A stretch of 64,000 nucleotides of DNA from a virus. Taxonomy: Duplodnaviria > Caudoviricetes. The stretch's first letter is position 1. Every line of letters starts with the position of its first letter. Made by a program: the position numbers and the translations under genes. This document shows, in pieces, positions 1 to 64,000 of this stretch. A model generated the notes under the pieces. The model was not told where the DNA came from and made no database searches. It saw only the letters and a list, made by a program, of their open reading frames with translations. The stretch lies in the IMG/VR virus record IMGVR_UViG_3300023100_000003, positions 1 to 64,000 of that record. One strand, 5' to 3'.

Positions 1-1131
1 TGTATTCCAGTTATCACTTGAAACTGGAGCTGTACCTACGCCATAGTCACCAACTTTAACTACTCTTCCTGTAGTGATATCAGTTGTGGAAGTAGTTAAT
101 ACTCCAGCAGCAGCTGTACCTTGAGAAGCAATAGTAGCATACGTAGAAGCCGCTGTAGCTGTCTTTAAATAGCTTTGACCAACAACGTATGCTGTGGTAG
201 CCAGTTGTGTTGTATTAGTGTCTACAGACGCTGTGGGAGCTGCTGGAACTCCTGTAAATGTAGGGGAAGCTAAAGGGGCTGATCCTGATACTTGGCTATT
301 AGTAATACCAGTTAAAGCTGCTCCACTACCTGAGGGTAATATGTAATCAGTTCCAGCAACAGCAGCACTGAACGCTGTACCATTACCTTTAACCATTCCA
401 TTTACTGTAGTACTTAGTGTGAAGGCAGGAGTAGATGTAGCTGTCGCTACAGATCCAGATAAACCGTTTGCTGTAACAACACTAGCACTAGTTACTGTAC
501 CCGAACCTCCTCCACCTCCAGCAATAACAATATTACCCGAACCGAGTATTGATTCCCCATTAATAGTCTTAACATCTGTACCACTAACTACAGCACTGAT
601 ACCAGTACCATCTCCTTTCACTAAACCAGTAACTGAAGTACCAATAGAAATAGAAGGTGAAGTGGTAGCATTAGCTACATTACCTGTGAAACCATTAGTA
701 GATACAACAGAAGCTGTAGTGACAGAACCTTTACCATCTAATGTGGATTGTAGCCCAATTACATCAGAAATAGAGTGTGTATGAGATATAGGAGTACGAG
801 CATCGGATAAACGGGTATCTGTTCCTCTGACAACTTCACTCACCCCAGCATTACCTGAAGAAGGTACATTAAGAGCTGAAGCTGTACCTAATGTAGGTTT
901 GTTAGATACATTGTTTACATAATCTATCATCCCATCGTCGTTAGGATCATACACTGACTTCAGCATATCTCCTGAACCAGAGCCACCCCCTCCACCTGAA
1001 GGAGTAACCCAACCTACATCAAAACTAGCACTACTTTTCTTTGTTAGTACTTGTCCAGTGGAACCACCTGAAGGGACAGAGACTGGTAGTACTGTCTCAA
1101 CTACCACACCTCCGTTAAATATTTCTGTCAT
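1..1131 (-). CDS. Tail-fibre-like protein, 3'-truncated by the window edge (absent from ORF track)
   Basis: ATG at 1131 overlaps the stop of the upstream ORF (ATGA). Reads MTEIFNGGVVVETVLPVSVPSGGSTGQVLTKKS...GDMLKSVYDPNDDG and contains fibre motifs such as APLASPTFTGVPAAPTASVDTNNTQLATTAYV. Confidence 0.75.
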   Translation of the reverse strand, partial: MTEIFNGGVVVETVLPVSVPSGGSTGQVLTKKSSASFDVGWVTPSGGGGGSGSGDMLKSVYDPNDDGMIDYVNNVSNKPTLGTASALNVPSSGNAGVSEVVRGTDTRLSDARTPISHTHSISDVIGLQSTLDGKGSVTTASVVSTNGFTGNVANATTSPSISIGTSVTGLVKGDGTGISAVVSGTDVKTINGESILGSGNIVIAGGGGGSGTVTSASVVTANGLSGSVATATSTPAFTLSTTVNGMVKGNGTAFSAAVAGTDYILPSGSGAALTGITNSQVSGSAPLASPTFTGVPAAPTASVDTNTTQLATTAYVVGQSYLKTATAASTYATIASQGTAAAGVLTTSTTDITTGRVVKVGDYGVGTAPVSSDNWNT

Positions 1132-1466
1132 CTAGCTACTCCCCAATTCAGGATTATTTTATCAGTTGGGCTTCTTTCGCCATCTGTATCATCAGTGTTA
1201 ACCAACCAGCAATCTATAACTGCTGAATTAAATGTGTAAGTAAGTGTTACGGAAGGAGGTAAGTTAAGAGAAACAGAACCATCTAAATCATCCACGGTTA
1301 CATATTCACTAGTCCTATCGAAGCTTGCTATCAAAGTAGAAGATTTCTCAGATGGTCTTAATTGAATTGATACTGTATAATCTGTTAGATTCTTAGGTGC
1401 ATCTCCATATACCCATCTCCAAGTTTGAAAGAACTCAACACCACGAGTCATTGTTTTTGTAACCAT
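1128..1466 (-). CDS. Virion structural protein, BppU N-terminal-like fibre adaptor
   Basis: NLTDYTVSIQLR...DGSVSLNLPPSVT pattern; directly upstream of a fibre gene. Confidence 0.5.
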   Translation of the reverse strand: MVTKTMTRGVEFFQTWRWVYGDAPKNLTDYTVSIQLRPSEKSSTLIASFDRTSEYVTVDDLDGSVSLNLPPSVTLTYTFNSAVIDCWLVNTDDTDGERSPTDKIILNWGVAR

Positions 1467-1469
1467 TTA

Positions 1470-2465
1470 TTACATCCCGAATAACCAGAGTAAGGCCATC
1501 TTAGAAGGGGCCACTTGACCATTAATTAAAGTGATTTGAGTTACAATACCCGTAGTAACATTTCTCTTATATAAAGTTTGAGAGCCTGCATAACTTGTGA
1601 AAATACCCCCATCTACATCAATGTAATTTGTAGCAGCGCCTAAGCTTGCTGCCGTAGGGAATATAATCTGATCCCCTATTGAGAGGGATACCTGATTACC
1701 TAAGTAAGCTGAACCAGAATTTACACTTGTAAGCGTTACTAATGTGTATCCAGCTTGTGGATTAATTGTGGTTGTACTACTTACTGTTTTAGTACCATCA
1801 CCCGCACTCACTGCTTGACTTGAACCAAGTAAGAACCCTTGGACACCTTCTACCCACAATGGAATTGAAAATGTACCATCACCAGAAGCAGCAGATAAAG
1901 AAGAAACTTGTTTACCACCAATTGTTAAACTTGTAAGACTTCCAAGACCTGTTGTAGTGATTGAACCAGAGCCACCTAATGTAAGAGGGTTTGTGATTGT
2001 GTCAAGAGTATCGCCACCACCAACAGTACCATCCCCCCACAATTGTAGCTGTTGTACTCCACCATCATCGGTAGTTGTCATTGATGCTGAGGGAGATGAG
2101 TAAGTGCCTCCATCATATATCTTAGCAGGACTTACACCGTCTGTTAGGAAGTAGAAATAACTCCCAGTAAAGTAAACACAAAGTTTATAAGTTGTACCAG
2201 AAACTACAGGTACAGCAGAAGTTAGTGTTCCTGTTATTACACCATTACCTGAAGGGGCTATACCTGTACTTCCAAGTAATGCTCCTGCTGCTGAGTAAAC
2301 AAGGAACACTAAATTATCTGCATCTCCATCTACAAGAAAACTAATGGTCTCTAAAGATCCAGTTGCAGAAGCAACATAATCTCTAACATACATTCTTGTT
2401 CCTGTTTGACCATTAGCAAAGGTAGGTGTTCCAGAACCGACTACGGTTCCTATTAATAATGTCAT
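1470..2465 (-). CDS. Putative virion/receptor-binding structural protein (beta-rich, G/S/T-rich)
   Basis: 331 aa with G/S/T-rich composition, inside the fibre module. Confidence 0.45.
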   Translation of the reverse strand: MTLLIGTVVGSGTPTFANGQTGTRMYVRDYVASATGSLETISFLVDGDADNLVFLVYSAAGALLGSTGIAPSGNGVITGTLTSAVPVVSGTTYKLCVYFTGSYFYFLTDGVSPAKIYDGGTYSSPSASMTTTDDGGVQQLQLWGDGTVGGGDTLDTITNPLTLGGSGSITTTGLGSLTSLTIGGKQVSSLSAASGDGTFSIPLWVEGVQGFLLGSSQAVSAGDGTKTVSSTTTINPQAGYTLVTLTSVNSGSAYLGNQVSLSIGDQIIFPTAASLGAATNYIDVDGGIFTSYAGSQTLYKRNVTTGIVTQITLINGQVAPSKMALLWLFGM

Positions 2466-4021
2466 AGTACTTGTGATCCTTTAGTTCCAAGGTTGCTCAC
2501 AAAGCCACCGTTGAGTTTATTGTTTATATCAAGAATTCCAGAAGCGATGTTACCAGCAACATAACCAGTATGTGTGAATGTACCTTGGTATTCATAGAGT
2601 CTTACACCGTTGGTATTTGTACCACCACAAACTAATACGTTATTTGATGAAAGTATTACGCTTGTAGATGCTTGACCTCTAGCATGAATACCTGCTGCAT
2701 TCTGTGCATAAAAAGTATTTCTGTATACATAATGGTGAGTGCCTACATCTATAAATTCATTAGAGAAAGATATAGCACCAATACCTATACCCTCTAGATC
2801 TGAACCATAATAACGATAGTTGTTATAGCTTATATCATAGTAGTTCATGGGGAAATACCCAGCATAAGCATCCATACGGAAAAGCTTTTGAGTATTTGTA
2901 GTACCAATACTGTAGTTCCCACGGAATGTAAAATAATCGACACTAGTTTTAGGATAGAAACCATGGCCACCACCATCTGTGGTTGTACAATTTTCCATGC
3001 TGTTTCTTTCTATTACTGTGTGCCTCATAGAATATCCAAGGAAGATGTCACGATCCTTAATATTTTTAAAAGTATTTTTCATTATTACACAGTACCAAGC
3101 ATTATCTGTACTTGCTTGTGCAGCACCTGTGTTAGTCCACATTAAGAATGTAGAATTTGAACCAGCAGGATTAGGATTACTTAAATTCTCTAGGTCAATA
3201 ATATTTTCAAAGAATACAGTTCTGCTAGCGCCTTCAAGTCTAAAAAATTGATCATACTCTCTGATGTTATTACGACCTGATGGAATCTTAAAGGTAAATC
3301 CGCTGAACCAATAATCACCACTTATCTGAGCACCAATTGAAGAAACTGCTTGGTGCATAATGACTGATTCATTGTTATAAGGTAAGTAGGTTTTAGGAAG
3401 TGCATGAAGGTTAGCTGGTCTTTCTTCCCAATCAACAGTTCCTGCTCGGAATAAGACTTTCTTAGTTGTTTGATTGAGTAGGGGAGCTAAACTATTATAA
3501 GGGCTAGCAAAAGTTCCTGTGCCATTTGTAACAGCATTCTTATCTACGAATAACCAATCTGCTGTTCCCACAACCAATTGCCAAGATATCGTGTTTACAA
3601 TATTGTTTTGATCTGTGACTCTTACAGTTATTGTATAAGTTCCAGCTACTGAATTTGCCCAAGTAATAATACCATAATTATCATCTGCTATTAATTCTCC
3701 ACCACTCAGAGTTAACTGACTACCTATAGTCATACCTGAAGGGCCAGCTAGTAATTCAAAATAAAATGGCCATGCTCCCCCTTCAACACCAATTGGTACT
3801 CTATATTGCTCTCCTGTGTAGTTAACACGATGTCTAGAGTTAACCGCAGTTTCAGAATCAGGTCTGGGGTATGTAATTAGAGGAGACATATAACCTTCAA
3901 AATGTCCCGCTGTTAACTGCCAACCACTAATAGCCCTATCCCCATTTGGGTAATTGGATGCGTATATTGGATCACTACTGTTGGGGAATAATATGCCACG
4001 CATATCAACTGTTACTGGCAT
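2462..4021 (-). CDS. Ig-like plus right-handed beta-helix protein, putative depolymerase/tailspike
   Basis: GPSGMTI...AGTYTITVRVTD (Ig/cadherin-like), then FVDKNAVTNGTGTFASPY and N-ladder repeats (FFENII, IMKNTF, IERNSM, FRGNYS, VYRNTF). Confidence 0.55.
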   Translation of the reverse strand: MPVTVDMRGILFPNSSDPIYASNYPNGDRAISGWQLTAGHFEGYMSPLITYPRPDSETAVNSRHRVNYTGEQYRVPIGVEGGAWPFYFELLAGPSGMTIGSQLTLSGGELIADDNYGIITWANSVAGTYTITVRVTDQNNIVNTISWQLVVGTADWLFVDKNAVTNGTGTFASPYNSLAPLLNQTTKKVLFRAGTVDWEERPANLHALPKTYLPYNNESVIMHQAVSSIGAQISGDYWFSGFTFKIPSGRNNIREYDQFFRLEGASRTVFFENIIDLENLSNPNPAGSNSTFLMWTNTGAAQASTDNAWYCVIMKNTFKNIKDRDIFLGYSMRHTVIERNSMENCTTTDGGGHGFYPKTSVDYFTFRGNYSIGTTNTQKLFRMDAYAGYFPMNYYDISYNNYRYYGSDLEGIGIGAISFSNEFIDVGTHHYVYRNTFYAQNAAGIHARGQASTSVILSSNNVLVCGGTNTNGVRLYEYQGTFTHTGYVAGNIASGILDINNKLNGGFVSNLGTKGSQVL

Positions 4022-4036
4022 AATCTAAACCTTCTA

Positions 4037-4516
4037 TTATAATTTATAAGTAGAGAGAACATCTCCAGCTAACATTGCAGTTGATTGTCTTTTCCAACGT
4101 TTAGGGGCTACTCTTCGAGCAACATCACTATCCATCATTTCTTCAGCTGCCTTTTTCCAATCTTTATCAAGAATGGCTTTTATCATCTGAGAGAATTTAG
4201 ATACACCACCTACACCTAATTGATACCACATAGAAATGAGGATAGCCCTTCTATCTGAGTCTTCTGCTAAAGATTCCCATACAGGTTTTAATATCTTATT
4301 AGTTGAGAGTTCTTTAACAGCCAATACTAATTTCTTATCTAAAGCTTCTTGTGCTTGTTCAACTGACCAAACTATATCAGGTAGTGGTTCACCTTTAGCG
4401 CCAATTACCTCTCCCCAACCAATGGTAGGAAATCCTTCTGTACAGTAGTAGGGCTTTGCTCTAAAACCCTCTTCTGCTTTAATTACTCTTACTGCTAGAA
4501 ATATTTCTCTACTCAC
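4037..4516 (-). CDS. Endolysin, T4-lysozyme-like (GH24)
   Basis: EEGFRAKPYYCTEGFPTIGWG catalytic region and MWYQLGVGGVSKF. Likely start is GTG at 4516 after AAGGTGA. Confidence 0.9.
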   Translation of the reverse strand: MSREIFLAVRVIKAEEGFRAKPYYCTEGFPTIGWGEVIGAKGEPLPDIVWSVEQAQEALDKKLVLAVKELSTNKILKPVWESLAEDSDRRAILISMWYQLGVGGVSKFSQMIKAILDKDWKKAAEEMMDSDVARRVAPKRWKRQSTAMLAGDVLSTYKL

Positions 4517-4751
4517 TATCTTCACCTTCTGTTTTATTTCTTTGCATAGAACCATACATTTTGTAGAGTAAACCACCAATGGTTCCTACAAAAGCAAACA
4601 ATGCTCCCACGTTAGTAGCATCTAATGTACATGCATTAATTTTGTAAAACTCTATTAACGTCCACATTGTCCAACAAAGAAAGGTAACCACTAATAAAGG
4701 GGCTACATTCCATTTCAGTAAAGTGAGACGTAGTAATTCTAAATATTTCAT
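4509..4751 (-). CDS. Putative holin
   Basis: 80 aa, two hydrophobic segments, charged C-tail, overlaps the endolysin start. Confidence 0.6.
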   Translation of the reverse strand: MKYLELLRLTLLKWNVAPLLVVTFLCWTMWTLIEFYKINACTLDATNVGALFAFVGTIGGLLYKMYGSMQRNKTEGEDSE

Positions 4752-5083
4752 TCTTTGTGATTCTTACCTCTCTGATAAGCCATTTCTGTTGCTAGCTTTA
4801 ACTGAATGTCTTGTAGTACGTCCCCAAAGTGATCCATTTTGTCTTTAATTTCCTTTACTGTGCTACTCATCGGTTCTATAGCATCTTTGATGATTTCACG
4901 TACTCTAATTTCATTAACAGATGTAATCTTAAGTTGCTCTACTTCTAACTTCATTCTTGCAAAATCATCTTCACTTATTTTAGCTCTATCTAATTTTCTT
5001 TGTACTAAGAATGTAATTATTCCCCCAAGGATCAATGATCCAATTAAGAATAATATTTGTGTGCTTGTGATATCGACTTCCAC
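4748..5083 (-). CDS. Single-TM coiled-coil lysis-cassette protein (holin/antiholin candidate)
   Basis: N-terminal TM segment followed by heptad-rich helix; between spanins and endolysin. Confidence 0.45.
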   Translation of the reverse strand: MEVDITSTQILFLIGSLILGGIITFLVQRKLDRAKISEDDFARMKLEVEQLKITSVNEIRVREIIKDAIEPMSSTVKEIKDKMDHFGDVLQDIQLKLATEMAYQRGKNHKE

Positions 5084-5095
5084 GATATAAACCTT

Positions 5096-5398
5096 TTATT
5101 TATTTTGAGAGGGAGATTCCTTAGCTATATATTTATCATTTAACATAGAAGCTTGTTTTGTTTTTATGTTACAAGCTTTCACATTCTTTAAAGTATCTGT
5201 ATAGGCTATAGAAAGTAATTTTAAAAGATCATCCTTGGTTTTAGCTCCCTCTTGTACAGGGACGACTTTACATTCTTGTAACAAATCTTTTGAAAATGTT
5301 ACGTACTCAGTTTTGGTTTTGTAGACTGTATGCGGTGTGCAAGATGTTGTAATACTTAGTGACAATAGGGTCAACAGTATTATCTTTATTACTTTCAT
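5096..5398 (-). CDS. Outer-membrane spanin (Rz1-like lipoprotein)
   Basis: MKVIKIILLTLLSLSITTSC lipoprotein signal and LLQEC motif; overlaps the i-spanin 3' end. Confidence 0.75.
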   Translation of the reverse strand: MKVIKIILLTLLSLSITTSCTPHTVYKTKTEYVTFSKDLLQECKVVPVQEGAKTKDDLLKLLSIAYTDTLKNVKACNIKTKQASMLNDKYIAKESPSQNK

Positions 5399-5684
5399 TT
5401 GATTTAACTTCCTTTGTGGGGCTGCAATCAATTTCATTTATTTGTTGAACTAGGGAACTGTAAGAAGCATCTGAAACTCTCGTATCATTGAGTATTGTTT
5501 TACTCATACCTCTTTCAATTTCTAATCTATCTTTTTTATCTTTAACTTCTTCTTGCAATGACTTGATTGTATCAAGTTGGGTGGTTATCTCAACATCCTT
5601 GGCTTTTAACTTTAGATGTTGAGTATAAGACAAACCACCAGCAAGCACTAAAAGTAATGATAATACTGCTATTACTTTTATCAT
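5307..5684 (-). CDS. Inner-membrane spanin (Rz-like)
   Basis: N-terminal TM, long coiled coil, C-terminal Cys; overlaps the o-spanin. Confidence 0.75.
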   Translation of the reverse strand: MIKVIAVLSLLLVLAGGLSYTQHLKLKAKDVEITTQLDTIKSLQEEVKDKKDRLEIERGMSKTILNDTRVSDASYSSLVQQINEIDCSPTKEVKSNESNKDNTVDPIVTKYYNILHTAYSLQNQN

Positions 5685-5694
5685 TTATAAACCT

Positions 5695-6513
5695 TTACAG
5701 TTGTGAATAATTTTTCCCAGAACCTGAGTTATATAGACTACTTCTCTCTGCACTGTTCAATACTCTATCCCACACACCAATACAGTCTGCATAAGCTGCA
5801 AAGTAGTAGTTAGGAGCAGCAGCAGATGTTGCAATCGAAGGCGCTCTCTCTATTGTCAATTGTGATGCAGGAGGAGAGGGGGTTTGTCTTCCATACACTG
5901 TACCGTTATTAATTTGAAAGTACTCGGAACCATTAACACCTTGGGATTTATCATTAAAATCGTACCAATAACAAACATACTTCCACACTGAAAATCCGTG
6001 TGGTATTGTTGTTACTGTTGTACCTGAACCAGCAAATGTGATACTTTGTGGGTTACTTGAACCTGCACCCAAACCACTAAAAGCTATTCCCATATTAGGA
6101 GTATTATAATTTCCTGTAGTGCTAAGGTAAGGAAAAGCTAACGCATAAGACTTCGTACCTACAACACCATCACCATCAGCGGTTTTAATCCAACCAGCAA
6201 ACGTACCGCTTGTATTGTTTAAAGTAACTGGAGGAATGATAGATCCTGCATAGAAAGCACCGGTCTTAACCGGTTGTGTCCTTACACATGAAGTTCCAAC
6301 TTTTTGTTCACCACTATTACTTGGATTTATATCATTTAACGGTATATCTTCCCCAACAGAAATATTTCCATTAAAGAAATAGGGGTTGCTCCCATCATAG
6401 GAATTAAGAGTATTTTCAAAGTCCCAATATCCTAACAAACCAGTTTTTAACTCTACAGTTAAAGGAATTTCGCTCACACTTAATAAACTAACTCCTGTTG
6501 ATATTCCTGCCAT
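5695..6513 (-). CDS. LamG/concanavalin A-like lectin protein, putative fibre-tip adhesin
   Basis: GLLGYWDFE, TFAGWIK and IGVWDRVLNSAERSSLYN are typical LamG-like motifs. Confidence 0.7.
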   Translation of the reverse strand: MAGISTGVSLLSVSEIPLTVELKTGLLGYWDFENTLNSYDGSNPYFFNGNISVGEDIPLNDINPSNSGEQKVGTSCVRTQPVKTGAFYAGSIIPPVTLNNTSGTFAGWIKTADGDGVVGTKSYALAFPYLSTTGNYNTPNMGIAFSGLGAGSSNPQSITFAGSGTTVTTIPHGFSVWKYVCYWYDFNDKSQGVNGSEYFQINNGTVYGRQTPSPPASQLTIERAPSIATSAAAPNYYFAAYADCIGVWDRVLNSAERSSLYNSGSGKNYSQL

Positions 6514-6535
6514 TATAATAACCTCTTATCAAAAA

Positions 6536-6991
6536 TCATCTTACTGCCCTTATAGTCATATTTTCTGATAAGATAGTAACTAGACTACTGTTCCTTACCT
6601 CAAAAGTGAAAGTTGATTCATAAGTACCCGTAGTTGAGGGTATGGAGTACATACCAACAACCATTGGAGAGGATGCGTTTTGCCAAACTCCATTCGCAGG
6701 GGACGAACCGGCTAAACTGTACCCAGAAACATACACATATCTAAATGAATAATCCTCTGGATTGTGGGAGTTTCCTGAAGGAGTTGCCCAATGATATGTA
6801 CCAAAATCAACATCATCCCAGATATAAGTTTTAGTAGTAATACGACCACTGGTTTCAAAAACTATACTTCTGGAAGTATAAGATGGAGTGTTAAGATTTC
6901 CAGTAACAGTAGTGTATTCAAGTTCTACAGTTCTTGGATTGTAATTTATTGAACTTATCGTTAATAAACTTACAGATGTATTGAAAGCCAT
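6536..6991 (-). CDS. Putative fibre-tip/adhesin protein
   Basis: Beta-rich, directly after the long fibre; shares an N-terminal peptide with 5695..6513. Confidence 0.45.
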   Translation of the reverse strand: MAFNTSVSLLTISSINYNPRTVELEYTTVTGNLNTPSYTSRSIVFETSGRITTKTYIWDDVDFGTYHWATPSGNSHNPEDYSFRYVYVSGYSLAGSSPANGVWQNASSPMVVGMYSIPSTTGTYESTFTFEVRNSSLVTILSENMTIRAVR

Positions 6992-7000
6992 AATTAATCC

Positions 7001-9664
7001 TTACGCCATACCTTTACCGGAAGTAAAGACCATATAATTATCTGTTGCTCTTTTTCTGATAACGAAAACATCTGTAGCTCCTGAACTTAATGTTGGTAAT
7101 GTTCCACCAGCAGATTTAGTTCCAGATGGCCAAGATATGGTTCTAGTACCGCTAGTCACAAATTCAAGAGTTGCAGACCATGCCTCAGATGTGCTTGGGG
7201 CATTTGTAAAAGTAATCCCAGTTATATTAGCACTTACATTGATCTGAACATCAGTTCCATTTGCTAAGTTAATTGTAAGAGTACCAGAACTTGAATGTGT
7301 TATTACTTGAGTAGTTTGCGAAGGAGTTGCTTTGGTGATTGTGTTTGCTACAAGAGCCACGTTAGAACTTAGACGAGCATCAGCTAAAGTGCCAGTAGAT
7401 ATATTAGAAGCATTTAAAGCTGTTAGTCCAGAACCTATACCTGTAAAAGATGTAGCAGTTAAAGCTCCAATTCCAGTATCTCCTGCTTTATTAACAGGAG
7501 TGTACCCTAATGCAGCTTGGGCACCAATTGCAGTTAAAGCTGACCCAGAGGTTGTACCTATGTTGAGTAAGTTACTGGAATCATAAGGAGTAGTCCAACT
7601 ACCCCACACACCTGTAGAAGTATCTCCTACACGAGTACGAGTACGGTATATAGCTGTTGCTCTACGAGAAGCATATTGTGTAGCACTATCTCCACCTTCA
7701 ATATGAATTACCTTAGAACCACTATCCAGCTCTCCTGAAATTGCTTCTGTCAGACGAAAGAAACCTGTAGCACTAACAGCATTTAGTTGAGCTGCTGTTA
7801 CTGAGATGTTTGTTCCAGAGCTAGTTGCACCCAAACCCATCCAACCAACTGTAGGTAGACTCCCAACTGTAACATCAGTATTGGATGTAGTCTTTATTAA
7901 CTCTAAAGCAGTTCTTGCAGTACTTGCAGTAGTACCTATATCAAGTAAGTTGTGAGAGCCAAAATATTTATACCAACTACCCCATACACCAGACTCCCAC
8001 TCTCTTGCATACATACCTCTACTACTGGTAGTCCTTCCCACCGCTACTTGAACAGCATTATTAGAAGTTCTAGCTAGATGATTCACCATCCAATTTCCAG
8101 CGCCTGTTGGACGATTAGAGACGCCTGAATCAGCACCATACACAGCAGTGACTGAAATGAGGTCTAAATCGTTAGAGGGAATAGTGGTAGGAGTGTTGCC
8201 CAACCAACCCCCATCACCTACACGAAGAACCCTTCCTGATGTGGTATCACTATTTGAAGTAGTTAAAGTAGCTGCTGCTGCTGTACCAAGTGTTGGTTTG
8301 TTTAGTATCTGAGAATCACCACTAACACTATTCCAATCACTATTAACATTAACTTCTGCTCCTGTAGCAATACCATTTAACTTCGTCTCCAAGGCACTAG
8401 TAAAAGATGCAGTGGTATTAGTTAATACTGTAGCTAAAGGTTGTTTATTATTAAGTTGAGTTTGGATGTCTGAAGTTGTGTTAACTAAATATCCTAGCTG
8501 AGTAGATGTAACTGAACCTATAGAAGTTGTTGAAGGTAATACAACTGTACCGGTAAATGTAGGGGAAGCTAAAGGAGCATAAGCTGTAGTATCGTATGAT
8601 ATAGTACCAGCAGTACTCTTAACAAAACCTGTGCCACTTAAAGTAGCTTGTTTAGCATTTAAAGCTGATTGAGTAGCGGTGCTAATAGGTTTAGAAAGGT
8701 CTGATGTATTATCAACATTCCCCAATCCAACCATTGCCTTTGTAATACCAGACACTGTTCCTGTGAAGGTGGGATTATTGATTGGAGCATAACCTCCAGA
8801 CACTCCTGTGATAGAATCAATCTGGCCTTGAATACTAGATGTTACTCCATCAAGATAAGAGATCTCAGTAGCTGATACAGAACCAATACTGGTTGTACTA
8901 GGTAATACCACAGTTCCTGTGAAAGTAGGAGCAACTAGATTAGCTTTTAAATCCAAAGCTGTTTGTTGTAGAGTACTAACAGGCTTTGCTGTATCAGCAG
9001 TATTATCTACGTTAGCCAATCCTACATCTGTCTTAGTAAGAGTAACTGCTCCAGTTTTACCAGCAACAGAAGTGACTGCTGAATTTGTAGCATAACCTAG
9101 GGATTTTACCCAAGCTGTAGTAGCTAATTTAGTTGAGCTATCAGATCCAGTCACTGTAGGTGCTGTAGGAGTTCCTGTAAAGGTAGGGCTATCTAAAGGA
9201 GCTTTAGCGTCTAATGCTGTTTGTAATCCTGTTACCGTACTGATAGCCTGAACACCTGTATGGGTGGTTCTATCTCTCAAAGAAGCATCTGTGGAGTTTA
9301 CAGTAGCTCCAGATGCTATACCATTTAACTTAGTTTTATCTGTAGCATTCAAAGTGGATACAAAAGCACTCCCATTGTACTCATATTTAGCTCCTGTAGC
9401 TTTTTCAGTGACTACAAAACCTTTCGGAGTTGGGAACTTATACCAAGTACTATCTATCCGTGCATTGAGAGTATTATCAGATGTAAGGAAATATGCTGTA
9501 CCATTCATTGGTGAAGATGGAAGAGAACTTACAAACCCGTCAACATTCCCATTAAGCATGTAACTAAACTTCAAGAAGTTTTCATCAGCACCATCTTTCC
9601 AATCACCTTCACCTAAATCCCATCCCCATTTACCAGATAAGAACGGTTCTGTCTTCATTGTCAT
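7001..9664 (-). CDS. Long tail fibre protein
   Basis: DUF2793-like N-terminus; repeated PTFTGT and VGLxNVDNTxDxxKP shaft motifs; two knob-like domains ending WGSW. Confidence 0.85.
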   Translation of the reverse strand: MTMKTEPFLSGKWGWDLGEGDWKDGADENFLKFSYMLNGNVDGFVSSLPSSPMNGTAYFLTSDNTLNARIDSTWYKFPTPKGFVVTEKATGAKYEYNGSAFVSTLNATDKTKLNGIASGATVNSTDASLRDRTTHTGVQAISTVTGLQTALDAKAPLDSPTFTGTPTAPTVTGSDSSTKLATTAWVKSLGYATNSAVTSVAGKTGAVTLTKTDVGLANVDNTADTAKPVSTLQQTALDLKANLVAPTFTGTVVLPSTTSIGSVSATEISYLDGVTSSIQGQIDSITGVSGGYAPINNPTFTGTVSGITKAMVGLGNVDNTSDLSKPISTATQSALNAKQATLSGTGFVKSTAGTISYDTTAYAPLASPTFTGTVVLPSTTSIGSVTSTQLGYLVNTTSDIQTQLNNKQPLATVLTNTTASFTSALETKLNGIATGAEVNVNSDWNSVSGDSQILNKPTLGTAAAATLTTSNSDTTSGRVLRVGDGGWLGNTPTTIPSNDLDLISVTAVYGADSGVSNRPTGAGNWMVNHLARTSNNAVQVAVGRTTSSRGMYAREWESGVWGSWYKYFGSHNLLDIGTTASTARTALELIKTTSNTDVTVGSLPTVGWMGLGATSSGTNISVTAAQLNAVSATGFFRLTEAISGELDSGSKVIHIEGGDSATQYASRRATAIYRTRTRVGDTSTGVWGSWTTPYDSSNLLNIGTTSGSALTAIGAQAALGYTPVNKAGDTGIGALTATSFTGIGSGLTALNASNISTGTLADARLSSNVALVANTITKATPSQTTQVITHSSSGTLTINLANGTDVQINVSANITGITFTNAPSTSEAWSATLEFVTSGTRTISWPSGTKSAGGTLPTLSSGATDVFVIRKRATDNYMVFTSGKGMA

Positions 9665-9680
9665 TTGTTATTATCTCTTA

Positions 9681-10625
9681 TTAGTTTCCGATAGCAATCC
9701 AGCTAAAATTTTCAGTGGGTCCAGTATTTACCAATATAAAATTTGTAGCAAACGCATATGCTTTAGGAGCAAATAAATCTGTACTCACATTACTGGATGC
9801 TATACTTACTACGCCCATAAAACATGAGCTAGGGAATGATCTACTTAAAGCAGCATTGGCTGTTGAGTTAGCATTGACAGATTGAGTACCCCATTGAATA
9901 ATCAAACCTCCTAACCAAGTAGGGAAACTAATCTGTCCCATTGTCCCTACGGTAAGGCTGAAACCTAACCTTAACTTACGTGGAGTGATTGCTACAGTAT
10001 TATCTGAACCAGCACTAGCTTGAGCATCTGTAGCGATGTTTATGACACCTGAGAATCCTTCAGCAGAGTATTGCTTTATATTATTGAAGGCTGTCCCGCC
10101 ATTAGCTAAGTCAGTTAAGTTATTGGCCTTAGTTGGGTATTTATTATCAGTTTCAGCTTTAGAGTAGACTGATAAGTTAACCCTAGCAGTATTTACGTTC
10201 GGGAGATCTGACAAATTTGCGGCTTTCGATGTAAAGAGTGCAGTTGTTTGTGCAGATGTATATGCCTCATCTGTAAAATAAAAAGCTTTCTTCCAATAAG
10301 TAGGACTTGATCCAGACCCTTCTGGAGCTACGACAATAGTCTCAGGACCATTATCTAACTTAGCTACATAAATTATACCACTAGGAGCTTGAACATAACT
10401 CTTACCAGCTAAGTAATTGGTGTTAACATCATATTCTGCTGTGCCACGTTGATTTAAATGGGCAAGCATTGCATCTTGTTTGTTTTCAATGTAATTGAAT
10501 TGTTCCAATGTAGGTATCTCTACAATAAACCCTGTAGCAATCTTACTATCATCTGGAGGAGGAGACATATCCCCATTACTAGCCCACAGCTTTTCTATCT
10601 TAGTTGGTTTGTTAAATATTGGCAT
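9681..10625 (-). CDS. Baseplate-proximal tail fibre protein
   Basis: NLSDL...ARVNL repeats, VAITPRKL, and C-terminal GLIIQWG...WIAIGN (gp53-like). Confidence 0.8.
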   Translation of the reverse strand: MPIFNKPTKIEKLWASNGDMSPPPDDSKIATGFIVEIPTLEQFNYIENKQDAMLAHLNQRGTAEYDVNTNYLAGKSYVQAPSGIIYVAKLDNGPETIVVAPEGSGSSPTYWKKAFYFTDEAYTSAQTTALFTSKAANLSDLPNVNTARVNLSVYSKAETDNKYPTKANNLTDLANGGTAFNNIKQYSAEGFSGVINIATDAQASAGSDNTVAITPRKLRLGFSLTVGTMGQISFPTWLGGLIIQWGTQSVNANSTANAALSRSFPSSCFMGVVSIASSNVSTDLFAPKAYAFATNFILVNTGPTENFSWIAIGN

Positions 10626-10639
10626 TTATTTTTTCTCTA

Positions 10640-11344
10640 TTAACTACCATAAGATTCACCGTAACCTACACCGTATCCACTGGCTCCTGTGAAATCAGGT
10701 ATGCCTGTATAATCTAGTATCATAGATACGCCTACTGTTTTTGGAAGTAATCTTGTTGGATATGATTGTTTATAAGATACGTAGTTTAAGAGTGATTTTT
10801 CAAACTCTGTTATTGGCCTACCAAAATATAAAGTAAAACTAGCTTCTTCATGTTCTTCTACATAAGCTTGTGTTGTATTGAATATAAGATTCACTACAGT
10901 AATAAATTCTTCCGGAGTAGAGGCTGTTATATTTTTAAATATCTTAGCTTTAATGTATTTACGATAGTTGTCATCATCAAGAGGAACGTTCTTACCAGCA
11001 GGAGTATTTTCTGATTTAAAATAACCACCAAGAGCTGTACCAAATTGTCCCATTGACTGAGCACCAACAGCACCTTGGAAACCAAAGTATTCATATAACT
11101 CTGCTGCTACCAGTTCCCTCTCTTGTCCAACTATCCTACCAATAACATCTAATTGAGCACCTACAGCAGTATCAACATCCCGTAGTTGCATTAAATCTCT
11201 TAGTGTGTTTTGAATCTCAATTTGAGAGTTAATCATCAATTGTAAATACTTATCAAATACTGGTTGATCTTTAAATTGAAAAGTCACTCTACTTCTTGCT
11301 TCTGCAAGATAATCTTTCATCTCAAAAGGAGTTAGATCTGCCAT
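10640..11344 (-). CDS. Baseplate wedge protein (DUF2612-like)
   Basis: AVGAQLDVIGRIVG and LDDDNYRKYIKAKIFKN; follows the J-like gene. Confidence 0.8.
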   Translation of the reverse strand: MADLTPFEMKDYLAEARSRVTFQFKDQPVFDKYLQLMINSQIEIQNTLRDLMQLRDVDTAVGAQLDVIGRIVGQERELVAAELYEYFGFQGAVGAQSMGQFGTALGGYFKSENTPAGKNVPLDDDNYRKYIKAKIFKNITASTPEEFITVVNLIFNTTQAYVEEHEEASFTLYFGRPITEFEKSLLNYVSYKQSYPTRLLPKTVGVSMILDYTGIPDFTGASGYGVGYGESYGS

Positions 11345-11348
11345 AATA

Positions 11349-12836
11349 TTACACAGTAGTTATAATTATATTTGCGGGATCTAGTGTGTAGATACCATTG
11401 AAAGGAATTACAATATTAGAAGTGCCTGCTGGGGAAGGAGACGTACCAATTGTTAAAGCATTTACTTGATGACCTACAATACTATTAATGGGTGTATACA
11501 ATCTACTATAAACAATGTCATCCCCAATACCAAAGTTCTCTTCCAAGTAATCCAATAAAGCTTGTTTTACTTGAGCATCACCATCAGCAGGGTATACACC
11601 AGTTGTTTTAAGCAAAGACATACTAATATACAAGGCTGTTGGAACTGGTCTATTTAATCCAATAAAGTGAGGGAAGCCTTGACTATCAAATATTGTCGTA
11701 TACCCTGTTGGATAGGTTGTAGCTGGAGCTTGTATTTGATATGAAAGAATACCTAGTGGTTTATTCTCCCAAATAGTTTTAGCTAGTGTAGCTGTATCTC
11801 CACCAACAACAATAGGCATAAAGCTATGAGCTGGTCTTCCATCAGAGTCTGTTGCATCAGTATCATTTTCATAAATAACAACTTCTGTAACACCTTCAAC
11901 ACTAATTAATGCTGAGTATAAAGCCTCTAAAATATTACTAGCTCTTTCATACTTAGTATCCCTGAAACGAATACGAAGTTCATCGTCTGTCTCAGTACCA
12001 TTACCACCTACACCAACTGTGTAGTTATATACGCTATCCCAACCTAATACAGGAGTTGCAATATTTGTAATAGTGTTGACTGGTTGATCTACTTCACCCG
12101 CTTCTTCAGCTTGTAATTCAACTACACGTTGATATTTAGTGATATTGATATTAGCTGTCTTGGTGAATGTACTGAAAGAGTAAGGATCTTTCTTTTGCAC
12201 TTGTAAGGTATTAGTAGTTCCAACATTATTTACAGTAATATAATCATTATGTGGTGCAATTAGCGAAGCAGCTTTTAAACCATTCACTATCTCTAACTCT
12301 GTAGCACTACCATCGCTGGTATAAGAACATGTCTTTGTACCGTCTACAGTCGTGTAGGAGACAGAATAGACTGTGCTGTTACTCACAGTACCTATTGTAA
12401 TGTAAATACCGCTGGAGAGAGTTGTAGACAGCGTAACAGGGCTTCTAGTACGCCATAACAAGTTAGTACCTGTTCCACGTACAGCACTATTATAAGGGAT
12501 AACAACACTACCATCTCCTGTAAGGATAGCTTGAGCTGTAGCTCTTTCTTCTTGCTGTCTGGTTAATCCACCAAGTTTTACTAATTTATCTAATGCTAAA
12601 CCTGTAGCTTTCTCTGGATCAAATGCACTATCTACTTGTTGTAGGGCTTCCCATAAATCAGCTATTGATGGGGCACTTACACCTATCAATCTACCAATGG
12701 TAGTGTTATCTCCAGTATCAACTACTTCACCAGCTGGAACTAACTCTTGAAACAACTCAACAGCTTTTTGTCTGTTAGCTGCAAGGATATCACTCAGTCT
12801 TTGGATTACTAATCCTTCTGCTGTTAATCCACTCAT
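11349..12836 (-). CDS. Baseplate J-like wedge protein
   Basis: ATGLALD, ETDDELRIR, GVTEVVIYENDT and IWENKPLGI motifs. Confidence 0.85.
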   Translation of the reverse strand: MSGLTAEGLVIQRLSDILAANRQKAVELFQELVPAGEVVDTGDNTTIGRLIGVSAPSIADLWEALQQVDSAFDPEKATGLALDKLVKLGGLTRQQEERATAQAILTGDGSVVIPYNSAVRGTGTNLLWRTRSPVTLSTTLSSGIYITIGTVSNSTVYSVSYTTVDGTKTCSYTSDGSATELEIVNGLKAASLIAPHNDYITVNNVGTTNTLQVQKKDPYSFSTFTKTANINITKYQRVVELQAEEAGEVDQPVNTITNIATPVLGWDSVYNYTVGVGGNGTETDDELRIRFRDTKYERASNILEALYSALISVEGVTEVVIYENDTDATDSDGRPAHSFMPIVVGGDTATLAKTIWENKPLGILSYQIQAPATTYPTGYTTIFDSQGFPHFIGLNRPVPTALYISMSLLKTTGVYPADGDAQVKQALLDYLEENFGIGDDIVYSRLYTPINSIVGHQVNALTIGTSPSPAGTSNIVIPFNGIYTLDPANIIITTV

Positions 12837-12841
12837 TCAGA

Positions 12842-13213
12842 TTATGCTCCAAGAAGAATGTCTATATAATTTGTTATTTGATTTACATTGGTTCTTACTT
12901 TAAAACTTAACTGGTAAGTTCTGGTTTGAACATCAATGATTGAATTGAATTCTATGATTTCAAGAACATCTGGTTCACTAAGAATAGCTTCTTGGAAGAT
13001 TGTATCTATTGTTGATTTACTCACACCACGTTTGAATATGGTTTGGAAATATGGTATCCCCTCCGTAGTATTGAGAAAATACTCACCCCTAAACGTCAAT
13101 AATTTAATCTTCAGTCTTTGGGCGACCGTCAGTCTATTTTCATAAGTAACGGGGGTTGTTCCGTTAATGAATAGTGTGTCATGGGTTTCGGGATCTAATA
13201 AAATGTCAGTCAT
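12842..13213 (-). CDS. Baseplate/sheath initiator, gp25-like (DUF2634)
   Basis: QRLKIKLLTFRGEYFLNTTEGIPY motif. Confidence 0.8.
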   Translation of the reverse strand: MTDILLDPETHDTLFINGTTPVTYENRLTVAQRLKIKLLTFRGEYFLNTTEGIPYFQTIFKRGVSKSTIDTIFQEAILSEPDVLEIIEFNSIIDVQTRTYQLSFKVRTNVNQITNYIDILLGA

Positions 13214-14174
13214 TATTTAAACCTAGATAGTGGGAATACTGTGAGCTTTGAATAACTAGAAAAGTGGAAATAAGTTCCTTATCAAAAGTCTCCGTATAAC
13301 CATCTTCTAAAGTGTTTTTAGTGAATATAGGCTTAAATAAATCTTTGAATACCTTCTCATGCTTTCTAGCATACCTACCTTCAGAGTAATCCCAAGACAC
13401 TAGTAGATTCAAATTTTGATTGTTATTATAATTAAGAGCAACTAATCTCTTATTTAAATTATAAGTTATTCCATACTTATAACCCACTATCCCTGAATTA
13501 TCTTTTATAGTTAATAAATAAAGATGAGAGGGTTCAAATTCCTTAAAATTACTAGTAGGTCTACAAGGACAATCATCTTTATTCTGCATGATTGCCGAGA
13601 ATGATCTTTTTGTTATTTGTTTACAAACACTACATTCCAAATTAACTTTATGTTTATCCATTAAAGGTTTATCTTGCACTTTGGATATAAATTTAAGGGA
13701 TGTTGAAGATAGTGTGGACTTTATTCTTTCTATTTTTACAGGTTCGTCTGAAATTAGTCTTTTCTTTAAATTGCAAGGGATACAAACCACTCCCTCTCTG
13801 ACAATAGTATCCATTCTTTTCTTAGACTTACCATCACAAGATTTACAAAGTAAATGTAAAAGTTGCTGTGGTTTTAATATTGGGGGATGGTTATTTAATA
13901 AGATTAGTTCACTATTGATTAGAGCTTCTTTAACTTTAATCTCTCTTTGTTCAGGAGAAATATTTTTGCCTCCTAAACAACCACAACTTCTAATATTTCC
14001 ATCTTTGAGGTGGCTATACCTAGCTATCTTTAAGTTTCCACATTCACATTTACACTCGACAGTTCTTACGTTAGATTTTCCTGTTCTTCCCACTTCCCTC
14101 AACAAAGTAAGTTTTCCAAACTTTTCTCCTTCTTTAATAATTACAGGGTATCCTTTACCAGTTTTTATTGTCAT
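13206..14174 (-). CDS. Free-standing homing endonuclease (Zn-binding repeats plus GIY-YIG-like domain)
   Basis: GEKFGKLT...CKCECGN...SCGC N-module, CxxC repeats, and LYLL...YKYGITYNLNKRL...E nuclease-like C-terminus; interrupts the baseplate operon. Confidence 0.7.
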   Translation of the reverse strand: MTIKTGKGYPVIIKEGEKFGKLTLLREVGRTGKSNVRTVECKCECGNLKIARYSHLKDGNIRSCGCLGGKNISPEQREIKVKEALINSELILLNNHPPILKPQQLLHLLCKSCDGKSKKRMDTIVREGVVCIPCNLKKRLISDEPVKIERIKSTLSSTSLKFISKVQDKPLMDKHKVNLECSVCKQITKRSFSAIMQNKDDCPCRPTSNFKEFEPSHLYLLTIKDNSGIVGYKYGITYNLNKRLVALNYNNNQNLNLLVSWDYSEGRYARKHEKVFKDLFKPIFTKNTLEDGYTETFDKELISTFLVIQSSQYSHYLGLNND

Positions 14175-14187
14175 TTGTATTCTCTAA

Positions 14188-14925
14188 TTAAACTGGGGGA
14201 CCGGAAGTACCGCCACCGGATTCAACACCAGAATGGGTATGTGTAGATAACGATTTTCCACCACCAGTAATAGTAGGAGCTGTAATACTTCCACTTGAAT
14301 CTATATTGCCATTAACAACCAAGTTACCATTGACTGTAGAAGTGCTAGCAGTGATATCGACTGTGTTTGCTTTAACTTCAGCTTCATCGGCATTAATAGT
14401 TATCTTACCTGTTGTGGTAATAGATACACTTCCATCCTTCCCTAATCTCACTTCCACTTCATTAGCTGTTCCAATGTTATGAGCTAACACTACATCTCTT
14501 GGATTATGAGCTAAGGTTCTACGTGATGGTTGATTAGCTGCTTTAGAGAATGAAGATAAACCTACGATTGCTACAGCATCTCTTTTATCAAACTTACGTA
14601 AATCAATCGGATTAACTATCCCACCTTGATTCTTAAACAGATCAATACAACGATGACTGAATGTACATAACACTTCATCACCAGTATTGATTTCTAATGT
14701 AAGAGCGCTTGTACTGGTAGAGGGGAACATCACAGGAACAGATAGGATAGGGGGATGAGGCTTATAATCTCCTTCTGGAGTGATTATATTTATTGCAGGT
14801 TGTACATCTACTCTTTGTTCATTGATGTCTTTAATATTGATAATGACACAAGGGATTGAAGTGTAGACATCATGAATCTGATGTTGAAAAGATTTTATTA
14901 ATAATTCTGTCCACTCTTTACTCAT
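14188..14925 (-). CDS. Baseplate central spike (Gp138-like)
   Basis: VDVQP...VPVMFP...GDEVL OB-fold; C-terminal THTHSG metal-binding apex. Confidence 0.85.
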   Translation of the reverse strand: MSKEWTELLIKSFQHQIHDVYTSIPCVIINIKDINEQRVDVQPAINIITPEGDYKPHPPILSVPVMFPSTSTSALTLEINTGDEVLCTFSHRCIDLFKNQGGIVNPIDLRKFDKRDAVAIVGLSSFSKAANQPSRRTLAHNPRDVVLAHNIGTANEVEVRLGKDGSVSITTTGKITINADEAEVKANTVDITASTSTVNGNLVVNGNIDSSGSITAPTITGGGKSLSTHTHSGVESGGGTSGPPV

Positions 14926-15832
14926 CTTCTTCGTCCAATGTATTATCTACTGTTCTTTCTTTATCTTCACACTTACATTCAGTGTACCAATCATTAGTGC
15001 GATTACCACCGTAATGTCTTAGGTCACTAATCTTGTACCAACCGTTAATTGTAGAGCTTTCTATTTTAACGATACTTCCGGCTCTCAATGAGGGATTCAT
15101 AAGTACTTTGAAGTGAACTCCACCTTTATTCTTTACAGATTTCTTTGCATATCCAACTTCAACTCTTGTTTCATAAGGTAGTTCTATCAAACCACTTTCT
15201 TCATTGATAAGAGGGGCTAATGCATAGTTTTCATCTAATGTTCCTGTAGCATCATGTACGTAAAGAACATCATTATCTATGTTGTAATCTAGGTTGTAAG
15301 TTCTACAGATGTTATCTAATGTTTCTCTTGCTGTACCACTCATAGAGTAACCGTACAACACTTTATTATTTATATTGAAACCTGAGAATACACCTTTACT
15401 TATCCCAGTCATTTCTCTTTGAAGTGTTTCTATCACTTCTTTTACTGTCTTACCTTCTGGCACAACAGCTTGGACAGTCTCATGGTTTAATGCTACATAA
15501 CCACTACCCATTAATATTTGTGTTACAAGATCTGGACCTTGTTTTCTTGTAGAAACAGAAACTATCTCTCCTTTAATTAAGGTTATAATTTCTTGTTTAG
15601 CGTACCCTGCTTTAAGGAAAGCAACTGGATAATCTTTCTCTAATACTTTAAGTGCTTCTTCTGGAAGATTGTACACTTCTATCTCAGCACTATTTTGTTT
15701 CTTCAAAGCTGTAGAACTTTTATTCACTGAGAATGTTAAGTTCATAGGAGGAGTTATAACAACAGCTTCAAAGGTATTGCCATCACCAATAGTTAATTCA
15801 TACCACCTATTGATTTGTAAATTATCAGCCAT
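14918..15832 (-). CDS. Baseplate hub protein
   Basis: NSAEIEVYNL, LKAGY, ESGLI, and GWYKI...HYGG motifs; upstream of the spike. Confidence 0.75.
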   Translation of the reverse strand: MADNLQINRWYELTIGDGNTFEAVVITPPMNLTFSVNKSSTALKKQNSAEIEVYNLPEEALKVLEKDYPVAFLKAGYAKQEIITLIKGEIVSVSTRKQGPDLVTQILMGSGYVALNHETVQAVVPEGKTVKEVIETLQREMTGISKGVFSGFNINNKVLYGYSMSGTARETLDNICRTYNLDYNIDNDVLYVHDATGTLDENYALAPLINEESGLIELPYETRVEVGYAKKSVKNKGGVHFKVLMNPSLRAGSIVKIESSTINGWYKISDLRHYGGNRTNDWYTECKCEDKERTVDNTLDEEDE

Positions 15833-15844
15833 TGTTAACTCTCA

Positions 15845-16174
15845 TTATGTTTCATAAATATAGACGAGCTGGAAGTATTCAGCGATATTCTCAGGATCGG
15901 TTTCGTATTTATAAATGTTATCTTCAACTAGAGGTATTAAATAAAAGTTTCCATCTAAATCCCCTAGCACTAATCCATCTAACATTGGGTAGTTAGGAAC
16001 TAACTTCACAGAAACAATGATTGGAACATTGTCACTTGTATTGATATCCATATACCAACATCTTTCACGAGTTGACCATCTGAATACGAAGTTATAAGAA
16101 ACTTTATTTAACGAGAAGGAGTAGGTGTAATAAGGATCAGTGTATAAATACATAACTTCATAATTAGTACTCAT
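15845..16174 (-). CDS. Baseplate plug/small baseplate protein
   Basis: YNFVFRWSTRERCWYMDI pattern and synteny. Confidence 0.65.
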   Translation of the reverse strand: MSTNYEVMYLYTDPYYTYSFSLNKVSYNFVFRWSTRERCWYMDINTSDNVPIIVSVKLVPNYPMLDGLVLGDLDGNFYLIPLVEDNIYKYETDPENIAEYFQLVYIYET

Positions 16175-16986
16175 AGATCTAATCCTGTCTTTAATATACT
16201 TTTGTTCTTATCTACTTCCGCTTTAATACGAGCTTTCTCTTCATCAGACTGTAATAAGATATTAGGTTTATACCCTTTATTTGTTAGAGGAGCAGCTTGA
16301 CTTTTCACAGGAGCAGATACATTAGCAGGTTTTAATTTAGCTACTTCTTTCTGATCAATCACAGTTCTTTTAAGTTCAGTGAAAGTTACATGCTCTAAAC
16401 TCATAGTGATGTACAAAGCTAAACCACTTTCAGGATCTTCACTAAATGTAAGAGACTTCATTACCAAAGGGTCTATGAATTTATCTAACTTATTATTTTT
16501 ATATTCATACAAAGTTATTAATGATAAACCATCTTTCTCAAACAAACCTTCTAACAACAATCTAATAGTATTTAATACATCACGTCTTGTATTAGAGGAA
16601 GCTGTCATTACAGAACTTCCTGCATCTACAAAGAATGCTGAGATGCTATCAGGAAGTAAACTTAGAAGATCACTATTGTTACCTTTAATTCTCACTGAAG
16701 GTATGTCAGAAGCATTAACATTTAAAGGAAGGTTATTACTCTCACCTCTAATCTGTTCTTTACCAATTGATATATCAGCCCCTGAAATAACTCCAGTGAT
16801 ATTGTATATAGGATTATTTCTAATAAAGTGATCAGAGATATTTCCACCACTACCAATTGGATGAGATGTGACAGTACCGGTGTATTCTCTGGTGTAATTT
16901 GTTACAGCATCTAAATAGATAAATCCAGATGTGTTGGTGGAACTACCATCTAAAGAGTCATCCCCAAACTTGATTGCTAAACTCAC
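16171..16986 (-). CDS. Dit-like tail tube initiator
   Basis: LDAV...VTSHPIGSGGNISDH motif; directly after the tape measure. Confidence 0.7.
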   Translation of the reverse strand: MSLAIKFGDDSLDGSSTNTSGFIYLDAVTNYTREYTGTVTSHPIGSGGNISDHFIRNNPIYNITGVISGADISIGKEQIRGESNNLPLNVNASDIPSVRIKGNNSDLLSLLPDSISAFFVDAGSSVMTASSNTRRDVLNTIRLLLEGLFEKDGLSLITLYEYKNNKLDKFIDPLVMKSLTFSEDPESGLALYITMSLEHVTFTELKRTVIDQKEVAKLKPANVSAPVKSQAAPLTNKGYKPNILLQSDEEKARIKAEVDKNKSILKTGLDL

Positions 16987-19877
16987 GGGGTTGCTCCTAT
17001 TTGATCTTTAGGTTGAGAATCTTTTGAAGAGAATTGAGAAATAATATCCAATACGTTTACCTTCTGATTATCGAAAGTACCATTAAGATATAATTCAATT
17101 GGAGGTATTTGTTGTGAAGGGAATATATTTGGATTATTACGTTTAGAACCAAGCATTGATAAGTTACTAAGAACTTGATCACCACTCATCATTCCAGTTC
17201 CCATTGCCCTGAAGTAACGATCTTGTTCATCTTCAGTTATGGTCCCATCTCTTAAAGCAGCCTGTAATTTCTGAACTGTACTTCTATCTGCATACTGATA
17301 ACCACGGATGTTATCAAAACTTAATCCTGTAGCATTACCAGCAGCGTTAGTTGCAGATCTTAACCAAGCATATCCTTTACCAAATGCACCAGTATTAGTT
17401 TCTGTTGCTTTAGCTAGGTTGATGGATGAGAACTTATTGATATCATCTATGCTAGGAGCACCTACTTGAGGAGCAGTTGGAGCAGTTTGATTCTTAAGAC
17501 CTTGTACATACTTGTAAGCCTCGATTAAAGCGCCTACAGCAGCGATTGCAGCGATCATAGGAGAGAAGGCAGCTGTTACAGCTACACCGATTACCCCCAG
17601 TCCTACAGCGATTGCATTATAGTTCAAACCTGTCAATTCAGTAAGGAAGTTAACTAGATCTCCTAGTACGCTATCACCACCTCTTACGAATACACTTAGA
17701 TCATCAAGAACACTAATCAGTAATGCTATCTTACCAACACCTGTACCCAATAGTGCAAACAAAGGGAGCAATAAAGCAGCCAAAGGAGCAGCACCTTGTA
17801 CAATTCTTTCAAATGCTTTCTCTAAATCAAGAAATGCTTTACCAAGATTACGAATATCTTCAGAATGTTTAGTGAGGAAATCTGCCATGAATTTAAAGAA
17901 ATTCGTCATCCCTTTGTCAAATCCACCCATACCAAAGGTTTCAATTGAACTACTTAAAGCATTCTTAAATCTGTTATGTTGAGCACCTGTAGTGTTTAGG
18001 TAAGCTTCACGTCCACCAGCTGCTTGTTCCCCTAACATTCTAGAGAATATCGGAAGAACTTTCTCAGCAATTACATTACCCTTTTTCATTTGGGCTAGTA
18101 ATTCAGCTTCAGCTTTTTGTCCTGTTAGGTTACCTCCTTTAGATTCTTGGTAGGCAAGAGATAATACTTCTTTAGCTCCAGAGAAGCCTTGAGCTTCAGC
18201 TAGTTGGTTATTTAATTCTTCCATTATGTTCAATAGTAGTCGTTAATTACTATCCGCTTTATTCAAGCTGCTGCATGTTTCCATGCAGATCAGATCATAT
18301 CTTAACCCTCATCTTTCGATGGTGGGGTTCTACCCATTTCGCTTCACTTGAAGCTACGTCATTACTGACTGATCGTTGGAGTTTGATCTCTTGTTGACTT
18401 TTATTTGATACTGAGAAGAAATATGTTTCCACGCATGTCCAGCTCTTATCTTAGTTGCTTGTTGCTCTGATATCCCATACTTAACAACAGCATCTTTAGG
18501 CTTCATACCATTTTGGTAATCTAGGCATAATGAATGTACAAATTCATCTGTTAATTTAGACCTACCATTTAGTTCACCTTTAAGATAAGGGACTAACTCA
18601 TCGTCATATGCTTGCTTATTATTACCAGCAGTATCTGACCATTGTAAATTTAAATATGAATTGTTAAGTTTGTTATTGTCTAAATGCTTAACTAACACTA
18701 CGCCCCAATGCTCTTTAGAACATTTTTCAATTAAATCTGGGGGAGGTGGTTCTAGGAACATTTCAGCAACTAATCTATGAACTTTTAAGCCTTTTGGCTT
18801 ACCTTTTATTTTATAAAGAAATACATAATAACCGGACTTACCGATGTTAGTATATCTTATGGTATGTGTTTTACTATCTCTTATAGTACCATAACACCCT
18901 ACTTCTAATCTTGTATAGATTGGGTGTATTTTAAAAATCTCCTCGGAGACCCTTACCTGCGGATTGTCCATTTCAAACCTCTTTAGTTAAATGAGGTATC
19001 ATACACTAACTTTTTATAGCATTCAAGCTTATCTGTTAAGATTACTTTTTAGCATAGTGTCTTTAGGAGTTTCCCGCAATTAAAGTAGTATTACCCTTAC
19101 TGTTACCAATAAGGCGACCAAAGTTTTAGCCGTTATTTTTCCTTTAGACCACATCTGGCCTATAGCTTTCATAGCACGTTCTAGTCCAACCCTGTCAGCA
19201 CCACGAGTTAAACCGTACTGACTGATATCACTAAAACTTTGAAGTGATTTATCATAACCTTGCTTATTTATGGAAGCACCCATGTAGCTTTGGAATACAG
19301 GTAATTGATTTGTGTAATCAAAACCTTGAGCATTAGCAGTGTTCTTTAACCATTGAAATGCATCTACGCCTCTACCTTTAGTGATAGTATTTAGAGCAAC
19401 CTTAGATGACTGAATGTCTTCAGATCTTTGGTTAATACCCATCAATCCATAGCCAGCACCAACGCCAGCCAATGCTCCAATACCGTATCTACCTAAGTAA
19501 CTAGATGTACCACCTCTGTAGCTGTTGTTTGAGGCATTAGAAGCTGTTCTATTAGAGGAGTTGTTAGCTATTGCGTTAACTCTTAAAGTAACACCAGTAT
19601 TGAAAGCTCTTTGTACTGATCTTCTCAACTCTACAGCATTCACAGAGAAAGAGTTAATAGGTAATCTAATTCCTCCTGACTCATTAACAGCTCTTTGTAT
19701 AGCTCTGTTTAAATCTCTTTGCCCAATCGTAAATCTATTGATTCTGATATTCAGGTTAAGCTGTCTTGATATATTATTTTTTACATCAGTGATCTTTCTA
19801 TTTAAAGCACTAACACTAGCGTTATCTATCTTGAAACCAAACTTGGCATAATAGGATGAAATTTCTGTAGCCGCCAT
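16983..19877 (-). CDS. Tape measure protein, spliced (exon 1 19128-19877, exon 2 16983-18221; 662 aa)
   Basis: Joining ...GQMWSKGKITA to EELNNQLAEA... restores the conserved tape-measure motif in frame; position follows the chaperone. Confidence 0.9.
18354..18971 (-). CDS. Intron-encoded HNH homing endonuclease
   Basis: VHRLVAEMF...VKHLDNNKLNNSYLNLQW...N HNH motif and GELNGRSKLT DNA-binding tail. Confidence 0.9.
   Translation of the reverse strand: MDNPQVRVSEEIFKIHPIYTRLEVGCYGTIRDSKTHTIRYTNIGKSGYYVFLYKIKGKPKGLKVHRLVAEMFLEPPPPDLIEKCSKEHWGVVLVKHLDNNKLNNSYLNLQWSDTAGNNKQAYDDELVPYLKGELNGRSKLTDEFVHSLCLDYQNGMKPKDAVVKYGISEQQATKIRAGHAWKHISSQYQIKVNKRSNSNDQSVMT
18998..19026 (-). promoter_or_regulatory. 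Sigma70-like promoter inside the intron, for the HNH gene
   Basis: TTGAAT-17 bp-TATGAT, 27 nt upstream of the HNH ATG. Confidence 0.6.
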
Positions 19878-20150
19878 TATGGACTACCTCGGTTTTTTAT
19901 TCTCATTATTTACTCGCTCTTGTTCAAGTGCTTGGTGAACATCTATAATCTCAATGTAATCTCTAAGATCTTTAACTGACCTTACTGTTTTTAATTCACC
20001 AAGAGTAGCTAGGTTAAGCTCCGAAGTGACTACTTTAAAAATATCCAAGTCCATTGAGAACTCATCAGCTATTTGTTTCTGTAGTCTACTAGGTCTCTTA
20101 CTCGGTTCAGCTGAGATTACTGTGGACCCGAACCGAGTAGTTGAAAAAGG
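19877..20150 (-). CDS. Tail assembly chaperone -1 frameshift extension (gpGT-like; absent from ORF track)
   Basis: Slippery C-CTT-TTT at 20144-20150; the -1 frame is open (FSTTRFGSTVISAEPSKRPSRLQKQIADEFSMD...RGSP*) and its stop overlaps the TMP ATG (TAATG). Confidence 0.7.
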
Positions 20151-20533
20151 TCAGAAAAGTTAAACATCACCAGTTCAACGATTAATGCAAATAAAACACC
20201 ATAATTACCAGCAAAGTCATTCTCGAAGTTAATCGCTACACGACCTTCTTTCATAGCACCTTTCATTACTAATTCTTTAAGGAAAGCTGGATCTACTTGA
20301 TCAATGTTTTCCATGAACTTTTCAATAGCTAATACTTCTAGATTACTGCCACCATCTTTATTACCAGCAGCGGCAATCAATGCAGAGAAGGAAGGTTGGA
20401 GAATCTTAATCAATTGACGTTGATACTTAATACCACTAAAAGCGTCATACTGAACAATTACAAATTTCTGATCACCTTTAGCACTAGGTAATGTAATTTC
20501 TTTCTCTTCTCTACTACTTGTTAATACACTCAT
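20117..20533 (-). CDS. Tail assembly chaperone (gpG-like)
   Basis: Between tube genes and TMP; FENDFAGNYG...FNFSDLF C-terminus. Confidence 0.75.
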   Translation of the reverse strand: MSVLTSSREEKEITLPSAKGDQKFVIVQYDAFSGIKYQRQLIKILQPSFSALIAAAGNKDGGSNLEVLAIEKFMENIDQVDPAFLKELVMKGAMKEGRVAINFENDFAGNYGVLFALIVELVMFNFSDLFQLLGSGPQ

Positions 20534-21024
20534 TATGAACCTACGTTAAATATACTATCTAAGAGCGCTGTGGAAGGTCTAAGGTTTCCACCTACTCTGA
20601 ATATGTTTGTTGTTAAGCAACGGATTGTCCAAACTCTATCTGAGAAATCTTGAGAGAATTCTAAGGCTGGATATCCTGCAATGTAAGCATCCTCTGATTG
20701 GAATGCACTTGTTCCACTTCTGTCTTTAAGTGTTATTACTAATCTTGCGTTATCTGTTGTAGCAGTCTCATCTGTATCATTATCTAATGTATCTTGTCTG
20801 TGTATCTCCGAGAGAATGTCATGTGTCTCTGAAGTCTGAAGAACATTTAGTGTGATAGTTGCTGCCTTGTCATAATTTCTAACGCGAGTATTTTTTCCAC
20901 GGATACCAGATATTTGTGTGTAACTATCTCTGTCTCTTTTAATAGAGATCTTTTCCCATGCTGTAACCTGATAACCATCTATAAATAGATCTACATCAGA
21001 AGGGCTATATGTATTTATTGTCAA
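20533..21024 (-). CDS. Tail tube-like protein (paralogue 3)
   Basis: TYSPSDV...ITLNVLQTS...RVWTI; aligns by eye with the two upstream genes. Confidence 0.65.
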   Translation of the reverse strand: MTINTYSPSDVDLFIDGYQVTAWEKISIKRDRDSYTQISGIRGKNTRVRNYDKAATITLNVLQTSETHDILSEIHRQDTLDNDTDETATTDNARLVITLKDRSGTSAFQSEDAYIAGYPALEFSQDFSDRVWTIRCLTTNIFRVGGNLRPSTALLDSIFNVGS

Positions 21025-21533
21025 TTTAAATCCCCAATATAATCTCCTAATACAGGAGCAGCGGATAAAACTGTTTTAAGCAGATCGTCGTACAAATTAT
21101 CTGAACCTCCGTTACCACCTACATGGTTAACGCAATTAATAGCTCTGATATTCCATGTACGAGGTTCCATACCTGTACCATAAGTTTGTGTAGCTACATT
21201 CTCAATCCAAGCTGTTGGAGAGAATAATAATGAACTACCTTTGGCATCTTTTAATAATAAGGGGAAATAACCTAATTGAGTTATCTCATCTAACTGTTGA
21301 ATTCTTGTAAGAACATCATTCGATTCACTAGACTGAGCTAATGTGAATTTAATTGTGTATGTCCTATCTTTTATGTAAAGCCTTGAAGTTGTTCCATCAG
21401 GAGATCGTCTAGCTTGGTATGGGGGAAGATCTTTGTTTACTTCCAAGAATGTACCAGCAACATAACCACCTACATTTAAAACTCCTCCGATTACGACAAT
21501 AATATCCGCAGGACTGTAAATACTTAATGCCAT
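21021..21533 (-). CDS. Tail tube-like protein (paralogue 2)
   Basis: IYSPADI...FTLAQSSESNDVL...RTWNI. Confidence 0.65.
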   Translation of the reverse strand: MALSIYSPADIIVVIGGVLNVGGYVAGTFLEVNKDLPPYQARRSPDGTTSRLYIKDRTYTIKFTLAQSSESNDVLTRIQQLDEITQLGYFPLLLKDAKGSSLLFSPTAWIENVATQTYGTGMEPRTWNIRAINCVNHVGGNGGSDNLYDDLLKTVLSAAPVLGDYIGDLN

Positions 21534-21547
21534 AATTATCTCTTATA

Positions 21548-21570
21548 ATAAAGGGCTGCTTTCACAGCCC
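21548..21570 (-). terminator. Intrinsic terminator after the major tail tube gene
   Basis: GGGCTG-TGAAAG-CAGCCC followed by TTTATT on the - strand. Confidence 0.6.
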
Positions 21571-21581
21571 AATGTATTTAC

Positions 21582-22106
21582 TTAGTTTGAAGCCCAACGA
21601 TCTTCTACAGTGACACCAAGAAGTTCTACAGCTGCTTGATCAGCAGGAGAGAATCTAGCATTACCACCACTGTTCTGACGCATATCAGGACACAACAAAG
21701 TCCAATCTCTATTTTGCATTGAGTTAGCATAAGAAGCATTAGGACGTTTACCAATGAATGCTTGAGCACACTCATACATACTACGACCATTCAAATCTTT
21801 AATCATTACACTAAACAATTTAGAAGCATTCTTACTTTGTCTCATTTCTTCATACAATGCAGAGAAGATATCATTGCTTGCTGAAGTTTGATTTAAAGTA
21901 ATCATCACTGTAGCTGAGTTGTTTGAGTTAAACAATAATGTTGATTTATTATCTGCTGATGTATAAAGAGTTAATGCTTCAGCTGAAGGCTCAACACTAA
22001 TCATTGCATCTTCTGAGTAGCCACCAACAACATGGGAGAAACCATCTGCTCGTGTAAGTACTACAGTAATCTCGTTAGGAGAATATATATTTAAATTATC
22101 TGACAT
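21582..22106 (-). CDS. Major tail tube protein (DUF3277-like)
   Basis: Directly after the sheath; IYSPNEI...ITLNQTSASND...RDWTL; followed by a terminator. Confidence 0.8.
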   Translation of the reverse strand: MSDNLNIYSPNEITVVLTRADGFSHVVGGYSEDAMISVEPSAEALTLYTSADNKSTLLFNSNNSATVMITLNQTSASNDIFSALYEEMRQSKNASKLFSVMIKDLNGRSMYECAQAFIGKRPNASYANSMQNRDWTLLCPDMRQNSGGNARFSPADQAAVELLGVTVEDRWASN

Positions 22107-22126
22107 TTTATTAGTTCACCTATTTA

Positions 22127-23419
22127 TTAAATTACTACAGTACCGTCAATCTGAATCTCTACAATACCGATAACCATACGAGCTTTGAACTTAATACCAG
22201 TTACGATACCTTGTGCTCTTAAGTTAGGATCAATGTCTAGAATATCAGGGACGTATACATAAGGTGCTGGGTTAGAAGCGAATGCAGTGTTACGTACACC
22301 TTCTTGCAATACTGAATAAATATCAGATTGAATTACTGCAAGACCGGGATTATCACTTGGTAATTTCAAACTATTCACTAAACGGAAGAACAAACGTTCT
22401 TGGATACGTGATTTAGTCCAATCAACAATCATTGTTTCTTCAATGAAACTATTGTTTACCAACTTACCTTTCTTAGTTACAGGTACGTTAGCAATTACAA
22501 TGTAGTAGTTACCATTTTTACTTTCAATGTTAGCAATTTCATCATCACTAAGAACATCAACAGTAACACCTTGAAGAGTTGCATAACTCCATTGAGCAGT
22601 ACCAGCAACAGGTGGTAAACGATCACCCATCCAAGCAGCTTCAGGATATTGTGTATCAGCATTAGCAGACCACAGTAAGAATACACGAGAGTAATTCAAA
22701 GCTTTAAGCTGAGAAAGAATATCTGTTGTAGCACTTGTTTTAATAGCAGCAGATGAAGAAGATACTCCGTACAATACGTTAGAAGCATTTGCCCAAGCTG
22801 CGATAGCAAGGATAGATGAGTCAGTATGGTCTTCAGTGTTAAGGCCGTAGAAAGCACTAGAGGAAGCTTTAACAGCATCTAATGTAGTTGCCCAAGACTC
22901 TGTAGCAGAAACTAAAGTAACTGTAAGATTAGAAGAAGCTTTAAAGCTCCAAGCTGCACCAGCACTTGTAACAGCAACAGTGAATGATCCAGTGTTATCA
23001 GTGAGTGTAGTACCTACGTGAGAAGCAGCACCAAAAGCAGCTTCGATACCGTCAATAATAGTTTGTTGAGTAGCAGCAGCTTGTGCTGTATAGCTCATTG
23101 CAACACCATTAACAGTGATAGTATAAACATCACCAACAACAACACTTGCTACTGTAACGTTAACTGAGTCGATTTGACGACGACCAATAACTATCTTAGG
23201 AGGTCTACGCTCTTGTCCAAAGTATTTCTGAGCAGCTACGTAAGCACTAGAGCTAGAATTAAAATCAGCTGCTACAGCTTCTAGTGAAGTATATTCTTTA
23301 GTACGATTTGAAAAGGCGGTATGTGAGCTAACAAAGCAAGGGACATTAAAGGCAGCACGAGCTACAGCTGTAGTTTCTCTTGTGATGTTAACCTGAACGG
23401 TTTGATCTAATTGTGACAT
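22127..23419 (-). CDS. Tail sheath protein (DUF3383-like)
   Basis: AAQKYFGQ...IVIGR, YPEAAWMG and NGNYY motifs; synteny. Confidence 0.85.
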   Translation of the reverse strand: MSQLDQTVQVNITRETTAVARAAFNVPCFVSSHTAFSNRTKEYTSLEAVAADFNSSSSAYVAAQKYFGQERRPPKIVIGRRQIDSVNVTVASVVVGDVYTITVNGVAMSYTAQAAATQQTIIDGIEAAFGAASHVGTTLTDNTGSFTVAVTSAGAAWSFKASSNLTVTLVSATESWATTLDAVKASSSAFYGLNTEDHTDSSILAIAAWANASNVLYGVSSSSAAIKTSATTDILSQLKALNYSRVFLLWSANADTQYPEAAWMGDRLPPVAGTAQWSYATLQGVTVDVLSDDEIANIESKNGNYYIVIANVPVTKKGKLVNNSFIEETMIVDWTKSRIQERLFFRLVNSLKLPSDNPGLAVIQSDIYSVLQEGVRNTAFASNPAPYVYVPDILDIDPNLRAQGIVTGIKFKARMVIGIVEIQIDGTVVI

Positions 23420-23458
23420 TTATTTTTCCTGTTCGGATAATTAAATTTGTGATTGTTT

Positions 23459-23992
23459 TTATGGTATTACTACATCAGGAGGAACTGTGTATACGGTGCC
23501 CGTTATGTCATCTGTTATTTCAGCAGTGACAATAGGAATCATTGATTGTCTTGTTTCTACAGAGTAAGTGAAGGTAACATCGACAAGATGATAATGAACC
23601 CAAGTGGATTCTCTTTTACTGGGGACATATCTGCTAGGACTTGCAGAAGATCTTGAGAGTTTATTCTTTCTGAATATCTCTCTTGTAGGAGGAGCACTTA
23701 ATGCTTGTATAAAGGTTTTAACCATATCCCCAGATACATACATCTCTCTGGAAACAAAACTAAATTGAATTAATACTTCATAGTTAGCTCTGGTAATATT
23801 TATATTTGAGCTGCTAAGTTGGGTATCATGATAACTTAAACCTATCTGTGTATCTCTGATTACACTAAAAGCTACATAAGGACCATCAGGTTCATTTTCA
23901 CTTTGATTTGCAACTATAACTTTATTATCAGGGAAAATAGATTTAGTGGCTGTCATAACACTTTGCATTAATTGGGAGTAACTACTATCCAT
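23459..23992 (-). CDS. Tail terminator/neck protein
   Basis: VIVANQ...PDGPYV motif; immediately upstream of the sheath. Confidence 0.65.
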   Translation of the reverse strand: MDSSYSQLMQSVMTATKSIFPDNKVIVANQSENEPDGPYVAFSVIRDTQIGLSYHDTQLSSSNINITRANYEVLIQFSFVSREMYVSGDMVKTFIQALSAPPTREIFRKNKLSRSSASPSRYVPSKRESTWVHYHLVDVTFTYSVETRQSMIPIVTAEITDDITGTVYTVPPDVVIP

Positions 23993-24386
23993 CTAATTTC
24001 TCCCAAGGTGTTGGACTATCTAATGCTGCATGAGCGTGATAATGATCTAACACACCCATTGTCCAAACTTTAACATCCATTACTTTATAAACTTTATTTC
24101 GATAGATAAAGACATCAGCTTCGATACCTGAATCACCATCTTCAGCTTTCTTAATCTCATTTTCTGACCAAACATTTAACCATTCTTTAGTTCTATCTGC
24201 TTCAGATAACAACATTGTCTGCGAGAACTTAAAGGGTTGTACGTTAGCTTCTATCTCAACTATCTTTTTAGGGGAGGGTTCCCATAGTCCTGTGATATCA
24301 CTATGCTCACCTCCACCTTGAGATCTTCTTATTTGTAATTTTACTTTACCTGTTAAAGAGAAGAACTTGCTAGTACGTCTAGGCAT
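23985..24386 (-). CDS. Head closure/stopper protein
   Basis: IEANVQP...ADVFIYRNKVYKV...HYHA; neck synteny. Confidence 0.6.
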   Translation of the reverse strand: MPRRTSKFFSLTGKVKLQIRRSQGGGEHSDITGLWEPSPKKIVEIEANVQPFKFSQTMLLSEADRTKEWLNVWSENEIKKAEDGDSGIEADVFIYRNKVYKVMDVKVWTMGVLDHYHAHAALDSPTPWEKLDG

Positions 24387-24886
24387 TACTGTGTTCCTCT
24401 TCTATTGACTATTTTATATTTAACAGACTCTTTCATTTTTCCAGTAAAATTCAATGGAGGTATATATTGACCCATGTACTTTCTTTTCTCATCGGCCCAT
24501 CTTTGTGAGTTGGCTTTAAACATGTCGCCATGTTCAATAATATCTTGTAACTCCATTTCTAAACCTATGCCTAGTTTCTTACAACCAGCATGAGGAGTAA
24601 GTTGACTATCCATTACTTGTTGGATCATCTTTCCCATAGGTCTTTTATATTTATTACTGGTTACTCTGGAAGCAAATTCCATAGTGAAGAAAGGTCTAGG
24701 TGGAGCAAAAGATACCCCAGCTTTATGTCCATCATTTTGCCATTGAGCTACTTGAGCTACTGGTAAGTTATCATTATCATCTCCATATTTATCATCGAAG
24801 AATCCTACATTAACTTCTTTACTAGCTAGCTTGTGCATATTCGCTAATAGCTTATCTAAATTCTTAGTTTTCTCTTCCCAATGCAT
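24386..24886 (-). CDS. Neck/tail completion protein
   Basis: VNVGFF, PPRPFF and PLNFTGKMKESV motifs. Confidence 0.65.
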   Translation of the reverse strand: MHWEEKTKNLDKLLANMHKLASKEVNVGFFDDKYGDDNDNLPVAQVAQWQNDGHKAGVSFAPPRPFFTMEFASRVTSNKYKRPMGKMIQQVMDSQLTPHAGCKKLGIGLEMELQDIIEHGDMFKANSQRWADEKRKYMGQYIPPLNFTGKMKESVKYKIVNRRGTQ

Positions 24887-24889
24887 TAT

Positions 24890-25342
24890 CTACTCCTGTA
24901 CTATTACTGGTACTGGACTGCAATAAGGAAAATAATCATCTACGTTTCTTACTGAATTAACATTGTTAGGTAAACTAGTACCAGCCAAATTGTTATCTCT
25001 ATTTGTATTGTATATAGCTGCATCAGATCTTGTTAATCCAGCAGCGTAAGGCATAATACCGCCTAAATATGTTTGAGGATTCTTTATAAACATCATCAAA
25101 GCTTCTTTGTATGCTTTGAAAGGATCAGTTGTATAAACCTCTTCTTCTCCAGTTCTTTCTCTGTAAACACTTGGATTAGATGCTAAGTAAAATAAAATAC
25201 AAGTAGCAACTTGAACTGAAGTCTTACGGATGTTATCACCGTACTCTTCTAGAAATGATTCTATTTCATCATCAGAGACAAAATATGGCTCCACTCTATC
25301 TCCAACATTTAATCTAACCTTTTCAATATTTGTGAGAGCCAT
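24890..25342 (-). CDS. Head-tail adaptor protein
   Basis: VRLNVGD...SDDEIESFL motif; likely start MALTN at 25342. Confidence 0.65.
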   Translation of the reverse strand: MALTNIEKVRLNVGDRVEPYFVSDDEIESFLEEYGDNIRKTSVQVATCILFYLASNPSVYRERTGEEEVYTTDPFKAYKEALMMFIKNPQTYLGGIMPYAAGLTRSDAAIYNTNRDNNLAGTSLPNNVNSVRNVDDYFPYCSPVPVIVQE

Positions 25343-25372
25343 AAAACACAACCTTATTATTTATTTTTCTTA

Positions 25373-25954
25373 TTACTTATCAGCAATGATATTCCATGCT
25401 AATGTGATAGTACCGCTTACAGTAATTGAAGCGTTTGCTGTAGAACCAGTAGCATCAACTACAAAGTTCAAATAAGCATCTTTAGCTGTTGCTGTACCAT
25501 CAAAGATAACAGCGTTTGCTGTAGCACTAACTTGACTAATTGCACCAGCACTAGCAACTAAAGTTACAGAACCAGATGGAACCAAATCAGCTTCAGTACC
25601 AGATAGTGTTAAATCTGCACCAGCCACCGCTGTACCAACAGATGCGATTACAGTAGATGTAGCAGCAATACCAGCACCAACTGCTGTTAAATTAATATTT
25701 GTAACACCACCACGGAAATCTAAAAGACCTTCAGGAAAGTCATAGATCTTTAAAGAACCTTGAGCACCAGCTGCACCAGCATCTACTGTAGGTACAGCTA
25801 CGTTAGTAAGAGTGATAATAGTTTTACCTAAACTCTCTACTACTGTAACGCCTGTACCAGCAGGAGTGCCTTTAGCACCTAGCAAGCGATCTAACGTCTT
25901 CCAAACACCATTACGGATGTCAGAACCGTTAATTGTTTTATTACCCCAAGCCAT
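25373..25954 (-). CDS. Putative virion structural protein
   Basis: A/G/T/V-rich beta protein right after the capsid gene. Confidence 0.45.
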   Translation of the reverse strand: MAWGNKTINGSDIRNGVWKTLDRLLGAKGTPAGTGVTVVESLGKTIITLTNVAVPTVDAGAAGAQGSLKIYDFPEGLLDFRGGVTNINLTAVGAGIAATSTVIASVGTAVAGADLTLSGTEADLVPSGSVTLVASAGAISQVSATANAVIFDGTATAKDAYLNFVVDATGSTANASITVSGTITLAWNIIADK

Positions 25955-25981
25955 TATTTATATCCTGTACTTGATAAGAGA

Positions 25982-26012
25982 TAGAGGGATAAGTCTTACA
26001 ACCTTCCCTCTG
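25982..26012 (-). terminator. Probable terminator/attenuator after the major capsid gene
   Basis: AGAGGGA...TCCCTCT stem immediately after the capsid stop; weak U tract. Confidence 0.45.
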
Positions 26013-26029
26013 TTAGTTATCATTAATTA

Positions 26030-27124
26030 TTAGGTCAATGACAATTGGATCAATGCTTGTGGACGACCCAAGAAGTTAACAAAGTTAGACTCAGCGTCAT
26101 AACGAATTTCTTGATTATCTGCATCAATTTTTACTGATTCCCAAACATACAGCTTCTCAGCAGTTTTGTTTTGGTATGCGAACTTACCAACAGCAGGAGC
26201 GAAGAAAGTTTTGAACATATCTTCAACACCAATTGGGAACAAGAATGCTTTACCAGCTGGGATAATTTGAGTACCGTCTGGTTTCTTACCACGATATTCA
26301 ACGAACACAATACCGTCGATTTCGATAGAACGGAAACGGATATCTACTGGCAAACCAGCAGCAGTAAGACGACGCTCTAAACGGCGATTACCGATAACAG
26401 CATTTTGTTTTTCGTTATCACTGTAGTAATCGTTAGTGATCAAAGCTTGGAAGTATTCAGGAGAACACACAGCCAACAAGTAATCAAAGTAACTACCAGT
26501 CAACAAACCATCTTGAACACCAGCAGTAGCAGCTTCCCAGTATTGACGTGGGTCAACAGCAGAAGAACCAAGAGGAGTTACGATAACAGTTTGAGCAACA
26601 CCGAACTCAGTGTACCAGTTGATAGTGTTGCCATAAGACTGAGCCAAAGTACCATCTGGAGCATACACAGTACCAGTGGTGATCAATTGAGCACGAGCAA
26701 TTTCTTTAGTACGGTTCAAAGAAGACTTCAAACGTTTCATTTTCTCATCACGGAGACGAGCGATTGATTCGAGGTTTACACCATCACCTTTGTTCCAATC
26801 AATAAAATCGATAATACCAGCAGTGTCACGAGGCATGATTGATTCACTTACTGGGAAGTGAGGAGTATCAAAGTTAAGAACACGGCGAGTGCCACGCTTC
26901 AATGAATCAGGACGTGCATCCCAGTTTTTATCACGGATGATAGATTGTACTTCATCATAGATTGGTACTACGATGTTTGTCTGTGTGCGAGGATCTTCTT
27001 CAAAAAGATTCAGATCTTCAAACAAGTACCACTCATTGGGGATGTTATAAAGAGCTTCTGTGTAATCTGAAACTTTATTGAAGTTATAATTCACTGCACC
27101 AGCAGGTAAAAGACCAATACCCAT
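26030..27124 (-). CDS. Major capsid protein (lambda gpE-like, HK97 fold)
   Basis: TPHFP, TKEIARAQ, NWYTEFG, AESNF...RPQAL; protease-decoration-capsid synteny; high-expression codon use. Confidence 0.9.
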   Translation of the reverse strand: MGIGLLPAGAVNYNFNKVSDYTEALYNIPNEWYLFEDLNLFEEDPRTQTNIVVPIYDEVQSIIRDKNWDARPDSLKRGTRRVLNFDTPHFPVSESIMPRDTAGIIDFIDWNKGDGVNLESIARLRDEKMKRLKSSLNRTKEIARAQLITTGTVYAPDGTLAQSYGNTINWYTEFGVAQTVIVTPLGSSAVDPRQYWEAATAGVQDGLLTGSYFDYLLAVCSPEYFQALITNDYYSDNEKQNAVIGNRRLERRLTAAGLPVDIRFRSIEIDGIVFVEYRGKKPDGTQIIPAGKAFLFPIGVEDMFKTFFAPAVGKFAYQNKTAEKLYVWESVKIDADNQEIRYDAESNFVNFLGRPQALIQLSLT

Positions 27125-27155
27125 ATTATTTATTCTCTTTTAAAATTAATTATTA

Positions 27156-27605
27156 TTAAAGGTCGGTAGCGAAGAAAATGCCTTGATTCTCAAGGAGCAA
27201 CTTCAAAGTAGCGATGTTTGCAGCGTTCAAACCAGCAGCAGTTAAAAGTGCATCTGGAAGAGTGCTACGAAGGATCAACTGACCACCGAAACCATTGGTA
27301 TAGGAGATAGCTGGGGTAGTAGCGAAACCTGAAGTAGGTGCAAGGAAAGATTCCTTAAACTCAAGACGATCACCAAATACAACAGCGAATTCGTTAGTAG
27401 TCACCAACTGACCAGAAGCACTTACTTTAGAATAAGGAGCATCTGGGTTAGTGCCTTTAGCACGGTAAACAACTTGACCTAATTTAACCAATTCACTAGC
27501 AGTAAGGTTAAGTAAGATCACTTTACGTTGAGTACGTACACAGTTTTTATCTTCTTCAAGTACCAAATCACTTTGACGATTGAAGGGGAGAGTAGTCATA
27601 GTCAT
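27156..27605 (-). CDS. Head decoration/stabilisation protein
   Basis: SDLVLEE...LLENQGI; lies between protease and capsid. Confidence 0.7.
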   Translation of the reverse strand: MTMTTLPFNRQSDLVLEEDKNCVRTQRKVILLNLTASELVKLGQVVYRAKGTNPDAPYSKVSASGQLVTTNEFAVVFGDRLEFKESFLAPTSGFATTPAISYTNGFGGQLILRSTLPDALLTAAGLNAANIATLKLLLENQGIFFATDL

Positions 27606-27624
27606 ATATTTTTATTCTCTATTC

Positions 27625-28992
27625 TTATTTGTTAAGATGTGGTTTATTTTTCTTTTGCCATTCAATATGGGCTTTCACTGGATCTGGCTTACCATGATCT
27701 ACTGCTTCACCTTCGCCACCAATCTCATTAAAAGATGCACTGGCTAGAGTTTGGGCTTTAGCTGATTCATATCCTGCAATAGCAAGAGAGAATACTGCTT
27801 CTGATGTGTCAGCAAGAGTAGCTAATACTTCTTCTACTTTATCTGCTGGGAGTACATCGGTTAATTTAGCTTTACGTTCTGCAAGTTTTGCATCAGCTTG
27901 AGCTTTCTCTAGAGCTTCTTTATCAGCTTCTAATTTAGCTTGTGCTTCTTCAAATACAGACAGTTTGGTTTTTAATTCAGTGAGTGAGGCTTCTAGTGTT
28001 GCTACAGTACCTTCGAGAGCTGATTTAGCTTCTAGTTCTGATGTCAACTTAACTTGAAGATCTGACAACTCAGCTTTTGCTTGATCGAGTTCTTGCATCT
28101 CTACCTTTTCCTGTTCGGAATTGAGTTTAAGTTTTTTCATGTTAAACATGGGGGTCTCTTGTTTTTTCTGAACATAGTCAGCTAAATATGTGGAGAACTC
28201 TTCGTGAGTCATCACACTATCAATTAAACCAAGCTCCAATGCATCCTTAGCTAAGTAAGTAGCAGCTTCAGTTGACTTAATTGCCTCTACGGACATTTCA
28301 CGGTTAGCCGCTACATGATTCGTAAATTCTTCGTATAGAGCATCCACTTTTGCTTGGATATCATCTACAAATTCTTTTCTCCAACTACCATCTGCTTTGT
28401 AAGGAATTTTATTCTTACCTGCATAGATGTAAGTATCTTCAACACCAGCTTCTTGCATTGCTTTATTTACATTACGTAAACGAACTACAACACCAACAGA
28501 ACCAACTTCTGACATTGGGTTAGCAATGATTTCATCAGCTTGAGAAGTGATACCGTAAGCAGCAGAAGCAGAATAACCATCAACATAAGCAATGATTTTA
28601 ATTCCTTTAGCGTCTGCAATCTTACGTAAAGTGTCGCCAGTCTCCATCATGGAATATGCCTCGCCTCCACCGCTCGATACGTCTAATAAGAAAGTCTTAG
28701 CACCGGCTTCAGCAAATGCTTCTGCTTGATCTAAAATCATTTCATATGAAGTACCATAACCATATCGGTGATACCACTCAGTACGGTATTCCAAAGAACC
28801 CTGAATTGGGATAACACCAATTTTTGTATCAGGGTTATAGTTAGCAAGTTCAGAGGAAGAATCTTCTGTTACTAAAGAAGCGAGATATTCTGGAGTTGGG
28901 TTAGACTTTAAAAACTCTACAAAATTAACAAAGGCTTGCTCTGTCATCAGGTGTGGAGTGTTATCTAATTTATCTTTAAATTTATTAGTCAT
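27625..28992 (-). CDS. S49 (SppA-like) prohead protease with C-terminal scaffold
   Basis: SSGGGE, SASAAY, VGSVGV and GKNK motifs; C-terminal E/K/A-rich coiled coil. Confidence 0.88.
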   Translation of the reverse strand: MTNKFKDKLDNTPHLMTEQAFVNFVEFLKSNPTPEYLASLVTEDSSSELANYNPDTKIGVIPIQGSLEYRTEWYHRYGYGTSYEMILDQAEAFAEAGAKTFLLDVSSGGGEAYSMMETGDTLRKIADAKGIKIIAYVDGYSASAAYGITSQADEIIANPMSEVGSVGVVVRLRNVNKAMQEAGVEDTYIYAGKNKIPYKADGSWRKEFVDDIQAKVDALYEEFTNHVAANREMSVEAIKSTEAATYLAKDALELGLIDSVMTHEEFSTYLADYVQKKQETPMFNMKKLKLNSEQEKVEMQELDQAKAELSDLQVKLTSELEAKSALEGTVATLEASLTELKTKLSVFEEAQAKLEADKEALEKAQADAKLAERKAKLTDVLPADKVEEVLATLADTSEAVFSLAIAGYESAKAQTLASASFNEIGGEGEAVDHGKPDPVKAHIEWQKKNKPHLNK

Positions 28993-30497
28993 TATTTATT
29001 ATTCGCATTATTGGATGATTTATCTCCACCCTTAGTTGCTTTTCCTGTTCCTGACGGTAAGCCTTCAGAAAGTCCTTCACCACTTCCAGAAGTATCTTCA
29101 GGTAATAGTTTAAGAATATCTTCTATTGTTGTTCCATCAGGGAAAGGATCTAAACCCATCTGTTCAAGAATTTCATTGAACACTTCAATAGTCTTAGGCA
29201 TATACCCTACAGCAGCAATACGCTGTACGAACTTAGAGAATACATCTAAATCTTTCTTATCAATTTCTTCGTAAGTAATTTCAGGAACTTCTGTAAGATC
29301 CCAACCATTAGCTTCCCATAAGAGACGTACTAAGTGATGATTGAGTTGATCTTTAATCTCAAGAAGCTTTGACTCAACGTACATACCAACTAATGTTGAT
29401 TTACTATCAGCAAGAGCATTACTGCCATTATCTAATTGACCTAGTAACAAGCTATCTGCAAAGAGAGATGTTAATATCTCTTTTACATAGCGTTGAATAA
29501 CTGCATCTGTATCAACTGTCTTTTGCCCTTGAACACCAAGAAGTTCTAATTTGAACATTGCTTCTTTACTATCAGCATCGTAAGCATTAGGAAGAATGAT
29601 CCCTGATTGCTCACTACGATGAATCAAGTTCATCATCTTTTTGTAGTATTCGAATACAGCTTTTTGTTCTTCACTAGCATCCTCAGTCATATACTCAGGA
29701 GGAATGTATAGAACTTTCAAACCACGAGCATCTGTAGCAATTGATATTGCTTCAAACTCTTTGATCGAAGTCATGTACTTCCAACTTTCCCAAGCAGCCA
29801 TCAGAGGTGATTGACCTAAAGGTGAGTCTTTACGAGAAGCATTACGGAATAATAGGAACTTCTTACGAGGTATAACTTTATTGCCAGTACCAGATGCAAG
29901 GTTTACCATAGAAGGTAAAGGAGCACTGGAAGAATTATTATTTGATTGGTTTACATAGAAGCGTTGTTCAATACTTTCTAAATCACGGAAGTTTGAATCG
30001 TAGTTAAATTTAGCAATTGTTTCTTGTGCTCTTGATGGGAGTTTCTTTACACCAACTAACCCATCATCATATTTACTACCGTAACGTTTACGTCTTTGTC
30101 TGAATACAATCTCATGTATTCCAAAACCATATGTATTGAATCCAGAAGCATCTTTAATAAAAGAGTACCAACTGTGATCCATGTCGTGCATAACTTCTTT
30201 AAGGTATTTTGCTTTAGCTTTAAGATCAGCGGAAGCATCTTTAGGAACTTCTACTCTCCATTTTGATCTTGAAATAAATATCTCTACAAGATTCAAGGCT
30301 GGAGCTATAACTGGATCATTCTTCATCTTGGTGAAAGTGTTAACACAGTAGGGCCACTGTAGTTCCCATCTTTCTGTTTCTAGTCCAACTTGACCACCAA
30401 GAGTAATAACACCAGTCTGACCTATTTCTCCCATTCTAAGACGTAAAGGAGCATTATCCCCTTTCTCTACAGAATCGGGAGTCTTTTCATCAGCCAT
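28992..30497 (-). CDS. Portal protein
   Basis: 501 aa after TerL; YGFGIHEIV, PLGQSPL and GSNALA (DUF935-like). Confidence 0.85.
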   Translation of the reverse strand: MADEKTPDSVEKGDNAPLRLRMGEIGQTGVITLGGQVGLETERWELQWPYCVNTFTKMKNDPVIAPALNLVEIFISRSKWRVEVPKDASADLKAKAKYLKEVMHDMDHSWYSFIKDASGFNTYGFGIHEIVFRQRRKRYGSKYDDGLVGVKKLPSRAQETIAKFNYDSNFRDLESIEQRFYVNQSNNNSSSAPLPSMVNLASGTGNKVIPRKKFLLFRNASRKDSPLGQSPLMAAWESWKYMTSIKEFEAISIATDARGLKVLYIPPEYMTEDASEEQKAVFEYYKKMMNLIHRSEQSGIILPNAYDADSKEAMFKLELLGVQGQKTVDTDAVIQRYVKEILTSLFADSLLLGQLDNGSNALADSKSTLVGMYVESKLLEIKDQLNHHLVRLLWEANGWDLTEVPEITYEEIDKKDLDVFSKFVQRIAAVGYMPKTIEVFNEILEQMGLDPFPDGTTIEDILKLLPEDTSGSGEGLSEGLPSGTGKATKGGDKSSNNANNK

Positions 30498-30512
30498 TAT
30501 TTATTTCTCGAA

Positions 30513-32006
30513 TTAAAATGAATTTAAAGGATTACTAACTGAAGTATCAATCTTACTGAGACCGTGCATAAAGTTAGGAAGTTTTTTAGATTGAGCTAAG
30601 AACATAAAAGCATCTCCTGTAGCATCAACCATATCTTCCTTCTGGTTACGGGTTGCGGTAAAATTTTCTAACTCTGCATAATAAAAACTATTATTATTAA
30701 ATATTTTATTTTCAAAGTCAGTTGCACAACCTTTAACTATATAAATTCCACCAGCTTCACTTGCTGAACAGAAAGGTCGAAACCTGTCTAGTTTTGACTT
30801 ATTAGTAGGTCTTACTTTAGAACTAAAACCTTCTTCAGATAGTTTTAACTGCATCATCTTAGCAGCAGCTTTACCCGCTGCTCCAGGATCTTGAGGTAGA
30901 ATAATTTCTACTCTTGATCCGTCACGTTTTCCGTTCTCTACTATATGTTTATGTACTTCACCATAAGTACCTCTAAACCTTGTTACTTCTTCAATTACAT
31001 AAGTTCCATCTCTAAGGAAATGCATTTTTACAGAAGCGGTATAGTCTGGATTTGGAGTAGTTTCTGATTTCTTATTACCCGCAATATCATATGCACGACA
31101 GGATTTTATTATATCTTTTGGGTGAGGCGCTTGAGGTATTTCAGTACACCATTCTGATTTCCAAAATCCGCTTGTCTCTTCACGAATATTCCAGTTACCA
31201 TAAAGGTCTCGTTCTTTTCGAACTTTCTTTAAACCTTGTAGGTTTGCTAAATATCCGGGATTTGCTTTTATAAGCGGAGGGTTGTCAAAAATATTTGCAC
31301 CGATCATAGTCATAGAAAGAGGCAGAACATCAGCACCAAACTTTTCTATTAACTCTTCTCTTGTATCTCCCCAAACCATCTCATTATCAATACGTATGAA
31401 CCATCTGCGAACACCACACTTATCTGGGTCAGCACGTCCTGCATGTTCATGACCTTCAGGCAACAACCACCAATCCACCCAATCTCTTAGGAAACTTGAA
31501 GGTGAAGGGTTGCAGGTTAAAACCATTTGAGGTTTCATTTTAGCTTTGGTACGTAAACGAGACAAAACCATTAGGGCATGGTCGAGCTGGATTTCTGTCG
31601 CCTCATCTATCAAACAGAATGAAAACTGACCACCACGCATCGACTCAGCATCTTTATCTGTTTCAAGATGGCTGAACACTATTTCAGCTTTAGATGGGAA
31701 TATAAATTTTTGAGCTTTGTGATTTACTTTCACTTGATTATTGGTAAAGGCACTATACATACCTTTAGCTTCGTCGAAAATAAATCCTGATTTCATGATC
31801 GTAGAAGAATTTCTACGAATAACTATCCCTCTAAAATGAGGATCATCTACCCATTTTAGAAGTTTTAATAATGACGTGTAAGTCTTCCCAGACCCCATAG
31901 ATCCACCATATACAATGATGTCACTTAAGTCATCTTGTAAAAGTAGAGCTTGTTTGAGTGATGCGGGTCCAAAGGAATACATAGACTCTTCAGGAGCATC
32001 TATCAT
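30513..32006 (-). CDS. terL: Terminase large subunit
   Basis: Walker A YGGSMGSGKT, Walker B LIDEA, TCNP coupling motif, RNase H-like AYDIA...DMVDA. Confidence 0.95.
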   Translation of the reverse strand: MIDAPEESMYSFGPASLKQALLLQDDLSDIIVYGGSMGSGKTYTSLLKLLKWVDDPHFRGIVIRRNSSTIMKSGFIFDEAKGMYSAFTNNQVKVNHKAQKFIFPSKAEIVFSHLETDKDAESMRGGQFSFCLIDEATEIQLDHALMVLSRLRTKAKMKPQMVLTCNPSPSSFLRDWVDWWLLPEGHEHAGRADPDKCGVRRWFIRIDNEMVWGDTREELIEKFGADVLPLSMTMIGANIFDNPPLIKANPGYLANLQGLKKVRKERDLYGNWNIREETSGFWKSEWCTEIPQAPHPKDIIKSCRAYDIAGNKKSETTPNPDYTASVKMHFLRDGTYVIEEVTRFRGTYGEVHKHIVENGKRDGSRVEIILPQDPGAAGKAAAKMMQLKLSEEGFSSKVRPTNKSKLDRFRPFCSASEAGGIYIVKGCATDFENKIFNNNSFYYAELENFTATRNQKEDMVDATGDAFMFLAQSKKLPNFMHGLSKIDTSVSNPLNSF

Positions 32007-32015
32007 TCTTTATTC

Positions 32016-32291
32016 CTAAACAGCTAAGGCCACACTAACAGGGCTTACCGTAACGGATTTAGCTACTTTATAATTTGCACTACCAGATAACACTTTGAAA
32101 GGAACAGTGGCTGTGAGACGGTTAGCATCTCCTGTAGTAACAAAACCAGCACCATGTTCAACAAGAATGTCTACATATTCACCACCAGTTAAACCACTAG
32201 CAGATACTACTTTAGTACTACCACTCTTAACCCCAACAATAGCTGCTGAAGTTTCTGCTGCTGTCTTAGCAGTGATAAGGATTACTGACAT
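32016..32291 (-). CDS. Small hypothetical (possibly virion) protein
   Basis: 91-aa beta-rich ORF with phage codon usage, co-oriented with the late operon. Confidence 0.5.
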   Translation of the reverse strand: MSVILITAKTAAETSAAIVGVKSGSTKVVSASGLTGGEYVDILVEHGAGFVTTGDANRLTATVPFKVLSGSANYKVAKSVTVSPVSVALAV

Positions 32292-32568
32292 TATTATTGC
32301 CTTTGATTATTTTAAGGAAAATATTTATGATATAAAATAGAATCCCTGAACAGACATTTCTGCTCTAATTGCATGGTGTGGTTCAGGGAGGGAAAAAGGG
32401 GAGTTTCTACTAACACAAGAAACTGATAACCAGTGTGTCTAACAAGACAAGACATCTTTATGCAGATGTTATTAGATTGCTTGAGTAGATTAAGTCCGGC
32501 TTCCTCTACGACTGTTTATCCAGCATTTCCAGCTCATGGTGGTGCATCTGATATTAACCAAGCAAATT

Positions 32569-32645
32569 TGGTCTCTTCTGAATGATTCGAACATTCGGTT
32601 TCTTCGTCCCAAACGAAGCGACTTGACCAGCTAGCCTAAGAAGAG
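32569..32645 (-). tRNA. tRNA-Pro(UGG)
   Basis: CTCTTCT/AGAAGAG acceptor, CTTCG-TTTGGGA-CGAAG anticodon arm, TTCGAAT T-loop, encoded CCA. Confidence 0.93.
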
Positions 32646-32649
32646 ATAT

Positions 32650-32725
32650 TGGATGCTGAAGCCTTGGATTCGAACCAAGAATAAAAGGTTATGAGCCTCT
32701 TGTGATACCATTTCACTAGCCAGCA
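32650..32725 (-). tRNA. tRNA-Met(CAU), elongator-type (or Ile2), irregular acceptor stem
   Basis: GTGA/TCAC D arm, AGAGG-CTCATAA-CCTTT anticodon arm, CTTGG-TTCGAAT-CCAAG T arm, encoded CCA. Confidence 0.82.
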
Positions 32726-32932
32726 ATAATTAAAGATGGTACGTTATTATCCATCTACGTCTCTCTGTTATCACAGGTACTCCTTGCAGCAGTTGTACCT
32801 TGATGTGGAGTGTAGCCCAACTTAATAAGACTTCTAGAAGCCTAGGAAATATCCAGAAGGACGTTAAGTTGTTCCTTCCCAGACAACCGTTAACTTAATA
32901 ACTTATGTTAGGGAAAAGTTCGAGTCTTGTTC

Positions 32933-33031
32933 GCAGTCATGCCAAGAGAAACATGGAGGAAAAGGGAATCACCTAGGAGGGAAATGATCACCTTACTGCT
33001 TTGAGGACATAACGAGGAGGAGAGGTTATGT
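32933..33031 (-). ncRNA. Candidate structured RNA with CU-rich (CCUCC) loops
   Basis: ACAUAAC-CUCUCCUCCUC-GUUAUGU hairpin plus a GCAGU/ACUGC-closed multiloop containing UUUCCCUCCU and UUUUCCUCC. Confidence 0.45.
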
Positions 33032-33037
33032 TTATTC

Positions 33038-33460
33038 TTATTTGTCTTCTGTAGATCGTACCGTTAAGCTGAGCTTTGATACATTATTGGGCTTAGGTAC
33101 TTCTTCCACAGGTACTTTAGCTGGGGTGGAATCTTCCTTAGAATAAAGCTCTTTAATGGCTTCTTCAAATTTATCCATAAGCGTCTTAGCTGCTGTACAT
33201 CTTACATTAGCTGATACTTGATTCATCTTAGCTAAGTCATCTTCTACAACAAGCTCATCCTTAGATGAATCCTTCTCTTTAGATTTAACTTTAGAGATAT
33301 CAATACCCGCAAGCTTAGCTAATTCTTCAGCAGCTGGTTTATAATAAGGTTTCAGGGTTGCTATGATTTCTCTCTTGATGAGAGCTTGACGTTCTGTTAC
33401 TTCGGAATTAGGAGGTCTACCAGCACCCCTCTTAGGGGAGTCTTTAAACTTTGTAGCCAT
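33038..33460 (-). CDS. Putative terminase small subunit
   Basis: RGAGRPP N-terminus, helical core, first gene upstream of the tRNA block and TerL. Confidence 0.45.
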   Translation of the reverse strand: MATKFKDSPKRGAGRPPNSEVTERQALIKREIIATLKPYYKPAAEELAKLAGIDISKVKSKEKDSSKDELVVEDDLAKMNQVSANVRCTAAKTLMDKFEEAIKELYSKEDSTPAKVPVEEVPKPNNVSKLSLTVRSTEDK

Positions 33461-33573
33461 TTGTTTATCTCTTATACTTTTTTAATCTACTATATATAGT
33501 ATCTCATATATTTCTATATAATACCATTTTATGGTAAAATATTTTTGTCAATATAGTTAACACTTTTTAACAT

Positions 33574-33777
33574 TTATTCTTCCCAATCATATTCGCTATG
33601 GATTATTCCTGTAATATCTTGAAATGCATAATCTTTGACCACCAGAGAATCTACATTGATTATATACTTTCTAATACAATCCTCGCAGAAGTCCTCTTTA
33701 TATAAAGTACCGTCTGATAATGTCTTATATTCTTCTTCCTCTGAAAGAGGTGCCCCACATGATGTGCATTTATTCAT
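33574..33777 (-). CDS. Small zinc-finger protein
   Basis: CTSCG...FCEDC. Confidence 0.55.
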   Translation of the reverse strand: MNKCTSCGAPLSEEEEYKTLSDGTLYKEDFCEDCIRKYIINVDSLVVKDYAFQDITGIIHSEYDWEE

Positions 33778-33817
33778 ATTTATTATATCTTATGGTTAAG
33801 CCCTTATGAAAGGGCAC

Positions 33818-34630
33818 TTAATTTCCTAGTCCTTGAATACATAATCTCATACTTTTAGGTAATTTACCATTATATGCTTCTCTTATTTTGACAACATGTC
33901 TGAGAGTATATTCTGGAGAATTTATATATTTATCATATATCTGATTTAACTCTTTGGATCTTTCTCTTCGAGTAATAATAGTGTAAACAGAATTATAGGA
34001 CAACCCTAACAAATCACCTATAGCTTTAGAAGATACTCCATTCCTATTCAGAGCAAAAATAACAAGAATATTTTGCCAAACTTCTTTATAACTTCTGCCT
34101 AGGGATTGCGACAAATAAAATAAATCGTAAGGCACCCCATTTCTTTGAAAATCTTCTTTAGTACACAATTTTCTGATTGTTGATTCTACATACCCACAAG
34201 TGTCTCTATAAGTTATAAATCTATCTGTTAAATAAATCCTATAATCTTCATCTCTCACTGGAGCAGGGCATAATCCCATTTCATACATGTGTATAGTGTT
34301 TTCAGAACGAGTAGCCCATTCCAAATTATCTAATTTATTATTGAGCTTATTACCATCTTTGTGATTGACTTCAGGTTTATTCTCAGGATTGGGGATAAAG
34401 GCTTCTGCTACAATTCTATGCAGATAAAGTGAACTAGCTACACCATCGTCAGCTGTAAGGCAAAGTAACCTGTAAGTTTTAGAATCTCGTGATTTATCGT
34501 ACATAACTGCGCCTACCATTCTGTAAGGCTCTCCCTTCCTCAGAACACTAAAAACTTCAGAATCTTTCGTCACATAATATCTTCCTTCAAATCCTTTTAT
34601 CCATTTCCTGTCTTCATTCATTTCTATCAT
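33818..34630 (-). CDS. Free-standing NUMOD4-HNH homing endonuclease
   Basis: WIKGFEGRYYV (NUMOD4) and LHRIVAEAFIPNPENKPEVNHKDGNKLNNKLDNLEW. Confidence 0.9.
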   Translation of the reverse strand: MIEMNEDRKWIKGFEGRYYVTKDSEVFSVLRKGEPYRMVGAVMYDKSRDSKTYRLLCLTADDGVASSLYLHRIVAEAFIPNPENKPEVNHKDGNKLNNKLDNLEWATRSENTIHMYEMGLCPAPVRDEDYRIYLTDRFITYRDTCGYVESTIRKLCTKEDFQRNGVPYDLFYLSQSLGRSYKEVWQNILVIFALNRNGVSSKAIGDLLGLSYNSVYTIITRRERSKELNQIYDKYINSPEYTLRHVVKIREAYNGKLPKSMRLCIQGLGN

Positions 34631-35028
34631 AACCCGCGATACTCCTTCTCTTTCAAGTAAAACTCATAATGATTCAATGTCTGATTCACTTCACAATACT
34701 CTATAACAGAGATTAAGTGATCATTACTCATATCTCGCAGAGATACCCAATGCAATGGCTCTGTTCCTTTCTTACCAAATGATCCTCTAGCGAGGTGTAA
34801 CCTGACAACTTCAAAGGGTGCATCTGAGAACACAGATAAATCTTCATAATCATCTGGATCACCCATACGCTTACAATAGTCTAATCCACCATCTACACTC
34901 AGCTTACCACAACTACAGGGTACACAGTGATGTCTATATCGACTTATCACAACATCATTACAGCTCTTACACATAGCTTTGTTGGCTATAATCTTAACGT
35001 AGTCTTTATTATCTGATAACACAATCAC
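34627..35028 (-). CDS. Conserved phage zinc-binding protein
   Basis: CKSCNDVVISRYRHHCVPCSCGKLSVDGG. Confidence 0.65.
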   Translation of the reverse strand: MIVLSDNKDYVKIIANKAMCKSCNDVVISRYRHHCVPCSCGKLSVDGGLDYCKRMGDPDDYEDLSVFSDAPFEVVRLHLARGSFGKKGTEPLHWVSLRDMSNDHLISVIEYCEVNQTLNHYEFYLKEKEYRGL

Positions 35029-35036
35029 CTCCTATA

Positions 35037-35336
35037 TTAGCTTATACTAAATGTTTTTAATGCTTTCATTATCTCTGTATATGACTGAGTAGAGGGTGGA
35101 TACCTTTTCTTCAATTCACATTCAGTTGCAAACAATGTAATCTCTTCGTCTTCTGATGGAAGCCCTATATCATAATTATGAGCTTTAATAGGGCCATGAT
35201 CATAGATACTACCATTGTAACTGGTTTTACAATTAATGGGTAATACATCCTCAATGGTATACACTCCATTAAACTGAGGATGAGTTAAACTAGTGAATGT
35301 TACTTCTTCTCCAATACTGTACTTAGGATTACTCAT
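35037..35336 (-). CDS. Hypothetical SH3-like protein
   Basis: PKYSIGEEV start after a GGAGG SD. Confidence 0.5.
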   Translation of the reverse strand: MSNPKYSIGEEVTFTSLTHPQFNGVYTIEDVLPINCKTSYNGSIYDHGPIKAHNYDIGLPSEDEEITLFATECELKKRYPPSTQSYTEIMKALKTFSIS

Positions 35337-35650
35337 ACTACCCTCCATCACATTTAACAGGGATTACAACGTCATCACAATAATTATCATCGTATACTTT
35401 GTATACAGTATATGCTAACAAGAAAACCACAATTGTTATACAACAGACGGATTGTTTATATTTCATTTCTGTAGTTCTTCCATCATCCACTTAAACTCTT
35501 TGTATTCTTTTAGTAGAGCATCATAATCTTGTGCAGAAACCCAATCACCTCTAACAACTGTAGTTTCAAACATCTCCTTACCATCATTCCAGATACCATA
35601 GTAATCATTAAATGTTTCATACCGTTTTACATTCTCAAAATCTTGCATAT

Positions 35651-35932
35651 TTATTCTCCAAAATATTGCCATAGCACAGCATTACAAACACTATGTACAG
35701 CACCAATTGTTAAGCCAGTATTATGGCAATGATGTAAGTGTACAGGATACTTAAAGAAAGAGCTAGGGAATAATGATTCTTTTATTTTAAACTTAAGTAC
35801 TTTATCGCTTGGATCAAGGTTAAGTGAATTACCACAATGAGAACATTTACCATTCTGTATTCTTATGTACTCTTCTCTAACCAAACGTCTTTCTGGTTGA
35901 GTTAGTCTGTTATAATCTACTGGTAGTTTCAT
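35651..35932 (-). CDS. Small Endo VII/HNH-like zinc nuclease
   Basis: QNGKCSHCG...VHLHHCHNTGLTIGAVHSVCN. Confidence 0.65.
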   Translation of the reverse strand: MKLPVDYNRLTQPERRLVREEYIRIQNGKCSHCGNSLNLDPSDKVLKFKIKESLFPSSFFKYPVHLHHCHNTGLTIGAVHSVCNAVLWQYFGE

Positions 35933-36123
35933 AGTGAGCTAAACACCTGAGCAAGCTCTACTTCATACTTAGCTTTTTTATTAGTCATAGGATCAAATCC
36001 ATCAGTAACATTAAGACCAACCACTATCCACTGCTTACCAAAAGCTTCATATACCTTATGTCTATATCCATCGCAATACTCTACGTATTCGTCTTGGGTG
36101 ATGCTAAATTTTATTTGATTCAT
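35929..36123 (-). CDS. Hypothetical protein
   Basis: ORF packed between neighbours with a GAGG SD. Confidence 0.45.
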   Translation of the reverse strand: MNQIKFSITQDEYVEYCDGYRHKVYEAFGKQWIVVGLNVTDGFDPMTNKKAKYEVELAQVFSSL

Positions 36124-36124
36124 C

Positions 36125-37507
36125 TTACTTAACCTCAATTACACAATTATGGCTACTACCCAACACTTGTTCAAAACATCCTCTCATAACTTCTATCCCC
36201 TCATCTTTAAATCGTTCTTTAACAATTATACTATCATGCACAGGAATGATAACTTCTCCAATACTGTTGAAATGGCCTATCACTAGATCCATTATTTTAC
36301 TATCAATATTCTGTAATAGCAATCCCTTAGGTTCATGGAACCATAATCTAATGTAATCATTCCGTTCTACGATAGCTTCAATGATTGCAGTATAGTCTAT
36401 AAACTTAGGACATTTACCTTCTTCTACGAGTTTAGGTACAACCCCCTCTACGAACATCATGTTAGCTAGATTTCTCCTTGACTCCCACCAACTAGCTACC
36501 CCTTTTGGATCAACACTAATACCACTATTCAAGAGTATTAAAGATGCAAACTTACCAAAGTATCTGCATGTACGATCTTCATAATTAGGCAAAGTAATTG
36601 CATAGGGGTCAAAATCAACATCAAGTTCAATTCCATCTAAGGTAGCTGCTATTCTGGGGTGTAATGACTTGAAGTCAATCTCTACAGTTGGTTCTCCATC
36701 TATCCTAATCTTAGGTCTAATACCACGTTCCATAATCTTAGCTCCATCACCTATAACAAAACTTCGCCCACCTTGCTCAAATGATGAGTTATTGTAAACT
36801 TTCTTTAGTTGAATATCATAACACTCTTCCCCGACTTCTATCATACTACTTCTAGTCATCTTGTTATACTTGTTTAGCATTTGAACTACTTCTTTCTGAT
36901 AAAAGGGTAGAGGTGTTACTACTGGCTTCTTGTCAGAGTTTCTTATTTCCAAGACTGAAGGTATTGTAGGTATCCTACTCTTGTAACAAATAGTCTTAAG
37001 ATGTTCGTACAACTCTTCACTTAGCCTCATACTGGAGCTTATTGTCTTATCTGGAACTAATATACCACCCTTCATTACCCAAGAGCCTATACACCCTACA
37101 GTTAGATTACCTCTACCTGAGTAGTGCAACCAATCGAAAACACTTCTAGAGAATGTGTAGGATACTTTACGGTTAACTTTAGTTCCATTATAGATCAAAG
37201 GTAAGCTGTAAGTCTCTTTATGTAAAACTACAGGAACTTCATCTCTACCAAAAGATACTTGATACATTGCATTATATACAAAACAAGCAACAGCTTGGTA
37301 TATCTTTGTTTTCTTGCTTTCTGTAAGCTTCAGTATTACTTGTTGGCCATACTCTTCTATGTATTCGTTATACAGATTTTCTACAGTGGTAGTAAGGTAT
37401 TTAGGAACCTTATAATCCATTAGATAAATACTAATAATACATCTCCATACTACTACTCCTTCATTAGTGAACAAAAAGTTAATAAAATAGCTCTCTAACC
37501 CAAGCAC
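36125..37507 (-). CDS. Minimal A-family/T7-like polymerase (TV-Pol-like); start uncertain (possibly ATG 37420)
   Basis: GGR motif, motif A VEIDFKSLHPR, motif B-like RYFGK, LQNIDS helix, motif C IPVHDSII; no exonuclease domain recognised. Confidence 0.65.
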   Translation of the reverse strand: MLGLESYFINFLFTNEGVVVWRCIISIYLMDYKVPKYLTTTVENLYNEYIEEYGQQVILKLTESKKTKIYQAVACFVYNAMYQVSFGRDEVPVVLHKETYSLPLIYNGTKVNRKVSYTFSRSVFDWLHYSGRGNLTVGCIGSWVMKGGILVPDKTISSSMRLSEELYEHLKTICYKSRIPTIPSVLEIRNSDKKPVVTPLPFYQKEVVQMLNKYNKMTRSSMIEVGEECYDIQLKKVYNNSSFEQGGRSFVIGDGAKIMERGIRPKIRIDGEPTVEIDFKSLHPRIAATLDGIELDVDFDPYAITLPNYEDRTCRYFGKFASLILLNSGISVDPKGVASWWESRRNLANMMFVEGVVPKLVEEGKCPKFIDYTAIIEAIVERNDYIRLWFHEPKGLLLQNIDSKIMDLVIGHFNSIGEVIIPVHDSIIVKERFKDEGIEVMRGCFEQVLGSSHNCVIEVK

Positions 37508-37661
37508 AGCAAGGGTTTCAGGGTTAAAAAGAGGTTAAATAAATCCCTCTACATAAGTACTACTATACACCTCTTTTTCTAGAATACTAGCCCCTCCTAT
37601 AGATTTGTTTGTTATTTAAACCGATGAAGTTATAACCCAAATATCAACTACCTCTATTTCC

Positions 37662-37709
37662 ACGTCTACAAGCCATTTTAACCCTTTACCTAGGCCGTAG
37701 TATTCCTTT
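37662..37709 (+). repeat. Dispersed intergenic element, copy 1
   Basis: ACGTCTACA-27 nt-TAGTATTCCTTT; ungapped match to 55853-55900. Confidence 0.65.
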
Positions 37710-37775
37710 TACTATAAAACGTTCCTATGACGCTTATACGAAGCCGTATGGCTATTGTAGCATTACACATCAACC

Positions 37776-37803
37776 ATTATAAACACATATTAGAATAGTA
37801 CAA
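37776..37803 (-). promoter_or_regulatory. Leftward sigma70-like promoter
   Basis: TTGTAC-16 bp-TATAAT in the divergent intergenic region. Confidence 0.5.
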
Positions 37804-37839
37804 GCATTATTTAATATAAAATATATTTACTCTTACCTC

Positions 37840-37868
37840 TTGTATTTAAGCATACCTCATGGTAATAT
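37840..37868 (+). promoter_or_regulatory. Rightward sigma70-like promoter (extended -10)
   Basis: TTGTAT-17 bp-TAATAT, with TG just upstream of the -10. Confidence 0.55.
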
Positions 37869-37928
37869 TCTCTTATGAACTTAAAGAAGTGTTCATTTAT
37901 CAATATCTTAAACAACAAAGGAGTCTAT

Positions 37929-38627
37929 ATGACACAAGAGAAAGCAGTAAATACTAAAGTAGTACACCTAAAACTATCCAATCCACGTACTAGCTTATTC
38001 GTTAATGCAGTGATTACAGCTGTAGAGGATGGATGGAGTAGACTAGCAGATCCAGCTAAGGTACATACAGGAAGTCCATTACGTATATTATTACAGAAAG
38101 AAGTACCTGTAGATAGCTTCTGGCCACAAGAGACATCATGGAATTGTCATGCGGATTCATTTCCTACAGAACCTGTAGACGATACAGAACTATGGGAAAA
38201 TGGTGAATTAGGTGCAAGTGTTGGACATACTGTAGTTAGTGATGTTCAAATTACAGGTATAGATCCTATCATCCAAGCAGTTATTGATATTCCTGTAGAT
38301 CTATCTTCAGAAGAAGCTATGAATGAATTGGCTGATCTTACTGAAGAATTGGGTTTAGATGAGCCTATGGACAATCCTCTAATTAAACCTGAAGATAATA
38401 CTAGTGCTTCTGATCCTGAACAACCACTAGATGTTGTGTCAAGTGATATTGTAAATAAAACATCAGATGGATTTGAGCAACGTCCTTACACTTCAGAAGA
38501 ACTTCAAGACTGGAATTGGGCAAATCTGACTAAGCTCGGAGCCAGTGTTAAAGCTGAGAAAGGAAAGAAGCCTGAACTAATTGCAGCTATTGTTAAACTA
38601 TCACAAGAGCAATGGGGAAGTGTATGA
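37929..38627 (+). CDS. Acidic hypothetical protein with C-terminal HeH/Rho-N-like helix pair
   Basis: AGGAG SD before MTQEK; YTSEELQDW...KKPELIAAI tail. Confidence 0.55.
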   Translation: MTQEKAVNTKVVHLKLSNPRTSLFVNAVITAVEDGWSRLADPAKVHTGSPLRILLQKEVPVDSFWPQETSWNCHADSFPTEPVDDTELWENGELGASVGHTVVSDVQITGIDPIIQAVIDIPVDLSSEEAMNELADLTEELGLDEPMDNPLIKPEDNTSASDPEQPLDVVSSDIVNKTSDGFEQRPYTSEELQDWNWANLTKLGASVKAEKGKKPELIAAIVKLSQEQWGSV

Positions 38628-38866
38628 GTTTCAAACTTCTAGCTACTGAACTAAGAAAAGCTTTAGCCGATATTGAGGAAGCTGAAGCAAATGGTTTTAT
38701 GCATTGTGAAGCTGTATTTCAAACTTATGGAGTAGATGGTGTGTTTACAGTTTTGAAATATTCTGATTTATGGGAGAAAGCACATCCTACAGATATGCGA
38801 TTAGATTGGGGAAGATTTCAGAATGTAACTAAGAGACGTAAATTTGTTAATGGAGGTTTAGTGTAA
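38624..38866 (+). CDS. Hypothetical protein
   Basis: ATGA overlap with the upstream stop. Confidence 0.55.
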   Translation: MSFKLLATELRKALADIEEAEANGFMHCEAVFQTYGVDGVFTVLKYSDLWEKAHPTDMRLDWGRFQNVTKRRKFVNGGLV

Positions 38867-39162
38867 TGTCTATTAAAAAATATAATTTCACTGTAACTAA
38901 AACTTATGAAGTAGAAGTTAAAATTGATTCCGATAAAATTAATGAGGATTTCCTAGCAACTTTTAGAACCTATATGTGGGATGTAGAAGATGAAGGAGAT
39001 ATTGCAAACCATATTGCCAGATGTACTGCTTTTGATTTTGATCCCGAAGGTGTTGGTTTGCTTAAGAAATGGGACGAATCTGAAGAACAACAAATGTCAA
39101 GATGGGGTTTCAACTCTAAAGTGCTATATGAAGATGATGAGGTGGATTTAAGTAGTGAGTAA
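38866..39162 (+). CDS. Hypothetical protein
   Basis: TAATG coupling and GGAGG SD. Confidence 0.55.
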   Translation: MSIKKYNFTVTKTYEVEVKIDSDKINEDFLATFRTYMWDVEDEGDIANHIARCTAFDFDPEGVGLLKKWDESEEQQMSRWGFNSKVLYEDDEVDLSSE

Positions 39163-39169
39163 ATATTCC

Positions 39170-39198
39170 TTTACCTAATAAGAAACTTACTATATAAT
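39170..39198 (+). promoter_or_regulatory. Sigma70-like promoter
   Basis: TTTACC-17 bp-TATAAT. Confidence 0.55.
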
Positions 39199-39229
39199 AA
39201 CCTTACACCAACCAAAAAGGAGATACCTA

Positions 39230-39451
39230 ATGAACAAGATACTAAACACAATCCTAAAGAATAGAATATCAAATATAATCTTTACATTTCTTTTAACTGT
39301 TTTAACTTTTACAGGAGCTTGTTTTGTTAGTGCTGGTGTAGGGAGTCTTATAGTAATATTTGTTAGTGGTGGGGTAGCATTTAAAGTAATAGAGTGGTCA
39401 GACAGCAGACACAAGGAGCTGAATGGTCTTAAATTAAATAATTTGGAGTAG
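39230..39451 (+). CDS. Small two-TM membrane protein
   Basis: AGGAG SD; two hydrophobic stretches. Confidence 0.55.
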   Translation: MNKILNTILKNRISNIIFTFLLTVLTFTGACFVSAGVGSLIVIFVSGGVAFKVIEWSDSRHKELNGLKLNNLE

Positions 39452-39459
39452 TATATTTT

Positions 39460-40200
39460 ATGAAAAGATCTAGTTATAACCCAGATGAAAATACATTGAA
39501 AGCTAAGAAAGAACGTGGACAGACACGTAGAGTAAATACTAAGTTCGAAGATGAACATCATAAAGTTGAACCTATTCAAGCTAAAAATGAATTTCAGAAG
39601 AAAGTACTGAAAGCTTTCAAAACCAAACAGATTATAGCACTTATCACTCCTGCCGGTTGTGGCAAAAGTTACCTAGCGATGAGCCAAGCAGCAGATTGGT
39701 TTGTAAATGGAGATATTGATAAAATTACAATCGCCAGAACTGCTGTAGGAATGGGACGTACTCACGGATTTTTGAAAGGCAGTTTGGAGGAAAAGTACAC
39801 CCCTTTCCTGATGCCACTTATCGAAGTCTTTACTAAACGGTATGGGCAGGGGAAGTATGAAACAGCTTTAGCTGCTGGAAATATCTCGATGACTGCTACC
39901 GAACATTTGAGAGGCCGTAACATTGAGGGGGTGGCGATCCTAGATGAGAGTCAAAACACTACTCCAGAAGAAATGTATAGTATCATCACCCGTCTAACGG
40001 AGGAAGGTAAACTATTCATATTAGGTGACCCTACACAGACAGATATTAAATCTTTAAATGGGTTAAGTTGGCTAAAAGAGTTTGTAGAAAAACATTCTCT
40101 ACAAGAGTATATTGAAATAATTGAGGCTACTAGCGATGAAATCGTTCGTGGTGGTCTTTGTAAAGCCTTCGTTAAGGCTAAAGAATCAGAGAAAGTATAG
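39460..40200 (+). CDS. phoH: PhoH-like ATPase
   Basis: PAGCGKS, GFLKGSLEEK, LRGR, ILDESQN and GDPTQTD motifs. Confidence 0.92.
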   Translation: MKRSSYNPDENTLKAKKERGQTRRVNTKFEDEHHKVEPIQAKNEFQKKVLKAFKTKQIIALITPAGCGKSYLAMSQAADWFVNGDIDKITIARTAVGMGRTHGFLKGSLEEKYTPFLMPLIEVFTKRYGQGKYETALAAGNISMTATEHLRGRNIEGVAILDESQNTTPEEMYSIITRLTEEGKLFILGDPTQTDIKSLNGLSWLKEFVEKHSLQEYIEIIEATSDEIVRGGLCKAFVKAKESEKV

Positions 40201-40210
40201 GAGATACTAA

Positions 40211-40762
40211 ATGACATGTATTTTAGCTTGTATTAAAAACAAGAAAGTTCATATGATGGGGGATAAGCAAGGAAGTAATGGTTTCATCTACAGCAACTAC
40301 AGTAAAATTTCAAAAGTATTTAAGAACAAAGAATTTCTTATTGGATATACAACATCTTTCAGGATGGGGCAGTTACTCCAATATAACTGGGAACCCCCTG
40401 TAAAGTCTTCAGATGATTCAGAAGAAGTGTACTTATTCAACAAGGTTGTAACCAGTATTCTTAATTGTTTCAAGGCCAATGATTTTGGCTATAAAGATAA
40501 GGCTAATTGGGAAGGTGGTAATTTCCTTATTGGTTGGCGGGGAAGATTATTTGAAATGCAACCAGAAATGTCTTTATTAGAACATACAGATTTTACATCT
40601 GTAGGTAGTGGTGAATATCATGCTGTTGCAGCAATGAACACTCTGAGGATAACAAGAACTTATGACACAGACCCTAAGAAATTTCTAGAGACTGCCCTAC
40701 TAGTAGCTTCAAGATGTGTTCATGGAGTTTCAATAGAATATAATTATATTAGTGAGGTGTAA
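40211..40762 (+). CDS. HslV/proteasome-beta-like Ntn protease
   Basis: N-terminal (M)TCI nucleophile, GDKQGS, SKVF and SVGSG motifs. Confidence 0.75.
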   Translation: MTCILACIKNKKVHMMGDKQGSNGFIYSNYSKISKVFKNKEFLIGYTTSFRMGQLLQYNWEPPVKSSDDSEEVYLFNKVVTSILNCFKANDFGYKDKANWEGGNFLIGWRGRLFEMQPEMSLLEHTDFTSVGSGEYHAVAAMNTLRITRTYDTDPKKFLETALLVASRCVHGVSIEYNYISEV

Positions 40763-41151
40763 TTTGCAATTAAAGAAAGTGGTAAACCATTATAAATTTA
40801 AAAGAGTTAAAGATAACCCGAATAGTTATCGTTGTTGTGTACATGTCATTTTGTCTCAGGAGTGGCGTGAAACTAGATTAAGAACAGGGTATCTTTTAGG
40901 AGATCATCTTTATATCGTAAAAGAATCTGGAGTATTCCCTCATGGTAGATTTGAATACTACTGTTATTTCGTAGGAGAAATTGGAGCTGTCCATTACAGG
41001 AAAGATAATATAATGTTCTTCAAAGTAAGAACACAAAATCCATTTTAAGTATAAGGAATAATAATGAGTCATATTTTAGATCAATACATCGACTGTGATT
41101 TCCAAGTCGAGTTACAAGAAATTATCGAGGCGTTCTGTACGGGAGACGATT

Positions 41152-41463
41152 ATGAGCAAGAAAGTGAAAACTACAACGGTTACTTATTCCCAAGTACAGG
41201 AAGCAGCAGAGGATTATAAACACCCAAGTAAACATTATATCATTGATGCAATGGGAGATTATGTTTACTTCCATTGTAGGGAGCGTAGTGATGCTCAGAA
41301 AGCTGTAGATGAAGAGTATGGTAAAGGAAAATATTCAATAAGATTAGCGTCTACAGAGAAAGGTGGTGGAAATGTTAGCTGTAAAGGTTTTACTAATTCG
41401 AAAAGCCTCAGCGGCCAGAGATTAGTAAGTATAAGAAATTCACAAGGGAGAGGATGTGATTAA
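41152..41463 (+). CDS. Hypothetical protein
   Basis: GGGAG SD before MSKKVK; coupled to the downstream gene. Confidence 0.55.
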   Translation: MSKKVKTTTVTYSQVQEAAEDYKHPSKHYIIDAMGDYVYFHCRERSDAQKAVDEEYGKGKYSIRLASTEKGGGNVSCKGFTNSKSLSGQRLVSIRNSQGRGCD

Positions 41464-41912
41464 TGAATAGAATATTTGTAGATATGGATGGAGTGATTGT
41501 AGATTTTGAATCTGCTATGAAAGAAGCTAACTTACGTGGTGATGAACTTAAGAAAATGAAAGGTGCATATCTGAATATGAGACCTATTGAAGGAGCTATT
41601 TCTGCTGTACGTAGTTTAATTGGTATGGGGTTTGAGGTGTGGATTGCTACTAAACCTCCTACAGGAGTACCTCACGCCTATTCAGATAAGGCAGAATGGA
41701 TTATGAATCACCTTCCAGAGCTTAAGAGACGTATCATCATTACACACGATAAAGGTTTATTAGGAGATGCTGATGATTTTCTTTGTGATGATCGTCCACA
41801 TAAAGCTAACTGTGAAAAATTTCAAGGAATATTAATTCCATTTGTTGATGGGTATCATTGGCCAGATGCTTTGGATTATTTCAGGTTTGCTAAGACCATG
41901 AGAAGTTTATAA
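41463..41912 (+). CDS. HAD-family 5'(3')-deoxyribonucleotidase
   Basis: IFVDMDGVIVDF, IATKP, DKAEW and LCDDRP. Confidence 0.85.
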   Translation: MNRIFVDMDGVIVDFESAMKEANLRGDELKKMKGAYLNMRPIEGAISAVRSLIGMGFEVWIATKPPTGVPHAYSDKAEWIMNHLPELKRRIIITHDKGLLGDADDFLCDDRPHKANCEKFQGILIPFVDGYHWPDALDYFRFAKTMRSL

Positions 41913-42085
41913 TGAAAGATGATGAAATTATTTATGGTGCTGCTCGTGGAGCAGGCAAAACATGGATACTGTTTGAAGAAATGTTTTTAAAGATGAAATT
42001 CTGGAAAATCAAATCTCCTGTGATCCGTGAATATGCTAAGAGGCAACATCGGTTAGGGAATAAGTTACCTAGAGGTTGTCAATGA
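41912..42085 (+). CDS. 57-aa protein with an isolated Walker A motif (absent from ORF track)
   Basis: MKDDEIIYGAARGAGKTW...; TAATG and ATGA overlaps with both neighbours. Confidence 0.5.
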   Translation: MKDDEIIYGAARGAGKTWILFEEMFLKMKFWKIKSPVIREYAKRQHRLGNKLPRGCQ

Positions 42086-42570
42086 AAAAGAAACATTTGG
42101 AAATGTATATGGCTATTGCTGAAGCTGTGGCATCAACTAGTTCAGCTATTCGCCTTAAGGTAGGAGCAGTTGCAGTAAAAGGCAATATGGTTATTGGAAC
42201 TGGTTACAATGGACTAGCGTCTGGAATAGATGGTGCTTGTGAAAATAAAATCTATATGAAAGGGGCTGGTGCTTGGTTAGATCCTAGTTTAATTGAAAAA
42301 GAATACCCATATACCTTTAATGGAGAACGCTATAAGTTAGAAACTCGCCCTGAAGTTCACCATGCCGAAAAGAACTTAATTATTAATTTGGCTAAGAGTA
42401 CAGAGAGTAGTAATGGTTGTAGTATCTTCCTAACCCATAGCTGCTGTGCTGATTGTAGTAGAATGCTTTTAGATGCAGGTATTGAAAAACTTTACTACAG
42501 GAATGATTATAGAAGTGATGAAGGATTGAAATATTTAAAATCAAATAGTGTGGAGGTAATTAAATTATGA
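42082..42570 (+). CDS. dCMP deaminase
   Basis: KVGAV, GYNG, HAEKN and HSCCADC zinc motifs. Confidence 0.88.
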   Translation: MKKKHLEMYMAIAEAVASTSSAIRLKVGAVAVKGNMVIGTGYNGLASGIDGACENKIYMKGAGAWLDPSLIEKEYPYTFNGERYKLETRPEVHHAEKNLIINLAKSTESSNGCSIFLTHSCCADCSRMLLDAGIEKLYYRNDYRSDEGLKYLKSNSVEVIKL

Positions 42571-43554
42571 CAGATTGTTTTTATAAACAACCACCAAGTA
42601 ACGGTTTCTTTGGTAAAGCTCCTGTCATGTCAGAAGTTCAAAGACAAGAAGCAATTGATTACGGGAAACCATATTGTAAAAGAGACGGGGACATGAAATT
42701 AACTTTTTACTATTACAAAGATTGTTGGTACTTAACAGAATATGAGGAGATAAAGAATGACAGACGATACTAAAGACGAAGGTGTTAAACCACCAAAGAA
42801 GAGTAATGTAAAACCTTTACACAAAGGTATTGTAGTTGATAATAAGCCTGAACCTGTGTTTGTGGATAAGAATGTTGTAGATGAACTAGAAAGTCTCCTT
42901 AACGAATCTAAACAAGGAAATATTGTTGGGTTGGTTTACACGACAGCTAATAAAGATTATACTAGCGACTACAACATCGTAGGATCATTTCCAGTTCCTG
43001 ATAGAACACAAAATGTGTTAAGAGTATTGGATGATGATTTCTATGAATTCATTACACGACCACTAATTTGTGGAACAGGAGATTTAGAGGAATATGATTG
43101 ACCCCATCATTATCAATGGTAACGAAAAATGGTTAGATAAGCTTTGTGAGCTGTACCAAGGACAAACAATAATATTCAGGGATGCCACAGACAAGACATA
43201 CACAAATGCTTTAATAGATTTATCCAGAAGTCGTAGCATGATAATTGGGGTTTATAACAATACCACTGACATTGGTAAAATATTTGAACGTAGGAAGAAT
43301 AAGAGGATTAAAGAGTGAAAAAAGTAGGTGATTATGATTGGAGACAACTTTCAATATGGGATTTTAGTCCAAGACCCTGTATTGAGAAGTTTGTAAAAAG
43401 TAGTTGTGGTAAGCATGTATTTCATTATTATTTATTAAGGGTTGTAGAGATAACATCGCCCAATAGTTGGCGTAATGAAGTAGTAACATCTGTAGAAGGT
43501 GTACCAGAAGATATACTTAATTGGAAATGTCCTGAGTATAGGGTTAAACAATGA
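42567..43554 (+). other. Four tightly packed small hypothetical CDSs (42567-42773, 42757-43101, 43094-43318, 43315-43554)
   Basis: Overlapping starts/stops with SD sites; no recognised motifs. Confidence 0.55.
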
Positions 43555-43743
43555 CAACAGATAAACTATTCCACATAATTAGTCTTTTAGAGCTTGAAGT
43601 TGGATACTTACGTAATGTATACTGGCAATATAAAGCGAACATGAAGACAGAACAAGATCTTATTATAGCTTATAATAACTTCAGATCTCATATCAGTACG
43701 ATATGTATGGGAGATGATTAAATAATTATCCATAGGAGGGTAA

Positions 43744-44895
43744 ATGAAATACATAGTGGAACAAAAGAAGCTTGAATCGTTATTAGATAGTGAAGTGTGG
43801 GATCTACTGGCAGAACATAATGCTATCGTAGCTGGAGGAGCTATCACATCTCTATTTTGTAGTAGAGAGATAATGGACATTGATGTTTATTTTCGATCTG
43901 AAAGAGATCTGGTTAAGGTATTAGCTGCTATATTTAGCATTGAAAGTATTTCTGACCATGAGATAGGAAGTTTTTCTGTACATGTGTCAGGTTTAAGTCA
44001 ACGTACAATTATCTGTTCTAACCAAGAGCAAATGATTCAATTCATGACATTCAAATACTTCCCAGATGTACAGGATATCTTCGATACATTTGATTTCACT
44101 GTGTGTATGGGAGCTTATGATTGTAAGACACAAGATTTCACATTACACCCAGAATTCTTTAAACACAATTCCCAGCGTTACCTTAAGTTCAACACAGGAA
44201 CAGCTTTCCCTCTTATGAGCCTCATGCGTGTAGATAAATATAGGCAGAAAGGTTATGAGATTAGTAAAGCTGAATTACTTCGTGTAATCTTCTCTTGTAT
44301 GCAATTAAACTTGAATTCTTGGGAAGAAGCTAAAGATCATATTGGTGGGATGTACGGATATGATATGTCTAAAGCTTTTGAGGAAGATAAAGACTTCACT
44401 CTAGTTGAGCTATCAGAACAGTTATCAACGCTTCAAGAACGTGGTACAGAGCTTTACACACCTATTGGCCATGCTAATAAAGGCTTCTGGGAAATTGCAG
44501 AAGAACTATTCTACCGTCCTGAAGAAATATTACCTGAACCAGAATTACCTGTGTTTGATGATGAGAAATATTTATACAAATGTGTACAATCAGATGGTAC
44601 AAGTTATTATGGTTCCTCATATGGTAAAGTGGATTACATTGTAGGTAGTATTATTGATGTCCCAAGTGGTGGATTGTTTTTCCATAGCTCAAGTAAGAAT
44701 CCTTATGTACAGGATGATAATTGGGTTGAGTGTGAATTATTAGAAGGTGCCTTTAGTTCAGAGTATGGTAATCAGAAGAGAGTAGTCCATGGTGGGAAGG
44801 TTAAAGTAATACGTAGATTTAAAGTTAATAGTAGCCGTAATAGTTGGAGTGAGCTACAGACGTGGATGTTTAGTAAATTTGGTAATGAGGAATAA
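43744..44895 (+). CDS. Pol-beta-superfamily nucleotidyltransferase (CCA/poly(A) polymerase head-like)
   Basis: VAGGAITSL...DIDVYF, FDFTVC and RVDKYRQKGY. Confidence 0.75.
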   Translation: MKYIVEQKKLESLLDSEVWDLLAEHNAIVAGGAITSLFCSREIMDIDVYFRSERDLVKVLAAIFSIESISDHEIGSFSVHVSGLSQRTIICSNQEQMIQFMTFKYFPDVQDIFDTFDFTVCMGAYDCKTQDFTLHPEFFKHNSQRYLKFNTGTAFPLMSLMRVDKYRQKGYEISKAELLRVIFSCMQLNLNSWEEAKDHIGGMYGYDMSKAFEEDKDFTLVELSEQLSTLQERGTELYTPIGHANKGFWEIAEELFYRPEEILPEPELPVFDDEKYLYKCVQSDGTSYYGSSYGKVDYIVGSIIDVPSGGLFFHSSSKNPYVQDDNWVECELLEGAFSSEYGNQKRVVHGGKVKVIRRFKVNSSRNSWSELQTWMFSKFGNEE

Positions 44896-44899
44896 TAAC

Positions 44900-45949
44900 A
44901 TGGATAATACACAGAAAGTAGTTTGGTATAAAAGTGAAGATGGTATTTACGTAAGTAAACCTACATTCAACTACACTGGAAATAGGGATCGTATCAATGT
45001 AGCTTTAATAAACGATAAAGTACCAACGGATACTCATCTCTATGGCTGGCAATTTGTTGAAGGTGAAACAGAGCTTAAATCTTTAAAAGATAAGAAAACT
45101 GGCCCTATCTGCAATATCCGATATGAACTTATCAATCCAAGTTTAGCTGGTGATAAAATTCCTCTGGTGTTGACAGATAAACAAGTCAATGAAGAGGAAG
45201 ATTGGGAAGATGATGATGAGCCTTACAGTTGGCATAATCCTGAATTTAATAGTTTAAGATCTTTATATGAACGTAAGTATGACAGAGAGCCAGCTTTCTT
45301 TGTAGAGGTTCCTTTTGAAGCTGAATATTTGGGAGAAATCCTTGCTGACAATGTTAACAACATAAGTAATGCAACTTACAAGATTAATCGTGGACATTAC
45401 GCTAGTGATGGTTTTCAAGATATAAACATTAAAGATGTAGTTAAGTATTATGAATTAGAACAAATGTTAGTTTCAGATTTATTATTACATAATCGTCCTT
45501 GCTATCTCGATTCACCTACTACATACAAAATAGTTCGTAATTACATTAAAGATAATATCAACCCTAAAACAGCTATAGTATCTTCTGATTATGATTTCTG
45601 TTTTACTGTGGAAAAGAAGATATCAGTCAAGCCTTGGGTTAATCGTAGAGAGATTCTTACTAGTAGAGGTAAATCTTATCGTCCACTAAAGTTTACAAGC
45701 AGCAATGTGGAATACAAGAAAATTAAAGTATTTGAAATGACTAATTCTAAAGATAAGTATCAAGGCTATAGTGTTATTGATGGATTCAAAGGAGATAATC
45801 TAAAGAATTTGATTGACAATATTAAACTCTTCTTAGATGAATTATTAGAATTCATTAATCAGGAAGTATCAGAATGTGAACACTGTAAAGGTACTGGTCA
45901 CTTAGTGATGGATACTTTTGATAAGAATAAGCGTACTCAAGATGATTAA
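44900..45949 (+). CDS. Conserved phage hypothetical protein with C-terminal Zn-finger
   Basis: SDYDFCFTVEK and CEHCKGTG. Confidence 0.6.
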   Translation: MDNTQKVVWYKSEDGIYVSKPTFNYTGNRDRINVALINDKVPTDTHLYGWQFVEGETELKSLKDKKTGPICNIRYELINPSLAGDKIPLVLTDKQVNEEEDWEDDDEPYSWHNPEFNSLRSLYERKYDREPAFFVEVPFEAEYLGEILADNVNNISNATYKINRGHYASDGFQDINIKDVVKYYELEQMLVSDLLLHNRPCYLDSPTTYKIVRNYIKDNINPKTAIVSSDYDFCFTVEKKISVKPWVNRREILTSRGKSYRPLKFTSSNVEYKKIKVFEMTNSKDKYQGYSVIDGFKGDNLKNLIDNIKLFLDELLEFINQEVSECEHCKGTGHLVMDTFDKNKRTQDD

Positions 45950-46301
45950 GTTGATTATTGCTGGAGGTAGAAACTTTGATGACTATGCTCTCCTAAGAAC
46001 TACTCTTGACAACTTACTCTCTAAGACAGATTATAGAGATTGTACAATTATATCAGGTTGTGCTAAGGGAGCAGATCGTTTAGGGGAGAGGTATGCTCAC
46101 GATTACCTTATGGAAATCTGGAAGATGCCTGCTGACTGGAATACCCATGGTAAGGCTGCTGGGTACATTAGAAATAAAGAAATGGCTGAAGTAGCAACCC
46201 ATTGTGTATGTTTCTGGGATGGTGACTCTAAAGGCACTAAACACATGATTGACTTAGCTAAACAATATAATTTAATATTGAGGGTGATTATGTATGACTA
46301 A
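45942..46301 (+). CDS. SLOG-family (YspA/DUF2493-like) protein
   Basis: IIAGGRNF, ISGCAKGAD, AGYIRNKEM and FWDGDSKGTKHMI. Confidence 0.85.
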   Translation: MIKLIIAGGRNFDDYALLRTTLDNLLSKTDYRDCTIISGCAKGADRLGERYAHDYLMEIWKMPADWNTHGKAAGYIRNKEMAEVATHCVCFWDGDSKGTKHMIDLAKQYNLILRVIMYD

Positions 46302-46453
46302 ATTCCCAATGAAGAAACCTAAGTTTAAAACAGGATACTATGCTAAGAAGTATAGAAAAGCTAAAAGCTTATATTCTCCAAGCTGTGATTTTTCATCAAA
46401 GTCTTCTAGTACTAAGAATACCTTCATGCCCTCTCAATGTATAGGAGATTGAT

Positions 46454-49400
46454 GTGGAAATCTGCACTGACTACTATCCTAGGAATCTCCCTAAAGGAGA
46501 TAGGGAGAATAATGATTGTACAATAATAGCTTTTGCTAAAGTGTTTAATGTAGATTATAAAATTGTATCTGATCATTTGTTGAAGTTTGGCAAGAAGAGA
46601 AACAGAGGTATGACATACACTCAGATTGTTGCTTTCCTTGAAACTCTCACTAAGTTTAAAGCAATCCCTGTTAAAGGTAGATTACCAAAGTTACAATGTA
46701 AGAAGTTCATTCAACAAAACCCTACAGGAACTTACTTCGTAACTTATAATACACATGCTCTTGCTATTATTGATGGTATCCTGTATGATCATAGTGATAC
46801 AACTAGACGATTTATTGAAAACGCTTGGAGGATAGAAAAGATATGAGCAGCATATATAACTTTGTAGTAGAACTACAAGATCTTTGTAATAAATATGAAT
46901 TAGAACTTAAAGCAGACAGAGAAGAAAATATTGGTATTTATCCTCAAGATAAACCTATGGTGTTGGGTACTCAAACCTACACTTGGGGTAAAACTATTTA
47001 TGTTGATATTGTAAAAATGGATGATGCAGATGAGTAATTTTAAACCACAATGGTTCTCAGACGATAGTATTATTGAACAAAACATAGTTCCTATTATCAA
47101 TAAAGAAGGGAATGAAGACTTTGGTGTGTCACTTACAGTGACGACAGGGTATGCTTGTGTAGAAGTAGTGTTAGACTATAATGAGCTTAGGAATATAATG
47201 AAATATTTTGATGATGTAGCTTTTGATCAGTATGAGGAAGATGTTTATGAGTGATTTTGAGGGTGCTGTAGCCATTAGTAAAGAAGTGGCTAGTGTTGCT
47301 ATGGAGAAGTATAAAGAAGCTTACACACAGTCTGAAGAGGCTTTAAATGCTATCATAGAAGAACAGCAAGGAATAAAGAAAAGAGTATTCTCTCACTGGC
47401 GCTGGTTAGTTCCTATAGATAAGTGGACTTTAGCTGTTCGAAAGCATGTCGGCAGTTGGTACTTCAGTTACCATCATGTAGCATTGTCTGAATTTGGTTT
47501 AGCTTACGAAGATTATAAAATATTAGACAGCTTAAGTGTTTCTCTTGATATTCGATCTATGTTAGATATATCTTGTGGAGATAAATTATTATTTAGTCTT
47601 GAACAAGCTAAGTTTATAGAAGAATGGAGTAATAAATGAGTGAAATAAACTTCGGTAAATATAATGACTTCTTTGTTGAGGATAAAGTTGACCCATCTGG
47701 AGACTTGGAGATAGGAATACCAGAACATCAATCTGAATACGTAGTTCACAGTTGGCTTAATAAGGTATCAGCTTTGGAGTTGATTATTCACTTAAATAAA
47801 GTATTTGATTTAGGGATAAAAATAGATGAGTGATATACCCAAATGTATATGCCCTGTTAACACTCCAGAGCTGTATTATCACTTTCCAAAGTGTCCTTAC
47901 AAAGTTTACATGATTGCAATTAAGAAAGAGGATAAAGAATAAATGATTGAAGAACTAATACAACGAATAGAAAAGCTTGAAGCTCAAGTATCTCTTTTGA
48001 ATGGAATGAGTAGTGTGATTGATAAATCTGGACCTAACCATTTGATGCAGGGAACTACAACATCTCCTAGTTTAGGGTATAACTCAGAGTTAACAGGTAG
48101 TAATTTTAGAAATGTAGATTTCAATGAAAAGTTAAGAGCTGCTGCTGAAGCGTTTAGAGATAACTATCGATTGGATTGTGTAGGGAGTGATAGTGGAATA
48201 GGTAAAGCTAATATTGAAACTAAGGAGAATAAATAATGGTAGACACATATGGTATTATGATGGAGAAAGACAATTGGGGAGATTGGGTTCAGAAGACTGA
48301 CTATGAAGCTCTAGAACATGAAAATGATACTCTTCAGAAGAGAATAGAGGAACTTGAAGAAACTATAGAAGATCTCTTTGAAAGGTTACAAGAATATGAA
48401 TAATCCACAACGTGTAGTATGTGCTGCAAACAGAAACTCAAAAGGTCTAATAATTTGTGGGGCTAGACATTGGGATGATATTATGTGTACTGTAGTAGAT
48501 GCATTAAGTGTCAGTGACTTAGACTGGGAACAAGGGTTTATCGATAATTATGGTAAATTCTTAACCAGAGAAGAAGCTAGTGTCATAGCTGTGGAACAGG
48601 ACCAGTTGAAGGGTTATTATAAAGATTGCCCTACTGGATATTTATTTAGTGAACATTTGTATTAGGAGATAAAGTGACTAGAACCAACTGTAGACGTACA
48701 CGTTATAGACGTAGTGTAAGACAGATGAGTCTACTAGACGGAGCTTTCTTCCGTAAGGTAGACTTCAAATATGATGGGCAAAAGGTTTACAAGCTTCAAT
48801 ACACTAGTAAGTGGAAAATAAGAGATACTCATTATAGAGATGGGTTAAAGTGGCAAACAGCTAAAAGAATTGGAAGGTGATATGAATAAAGAAATATTAG
48901 AGCGTATAGAAATTATTCAAGAGGTTTACCCTAACACAGTTATGAACACCATATACCAAGCAGTGTGTGCCCACCTGTATGATTATACAGATGATAAATT
49001 CACAGAAATATCTGATGAAGAACTATTGGCTTGTTTAAAAGCTGAAATACATACAATAATGAATGGGTGAGATATGACTAGTCTATGTAAACACCCAGAC
49101 AAGAACCATAAGCTATGCTCAGGAGGGTGTGAGAAGGAATGTCAACGTATGAAAAGAGAACCTATCTTGTGGGGAACTATCCTAAAGGATAAGAAAGATA
49201 TTAAAGTAACATTTGGAAAGAAGGAGATAAAGAGTGACTAAGAAACAACTATTAAAAAGAATAAGGGATATAACATACAAACATTTCCATGATTCAGATG
49301 GGATAGAAAAACTACTCAGAAAGAATCCTGAGTTGGGCATACCCAAAGACTGTATGGTATTTCTAGACTCAGTCAAGATTGCAGAAGAAGTGTACAGTTT

Positions 49401-49655
49401 ATTTAAGAAACAGGTAAGTGAGGAAGGGAAGTGAGTAAATATTTAAGTAGAGAAACAAGAAACAAACTAAAAGAAAGATTTGATATATCTAGAGCTGGCT
49501 ATGTATACACATCCCCAACAACTGGTAAAGAAATTGTTGTAAGGGCAGAAGACCTACATGATCTACATGATTTTCTAGTATTCACCTCAACCAAAGAATA
49601 CCATGAATGGGTTAAAATGAAACTAATGGATCTCAGTAATGACAGACTTCGATGA
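46454..49655 (+). other. Run of small hypothetical CDSs (46454-46846, 46843-47037, 47030-47254, 47247-47639, 47636-47833, 47943-48236, 48396-48665, 48674-48880, 48882-49070, 49234-49434, 49431-49655)
   Basis: Co-oriented, overlapping ORFs with SD motifs; 46454 has DCTIIAF...THAL...DG and 48396 has ICGARH...EQGF, both typical of phage hypothetical families. Confidence 0.55.
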
Positions 49656-50337
49656 ACTCCCAGAAGAGATAGTACAAGCCCACATAGATGGGTTAGAGTA
49701 CCACATGAAGCAGGGATTGATATCACGTAAACAACTAGAATATATTAACTCTGTATCTAAACGTAAGCTTAATGAGTTACTGTCAGAAGACAATACCAAA
49801 GAGTACTTAAACAAGGAACAAGGCAGTAAAGCCTATACCAAGATCTTAGAGACAGGGATAACAGCACAGGAAGCATTAGAGTATGTAGCTGAGTATTATG
49901 GTAAAGACATAGAGTGGGTAGAAGAGGTAAAGAACAACAACTACATCCATGCTAAACAAGTATTCATAGACCATCAAGAACATGATGTACAGAAGGCTAT
50001 GAAGCAAGATGGTACACTACGTCCTAAAGCTTTAAAGACAAGCAAAACACCTAATAGTCAACTCAGGGAGCTACATGCTCAGCGTAAGCTGCATAGCACT
50101 TTGAATGACTTGAAGAGTACCACTACAAATCTATCTACAGAAGTAGAAGATTTACAAGCTAAATCTGTTATCACTGATTCTAATGTAGATTTGGTAATGA
50201 ACATACTAGATGTAGACCAACTCTCTCTGAAAGAGAAGGCCAGTAAGCTCAAAGCTCATGGCTTTACTCAGACCAAAATATCTACCTACTTAGGAGTTAC
50301 TACACGTACCCTAAAGAGATGGTGGAAAGATATCTAA
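49639..50337 (+). CDS. Coiled-coil protein with C-terminal helix-turn-helix
   Basis: GFTQTKISTYLGVTTRTLKRWW HTH; last gene before the non-coding control region. Confidence 0.7.
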   Translation: MTDFDELPEEIVQAHIDGLEYHMKQGLISRKQLEYINSVSKRKLNELLSEDNTKEYLNKEQGSKAYTKILETGITAQEALEYVAEYYGKDIEWVEEVKNNNYIHAKQVFIDHQEHDVQKAMKQDGTLRPKALKTSKTPNSQLRELHAQRKLHSTLNDLKSTTTNLSTEVEDLQAKSVITDSNVDLVMNILDVDQLSLKEKASKLKAHGFTQTKISTYLGVTTRTLKRWWKDI

Positions 50338-50367
50338 TTAAGAATTATTCTTATATGTCCCCTTTTT

Positions 50368-50399
50368 GTCACCTTCATTGGTGACTTTTCTCTTCTTTA
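50368..50399 (+). terminator. Intrinsic terminator
   Basis: GTCACC-TTCATT-GGTGAC followed by TTTTCTCTTCTTT. Confidence 0.7.
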
Positions 50400-50511
50400 T
50401 AAAGGAAAATTTATATTTCCTGCTAATCCCTTTCCCCATATTTTATAATCCCCCTATAAAAACACACCTTAGTATTATGTATCTATGAAATATCTGTAGG
50501 TAGGAATATCT

Positions 50512-51296
50512 TATAACGGAGTTATAGACAGTAATTAGTACAGCAAATACACCCCCTTGGGATACCAAGATAACGAGACTTGGTGCTTATGTTACGTAAT
50601 TCTAATACTATCAATATCTTAAGTCCGTGAGGACTAGTGTTTAACAAGGTCCCCCACCGACCTATTGTTCTCTCCGAGCTTATTGAAATATCTACCACAT
50701 CTCACAATCATTGTCAATAGTATAATCGATAATAAATAACTATTCTACAGCGTAGCTGTAATAGGATATGACTATCATCACTGTAAGTGATACATAAGTA
50801 CATATAAGAGTAGTAGAGAGATAAATAAACAATAAAGAATGATAAGATGATAGAGATAAGAGATATACATTATATACGTGTTCCATGTCATAAGCTATGC
50901 TTATGTGCGTGTTCACAGTCTACGACTGTTTCACGTGGAACAATAGACTGTGATAGAGTATTAATAGTATAGCTTACGCTATAGGGTGAGTGTTGTTGGT
51001 TTAACAACCAAGGGATGAATAGATATAACCATAGGGTGTATGTACGCTATCGCATAAAATTGTACTATTCTTAGCAGTAATACTATCTATAGCGTAGCTA
51101 TAATAAGTTATTGATTACTAAAGTAATAATGTATATTCGTAGCTACGCTACATATAGGTGCTATCTTGTGTTTACACACAACATGTAGTGCTATTATTGA
51201 TTAGTTTATTTATGTATTTCCTTACAATAATCAATGGATATAATAAATGTTATAAGCATAGCTTATGATAGATGTTAATAGTCTAAGCTACGCTTA
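50512..51296. repeat. Array of about 12 short inverted repeats with G/A-N-A or GNNA loops
   Basis: Examples: TACAGC-GTA-GCTGTA, TATAGC-GTA-GCTATA, ACAGTC-TAC-GACTGT, TAAGC-TAC-GCTTA, TATAAC-GGA-GTTATA. Confidence 0.8.
50927..50942. promoter_or_regulatory. parS: Chromosome-type parS (ParB loading) site
   Basis: TGTTTCACGTGGAACA matches the consensus TGTTYCACGTGRAACA at 16/16. Confidence 0.75.
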
Positions 51297-51304
51297 AATA
51301 AAGC

Positions 51305-51333
51305 TTGCACTAAGGTACAGATAAGACTAATAT
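51305..51333 (+). promoter_or_regulatory. Early sigma70-like promoter
   Basis: TTGCAC-17 bp-TAATAT. Confidence 0.6.
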
Positions 51334-51688
51334 AAGTACATACAAGAGACAAACAACAAACAAAGGCAAAGCAAATGAAAAGGTTCTTAGTGTATGCCAT
51401 CATCATTGGAACAATAGGAAATGTTATGTTGTCTAGTGCATCAAACTCTACTGTAATGAACTCCACAGCTGTTAAACTCTCTCAATTAGGTGAATAAGAT
51501 GAACGACATTAAATACATTGAAATACAGTTTTTAGTTAAGGTTAACAAACCTAAGATTAAAATTACTTTGGTTAATCTTATGAGTCGTGATGATGCACTC
51601 TTTATTGCTGATCAGGTTAAGTTAGATAAATCAGTATTTAGTGTTACCTGTTGGACTGAAAAGAATACTTTTATCTAGTAAATAGTTG

Positions 51689-51717
51689 TTGACAGTAGCC
51701 AATAGTAAGCCTAGAAT
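51689..51717 (+). promoter_or_regulatory. Strong early sigma70 promoter
   Basis: TTGACA-17 bp-TAGAAT with an AT-rich upstream region. Confidence 0.8.
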
Positions 51718-52467
51718 GTACCACATAGGGAGACAATAAAGTCTCTCACAAACAAGAGATAATCATCATGTTTATAGCAATCTGTGTAATCACTGTGTTA
51801 ATGTTGGTTGTTGGTGTAGCTTCTGAATGTGAGGTGTTTTAATTATGACTACAGAATCTAAAGAAAGAATGTATAAAGTAGGTTACTATTGTTCGCCTAA
51901 AAGTGTATCATTCTTTATAAACATGGGTTTTAGAGTGGATGAAAGCACTTTAGCAGTGTATCAAGATGAACTAAAGCCTATGACCCACAAAGAAGCCTGT
52001 ACCTTTAAATCTAAGATGATGAAACCATCTAACCATTTTCTTTATGAGGTGTAACATGAACATTATCCGTGTAACATTTAATGACGGTTCAAGCCATGAA
52101 CAGCCATACACCCTTGAAGTGGTGGCTATGTGGGTAAAGGTTAATAACCTAATGGCTGAACAGAAAGAATTCCCTGAACCACATATTAAACTGATTGAGA
52201 TATTCTAATGGAAAGCTTCTTACTTGTTCTTACCTTATGTGGTAGCCTTCATGATGGAGGCAATAGCTGTGAGCAGTTTATAGTAGGTACAGATCAATCA
52301 CAAATAGAATGTCTATCCACTATCAAGGCTGTCCATAATAATACCTCAACACGCGTTAAAACGCTTATAGATGATGCTACTAACGACTGGTTTGCTACTA
52401 TAAATACTAGCTCTCTTGAATGTATTGAAGAAGATAAAGATTAATTACATTATTCATTAAATAATTG

Positions 52468-52496
52468 TTGACAATAGAATACAGTAGGTCTAGAAT
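52468..52496 (+). promoter_or_regulatory. Strong early sigma70 promoter
   Basis: TTGACA-17 bp-TAGAAT. Confidence 0.8.
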
Positions 52497-53133
52497 TCAA
52501 ATCATAAGGTGAGCAGTTAGCGAACCTAACCACAAATAGGTGATTAAGATGTCTAAGATTGATAAAGAACTTGTAAACGAACTTGGTGAACTCCTAAACG
52601 CAAAGATCCCTTTAAGTACTTTATCATTGGCCGTTGATCGTTACAAACTCAATAACTTAAGTGAAGAAAGGTTCCTTTGGGATTGCTTATGGGCTGTGCC
52701 TACTGTAATAAGTAAACCTTGGTTCAATAAAGTTTATGCACTTGATTGTAAAGATACCCATATCACTACAGCCTTAAAAGCTTGGTTTAAAACTACTGGT
52801 TTAACATACTAATCAATCACTAAGTTAAACTGTGCGTATTATCATTCAATTAAATAAGGTGATTAAAGTGATCAATTCAATGTTTATTTACCCAATGGCT
52901 ACAGTCTTTGTTATTGTTATAGTGTGTGGTATTGTAGGGGTTGTTATGTCAAGTTATAACCACCGTGATGAGGACTTTTAATCATGTTTCTATCTATCAT
53001 CCTCCCTTGTGTTGCTATCGCTCTTTGTGGAGCTGTTGTAACATTAGCTCTGTTAACTTTCTTTTGTTCTTATTTGTTGTCTAATAAATAATATTCTTAT
53101 AACATCTTAGTATAAGAAATAATGAATAATTGC

Positions 53134-53162
53134 TTTACATTGTCATTAAGTAAGTCTAATAT
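53134..53162 (+). promoter_or_regulatory. Early sigma70-like promoter
   Basis: TTTACA-17 bp-TAATAT. Confidence 0.65.
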
Positions 53163-54559
53163 ACATACATGAGCTAGGGGATGAGCCTACTAGCAAACCC
53201 AAAGAGAATCGAGATTATGAAAAACATCACTGAACACAAAGGAACCCTGTACATTGTTGAGCGTTTGAAATCAAGTGTTAATGGTAACCCTCGTTATAGT
53301 TGTTTGTTAGTAATGGATGGTACAGAATCTATTGCTTTTAAAACTGGTGTTGATAGTAGTTTTGGGTACTCAATCACTAACTACCGTGATAAAGAAGTTG
53401 TTGTAAGTCTTGGTACTGTACGTAATCAAACTACCCTTAATGATATTAAACTAGCTTAGGTGATACCATGCAAGCAAAAGTTTGGGTTGATATTAGAAAA
53501 GGTAGAAAAATAGCCTGTTCTGATAAAATCGTAGTCGGTAAACTTATGGAGCTTATGTTAAGAGAAAACTCCGAGACTGATTACCAATTGGGATTAATTG
53601 AGCTTAGAAAGGGTTCATCTTTTAATTTCAAGTGTGAAGGTTATTCTGTTACCGTTAAACCACTACATAATTATGTAGATCATTATTAAATCTTAATCAG
53701 GAACTAAACAAAATGAACACATTTGCTAACGTAACAAACATCCGTAAGAACACAGTAAGTGCTTATAAAATTATCTCTATGTTCAACCTTATAGGTGCAT
53801 TAGAAAAAGCCTACGTAGTGGCCTGTAATAGCCTTAGAACAGCGAATAAGATTAAGGATATAACATTGTCTAAGTTTGCCCGTGGTCGTGCTCTAAAGCT
53901 TATTCATGCAATCCGTACTGAGTTAAAGAAGTATTGCAGTAAAGGTTTTAGTTTGCTAGAATCTATTGCATATCGTGGTGTACTTCTGCCGAAGCTCTAA
54001 TCCTCCTTACAGTCGTTTTAGTATTGTTAATAAAATTTAATAGGTAATATCATGATCTTTAATAATGTAGTATTGACCAGCGAAACAATAGAATCGACTA
54101 AACAATGGTTTATTAACAATGCTAAAGCCTGTATAGCTGAAGCTGTTAGTGGTGAAGTCTTTGTCAATGATTTAGAAAGCTATATTGATAGTCAGAACAG
54201 ACGTATTAAAGACTTTGAAGCTAATTTGAATCAGAATAACTTCACATTTATGCAAAGAGCTTATTTCCATCAAACTGGCCATGATGTGGCCCTATTACAT
54301 TTATAGGTGATTTTATGTTAAATTCAAAAGATGAGTTAATAGGTTTTGTTAAAGGGTTTAGCTGTAAAGAGTCGGCATTTGACGCAATGAAGTTAGTACA
54401 TGTTGCCGAACCTTTGGCGGAATGGTTTTATAATACATATTCTTTACGAAATAAAAACAAGAGTCAGAAAGAAGCATTTTTTGATTTTTATGAAGAGAAC
54501 ATTGTTATACGGTAAAAGGTTCTTATAAAGATTTAATCTAAATAAATGTTGTAATTTAC

Positions 54560-54588
54560 TTGCATACACTCTTAGTATCCCTTATACT
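54560..54588 (+). promoter_or_regulatory. Early sigma70-like promoter
   Basis: TTGCAT-17 bp-TATACT. Confidence 0.65.
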
Positions 54589-55820
54589 AATCACAACAAA
54601 GCAAGAAACACTTAATTAATTACTAACCTAGGAATAAAGATCATGACTACACTACTTCAAGCCTGTAAAGAAATCGTTAAAAACTCAATAAATTATGATG
54701 GGTATGAGAAAGGAACTATTAAAGATATTTACTATGTGGAGTATGGCCACAATGGAATCAATCAAAAAGCTTGTGAAAGCTATTTGAGAGGATTACCTAG
54801 TGTTTGTACAGTTCCTTTTGCTGATTATGAAATCCTTGAAGTGTTAAAATCAAAAGGTGTTAGTCGTAAAGGTGTAAATGCTCAAGATCGATTGATTGAT
54901 GATTATTGGGAAGCGTGTGGGTATGCATTTTATAAACTGTTGGGGAATTAATCATGAAACAACAAATGACTAAACAAGCGAAAGAAGCTCACAAGAAACT
55001 ACGCAAGTCTCGTAGAATATCTCGTGGTAAGCAATGGCAATCGGTGGCTTAATATGAACTTACCAAAACTTGCAGGTGATAAAGATCAACCATCCCGCTC
55101 AGTACAGGTTTTATTCCTTGTAGGTGTGAATATTAAGCAAGGGTTTTACTTTTACAATTGTAATAAATTTTGCACTATTCATCACCTTATCATGGATTCT
55201 TATTATTGTGATCAAGTTATTGAATGGTGGCCAATGCCTGAACTTGGAACAGGAAATAAAATAATATGAAATTACTATCCATTGAAGAAGCTGACAAACT
55301 TATCTGTAAAGCTTGGCAAGATGTGCATAAATATGGTCTAGGGCAATATAGGTTTGGTCAATCATTGTCTAATCTATTACCAAATTGTATTAATGAACAT
55401 CTATTATATACAGAGAATGACTTCTATTATTGTATTGATTCCGATAAAGTGACAGAGTTATTCTACAAACATTGTGTTGAATCCACTGAGGGATAGTATT
55501 ATGCCAATGACTAAAGAAGAAGAAAACGAACTAAATGCTAAAGTGCAAGCTAGTTTAACTAAATCAAGAAACTTTTCATCTAATTGTAAAGATGTTGAAG
55601 TTAATGCAGAAAAGCTATTTAGATTAGGCGCTAGTCTATACGAAACTGGTAGTACCATACTAGCTGAAAAGCTATATACAATCTCTGATAATCTCTTACA
55701 TTCAATTGAGGAAATTAGAAATTACGATAGGCAAATTACAAATGAACGTTATCAAGATGCTATGCAATCTAGTAACAATATGATTCGAGCAGCTTTAGCT
55801 GTTTGTTCTAAGTAATAACA

Positions 55821-55834
55821 GCCCCGCAAGGGGC
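55821..55834. terminator. GC hairpin, possible terminator
   Basis: GCCCC-GCAA-GGGGC after the 55815 stop; poor U tract on the + strand. Confidence 0.4.
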
Positions 55835-55852
55835 CATCCTTCCTTCCTAAAT

Positions 55853-55900
55853 ACGTCTACATTCAATTCTATTGCCTCCCCTATACCCTAGTATTCCTTT
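55853..55900 (+). repeat. Dispersed intergenic element, copy 2
   Basis: ACGTCTACA-27 nt-TAGTATTCCTTT. Confidence 0.65.
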
Positions 55901-56046
55901 CTATATCCTTCCTGTAATCGCTTCCTATTAAGTCTAACTAATATCTCTGGAGTTTACACTATTAGTAATCTATGGTATTTATCGCCGTATCTTCTTATAT
56001 ATATCTAAACTAGGACATACTTTCTATTGTTATTCTAAAATAGTAT

Positions 56047-56075
56047 TTGTGTTTAATCTAACATAAGCCTAATAT
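56047..56075 (+). promoter_or_regulatory. Early sigma70-like promoter
   Basis: TTGTGT-17 bp-TAATAT; shares ATAAGNCTAATATAAGTACAT with the 51305 promoter. Confidence 0.6.
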
Positions 56076-57073
56076 AAGTACATCAAGAACGTAAACATAA
56101 ACAAACAGGTGATTAAATGATTAAAGTTCATGGAGATAGTTTAAATGAATGCGTAGACACATTTATCAAACTCATCCCTTATAAATCCTATGAATATAGT
56201 GGAAAATGGTTTATTGCTTATTTAAACGGTCAAGGTTATGGCTCGCAGTACATGAAAACACTTAAAAACAAAGCTTTAAAACTTAATATAGAAACTTTTC
56301 AAGTGGTTACTGTAGGTAAATCTAAATGAGTGAAAGTTATCAAGAACTTGAATTCCATAGAATGGTCGATGATGCTAAGCTCCACGACTGGCCTAATAGT
56401 AATTGCCCCTTATTAGAGGATGAAGCTATTATATGGGCAAGCGATGAGATAAAACAATTGAGAATACGAGTTGCAAGTTTAGAAGAAAAATGTAAACTTC
56501 ACAATATACCAACTGGAGTAATGATTTATGAATAAGATTAAACCTTTATCTTTTCTCCCTAATCAAGATAGTTTTGAATTTGTTGGTATCAAGAAAGATG
56601 ATGTAGAAATAGATTGCAAAGTTATTTTCAGTCTTGAAGGGCAGCATATTGTTGTTAATCGTTACACTAACGAAAGAATATTCAACCAATTAAAAGGCTG
56701 GAAATAATTATGTCAAGAGAGCAGTCATTAATACAACGTAACAGGGAGCTAACAAAGCTCTTATCAAAAGCTAATGTAGAATTAAAGCTTTTGATTATGC
56801 ACTCTACTCACGGTAAGATCGAGCCAGAATATTTACAGATAGCTAAAGATTTAACAGAAGTAATTAACCAATCATTAAACATTATCGAGGCTTAATATCA
56901 TGCAAAAGACAATCGTAAACAATTCAGGTTCTAAAGTTGGAATATTCTACCCCATCACATGTAAACTAGTATTAGAATCAGGTAAAGTTTTAAAGATGGA
57001 TAAATCAACCTTCCTTTCATATTGTGATGATATGGAATGGAAAACACTTTAACTAATCATAGGATAAACTAAA

Positions 57074-57703
57074 ATGAAATACATAATCTTAATATTAACA
57101 CTCTTATCTTTCCCTGCTTTCGCTTATGATAGTTATGACTGGAAGAATGAGCCAGACTATACACCTTATTTAAAACTTAGTGTTGGTAGAGTTATAAACC
57201 AACCTGATGATATCACTAACAGTAAAACTAAAGAGAGAATTCCTTTATTCCAAGGGGATAACTTTAACTATTCTATAGAAATGGGAATTAGTGTTAAGAA
57301 GGATGATTCTAACAAAGAATTTAGATTAGGTTTAGGGATAACAGACTTACTTAATCAAGGTGACAGCTCTAAATATATGTCACCCTATAAAGTTGAGGTA
57401 TTTGGAGATCATGTTATAAATTATAGTAAGGGATACTTTACTTCTATTGGTGTAGGGTATAAAATAGCTTGTGATAGTAGAGTAGTTAGTAAAGCTAGAG
57501 ATCCAGACTTTCTAACAGAAGAAGAATACTTCAAGATTAATGAGGGATACTTAGGGAAGATAACAGCTAGGTTTAGTATAGGTAGGAATTTCAAACATTA
57601 CACTTTATCTTTAGACCACCATTCTCAATATTTTACAGGAAAACCTGTTAATAATGAATGGGAATACCATGTAACTAGTTTTAATATATCTAAAACATTT
57701 TAA
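57074..57703 (+). CDS. Secreted, outer-membrane beta-barrel-like protein
   Basis: Signal peptide ending AFA, alternating aromatic/hydrophobic strands, C-terminal FNISKTF. Confidence 0.55.
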   Translation: MKYIILILTLLSFPAFAYDSYDWKNEPDYTPYLKLSVGRVINQPDDITNSKTKERIPLFQGDNFNYSIEMGISVKKDDSNKEFRLGLGITDLLNQGDSSKYMSPYKVEVFGDHVINYSKGYFTSIGVGYKIACDSRVVSKARDPDFLTEEEYFKINEGYLGKITARFSIGRNFKHYTLSLDHHSQYFTGKPVNNEWEYHVTSFNISKTF

Positions 57704-57713
57704 GGGGAAATGT

Positions 57714-58349
57714 ATGAGTAACTCACACAATATAATTGATTTGATGAATGAATGTCAAAAATGGAAAGATGAATGTCAAACTCTTAATTTACTTATTTCA
57801 GATCAAAGAAAGGAATTAGTGAGAGTTAATGGTTTAAGAAAAGAAGCAGAATCAAAGCTTGCTGAGTATAAACAAGACCTTTATTTTGCAGAAAAAGATA
57901 TAGAGGAACTAAAGAAATCGCAACCAATCGCCAATAATAGCGAGCCTTTTGGATGGTTTAGCAATCAAGGAGACTTTACCCGAAACGAAAACACGGTAAA
58001 AGAATGGCGCAACGTAGATTGGAAACCGCTTTACGAACACCGCGAGCCAGAAACCAACGATCAGTATGCAATTGGGTTTAATGACGGGTATAAAGCAGGA
58101 GATGAGGGTGACTGCGAATTGTTGGCGCACGTATTGGCTCATTCAAATATGGATGACTACACGCCTAAACAAGCCACCCCAAATAAGGCAGAAGTGGGAC
58201 AGATTATTAACAAAGTTGCTGAATTTGTAGAAGTTCAAGAGAACGGGCCGTTTGATGTAAAAGTATTAGCCACTGCTATTCGTGCGAATTTAAAGTACGG
58301 AGACTTCTTTAAAGATTTACTCCCACCGCTAAAGGGTGATGACAAATGA
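57714..58349 (+). CDS. Hypothetical mosaic protein (coiled coil plus EPFGW...WKPLY module)
   Basis: ORF with SD; the 3' part has a different composition. Confidence 0.55.
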   Translation: MSNSHNIIDLMNECQKWKDECQTLNLLISDQRKELVRVNGLRKEAESKLAEYKQDLYFAEKDIEELKKSQPIANNSEPFGWFSNQGDFTRNENTVKEWRNVDWKPLYEHREPETNDQYAIGFNDGYKAGDEGDCELLAHVLAHSNMDDYTPKQATPNKAEVGQIINKVAEFVEVQENGPFDVKVLATAIRANLKYGDFFKDLLPPLKGDDK

Positions 58350-58561
58350 AACATTTAACCTTATTTCTGTGTTGTATTTTATTAAATGGATGCATGCGAG
58401 CAGGAACTCATCCATTAGAAATAGAGAAAGCTAGTAAGCTTTGTGAGAGTAATGGTGGGTTGTATTCTTTATATGGTTCTTCTATGTGGAGGCCTACGGA
58501 AGTTAATTGTAAAAATGGGGCGAGGTTTATATTACAATCTTCGCAAGTTGTTGAACCATAA
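58346..58561 (+). CDS. Small lipoprotein
   Basis: LLNGC lipobox; LCESNGG...CKNG. Confidence 0.6.
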   Translation: MKHLTLFLCCILLNGCMRAGTHPLEIEKASKLCESNGGLYSLYGSSMWRPTEVNCKNGARFILQSSQVVEP

Positions 58562-58770
58562 AAATTAACTAAAAAGGAGGTATTATGGACATCTTAAAGG
58601 ATAATGAAGATGTGGACAAGTACATACAAGGCGATGATATATTATTTGAGGAATGGTGGATAAGAAGATCACCTTTCTTTAATGCAGGTATAAGGAAAGA
58701 AGTGGTATTTAAAAGATGGAAGACTATCAAAAACAAGCTAGATAGGTTTATAGAGCAAGATAAGGCTTAG

Positions 58771-58806
58771 GGTATACTCAGCTATTGGTTTTAGGTTAAA
58801 GTGGCT
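58771..58806 (-). repeat. Dispersed intergenic element, copy 3 (inverted)
   Basis: AGCCACTTTAACCTAAAACCAATAGCTGAGTATACC aligns without gaps to copy 1 (25/36 by my count). Confidence 0.5.
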
Positions 58807-58897
58807 GTAAGAGCGATTTAGGACGTATAGAATTGATTGGAGAATATCATGCAAAGAAGTAAGTTTAATATGTTGTTTAATTAAATTAACTATTTTC

Positions 58898-58926
58898 TTT
58901 ACAAGCTATACTAAGTGGTGTATATT
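58898..58926 (+). promoter_or_regulatory. Sigma70-like promoter
   Basis: TTTACA-17 bp-TATATT upstream of the KTSC gene. Confidence 0.55.
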
Positions 58927-58962
58927 CAGTTCATACAAGCAACCAACACAAGGTAACAAGAT

Positions 58963-59655
58963 ATGCCAAATGCACAAACAGCTTACTACACAACCAATCA
59001 CAATCCTAAAGTGATTAGTGATAACCTTGATGAAGTGAGATATGACGAAGAAAACATGGTGTTGTATGTTAAGTTCAACCATAACGGTGTGTGTGCTAAG
59101 TATATGGGTGTAACTAAAGAATACTATGATGGGATGATGGCTGCACCAAGTGCCGGAACATTCTTCTATCATAATATTCGTCAAAGTTTCCCTTTTAAAT
59201 ACATTACAGAGATTAAATCCTTTAAGAAAGGAGAAGATATTCTTAGTGATATATCGTTAGCTCATAGAAAGCTTAATGAATTAGATGCAGCTGAAAAGAA
59301 AGCTCAAGCACAACTAAAGAAAGGGATTATAGATCAGGATAAGTTTGACACAACATTAGAGGTGATTAATGGACTTAGGAAGAGGGCTGGAGACGCTTTA
59401 GATAGAGAGATGGGGGTTTATGTATCCCCTGCTGCAAAACGTCGTGAGGAGAAGCTCAGAGAGAAAGAGCTACAACAGAATTTAGCTATACAGTTAGCTA
59501 TTTTAGAGCAGAAGAAAGAGATTAAAGTTTATAATCTCAAGAAGATTGGGATGGGGGTTTTAATAGCGGCTACTGTAGTGTTTACATTTAGTCACATTTT
59601 AGTAGGTTTAATTGTATTGGGTATTCTTATACCAAAATTTAAGGAGATTAGATAA
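58963..59655 (+). CDS. KTSC-domain protein with coiled coil and C-terminal TM segments
   Basis: SDNLDEVRYD...LYVKF...YMGV...APSAGTFFYHNIR is a KTSC signature; hydrophobic C-terminus. Confidence 0.75.
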   Translation: MPNAQTAYYTTNHNPKVISDNLDEVRYDEENMVLYVKFNHNGVCAKYMGVTKEYYDGMMAAPSAGTFFYHNIRQSFPFKYITEIKSFKKGEDILSDISLAHRKLNELDAAEKKAQAQLKKGIIDQDKFDTTLEVINGLRKRAGDALDREMGVYVSPAAKRREEKLREKELQQNLAIQLAILEQKKEIKVYNLKKIGMGVLIAATVVFTFSHILVGLIVLGILIPKFKEIR

Positions 59656-60694
59656 TGAATTGTTTTAATACACTAACTTGCAATTGGTCTTTTGGTATGA
59701 TTGGGGAGCAAGCAAAAGAAGCTATAGAACTGGCTAAACTAACCAAAAGAACTATTGAGTTTACATTTAATGAATGCCAAATTATAGTTACTGAATCTGA
59801 CACACTTGCTACTATTGGTGAGCAGTACCATAATAAACTGAGGACTAATAGAGATGCTAACTAGAAAAGAATTAACAGCTTGGACTGATGCACTAAGAGC
59901 TAATCCAGAGCAACAGCTAACGGGGAGATTGACAAATTGTGATAATACCCGTTTTTGTTGTCTCGGAAAGTTATGTCAAGTTATGGGGCTAGTACCTACT
60001 CAAGTTCCTATTCCATTCAGCGAGTCTTTTAATTTAGGATACGGAAATCAATACTCAATCTTACCATCTGAGATGGAAGTATTTGGTGATTATAGAGGGG
60101 AATTCTGTGCACTACATATGCCAAACTTAGGAGAATACCATTCAGCAGCTTGTGCTAATGATGATGGAGTATCATGGTTAGAAATAGCAGATCATTTTGA
60201 TAAATACTACCCGTGTAGTGATGATAAACAATTAGAGGTAGGTGTATGAAAATATCAGGTTACTTAGCAATACTTACAGTGATATTTATAGTATTCACTT
60301 CTGTATGTGCTGAATTAGATTTAGTACCTTTAGGGTGGGGAATGGGAACTATATCTGTATTTTGTTCTGTATGTTGTTTAGTTAAATACTTGGGTAATGA
60401 ATAATGGATACAAAAGTTATTGGTGATACTATGACAGTAGGCAACAGATTAATTAAAATACAATTACCTATTTTGAAACATGGTTACACTTGGGCATTGT
60501 GGTATAACCCTACAGAAATACATGTAGGAGATAAAACTAACATAACGGGAGTAAGTGGTATAGGGTGTAATTGTTCAACATTGCAAGAGACTAAAGATTA
60601 TGCAATCAGTATATTGAAGTCTTATATAGAAATATTAGAGAATTACACAGAAGAGAATGTTATTTACGATAACGTGGGGAGACCCAACTTTTAA
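59655..60694 (+). other. Small hypothetical CDSs (59655-59864, 59854-60249, 60404-60694)
   Basis: Coupled ORFs; 59854 carries WTDALR...FCCLG...ND...EIAD, a recurrent phage motif. Confidence 0.55.
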
Positions 60695-60703
60695 GGAGGT
60701 GTT

Positions 60704-60898
60704 ATGAAAATTATTATTAGTTTAATATTGATGTTAGGCTTATCTGGATGTCAACCAACTATGACCAATGATGAGATAATTGCAGAGAAAGATAAATGCT
60801 TAAAGGGTGGGATGAGTTACACTATTCATTTAAACGGTCTTAATATGAAAGTTAATCGAGTTCAGTGTACTTATCCTAGTGGGAAAGACATAAAATGA
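60704..60898 (+). CDS. Small lipoprotein
   Basis: AGGAGG SD and LSGC lipobox. Confidence 0.65.
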   Translation: MKIIISLILMLGLSGCQPTMTNDEIIAEKDKCLKGGMSYTIHLNGLNMKVNRVQCTYPSGKDIK

Positions 60899-61116
60899 TA
60901 TTTGGTAAAACAACAGAACAAATGGAAGCAGAAGTACAGGAATACCTCAGAGAGTTACAAAAAGGATATATTTGGTTTGCTTGGTATCCTGTTCAATTAG
61001 ATAATGGTAGATGGATTTGGTTAGAGAAGGTTAGAGTATTTCCTCCTGTATACCAATCTTATGATAAGTTAATTTTATTAAGCCTTCCACCAAACAGATA
61101 CACCTTACCAAATTAA
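60895..61116 (+). CDS. Hypothetical protein
   Basis: WFAWYPV...GRWIWLEKV phage motif. Confidence 0.6.
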   Translation: MIFGKTTEQMEAEVQEYLRELQKGYIWFAWYPVQLDNGRWIWLEKVRVFPPVYQSYDKLILLSLPPNRYTLPN

Positions 61117-61313
61117 TATGAACCGCCCTTACTAAACCATTTATCTCCCTTATACTGGACTAATGGAAGGGACTCAGGGAGGAATACAGTTTCTTGTTTA
61201 CTTTGACAGATAGAGCAAGTAGGATGTGATTCAGATATCCTATGAGATACTTCAGTGATTGTATTGTGATTAGAGCAGGTAGGTAGGGTACAGCGGATGT
61301 TGTATGTAATCAT
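61113..61313 (-). CDS. FmdB-family zinc-ribbon protein
   Basis: MITYNIRC...C...CSIC...YKGDKWF; the only - strand gene recognised in the right arm. Confidence 0.6.
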   Translation of the reverse strand: MITYNIRCTLPTCSNHNTITEVSHRISESHPTCSICQSKQETVFLPESLPLVQYKGDKWFSKGGSY

Positions 61314-61369
61314 GTTAGTATGAATCTTAATGTTATTAGTTAGTATTATATAACTGTCCTTTGGTGAGT

Positions 61370-61745
61370 AAATTCTGGATAGAACTTCCCTATAGATCTC
61401 CATACCCCATAAGGAGCCTAAGAAGAACTATAAGTTAAATCCTCAGAATCTACTACCTAAGACATCTGTCCTTTGGAGCCGCAATATTCTCTGCACTACA
61501 GGCAGCATACAATTAAGTATGGGATAAGATAATAGACAGCTAATCTACATCTCGTGATGTGCTTCCGCTTTAGCCAGCGTCATAGCCCTGTCACATCAAC
61601 TCATCTAAGAGCAACTTCCTCAGGTTGAACATGCCTTCTTTGTTCTACTATTGGTACAGAAGAGGTTATCCCAGAAAACTCCCAATAGACAACTAAATCT
61701 TTAGTCATACATCTATGTTACCACGACAATTCAATTCTGTCTATT
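61370..61745 (-). ncRNA. Candidate large structured RNA or leader
   Basis: Nested stems TGGGATAA/TTATCCCA, GACAGCTA/TAGC-CC-TGTC, ACATC/GATGT, CGCT/AGCG, CTTCT/AGAAG; GC-richer than flanks; no convincing ORF. Confidence 0.45.
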
Positions 61746-62076
61746 AGTATTTAACTATCAAGTCAATAGTTTTAATTAATAATACCATTAATCCCCATAT
61801 AACCATTATGACTATAACCTATAACTATTCAATCTAAAAGATAGTGATCTTTTTGTTGACGTATGTTTACGTTCTACATAGAATGGCTTCCAACAGAGCA
61901 AGACACTATTTAGCGTAACTACACAAACAGATATAACTAAATAGTGTTTTGAGTTGAAGGATTTAGTTAATAGGATATATAAGTTACAAGGGATAAGCTT
62001 ACGCTTATAACACATAACACCAAGGAATGTGAGACTAATTAAGAACCATTAATTTGAAATTATTAGGAGATTCATT

Positions 62077-63000
62077 ATGAACGTAATCGCAAGTAATATT
62101 GTAAACAATAAGCCATGGTCTGGGTTAGGAGCTAAGATTGATCCTAGAGATAGTTTAGAGACAGCACTAGAGAAAGCAGAATTAGATTGGACTGCTAAAA
62201 GAACTCAAGTGTTATTCAATGTAGATAACAATCTTAAGTTAGGTAGTAGTCAAGTGTTGTATCGTTCTGATAACTGTTTCCAATTAGGGATAGTAACAGA
62301 TAAATACAATATTGTTCAACCTAGTGAAGTTATTCAAGGTTATAGAGATTTAGCAGCATTGAAGAACTGGCCACTAGAATATATGGGAATCTTGGATGGT
62401 GGTAGACGTATCTGGGCTTTAGCTAGAACAGATCGAACCACAGGAATAAAAGATAGTGAGATGACTACTTATCTACTCCTTACCACTACATATGATGGCT
62501 CTAGTGGAACGATTGGTAAGTTTATGAATCTCTCTAAGGATTGCACCAGTATTAGTCTAGCTGTAGCTGATAACCTTGCTTATGCTAAATTTAGTGTGAA
62601 TCATAAAACTGTATTCGATGCAGATAAGCTATCCCAGAAACTAAACTTGATAGATAAAGCAGGTAAGAACTTTGATGAATATGTCAATGTATTAGCTAAG
62701 AAGAAGTTATCTGGTGCTCAAGTAGGAAGATTCTTGATTGATCATTTTGAAGGAAAGAATGTAGAGGTTGATAAACTATCATCAAGACAAGCTAATATCC
62801 TTAAGGGATTGGTAGAGAATTTCGATAGTCATACAGAAACATCAATGAGAGGAACAGCTTTAGGACTTGTTAAAACCATAGCCCAACATGTAGACTACAA
62901 TGTAGGAAGAAACGTCAACAATCGTATGAGAGCTGCTTGGTTTGGATTAGGGGATAAACTTAAAGTTGACAGCTTTAATAATCTCCTTAAAATGGCCTAA
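62077..63000 (+). CDS. DUF932 (phage/plasmid-like) protein
   Basis: PWSGLG, LYRSD...LGIV...YNIVQP, GGRRIWALA, TYDGS and GTALGL. Confidence 0.85.
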   Translation: MNVIASNIVNNKPWSGLGAKIDPRDSLETALEKAELDWTAKRTQVLFNVDNNLKLGSSQVLYRSDNCFQLGIVTDKYNIVQPSEVIQGYRDLAALKNWPLEYMGILDGGRRIWALARTDRTTGIKDSEMTTYLLLTTTYDGSSGTIGKFMNLSKDCTSISLAVADNLAYAKFSVNHKTVFDADKLSQKLNLIDKAGKNFDEYVNVLAKKKLSGAQVGRFLIDHFEGKNVEVDKLSSRQANILKGLVENFDSHTETSMRGTALGLVKTIAQHVDYNVGRNVNNRMRAAWFGLGDKLKVDSFNNLLKMA

Positions 63001-63032
63001 CACTTAACTTAATATTAGATGAGGTATTCCAT

Positions 63033-63305
63033 ATGTCAAATGTACAATGTTCGTCCTGCAAACAACACAAGAAACAAGAGAACTTTACATCGCTTACTTT
63101 ACAATCAGAGGCTCCAGTATGTAATGCATGTGATCTGAAGATGTTGCAACGTAGACTAGAAGGATTTGATAGAAAGATAATTTCCTTAAAGCAACAACAG
63201 AGAGTGATTAAGGAAGTAGCCAAGCTTAGTGACAAACCTGTCGTAAAAGAAAAGAAACAGACATCACTAGGGTTCTTATCCAACCTCCTATCAAACGCCC
63301 ACTAA
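63033..63305 (+). CDS. Zinc-finger/coiled-coil hypothetical protein
   Basis: CSSCK...CNAC. Confidence 0.55.
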   Translation: MSNVQCSSCKQHKKQENFTSLTLQSEAPVCNACDLKMLQRRLEGFDRKIISLKQQQRVIKEVAKLSDKPVVKEKKQTSLGFLSNLLSNAH

Positions 63306-63322
63306 AAGGGCGTTTTTCTTTT
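63293..63322 (+). terminator. Intrinsic terminator
   Basis: AAACGCCC-ACTAAAA-GGGCGTTT followed by TTCTTTT. Confidence 0.8.
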
Positions 63323-63451
63323 ATGGAGAGTTAATTACCAAACATTTAGTTATATTTAAAAACACCTTTTATATGAATCCTTATACGAAAAGAATCTTTG
63401 CTATGTTATGTAGCACACATTATAATAGATTCTTAAACAATCACTACAAAG

Positions 63452-63745
63452 GTGCAAAAATATATGATAAACACTCTCAAAGCCCCACTGCAAATAATAC
63501 TCATAGGGCTGAGGAAGGTAGGAGTTCTAAAACCTTTATTATGTAGATATTGGAATTGGAGGGTACAACGTAATTTATCTATGTTGAAAGAATTAGAAGA
63601 GTTACAATCATGTCTAAGAAATCATCCTTCACGTGATAAAAAAGATTGCCTTAAAGTAGAGAGTCTGATAAACTGCTTACATCATGCAAATTCCAGTGCC
63701 TATATGGAATTGTTTAAACTTAACGGAGTGGGAGGTGTCGTATGA
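63452..63745 (+). CDS. Hypothetical protein
   Basis: ORF overlapping the next start (ATGA). Confidence 0.45.
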   Translation: MQKYMINTLKAPLQIILIGLRKVGVLKPLLCRYWNWRVQRNLSMLKELEELQSCLRNHPSRDKKDCLKVESLINCLHHANSSAYMELFKLNGVGGVV

Positions 63746-64000
63746 ATTATAAATTTGGTGAACTAAACGATGCACCTATAGAATTTGGATCTTCTTTAGG
63801 TGTTAAATTTAGCTGTGATAGGGGCGATTTAAGGAATACTGTAGAAGTGAGAGTACCTTTATGGGTCCATGAAAATAGAACTTCTGAAGGACTACATAAG
63901 ATTCTAACCTCATCTTATTTTGAATTTGCATATTGGCACGCTATCAACATTCACCCAGTCCTTAACGGATTTAGAGGTTTTGATACTATTAGGTTTGAAC
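63742..64000 (+). CDS. Hypothetical protein, truncated by the window edge
   Basis: GGAGG SD, then MNYKFGELNDAPIEFGSSLG..., open to the end of the window. Confidence 0.5.
   Translation, partial: MNYKFGELNDAPIEFGSSLGVKFSCDRGDLRNTVEVRVPLWVHENRTSEGLHKILTSSYFEFAYWHAINIHPVLNGFRGFDTIRFE

Follow-up and report, generated by a model that had tools for sequence, protein, structure and literature searches.

The recognition and cutting of concatemer junctions in phages with short direct terminal repeats (DTRs), and the duplication of the repeat, are understood in outline only, mostly for phage T7. A DNA hairpin that contains the terminal repeat has been observed during T7 infection, as recorded in a passage of PMC4281155 that cites Chung and Hinkle 1990. 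In phage N4, promoter hairpins with 5-7 bp stems extrude from DNA at physiological supercoiling, and extrusion requires a C-G closing pair and a loop with a 5' G and a 3' A (PMC4496689). Phage T5 has, inside its terminal repeat, an untranslated region of 1.2-1.7 kb, Repeat Region 3, that carries many palindromes together with boxes for a host protein (bioRxiv 10.1101/866236). DTRs have been mapped by PhageTerm in phiPsa374 (526 bp; PMC9796965) and in Adele (1165 bp; PMC12846349). The papers on these two phages mention neither hairpins nor parS, and the literature examined contained no description of hairpin arrays of the kind reported here. We analysed the window, a stretch of 64,000 nucleotides from an uncultured phage of about 95 kb (genome 94.7 kb, G+C 36%), in which a gene-free gap of about 1 kb (50338-51374, 1037 nt) is filled with small DNA hairpins. 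The hairpin array is real and evolutionarily maintained. We put at about 0.5 the probability that this gap is the DTR or concatemer-junction region of the phage, with the hairpins acting as cis-acting DNA-shape signals that make and/or protect the genome ends.

The hairpin array and its gap

The sequence-only reading had listed 12 short inverted repeats in the gap, and an outlier at 61993. All 12 are present where it had placed them, as is the outlier, and the G.T pair that it ascribed to the - strand of the hairpin at 51043 is seen as one C.A pair on the + strand. Our scan added four perfect hairpins, at 50556, 50996, 51114 and 51166 (Table 1). Hairpins with a perfect stem of at least 5 bp and a loop of 3-4 nt were counted and compared with those in 2000 dinucleotide-preserving shuffles of the 1037-nt gap. 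The gap is strongly enriched, with 17 hairpins against 4.1 +/- 2.1 in the shuffles. Stems of at least 6 bp number 11 against 1.2, and 10 hairpins are closed by C-G and have an R-N-A or G-N-N-A loop on one strand, against 0.09 expected. The observed values were reached in 0/2000 shuffles for each of these three classes, and no other 1-kb segment of the 94.7-kb genome had more than 9, 4 and 2, respectively.

The stems had been described as different from one another; roughly one site in two has AGC-loop-GCT as a common core. There are 13 occurrences of AGC-N3-GCT in the genome and six of them are inside the gap, as are four of the five GCGNAGC/GCTNCGC heptamers, all four being GCGTAGC/GCTACGC. 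The GNNA forms on the - strand are GCTTACGC and GCTATCGC. The d(GCGNAGC)/d(GCGNNAGC) arrangement, a two-pair G-C/C-G stem closing a GNA or GNNA loop, is thus found in the gap. Loops occur in both orientations across the array, and their centre is mostly T (GTA/TAC). A 26-nt repeat links the region 50746-50791 with 51086-51111. The outlier was set aside because it lies in a probable mRNA leader, downstream of a promoter-like TTGACG-N17-TAGAAT at 61856; it is probably outside the module.

Table 1 Features of the gap and its surroundings; hairpins are written as stem-loop-stem.
Feature	Position	Strand	Remark
Gene of the HTH protein (232 aa; HTH_23-like helix-turn-helix at the C-terminus)	49639-50337	+	phrog_4151, weak PF13384
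Conserved gap start, ATGTCCCC / GTCACC repeat	50355-50404	+	In all relatives fetched
Intrinsic terminator GTCACC-TTCATT-GGTGAC and T-run	50368-50395	+	In all relatives fetched
Palindrome CTTTATAAAG	50395-50404	+	In all relatives fetched
C-rich motif AATCCCTTTCCCC	50425-50437	+	
C-rich motif AATCCCCCT	50447-50455	+	
Direct repeats, AAATATC(T/C) type	50488, 50686; variants 50503, 50612 (50488-50692)	+	
Hairpin TATAAC-GGA-GTTATA	50512-50526		First in array
Hairpin CTTGG-GATA-CCAAG	50556		
Hairpin AGTCC-GTGA-GGACT	50622-50635		
Hairpin TACAGC-GTA-GCTGTA	50746-50760		
Hairpin ATCACT-GTA-AGTGAT	50777-50791		
Hairpin CATAAGC-TAT-GCTTATG	50889-50905		
Hairpin ACAGTC-TAC-GACTGT	50915-50929		
parS, canonical chromosomal type, TGTTTCACGTGGAACA	50927-50942		
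Hairpin TATAGC-TTAC-GCTATA	50968-50983		
Hairpin TTGGTT-TAAC-AACCAA	50996-51011		
Hairpin TACGC-TATC-GCATA	51043		One mismatch
Hairpin TATAGC-GTA-GCTATA	51088-51102		
Hairpin ATTAC-TAAA-GTAAT	51114		
Hairpin GTAGC-TAC-GCTAC	51139-51151		
Hairpin TTGTGT-TTAC-ACACAA	51166-51181		
Hairpin ATAAGC-ATA-GCTTAT	51252-51266		
Hairpin TAAGC-TAC-GCTTA	51284-51296		
Probable sigma70-type early promoter TTGCAC-N17-TAATAT	51305-51333	+	By consensus only; conserved in L012
Outlier hairpin ATAAGC-TTAC-GCTTAT	61993-62008		Probable 5' leader of DUF932 gene

The gap has other elements besides hairpins. The candidate promoter near its right end precedes the first small early ORF (51375), and relatives carry CCAATCCCCCTCCAGAAA at the position of the C-rich motif. 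The 16-bp parS palindrome TGTTNCACGTGNAACA is present at 50927-50942, and the half-site-like arms TGTTCCA (50879) and TGTTCAC (50910) flank nested hairpins of 50889-50929. The core of this parS is conserved in the gaps of four relatives (L009, L015, L016 and L026). The ParB and ParA families PF02195 and PF13614 are absent from the 94.7-kb genome, so that ParB of the host would be needed. Scans of the gap for IHF and GATC sites were uninformative, an Rfam scan returned tRNAs only and no structured-RNA family, and comparison of the gap DNA with 50,697 phage records gave no similarity.

The module in relatives and selection on pairing

Relatives were traced through the HTH gene beside the gap, and in all of them this gene is the final one ahead of the gap. 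The protein has 33 homologues at 49-74% identity, and at least 11 relatives have the module of HTH gene and the same gene-poor gap. The HTH protein had no sequence match in the PDB and no significant or informative fold match by Foldseek or VIA-align, and its leads in the ESM Atlas (HTH_23, PriCT_1, Terminase_5) were all below 0.9, which leaves it classed simply as a DNA-binding protein. In IMG/VR, single-protein locus searches with the HTH and Gad1 proteins gave no match. L027 and L028 were the only additions from alignment-based locus scans, and a pattern scan of IMG/VR for CCCCTCCAGAAA...AAATATC gave 10 matches, of which only L037 is a true relative.

Hairpin arrays of this kind occur in six lineages, with 8-12 hairpins per 500 nt in L009, L012, L016 and L017; L026 has 6-7 over the same length. 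When six gaps, that of the window included, were pooled and compared with flanking DNA, the hairpin density was 13.7 versus 3.2 per kb, C-G closure 55% versus 17%, and GTA/TAC centres 20% versus 2.6%. The array is absent from other relatives that have the HTH gene and the gap (L010/L011, L014, L024/L025 and the L037 record); the hairpins are therefore not indispensable in the clade. The contigs of four relatives end 148-197 nt past the HTH stop, at or beside the first hairpin.

The stems had been called covarying on the ground that they differ between sites of one genome, which is not covariation; alignment across relatives, however, reveals compensatory changes at homologous hairpins. The gaps of L016 and L017 are 63% identical, and yet 8 of 14 hairpins are kept, with seven compensatory changes that affect both sides of a stem. 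An alignment of six Otagovirus genomes contains 53 pairs in 9 helices, of which 91% are paired, and 14 pairs changed on both sides, compared with 5.6 +/- 1.8 in shuffled alignments (0/500) and 1-6 in slid controls. Among relatives, conservation is poor in the DNA that separates the hairpins, while the stems are kept through compensatory changes. The loop flips its orientation between homologous hairpins, its centre remaining GNA or GNNA, and L017 carries the hairpin of 50512-50526 in inverted form. Stems are strictly Watson-Crick, with no enrichment of G.T wobbles on either strand, and both strands fold as single-stranded DNA better than shuffles do (z = -4.0 and -3.7). Taken together, compensated stems, the lack of G.T enrichment and poorly conserved spacers point to DNA structure, and not to RNA or to an operator for a dimer. 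The compensatory changes and the Watson-Crick stems support the proposal that the target of selection is pairing within a DNA strand and not the sequence of the duplex, as does the over-representation in the gap of exactly the features that favour extrusion, namely the C-G closing pair and the loop 5' G and 3' A.

Relation to mapped genome ends

The sequence-only reading had left open whether the array is an origin, a terminus or an entry site; of these the evidence favours a terminus, since in both phiPsa374 and Adele this module lies around the start of the DTR as mapped by PhageTerm. The large terminase subunit TerL of the window phage (30513-32006) is 40-43% identical to that of Pseudomonas phages related to Felix O1 and Pakpunavirus, the group with DTRs mapped by PhageTerm; for phiPMW, vB_PsaM_M1 and PAK_P5-like phages the identity extends over 94-97% of the protein. 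TerL relatives in IMG/VR have at most 41% identity. This distant kinship suggests packaging of the DTR type for the window phage. The record of vB_PsaM_M1 is not arranged by physical ends.

In phiPsa374 (Otagovirus), the last gene is separated from the DTR start by 440 nt in which seven such hairpins are found. Its left end begins at a mini-hairpin, cta^AGCGAAGC (a caret marks the cut). Both phiPsa374 and phiPsa315 have the left end cta^AGCGAAGCGATC. The left end of Adele (Pakpunavirus), tta^AGCGACAGCTTA, lies within the hairpin TAAGC-GACA-GCTTA, whose stem TAAGC/GCTTA is common to the last hairpin of the window array (51284-51296). Arrays surround the DTR start in both phiPsa374 and Adele, and the hairpin enrichment was reached in 0/1000 shuffles for each of phiPsa374, Adele, PPSC2 and M5.1. 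The parS 16-mer of the window is present, identical, in both DTR copies of phiPsa374. In the window, at least eight C-G-closed GNA/GNNA hairpins likewise lie in non-coding DNA after the last right-arm gene and a terminator.

Boundaries of the DTR in the window can be proposed tentatively. The motifs AATCCCTTTCCCC and AATCCCCCT resemble AACCCCTTTCC, which stands 26-46 nt ahead of the left terminus as mapped in phiPsa374, phiPsa315 and Adele, a short and tentative homology. The segment GTGAGTGTTGTTGGTT^TAAC (50986-51005) resembles the mapped right ends of DTRs, ...TTGGTT^AAAC in phiPsa374 and ...GTGGTT^AAG in Adele, and GTTGGTT^TAAC sits 59 nt (51001 - 50942) after parS. Motifs common to the window and the mapped phages (AATCCCTTTCCCC and GTTGGTT^TAAC) are short and could match by chance. 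The left boundary may be located at about 50,46x-50,51x, near the hairpin at 50512, and the right boundary may fall between 51001 and 51002. These positions would give a DTR of about 0.5 kb, from about 50,46x-50,51x to 51,001, with the host-type parS inside it. The window contig reads straight through the gap.

The proposed mechanism takes the gap 50338-51374 as the junction of a myovirus that would package unit-length genomes with short DTRs. The palindromes would act as DNA, their 5-7 bp stems, C-G closure and G-N-A or G-N-N-A loops allowing short hairpins to extrude from negatively supercoiled or transiently single-stranded DNA. Selection on pairing maintains them. In the relatives with mapped ends, the arrays bracket the DTR start, and the left physical end begins at one hairpin (TA^AGC, then GNA or GNNA, then GC). 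In the window phage, extruded hairpins may mark the junction for terminase or an accessory nuclease. The apex of one AGC-loop-GCT hairpin would be the cut site, and the others would be auxiliary sites or would assist the displacement of a strand during duplication of the repeat. Once the junction is cut, the bases at the start of the genome could fold back as a nuclease-resistant mini-hairpin cap. A more specific form of this proposal is possible, if doubtful: terminase or a partner nuclease would recognise, and cut at, an extruded C(GNA)G mini-hairpin and not a duplex sequence, the genome would start with a self-folding, exonuclease-resistant cap, the array and a hijacked host parS would organise the junction, and all this would be shared by a large clade of myoviruses of 90-100 kb.

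If a conserved row of extrudable mini-hairpins does stand at the cut site, it would be a concrete and testable cis-signal for the junction step. In the two cultured phages with mapped ends, one such hairpin is exactly at the cut, and a hairpin at the cut would explain genomes that start with sequences of the GCG(N)NAGC type. The parS that accompanies the array raises the possibility that host ParB is recruited by lytic phages to the ends of their DNA. Pakpunavirus and Otagovirus include phages for therapy and biocontrol, so that the signals which form their ends bear on phage engineering and on annotating the genomes correctly. The signature of the module may also help to predict termini in uncultured phage contigs.

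Alternative readings and known systems

It seems unlikely to us that the gap is a replication origin, where the HTH protein would bind the AAATATC repeats and the extruded hairpins would be a structured, single-stranded site of entry or priming for the T7 gp4-like primase-helicase of the phage or host DnaG, on the model of G4 oriC and RSF1010 ssiA/ssiB, with parS beside the origin as on chromosomes. The direct repeats (1-6 copies per relative gap, most 130-350 nt after the HTH stop) are conserved, nearly all in + orientation and beside the HTH gene in all relatives, and both a primase/helicase and a DNA polymerase are among the phage's products. The stretch 50790-50870 is purine-rich and 77-78% AT, and some loop types have a strand bias, with CTGG, TTC and TAAC/TTAC on the + strand and their complements not seen. 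The priming sites of G4 and RSF1010 have mini-hairpins (PMC13037366); no specific evidence was found for the earlier suggestion that the hairpins of the window are priming signals. DnaA boxes (TTATNCACA, at most one mismatch) do not cluster in the gap or in the gaps of relatives, the HTH protein matched no known initiator fold or family, and GC skew was dropped as an origin mark because it tracks gene orientation. The arrays stand exactly at the mapped DTR boundary in phiPsa374 and Adele, where a role in packaging or at the ends is more economical. The two roles are compatible and not mutually exclusive.

A DNA-entry signal is improbable. The array and a site for a host protein, parS here and DnaA boxes in T5, would pause or anchor the incoming genome in the manner of the T5 injection stop. 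Even in T5 the role of the palindromes is unproven, no genes for two-step transfer were identified in the window phage, and L009 has its early block inverted relative to the gap, which thus has no fixed relation to the direction in which the early genes run. Set against these points are an architecture similar to that of T5 Repeat Region 3 (bioRxiv 10.1101/866236) and the early genes with sigma70 promoters that adjoin the gap.

We give an equally low chance to ordinary duplex operators, in which a dimeric protein, for instance the HTH protein or the small terminase, would read the dyad AGC-N3-GCT and hairpins would never form. This reading would account for the AGC...GCT core, and for the left-end cut in phiPsa374 and Adele, immediately before the AGC that opens the GCG(N)NAGC mini-hairpin motif. 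Operators of a dimeric repressor would have arms that deviate independently and an unconstrained spacer, whereas here the flanking stem positions change symmetrically, the non-palindromic centre is constrained to GNA/GNNA and flips between homologues, and C-G closure is enriched. Many members, moreover, lack the core (ATCACT, ACAGTC, AGTCC, TTGTGT).

Still less probable is a mutational by-product, by which quasi-palindrome template switching in an often single-stranded region would make or perfect small palindromes that have no function. Individual hairpins are kept across sequences of 63-80% identity, the composition of loops and closing pairs is highly specific, and the arrays recur at one genomic landmark in phages that differ in genus and in G+C content. 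In favour of a by-product are the fast turnover of hairpin positions between the window and its closest relative, L012, the flipping of loops between homologous hairpins, as intrastrand template switching produces, and the absence of arrays from some relatives. Least probable of all are elements that act as RNA or in transcription, whether a structured non-coding RNA, stabilisers of RNA, or hairpin promoters of the N4 type that a phage polymerase would read. In their favour, a 460-aa family-A-polymerase-like protein is encoded at 36125-37507. On the other side, the gap follows an intrinsic terminator and has no good promoter directed into it, the stems have no G.U pairs and no Rfam family, loops point both ways with T and not a purine at the centre, and neither a giant virion RNA polymerase nor a repeated phage-specific promoter was found; for want of such a promoter, the idea that the hairpins serve a phage RNA polymerase of N4-like or T7-like kind was dropped.

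The comparison with N4 made in the sequence-only reading holds for the physics of the hairpins and not for membership of that family. N4 early promoters have the same 5-7 bp stem, 3-nt loop, C-G closing pair and 5'G/3'A loop (PMC4496689). However, the window phage has no counterpart of the N4 giant virion RNA polymerase (about 3500 aa), the largest ORF of its 94.7-kb genome being a ribonucleotide reductase of 941 aa. The N4 loop has a purine (A/G) at -11 and an early unit downstream of each hairpin, whereas no ORFs or transcription units follow the individual hairpins of the gap, which has at least 12 of them in 800 bp, in both orientations. G4 oriC and RSF1010 ssiA share with the gap the extraordinarily stable loop closure in a cis-acting DNA region (PMC13037366), but those sites are one or a few hairpins on single-stranded replicons, and the window has an array in a double-stranded DNA phage, at a probable genome end. 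In T5, conservation of the palindromes and repeats extends to both sequence and order, the host boxes are for DnaA and not parS, and the DTR is about 10 kb; paired DnaA boxes within inverted repeats were not found in the gap. The T7 concatemer junction, like the one proposed here, has short DTRs, must be cut and must have its repeat duplicated. T7, an unrelated podovirus with its own RNA polymerase, differs in having one larger inverted repeat and promoter-driven processing instead of a row of a dozen triloop mini-hairpins. phiPsa374 and Adele differ from the window phage in G+C content (48-49% versus 36%), in having no homologue of the HTH gene and a TerL that is only about 40% identical, and in the order of parts, as most Otagovirus hairpins come before the C-rich motif and the cut, and most of those in the window after the presumed cut. 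Like the window phage, they are myoviruses of similar genome size with a related TerL, and have after a terminator a non-coding region of about 1 kb with 8-17 C-G-closed GNA/GNNA mini-hairpins, a C-rich AAnCCCTTTCC motif and direct repeats, to which phiPsa374 adds the same parS.

Layout of the gene-free gap and its hairpins

The window comes from an IMG/VR virus record of 94,754 bp (CheckV, 100%), of which it makes up the first 64 kb; the genome is of the myovirus type. Structural and lysis genes occupy the minus strand from 1 to 37.5 kb, wrapping round from 92.4 kb. A plus-strand block (37.9-50.3 kb) encodes PhoH, dCMP deaminase, Gad1 and others, and the region of 51.4-91 kb comprises small early ORFs, nucleotide-metabolism genes and, for replication, those of a T7 gp4-like primase/helicase and a DNA polymerase. 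The gap studied here separates the last two blocks.

Features of the window in and around the gap, with further genes and sites
Feature	Position	Strand	Remarks
TerL	30513-32006		40-43% identity to Pseudomonas phages phiPMW, vB_PsaM_M1 and PAK_P5-like phages
tRNA-Pro	32569-32645		
Second tRNA call	32654-32724	-	called by Rfam, without an ARAGORN call
460-aa protein, phrog_4756	36125-37507	-	>3000 homologues in representative library
Gad1 (anti-Gabija)	44849-45949	+	clear homologue, PF25705, E 7e-64
HTH protein gene	49639-50337	+	232 aa; left flank of gap
Gap	50338-51374		sole large gene-free gap of its region
ATGTCNCC-N3-ATGTCNCC direct repeat	within 50355-50404		just after HTH stop, overlapping terminator; all relatives (L009-L026)
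TTTCTCTTnTTTATAAAGAA	within 50355-50404		after repeat/terminator; kept in all relatives
Intrinsic terminator	50368-50395		downstream of HTH gene
AATCCCTTTCCCC	50425-50437		window version of C-rich motif CCAATCCCCCTCCAGAAA of relatives
First hairpin	50512		
parS TGTTNCACGTGNAACA	50927-50942		canonical chromosomal type; mid-gap
GTGAGTGTTGTTGGTT/TAAC	50986-51005		slash, end position by likeness to mapped ends
Probable early promoter	51305-51333		beyond hairpins, before early ORFs
First small early ORF	51375		right flank of gap
Second gene-free stretch	61117-62076		~960 nt, upstream of DUF932 gene
TTGACG-N17-TAGAAT	~61856-61884		sigma70-type promoter-like site, good match
Outlier hairpin	61993		in presumed leader of DUF932 gene

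The 460-aa protein has a confident fold prediction (pLDDT 89). In the palm and fingers it resembles DNA polymerases of family A such as Taq and apicoplast Pol (Foldseek E ~1e-5, low TM of 0.27-0.34). It looks like a minimal PolA-like enzyme, additional to the 753-aa replicative polymerase. The operon with Gad1 ends at the HTH gene, and one relative (L017) carries Gad2.

Twelve mini-hairpins at 50512-51296 and the outlier had been listed from the sequence alone; all of them are present, and several further ones were detected. Defining a hairpin as a perfect stem of at least 5 bp with a loop of 3-4 nt, we counted 17 in the gap versus 4.1 +/- 2.1 in 2000 dinucleotide shuffles. Stems of at least 6 bp number 11 versus 1.2, and C-G-closed hairpins with R-N-A or GNNA loops 10 versus 0.09. 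The observed counts were matched by 0/2000 shuffles, and all 1-kb windows in the rest of the genome fall far below them. The gap holds six of the 13 genome occurrences of AGC-N3-GCT and four of the five GCGNAGC heptamers. Folded as single-stranded DNA, both of its strands beat shuffles (z = -4.0 and -3.7). The sequence-only reading was right that the stems differ and stay paired, but these are different sites in one genome, which is not covariation, and half of them have an AGC...GCT core in common.

The gap in relatives

The gap DNA has no match among deposited phages. The HTH protein has 33 homologues in metagenome assemblies (49-74% identity), and each fetched contig (L009-L018, L021-L028) has a gene-poor gap of 0.5-1.7 kb downstream of its HTH gene. 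All these gaps share a recognisably conserved start of ~350 nt, with the ATGTCNCC repeat and a terminator, TTTCTCTTnTTTATAAAGAA and the C-rich motif; past it the sequence is barely alignable. Mostly in this first part, AAATATC(T/C) is found in 1-6 copies per gap, nearly all in plus orientation. The ATGTCNCC repeat and TTTCTCTTnTTTATAAAGAA may serve protein binding or regulation, as a site apart from the hairpins.

Hairpins number 8-12 per 500 nt in L009, L012, L016 and L017, and 6-7 in L026. Six pooled gaps, including that of the window, hold 97 hairpins in 7.1 kb (13.7 per kb versus 3.2 in flanking DNA), with C-G closure in 55% versus 17% and GTA/TAC centres in 20% versus 2.6%. Arrays are absent from the gaps of L010/L011, L014, L024/L025 and the L037 record.

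The covariation that one genome could not reveal is found between relatives. The gaps of L016 and L017 are 63% identical, yet eight of 14 hairpins persist, unchanged or with double-sided compensatory changes (ATCAGC/GCTGAT to ATCAAC/GTTGAT; ATGTG-CTGG-CACAT to ATGCG-CTGG-CGCAT; ATTCG-CTGG-CGAAT to GTTTG-CTGG-CAAAC). Together with DNA-type loop features and the lack of a G.T excess, these changes uphold the earlier proposal that selection acts on DNA pairing. In the same alignment (A1, columns ~340-600), a ~250-nt block is ~80% conserved beyond the hairpins (e.g. TTTTAGnGGnTTTGGTTATTAGT, ATAGATAACAG); the block includes three stem-CTGG-stem hairpins, each in plus orientation, and has no counterpart in the window.

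Compared with the window, L009 has the early-gene block beyond the gap inverted relative to the HTH gene, as seen from the early gene at 9074-9271, which is homologous to window 53492-53689. It is therefore the HTH gene, and not the early operon, that the gap moves with, and the arms flanking the gap can switch relative orientation. Convergent gene arms, as in L009 and L014, also surround the direct terminal repeat (DTR) of the Otagovirus phiPsa374.

The window, L009, L015, L016 and L026 each have a canonical parS core 475-590 nt downstream of the HTH stop. The 16-mer of the window is identical to that at 389-404 and 98150-98165 of phiPsa374, one in each DTR copy. No ParB or ParA was found encoded in the parS-bearing genomes (window phage, relatives, phiPsa374), so host ParB would have to bind the site. 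Adele, vB_PsaM_M1, PT11-V22 and the L037 record lack parS.

Mapped genome ends and their projection onto the window

In the broader group of phages, PhageTerm mapping gave 526-bp DTRs for phiPsa374 (98,287 bp; PMC9796965) and 1165-bp DTRs for the Pakpunavirus Adele (PMC12846349); P7-1 has 1143-bp DTRs (bioRxiv 10.1101/2025.11.26.690771). We read the ends of phiPsa374 from its annotated genome ends. Its last right-arm gene is followed by a terminator, seven hairpins (TAAAGC-GTA-GCTTTA, GAAAGC-TAC-GCTTTC, AATGCC-AAA-GGCATT, AAAATGC-GTTA-GCATTTT, CTAAGC-CAAG-GCTTAG, AAACC-TAC-GGTTT and GATAGC-GTA-GCTATC) and the DTR start. The DTR interior has one more hairpin, three 19-bp direct repeats and parS TGTTTCACGTGGAACA. 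The left physical end, cta/AGCGAAGCGATC (slash, cut), starts at a classic GCGAAGC mini-hairpin and is identical in phiPsa315. The end of Adele, tta/AGCGACAGCTTA, lies within the hairpin TAAGC-GACA-GCTTA, with 17 hairpins within 800 nt around it. In both genera AACCCCTTTCC is found 26-46 nt before the cut, and the DTR right end is ...GGTT/AA.

Hairpin enrichment in phiPsa374, Adele, PPSC2 and M5.1 was matched by 0/1000 shuffles each. In an alignment of six Otagovirus genomes, nine helices contribute 53 pairs, which are 91% paired; 14 pairs are altered on both sides, where shuffles give 5.6 +/- 1.8 (0/500) and slid controls 1-6. Homologous hairpins flip asymmetric loops (TAC/GTA, TTC/GAA, CAAG/CTTG) and keep their stems (alignment A5, columns 196-239), a flip-flop-like pattern that is exactly what intrastrand pairing in vivo would produce.

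Because of the positions of the C-rich motif, the first hairpin, parS and GTGAGTGTTGTTGGTT/TAAC, taken together, we suggest that the DTR of the window phage lies in the gap, is ~0.5 kb long and extends from roughly 50,46x-50,51x to 51,001. Of the 12 listed hairpins, about seven would fall within it and five shortly past its end, with the probable early promoter next. Four independent metagenome contigs from different relatives (L013, L018, L021, L028) break off 148-197 nt downstream of the HTH stop codon. The breaks lie at, or next to, the first hairpin that follows the C-rich motif; one falls inside the loop of its first hairpin, and another six bases past a hairpin. They are a weak hint, consistent with a physical end or with fold-back artefacts at this place.

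Proposed role, alternatives and known hairpins

We propose, with a probability of about one half, that the gap hairpins are DNA hairpins of the DTR/concatemer-junction region that serve end formation. Once extruded, their AGC-loop-GCT apex would be recognised and cut by terminase or a partner nuclease, and the hairpins would aid strand displacement while the repeat is duplicated; the self-folding first heptamer may in addition protect the end. What the analysis shows is that the hairpins are enriched, are under selection for pairing, have DNA-type features and lie together with mapped termini in two genera; a DTR of this phage in the gap, extrusion and a protein that reads the hairpins are inferred from this. 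Against this reading stand the distant TerL, the different order of parts, the shortness of the shared motifs and the relatives that have no array. An origin of replication at which the HTH protein and the AAATATC repeats would act is unlikely, and would be compatible with a DTR in the gap. We regard a T5-like entry signal as improbable, and give equally little weight to duplex operators, since symmetric changes of the arms, or a constrained centre that flips its orientation, would not arise in a homodimer operator. That the array is a by-product of template switching is very doubtful. RNA elements or N4-type promoters have the least to recommend them: near-perfect hairpins with one G.T pair are not commoner than those with other mismatches on either strand, a pattern that disfavours an RNA helix and favours Watson-Crick pairing needed on both strands; the gap follows a terminator, no promoter of good quality pointing into it was found and Rfam gave no match for it.

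The phiPsa374 and Adele papers do not mention hairpins, palindromes or parS, and further literature searches found no description of such arrays. What the window contributes is a clade that is new, uncultured and low in G+C, in which the module is linked to the HTH gene and parS is co-conserved. The hairpins are enriched in closure by a C-G pair and in loops with a 5'G and a 3'A, features that also define an extraordinarily stable mini-hairpin DNA motif (PMC13037366). The promoter hairpins of phage N4 need this closing pair and these loop ends for extrusion at physiological superhelicity (PMC4496689).
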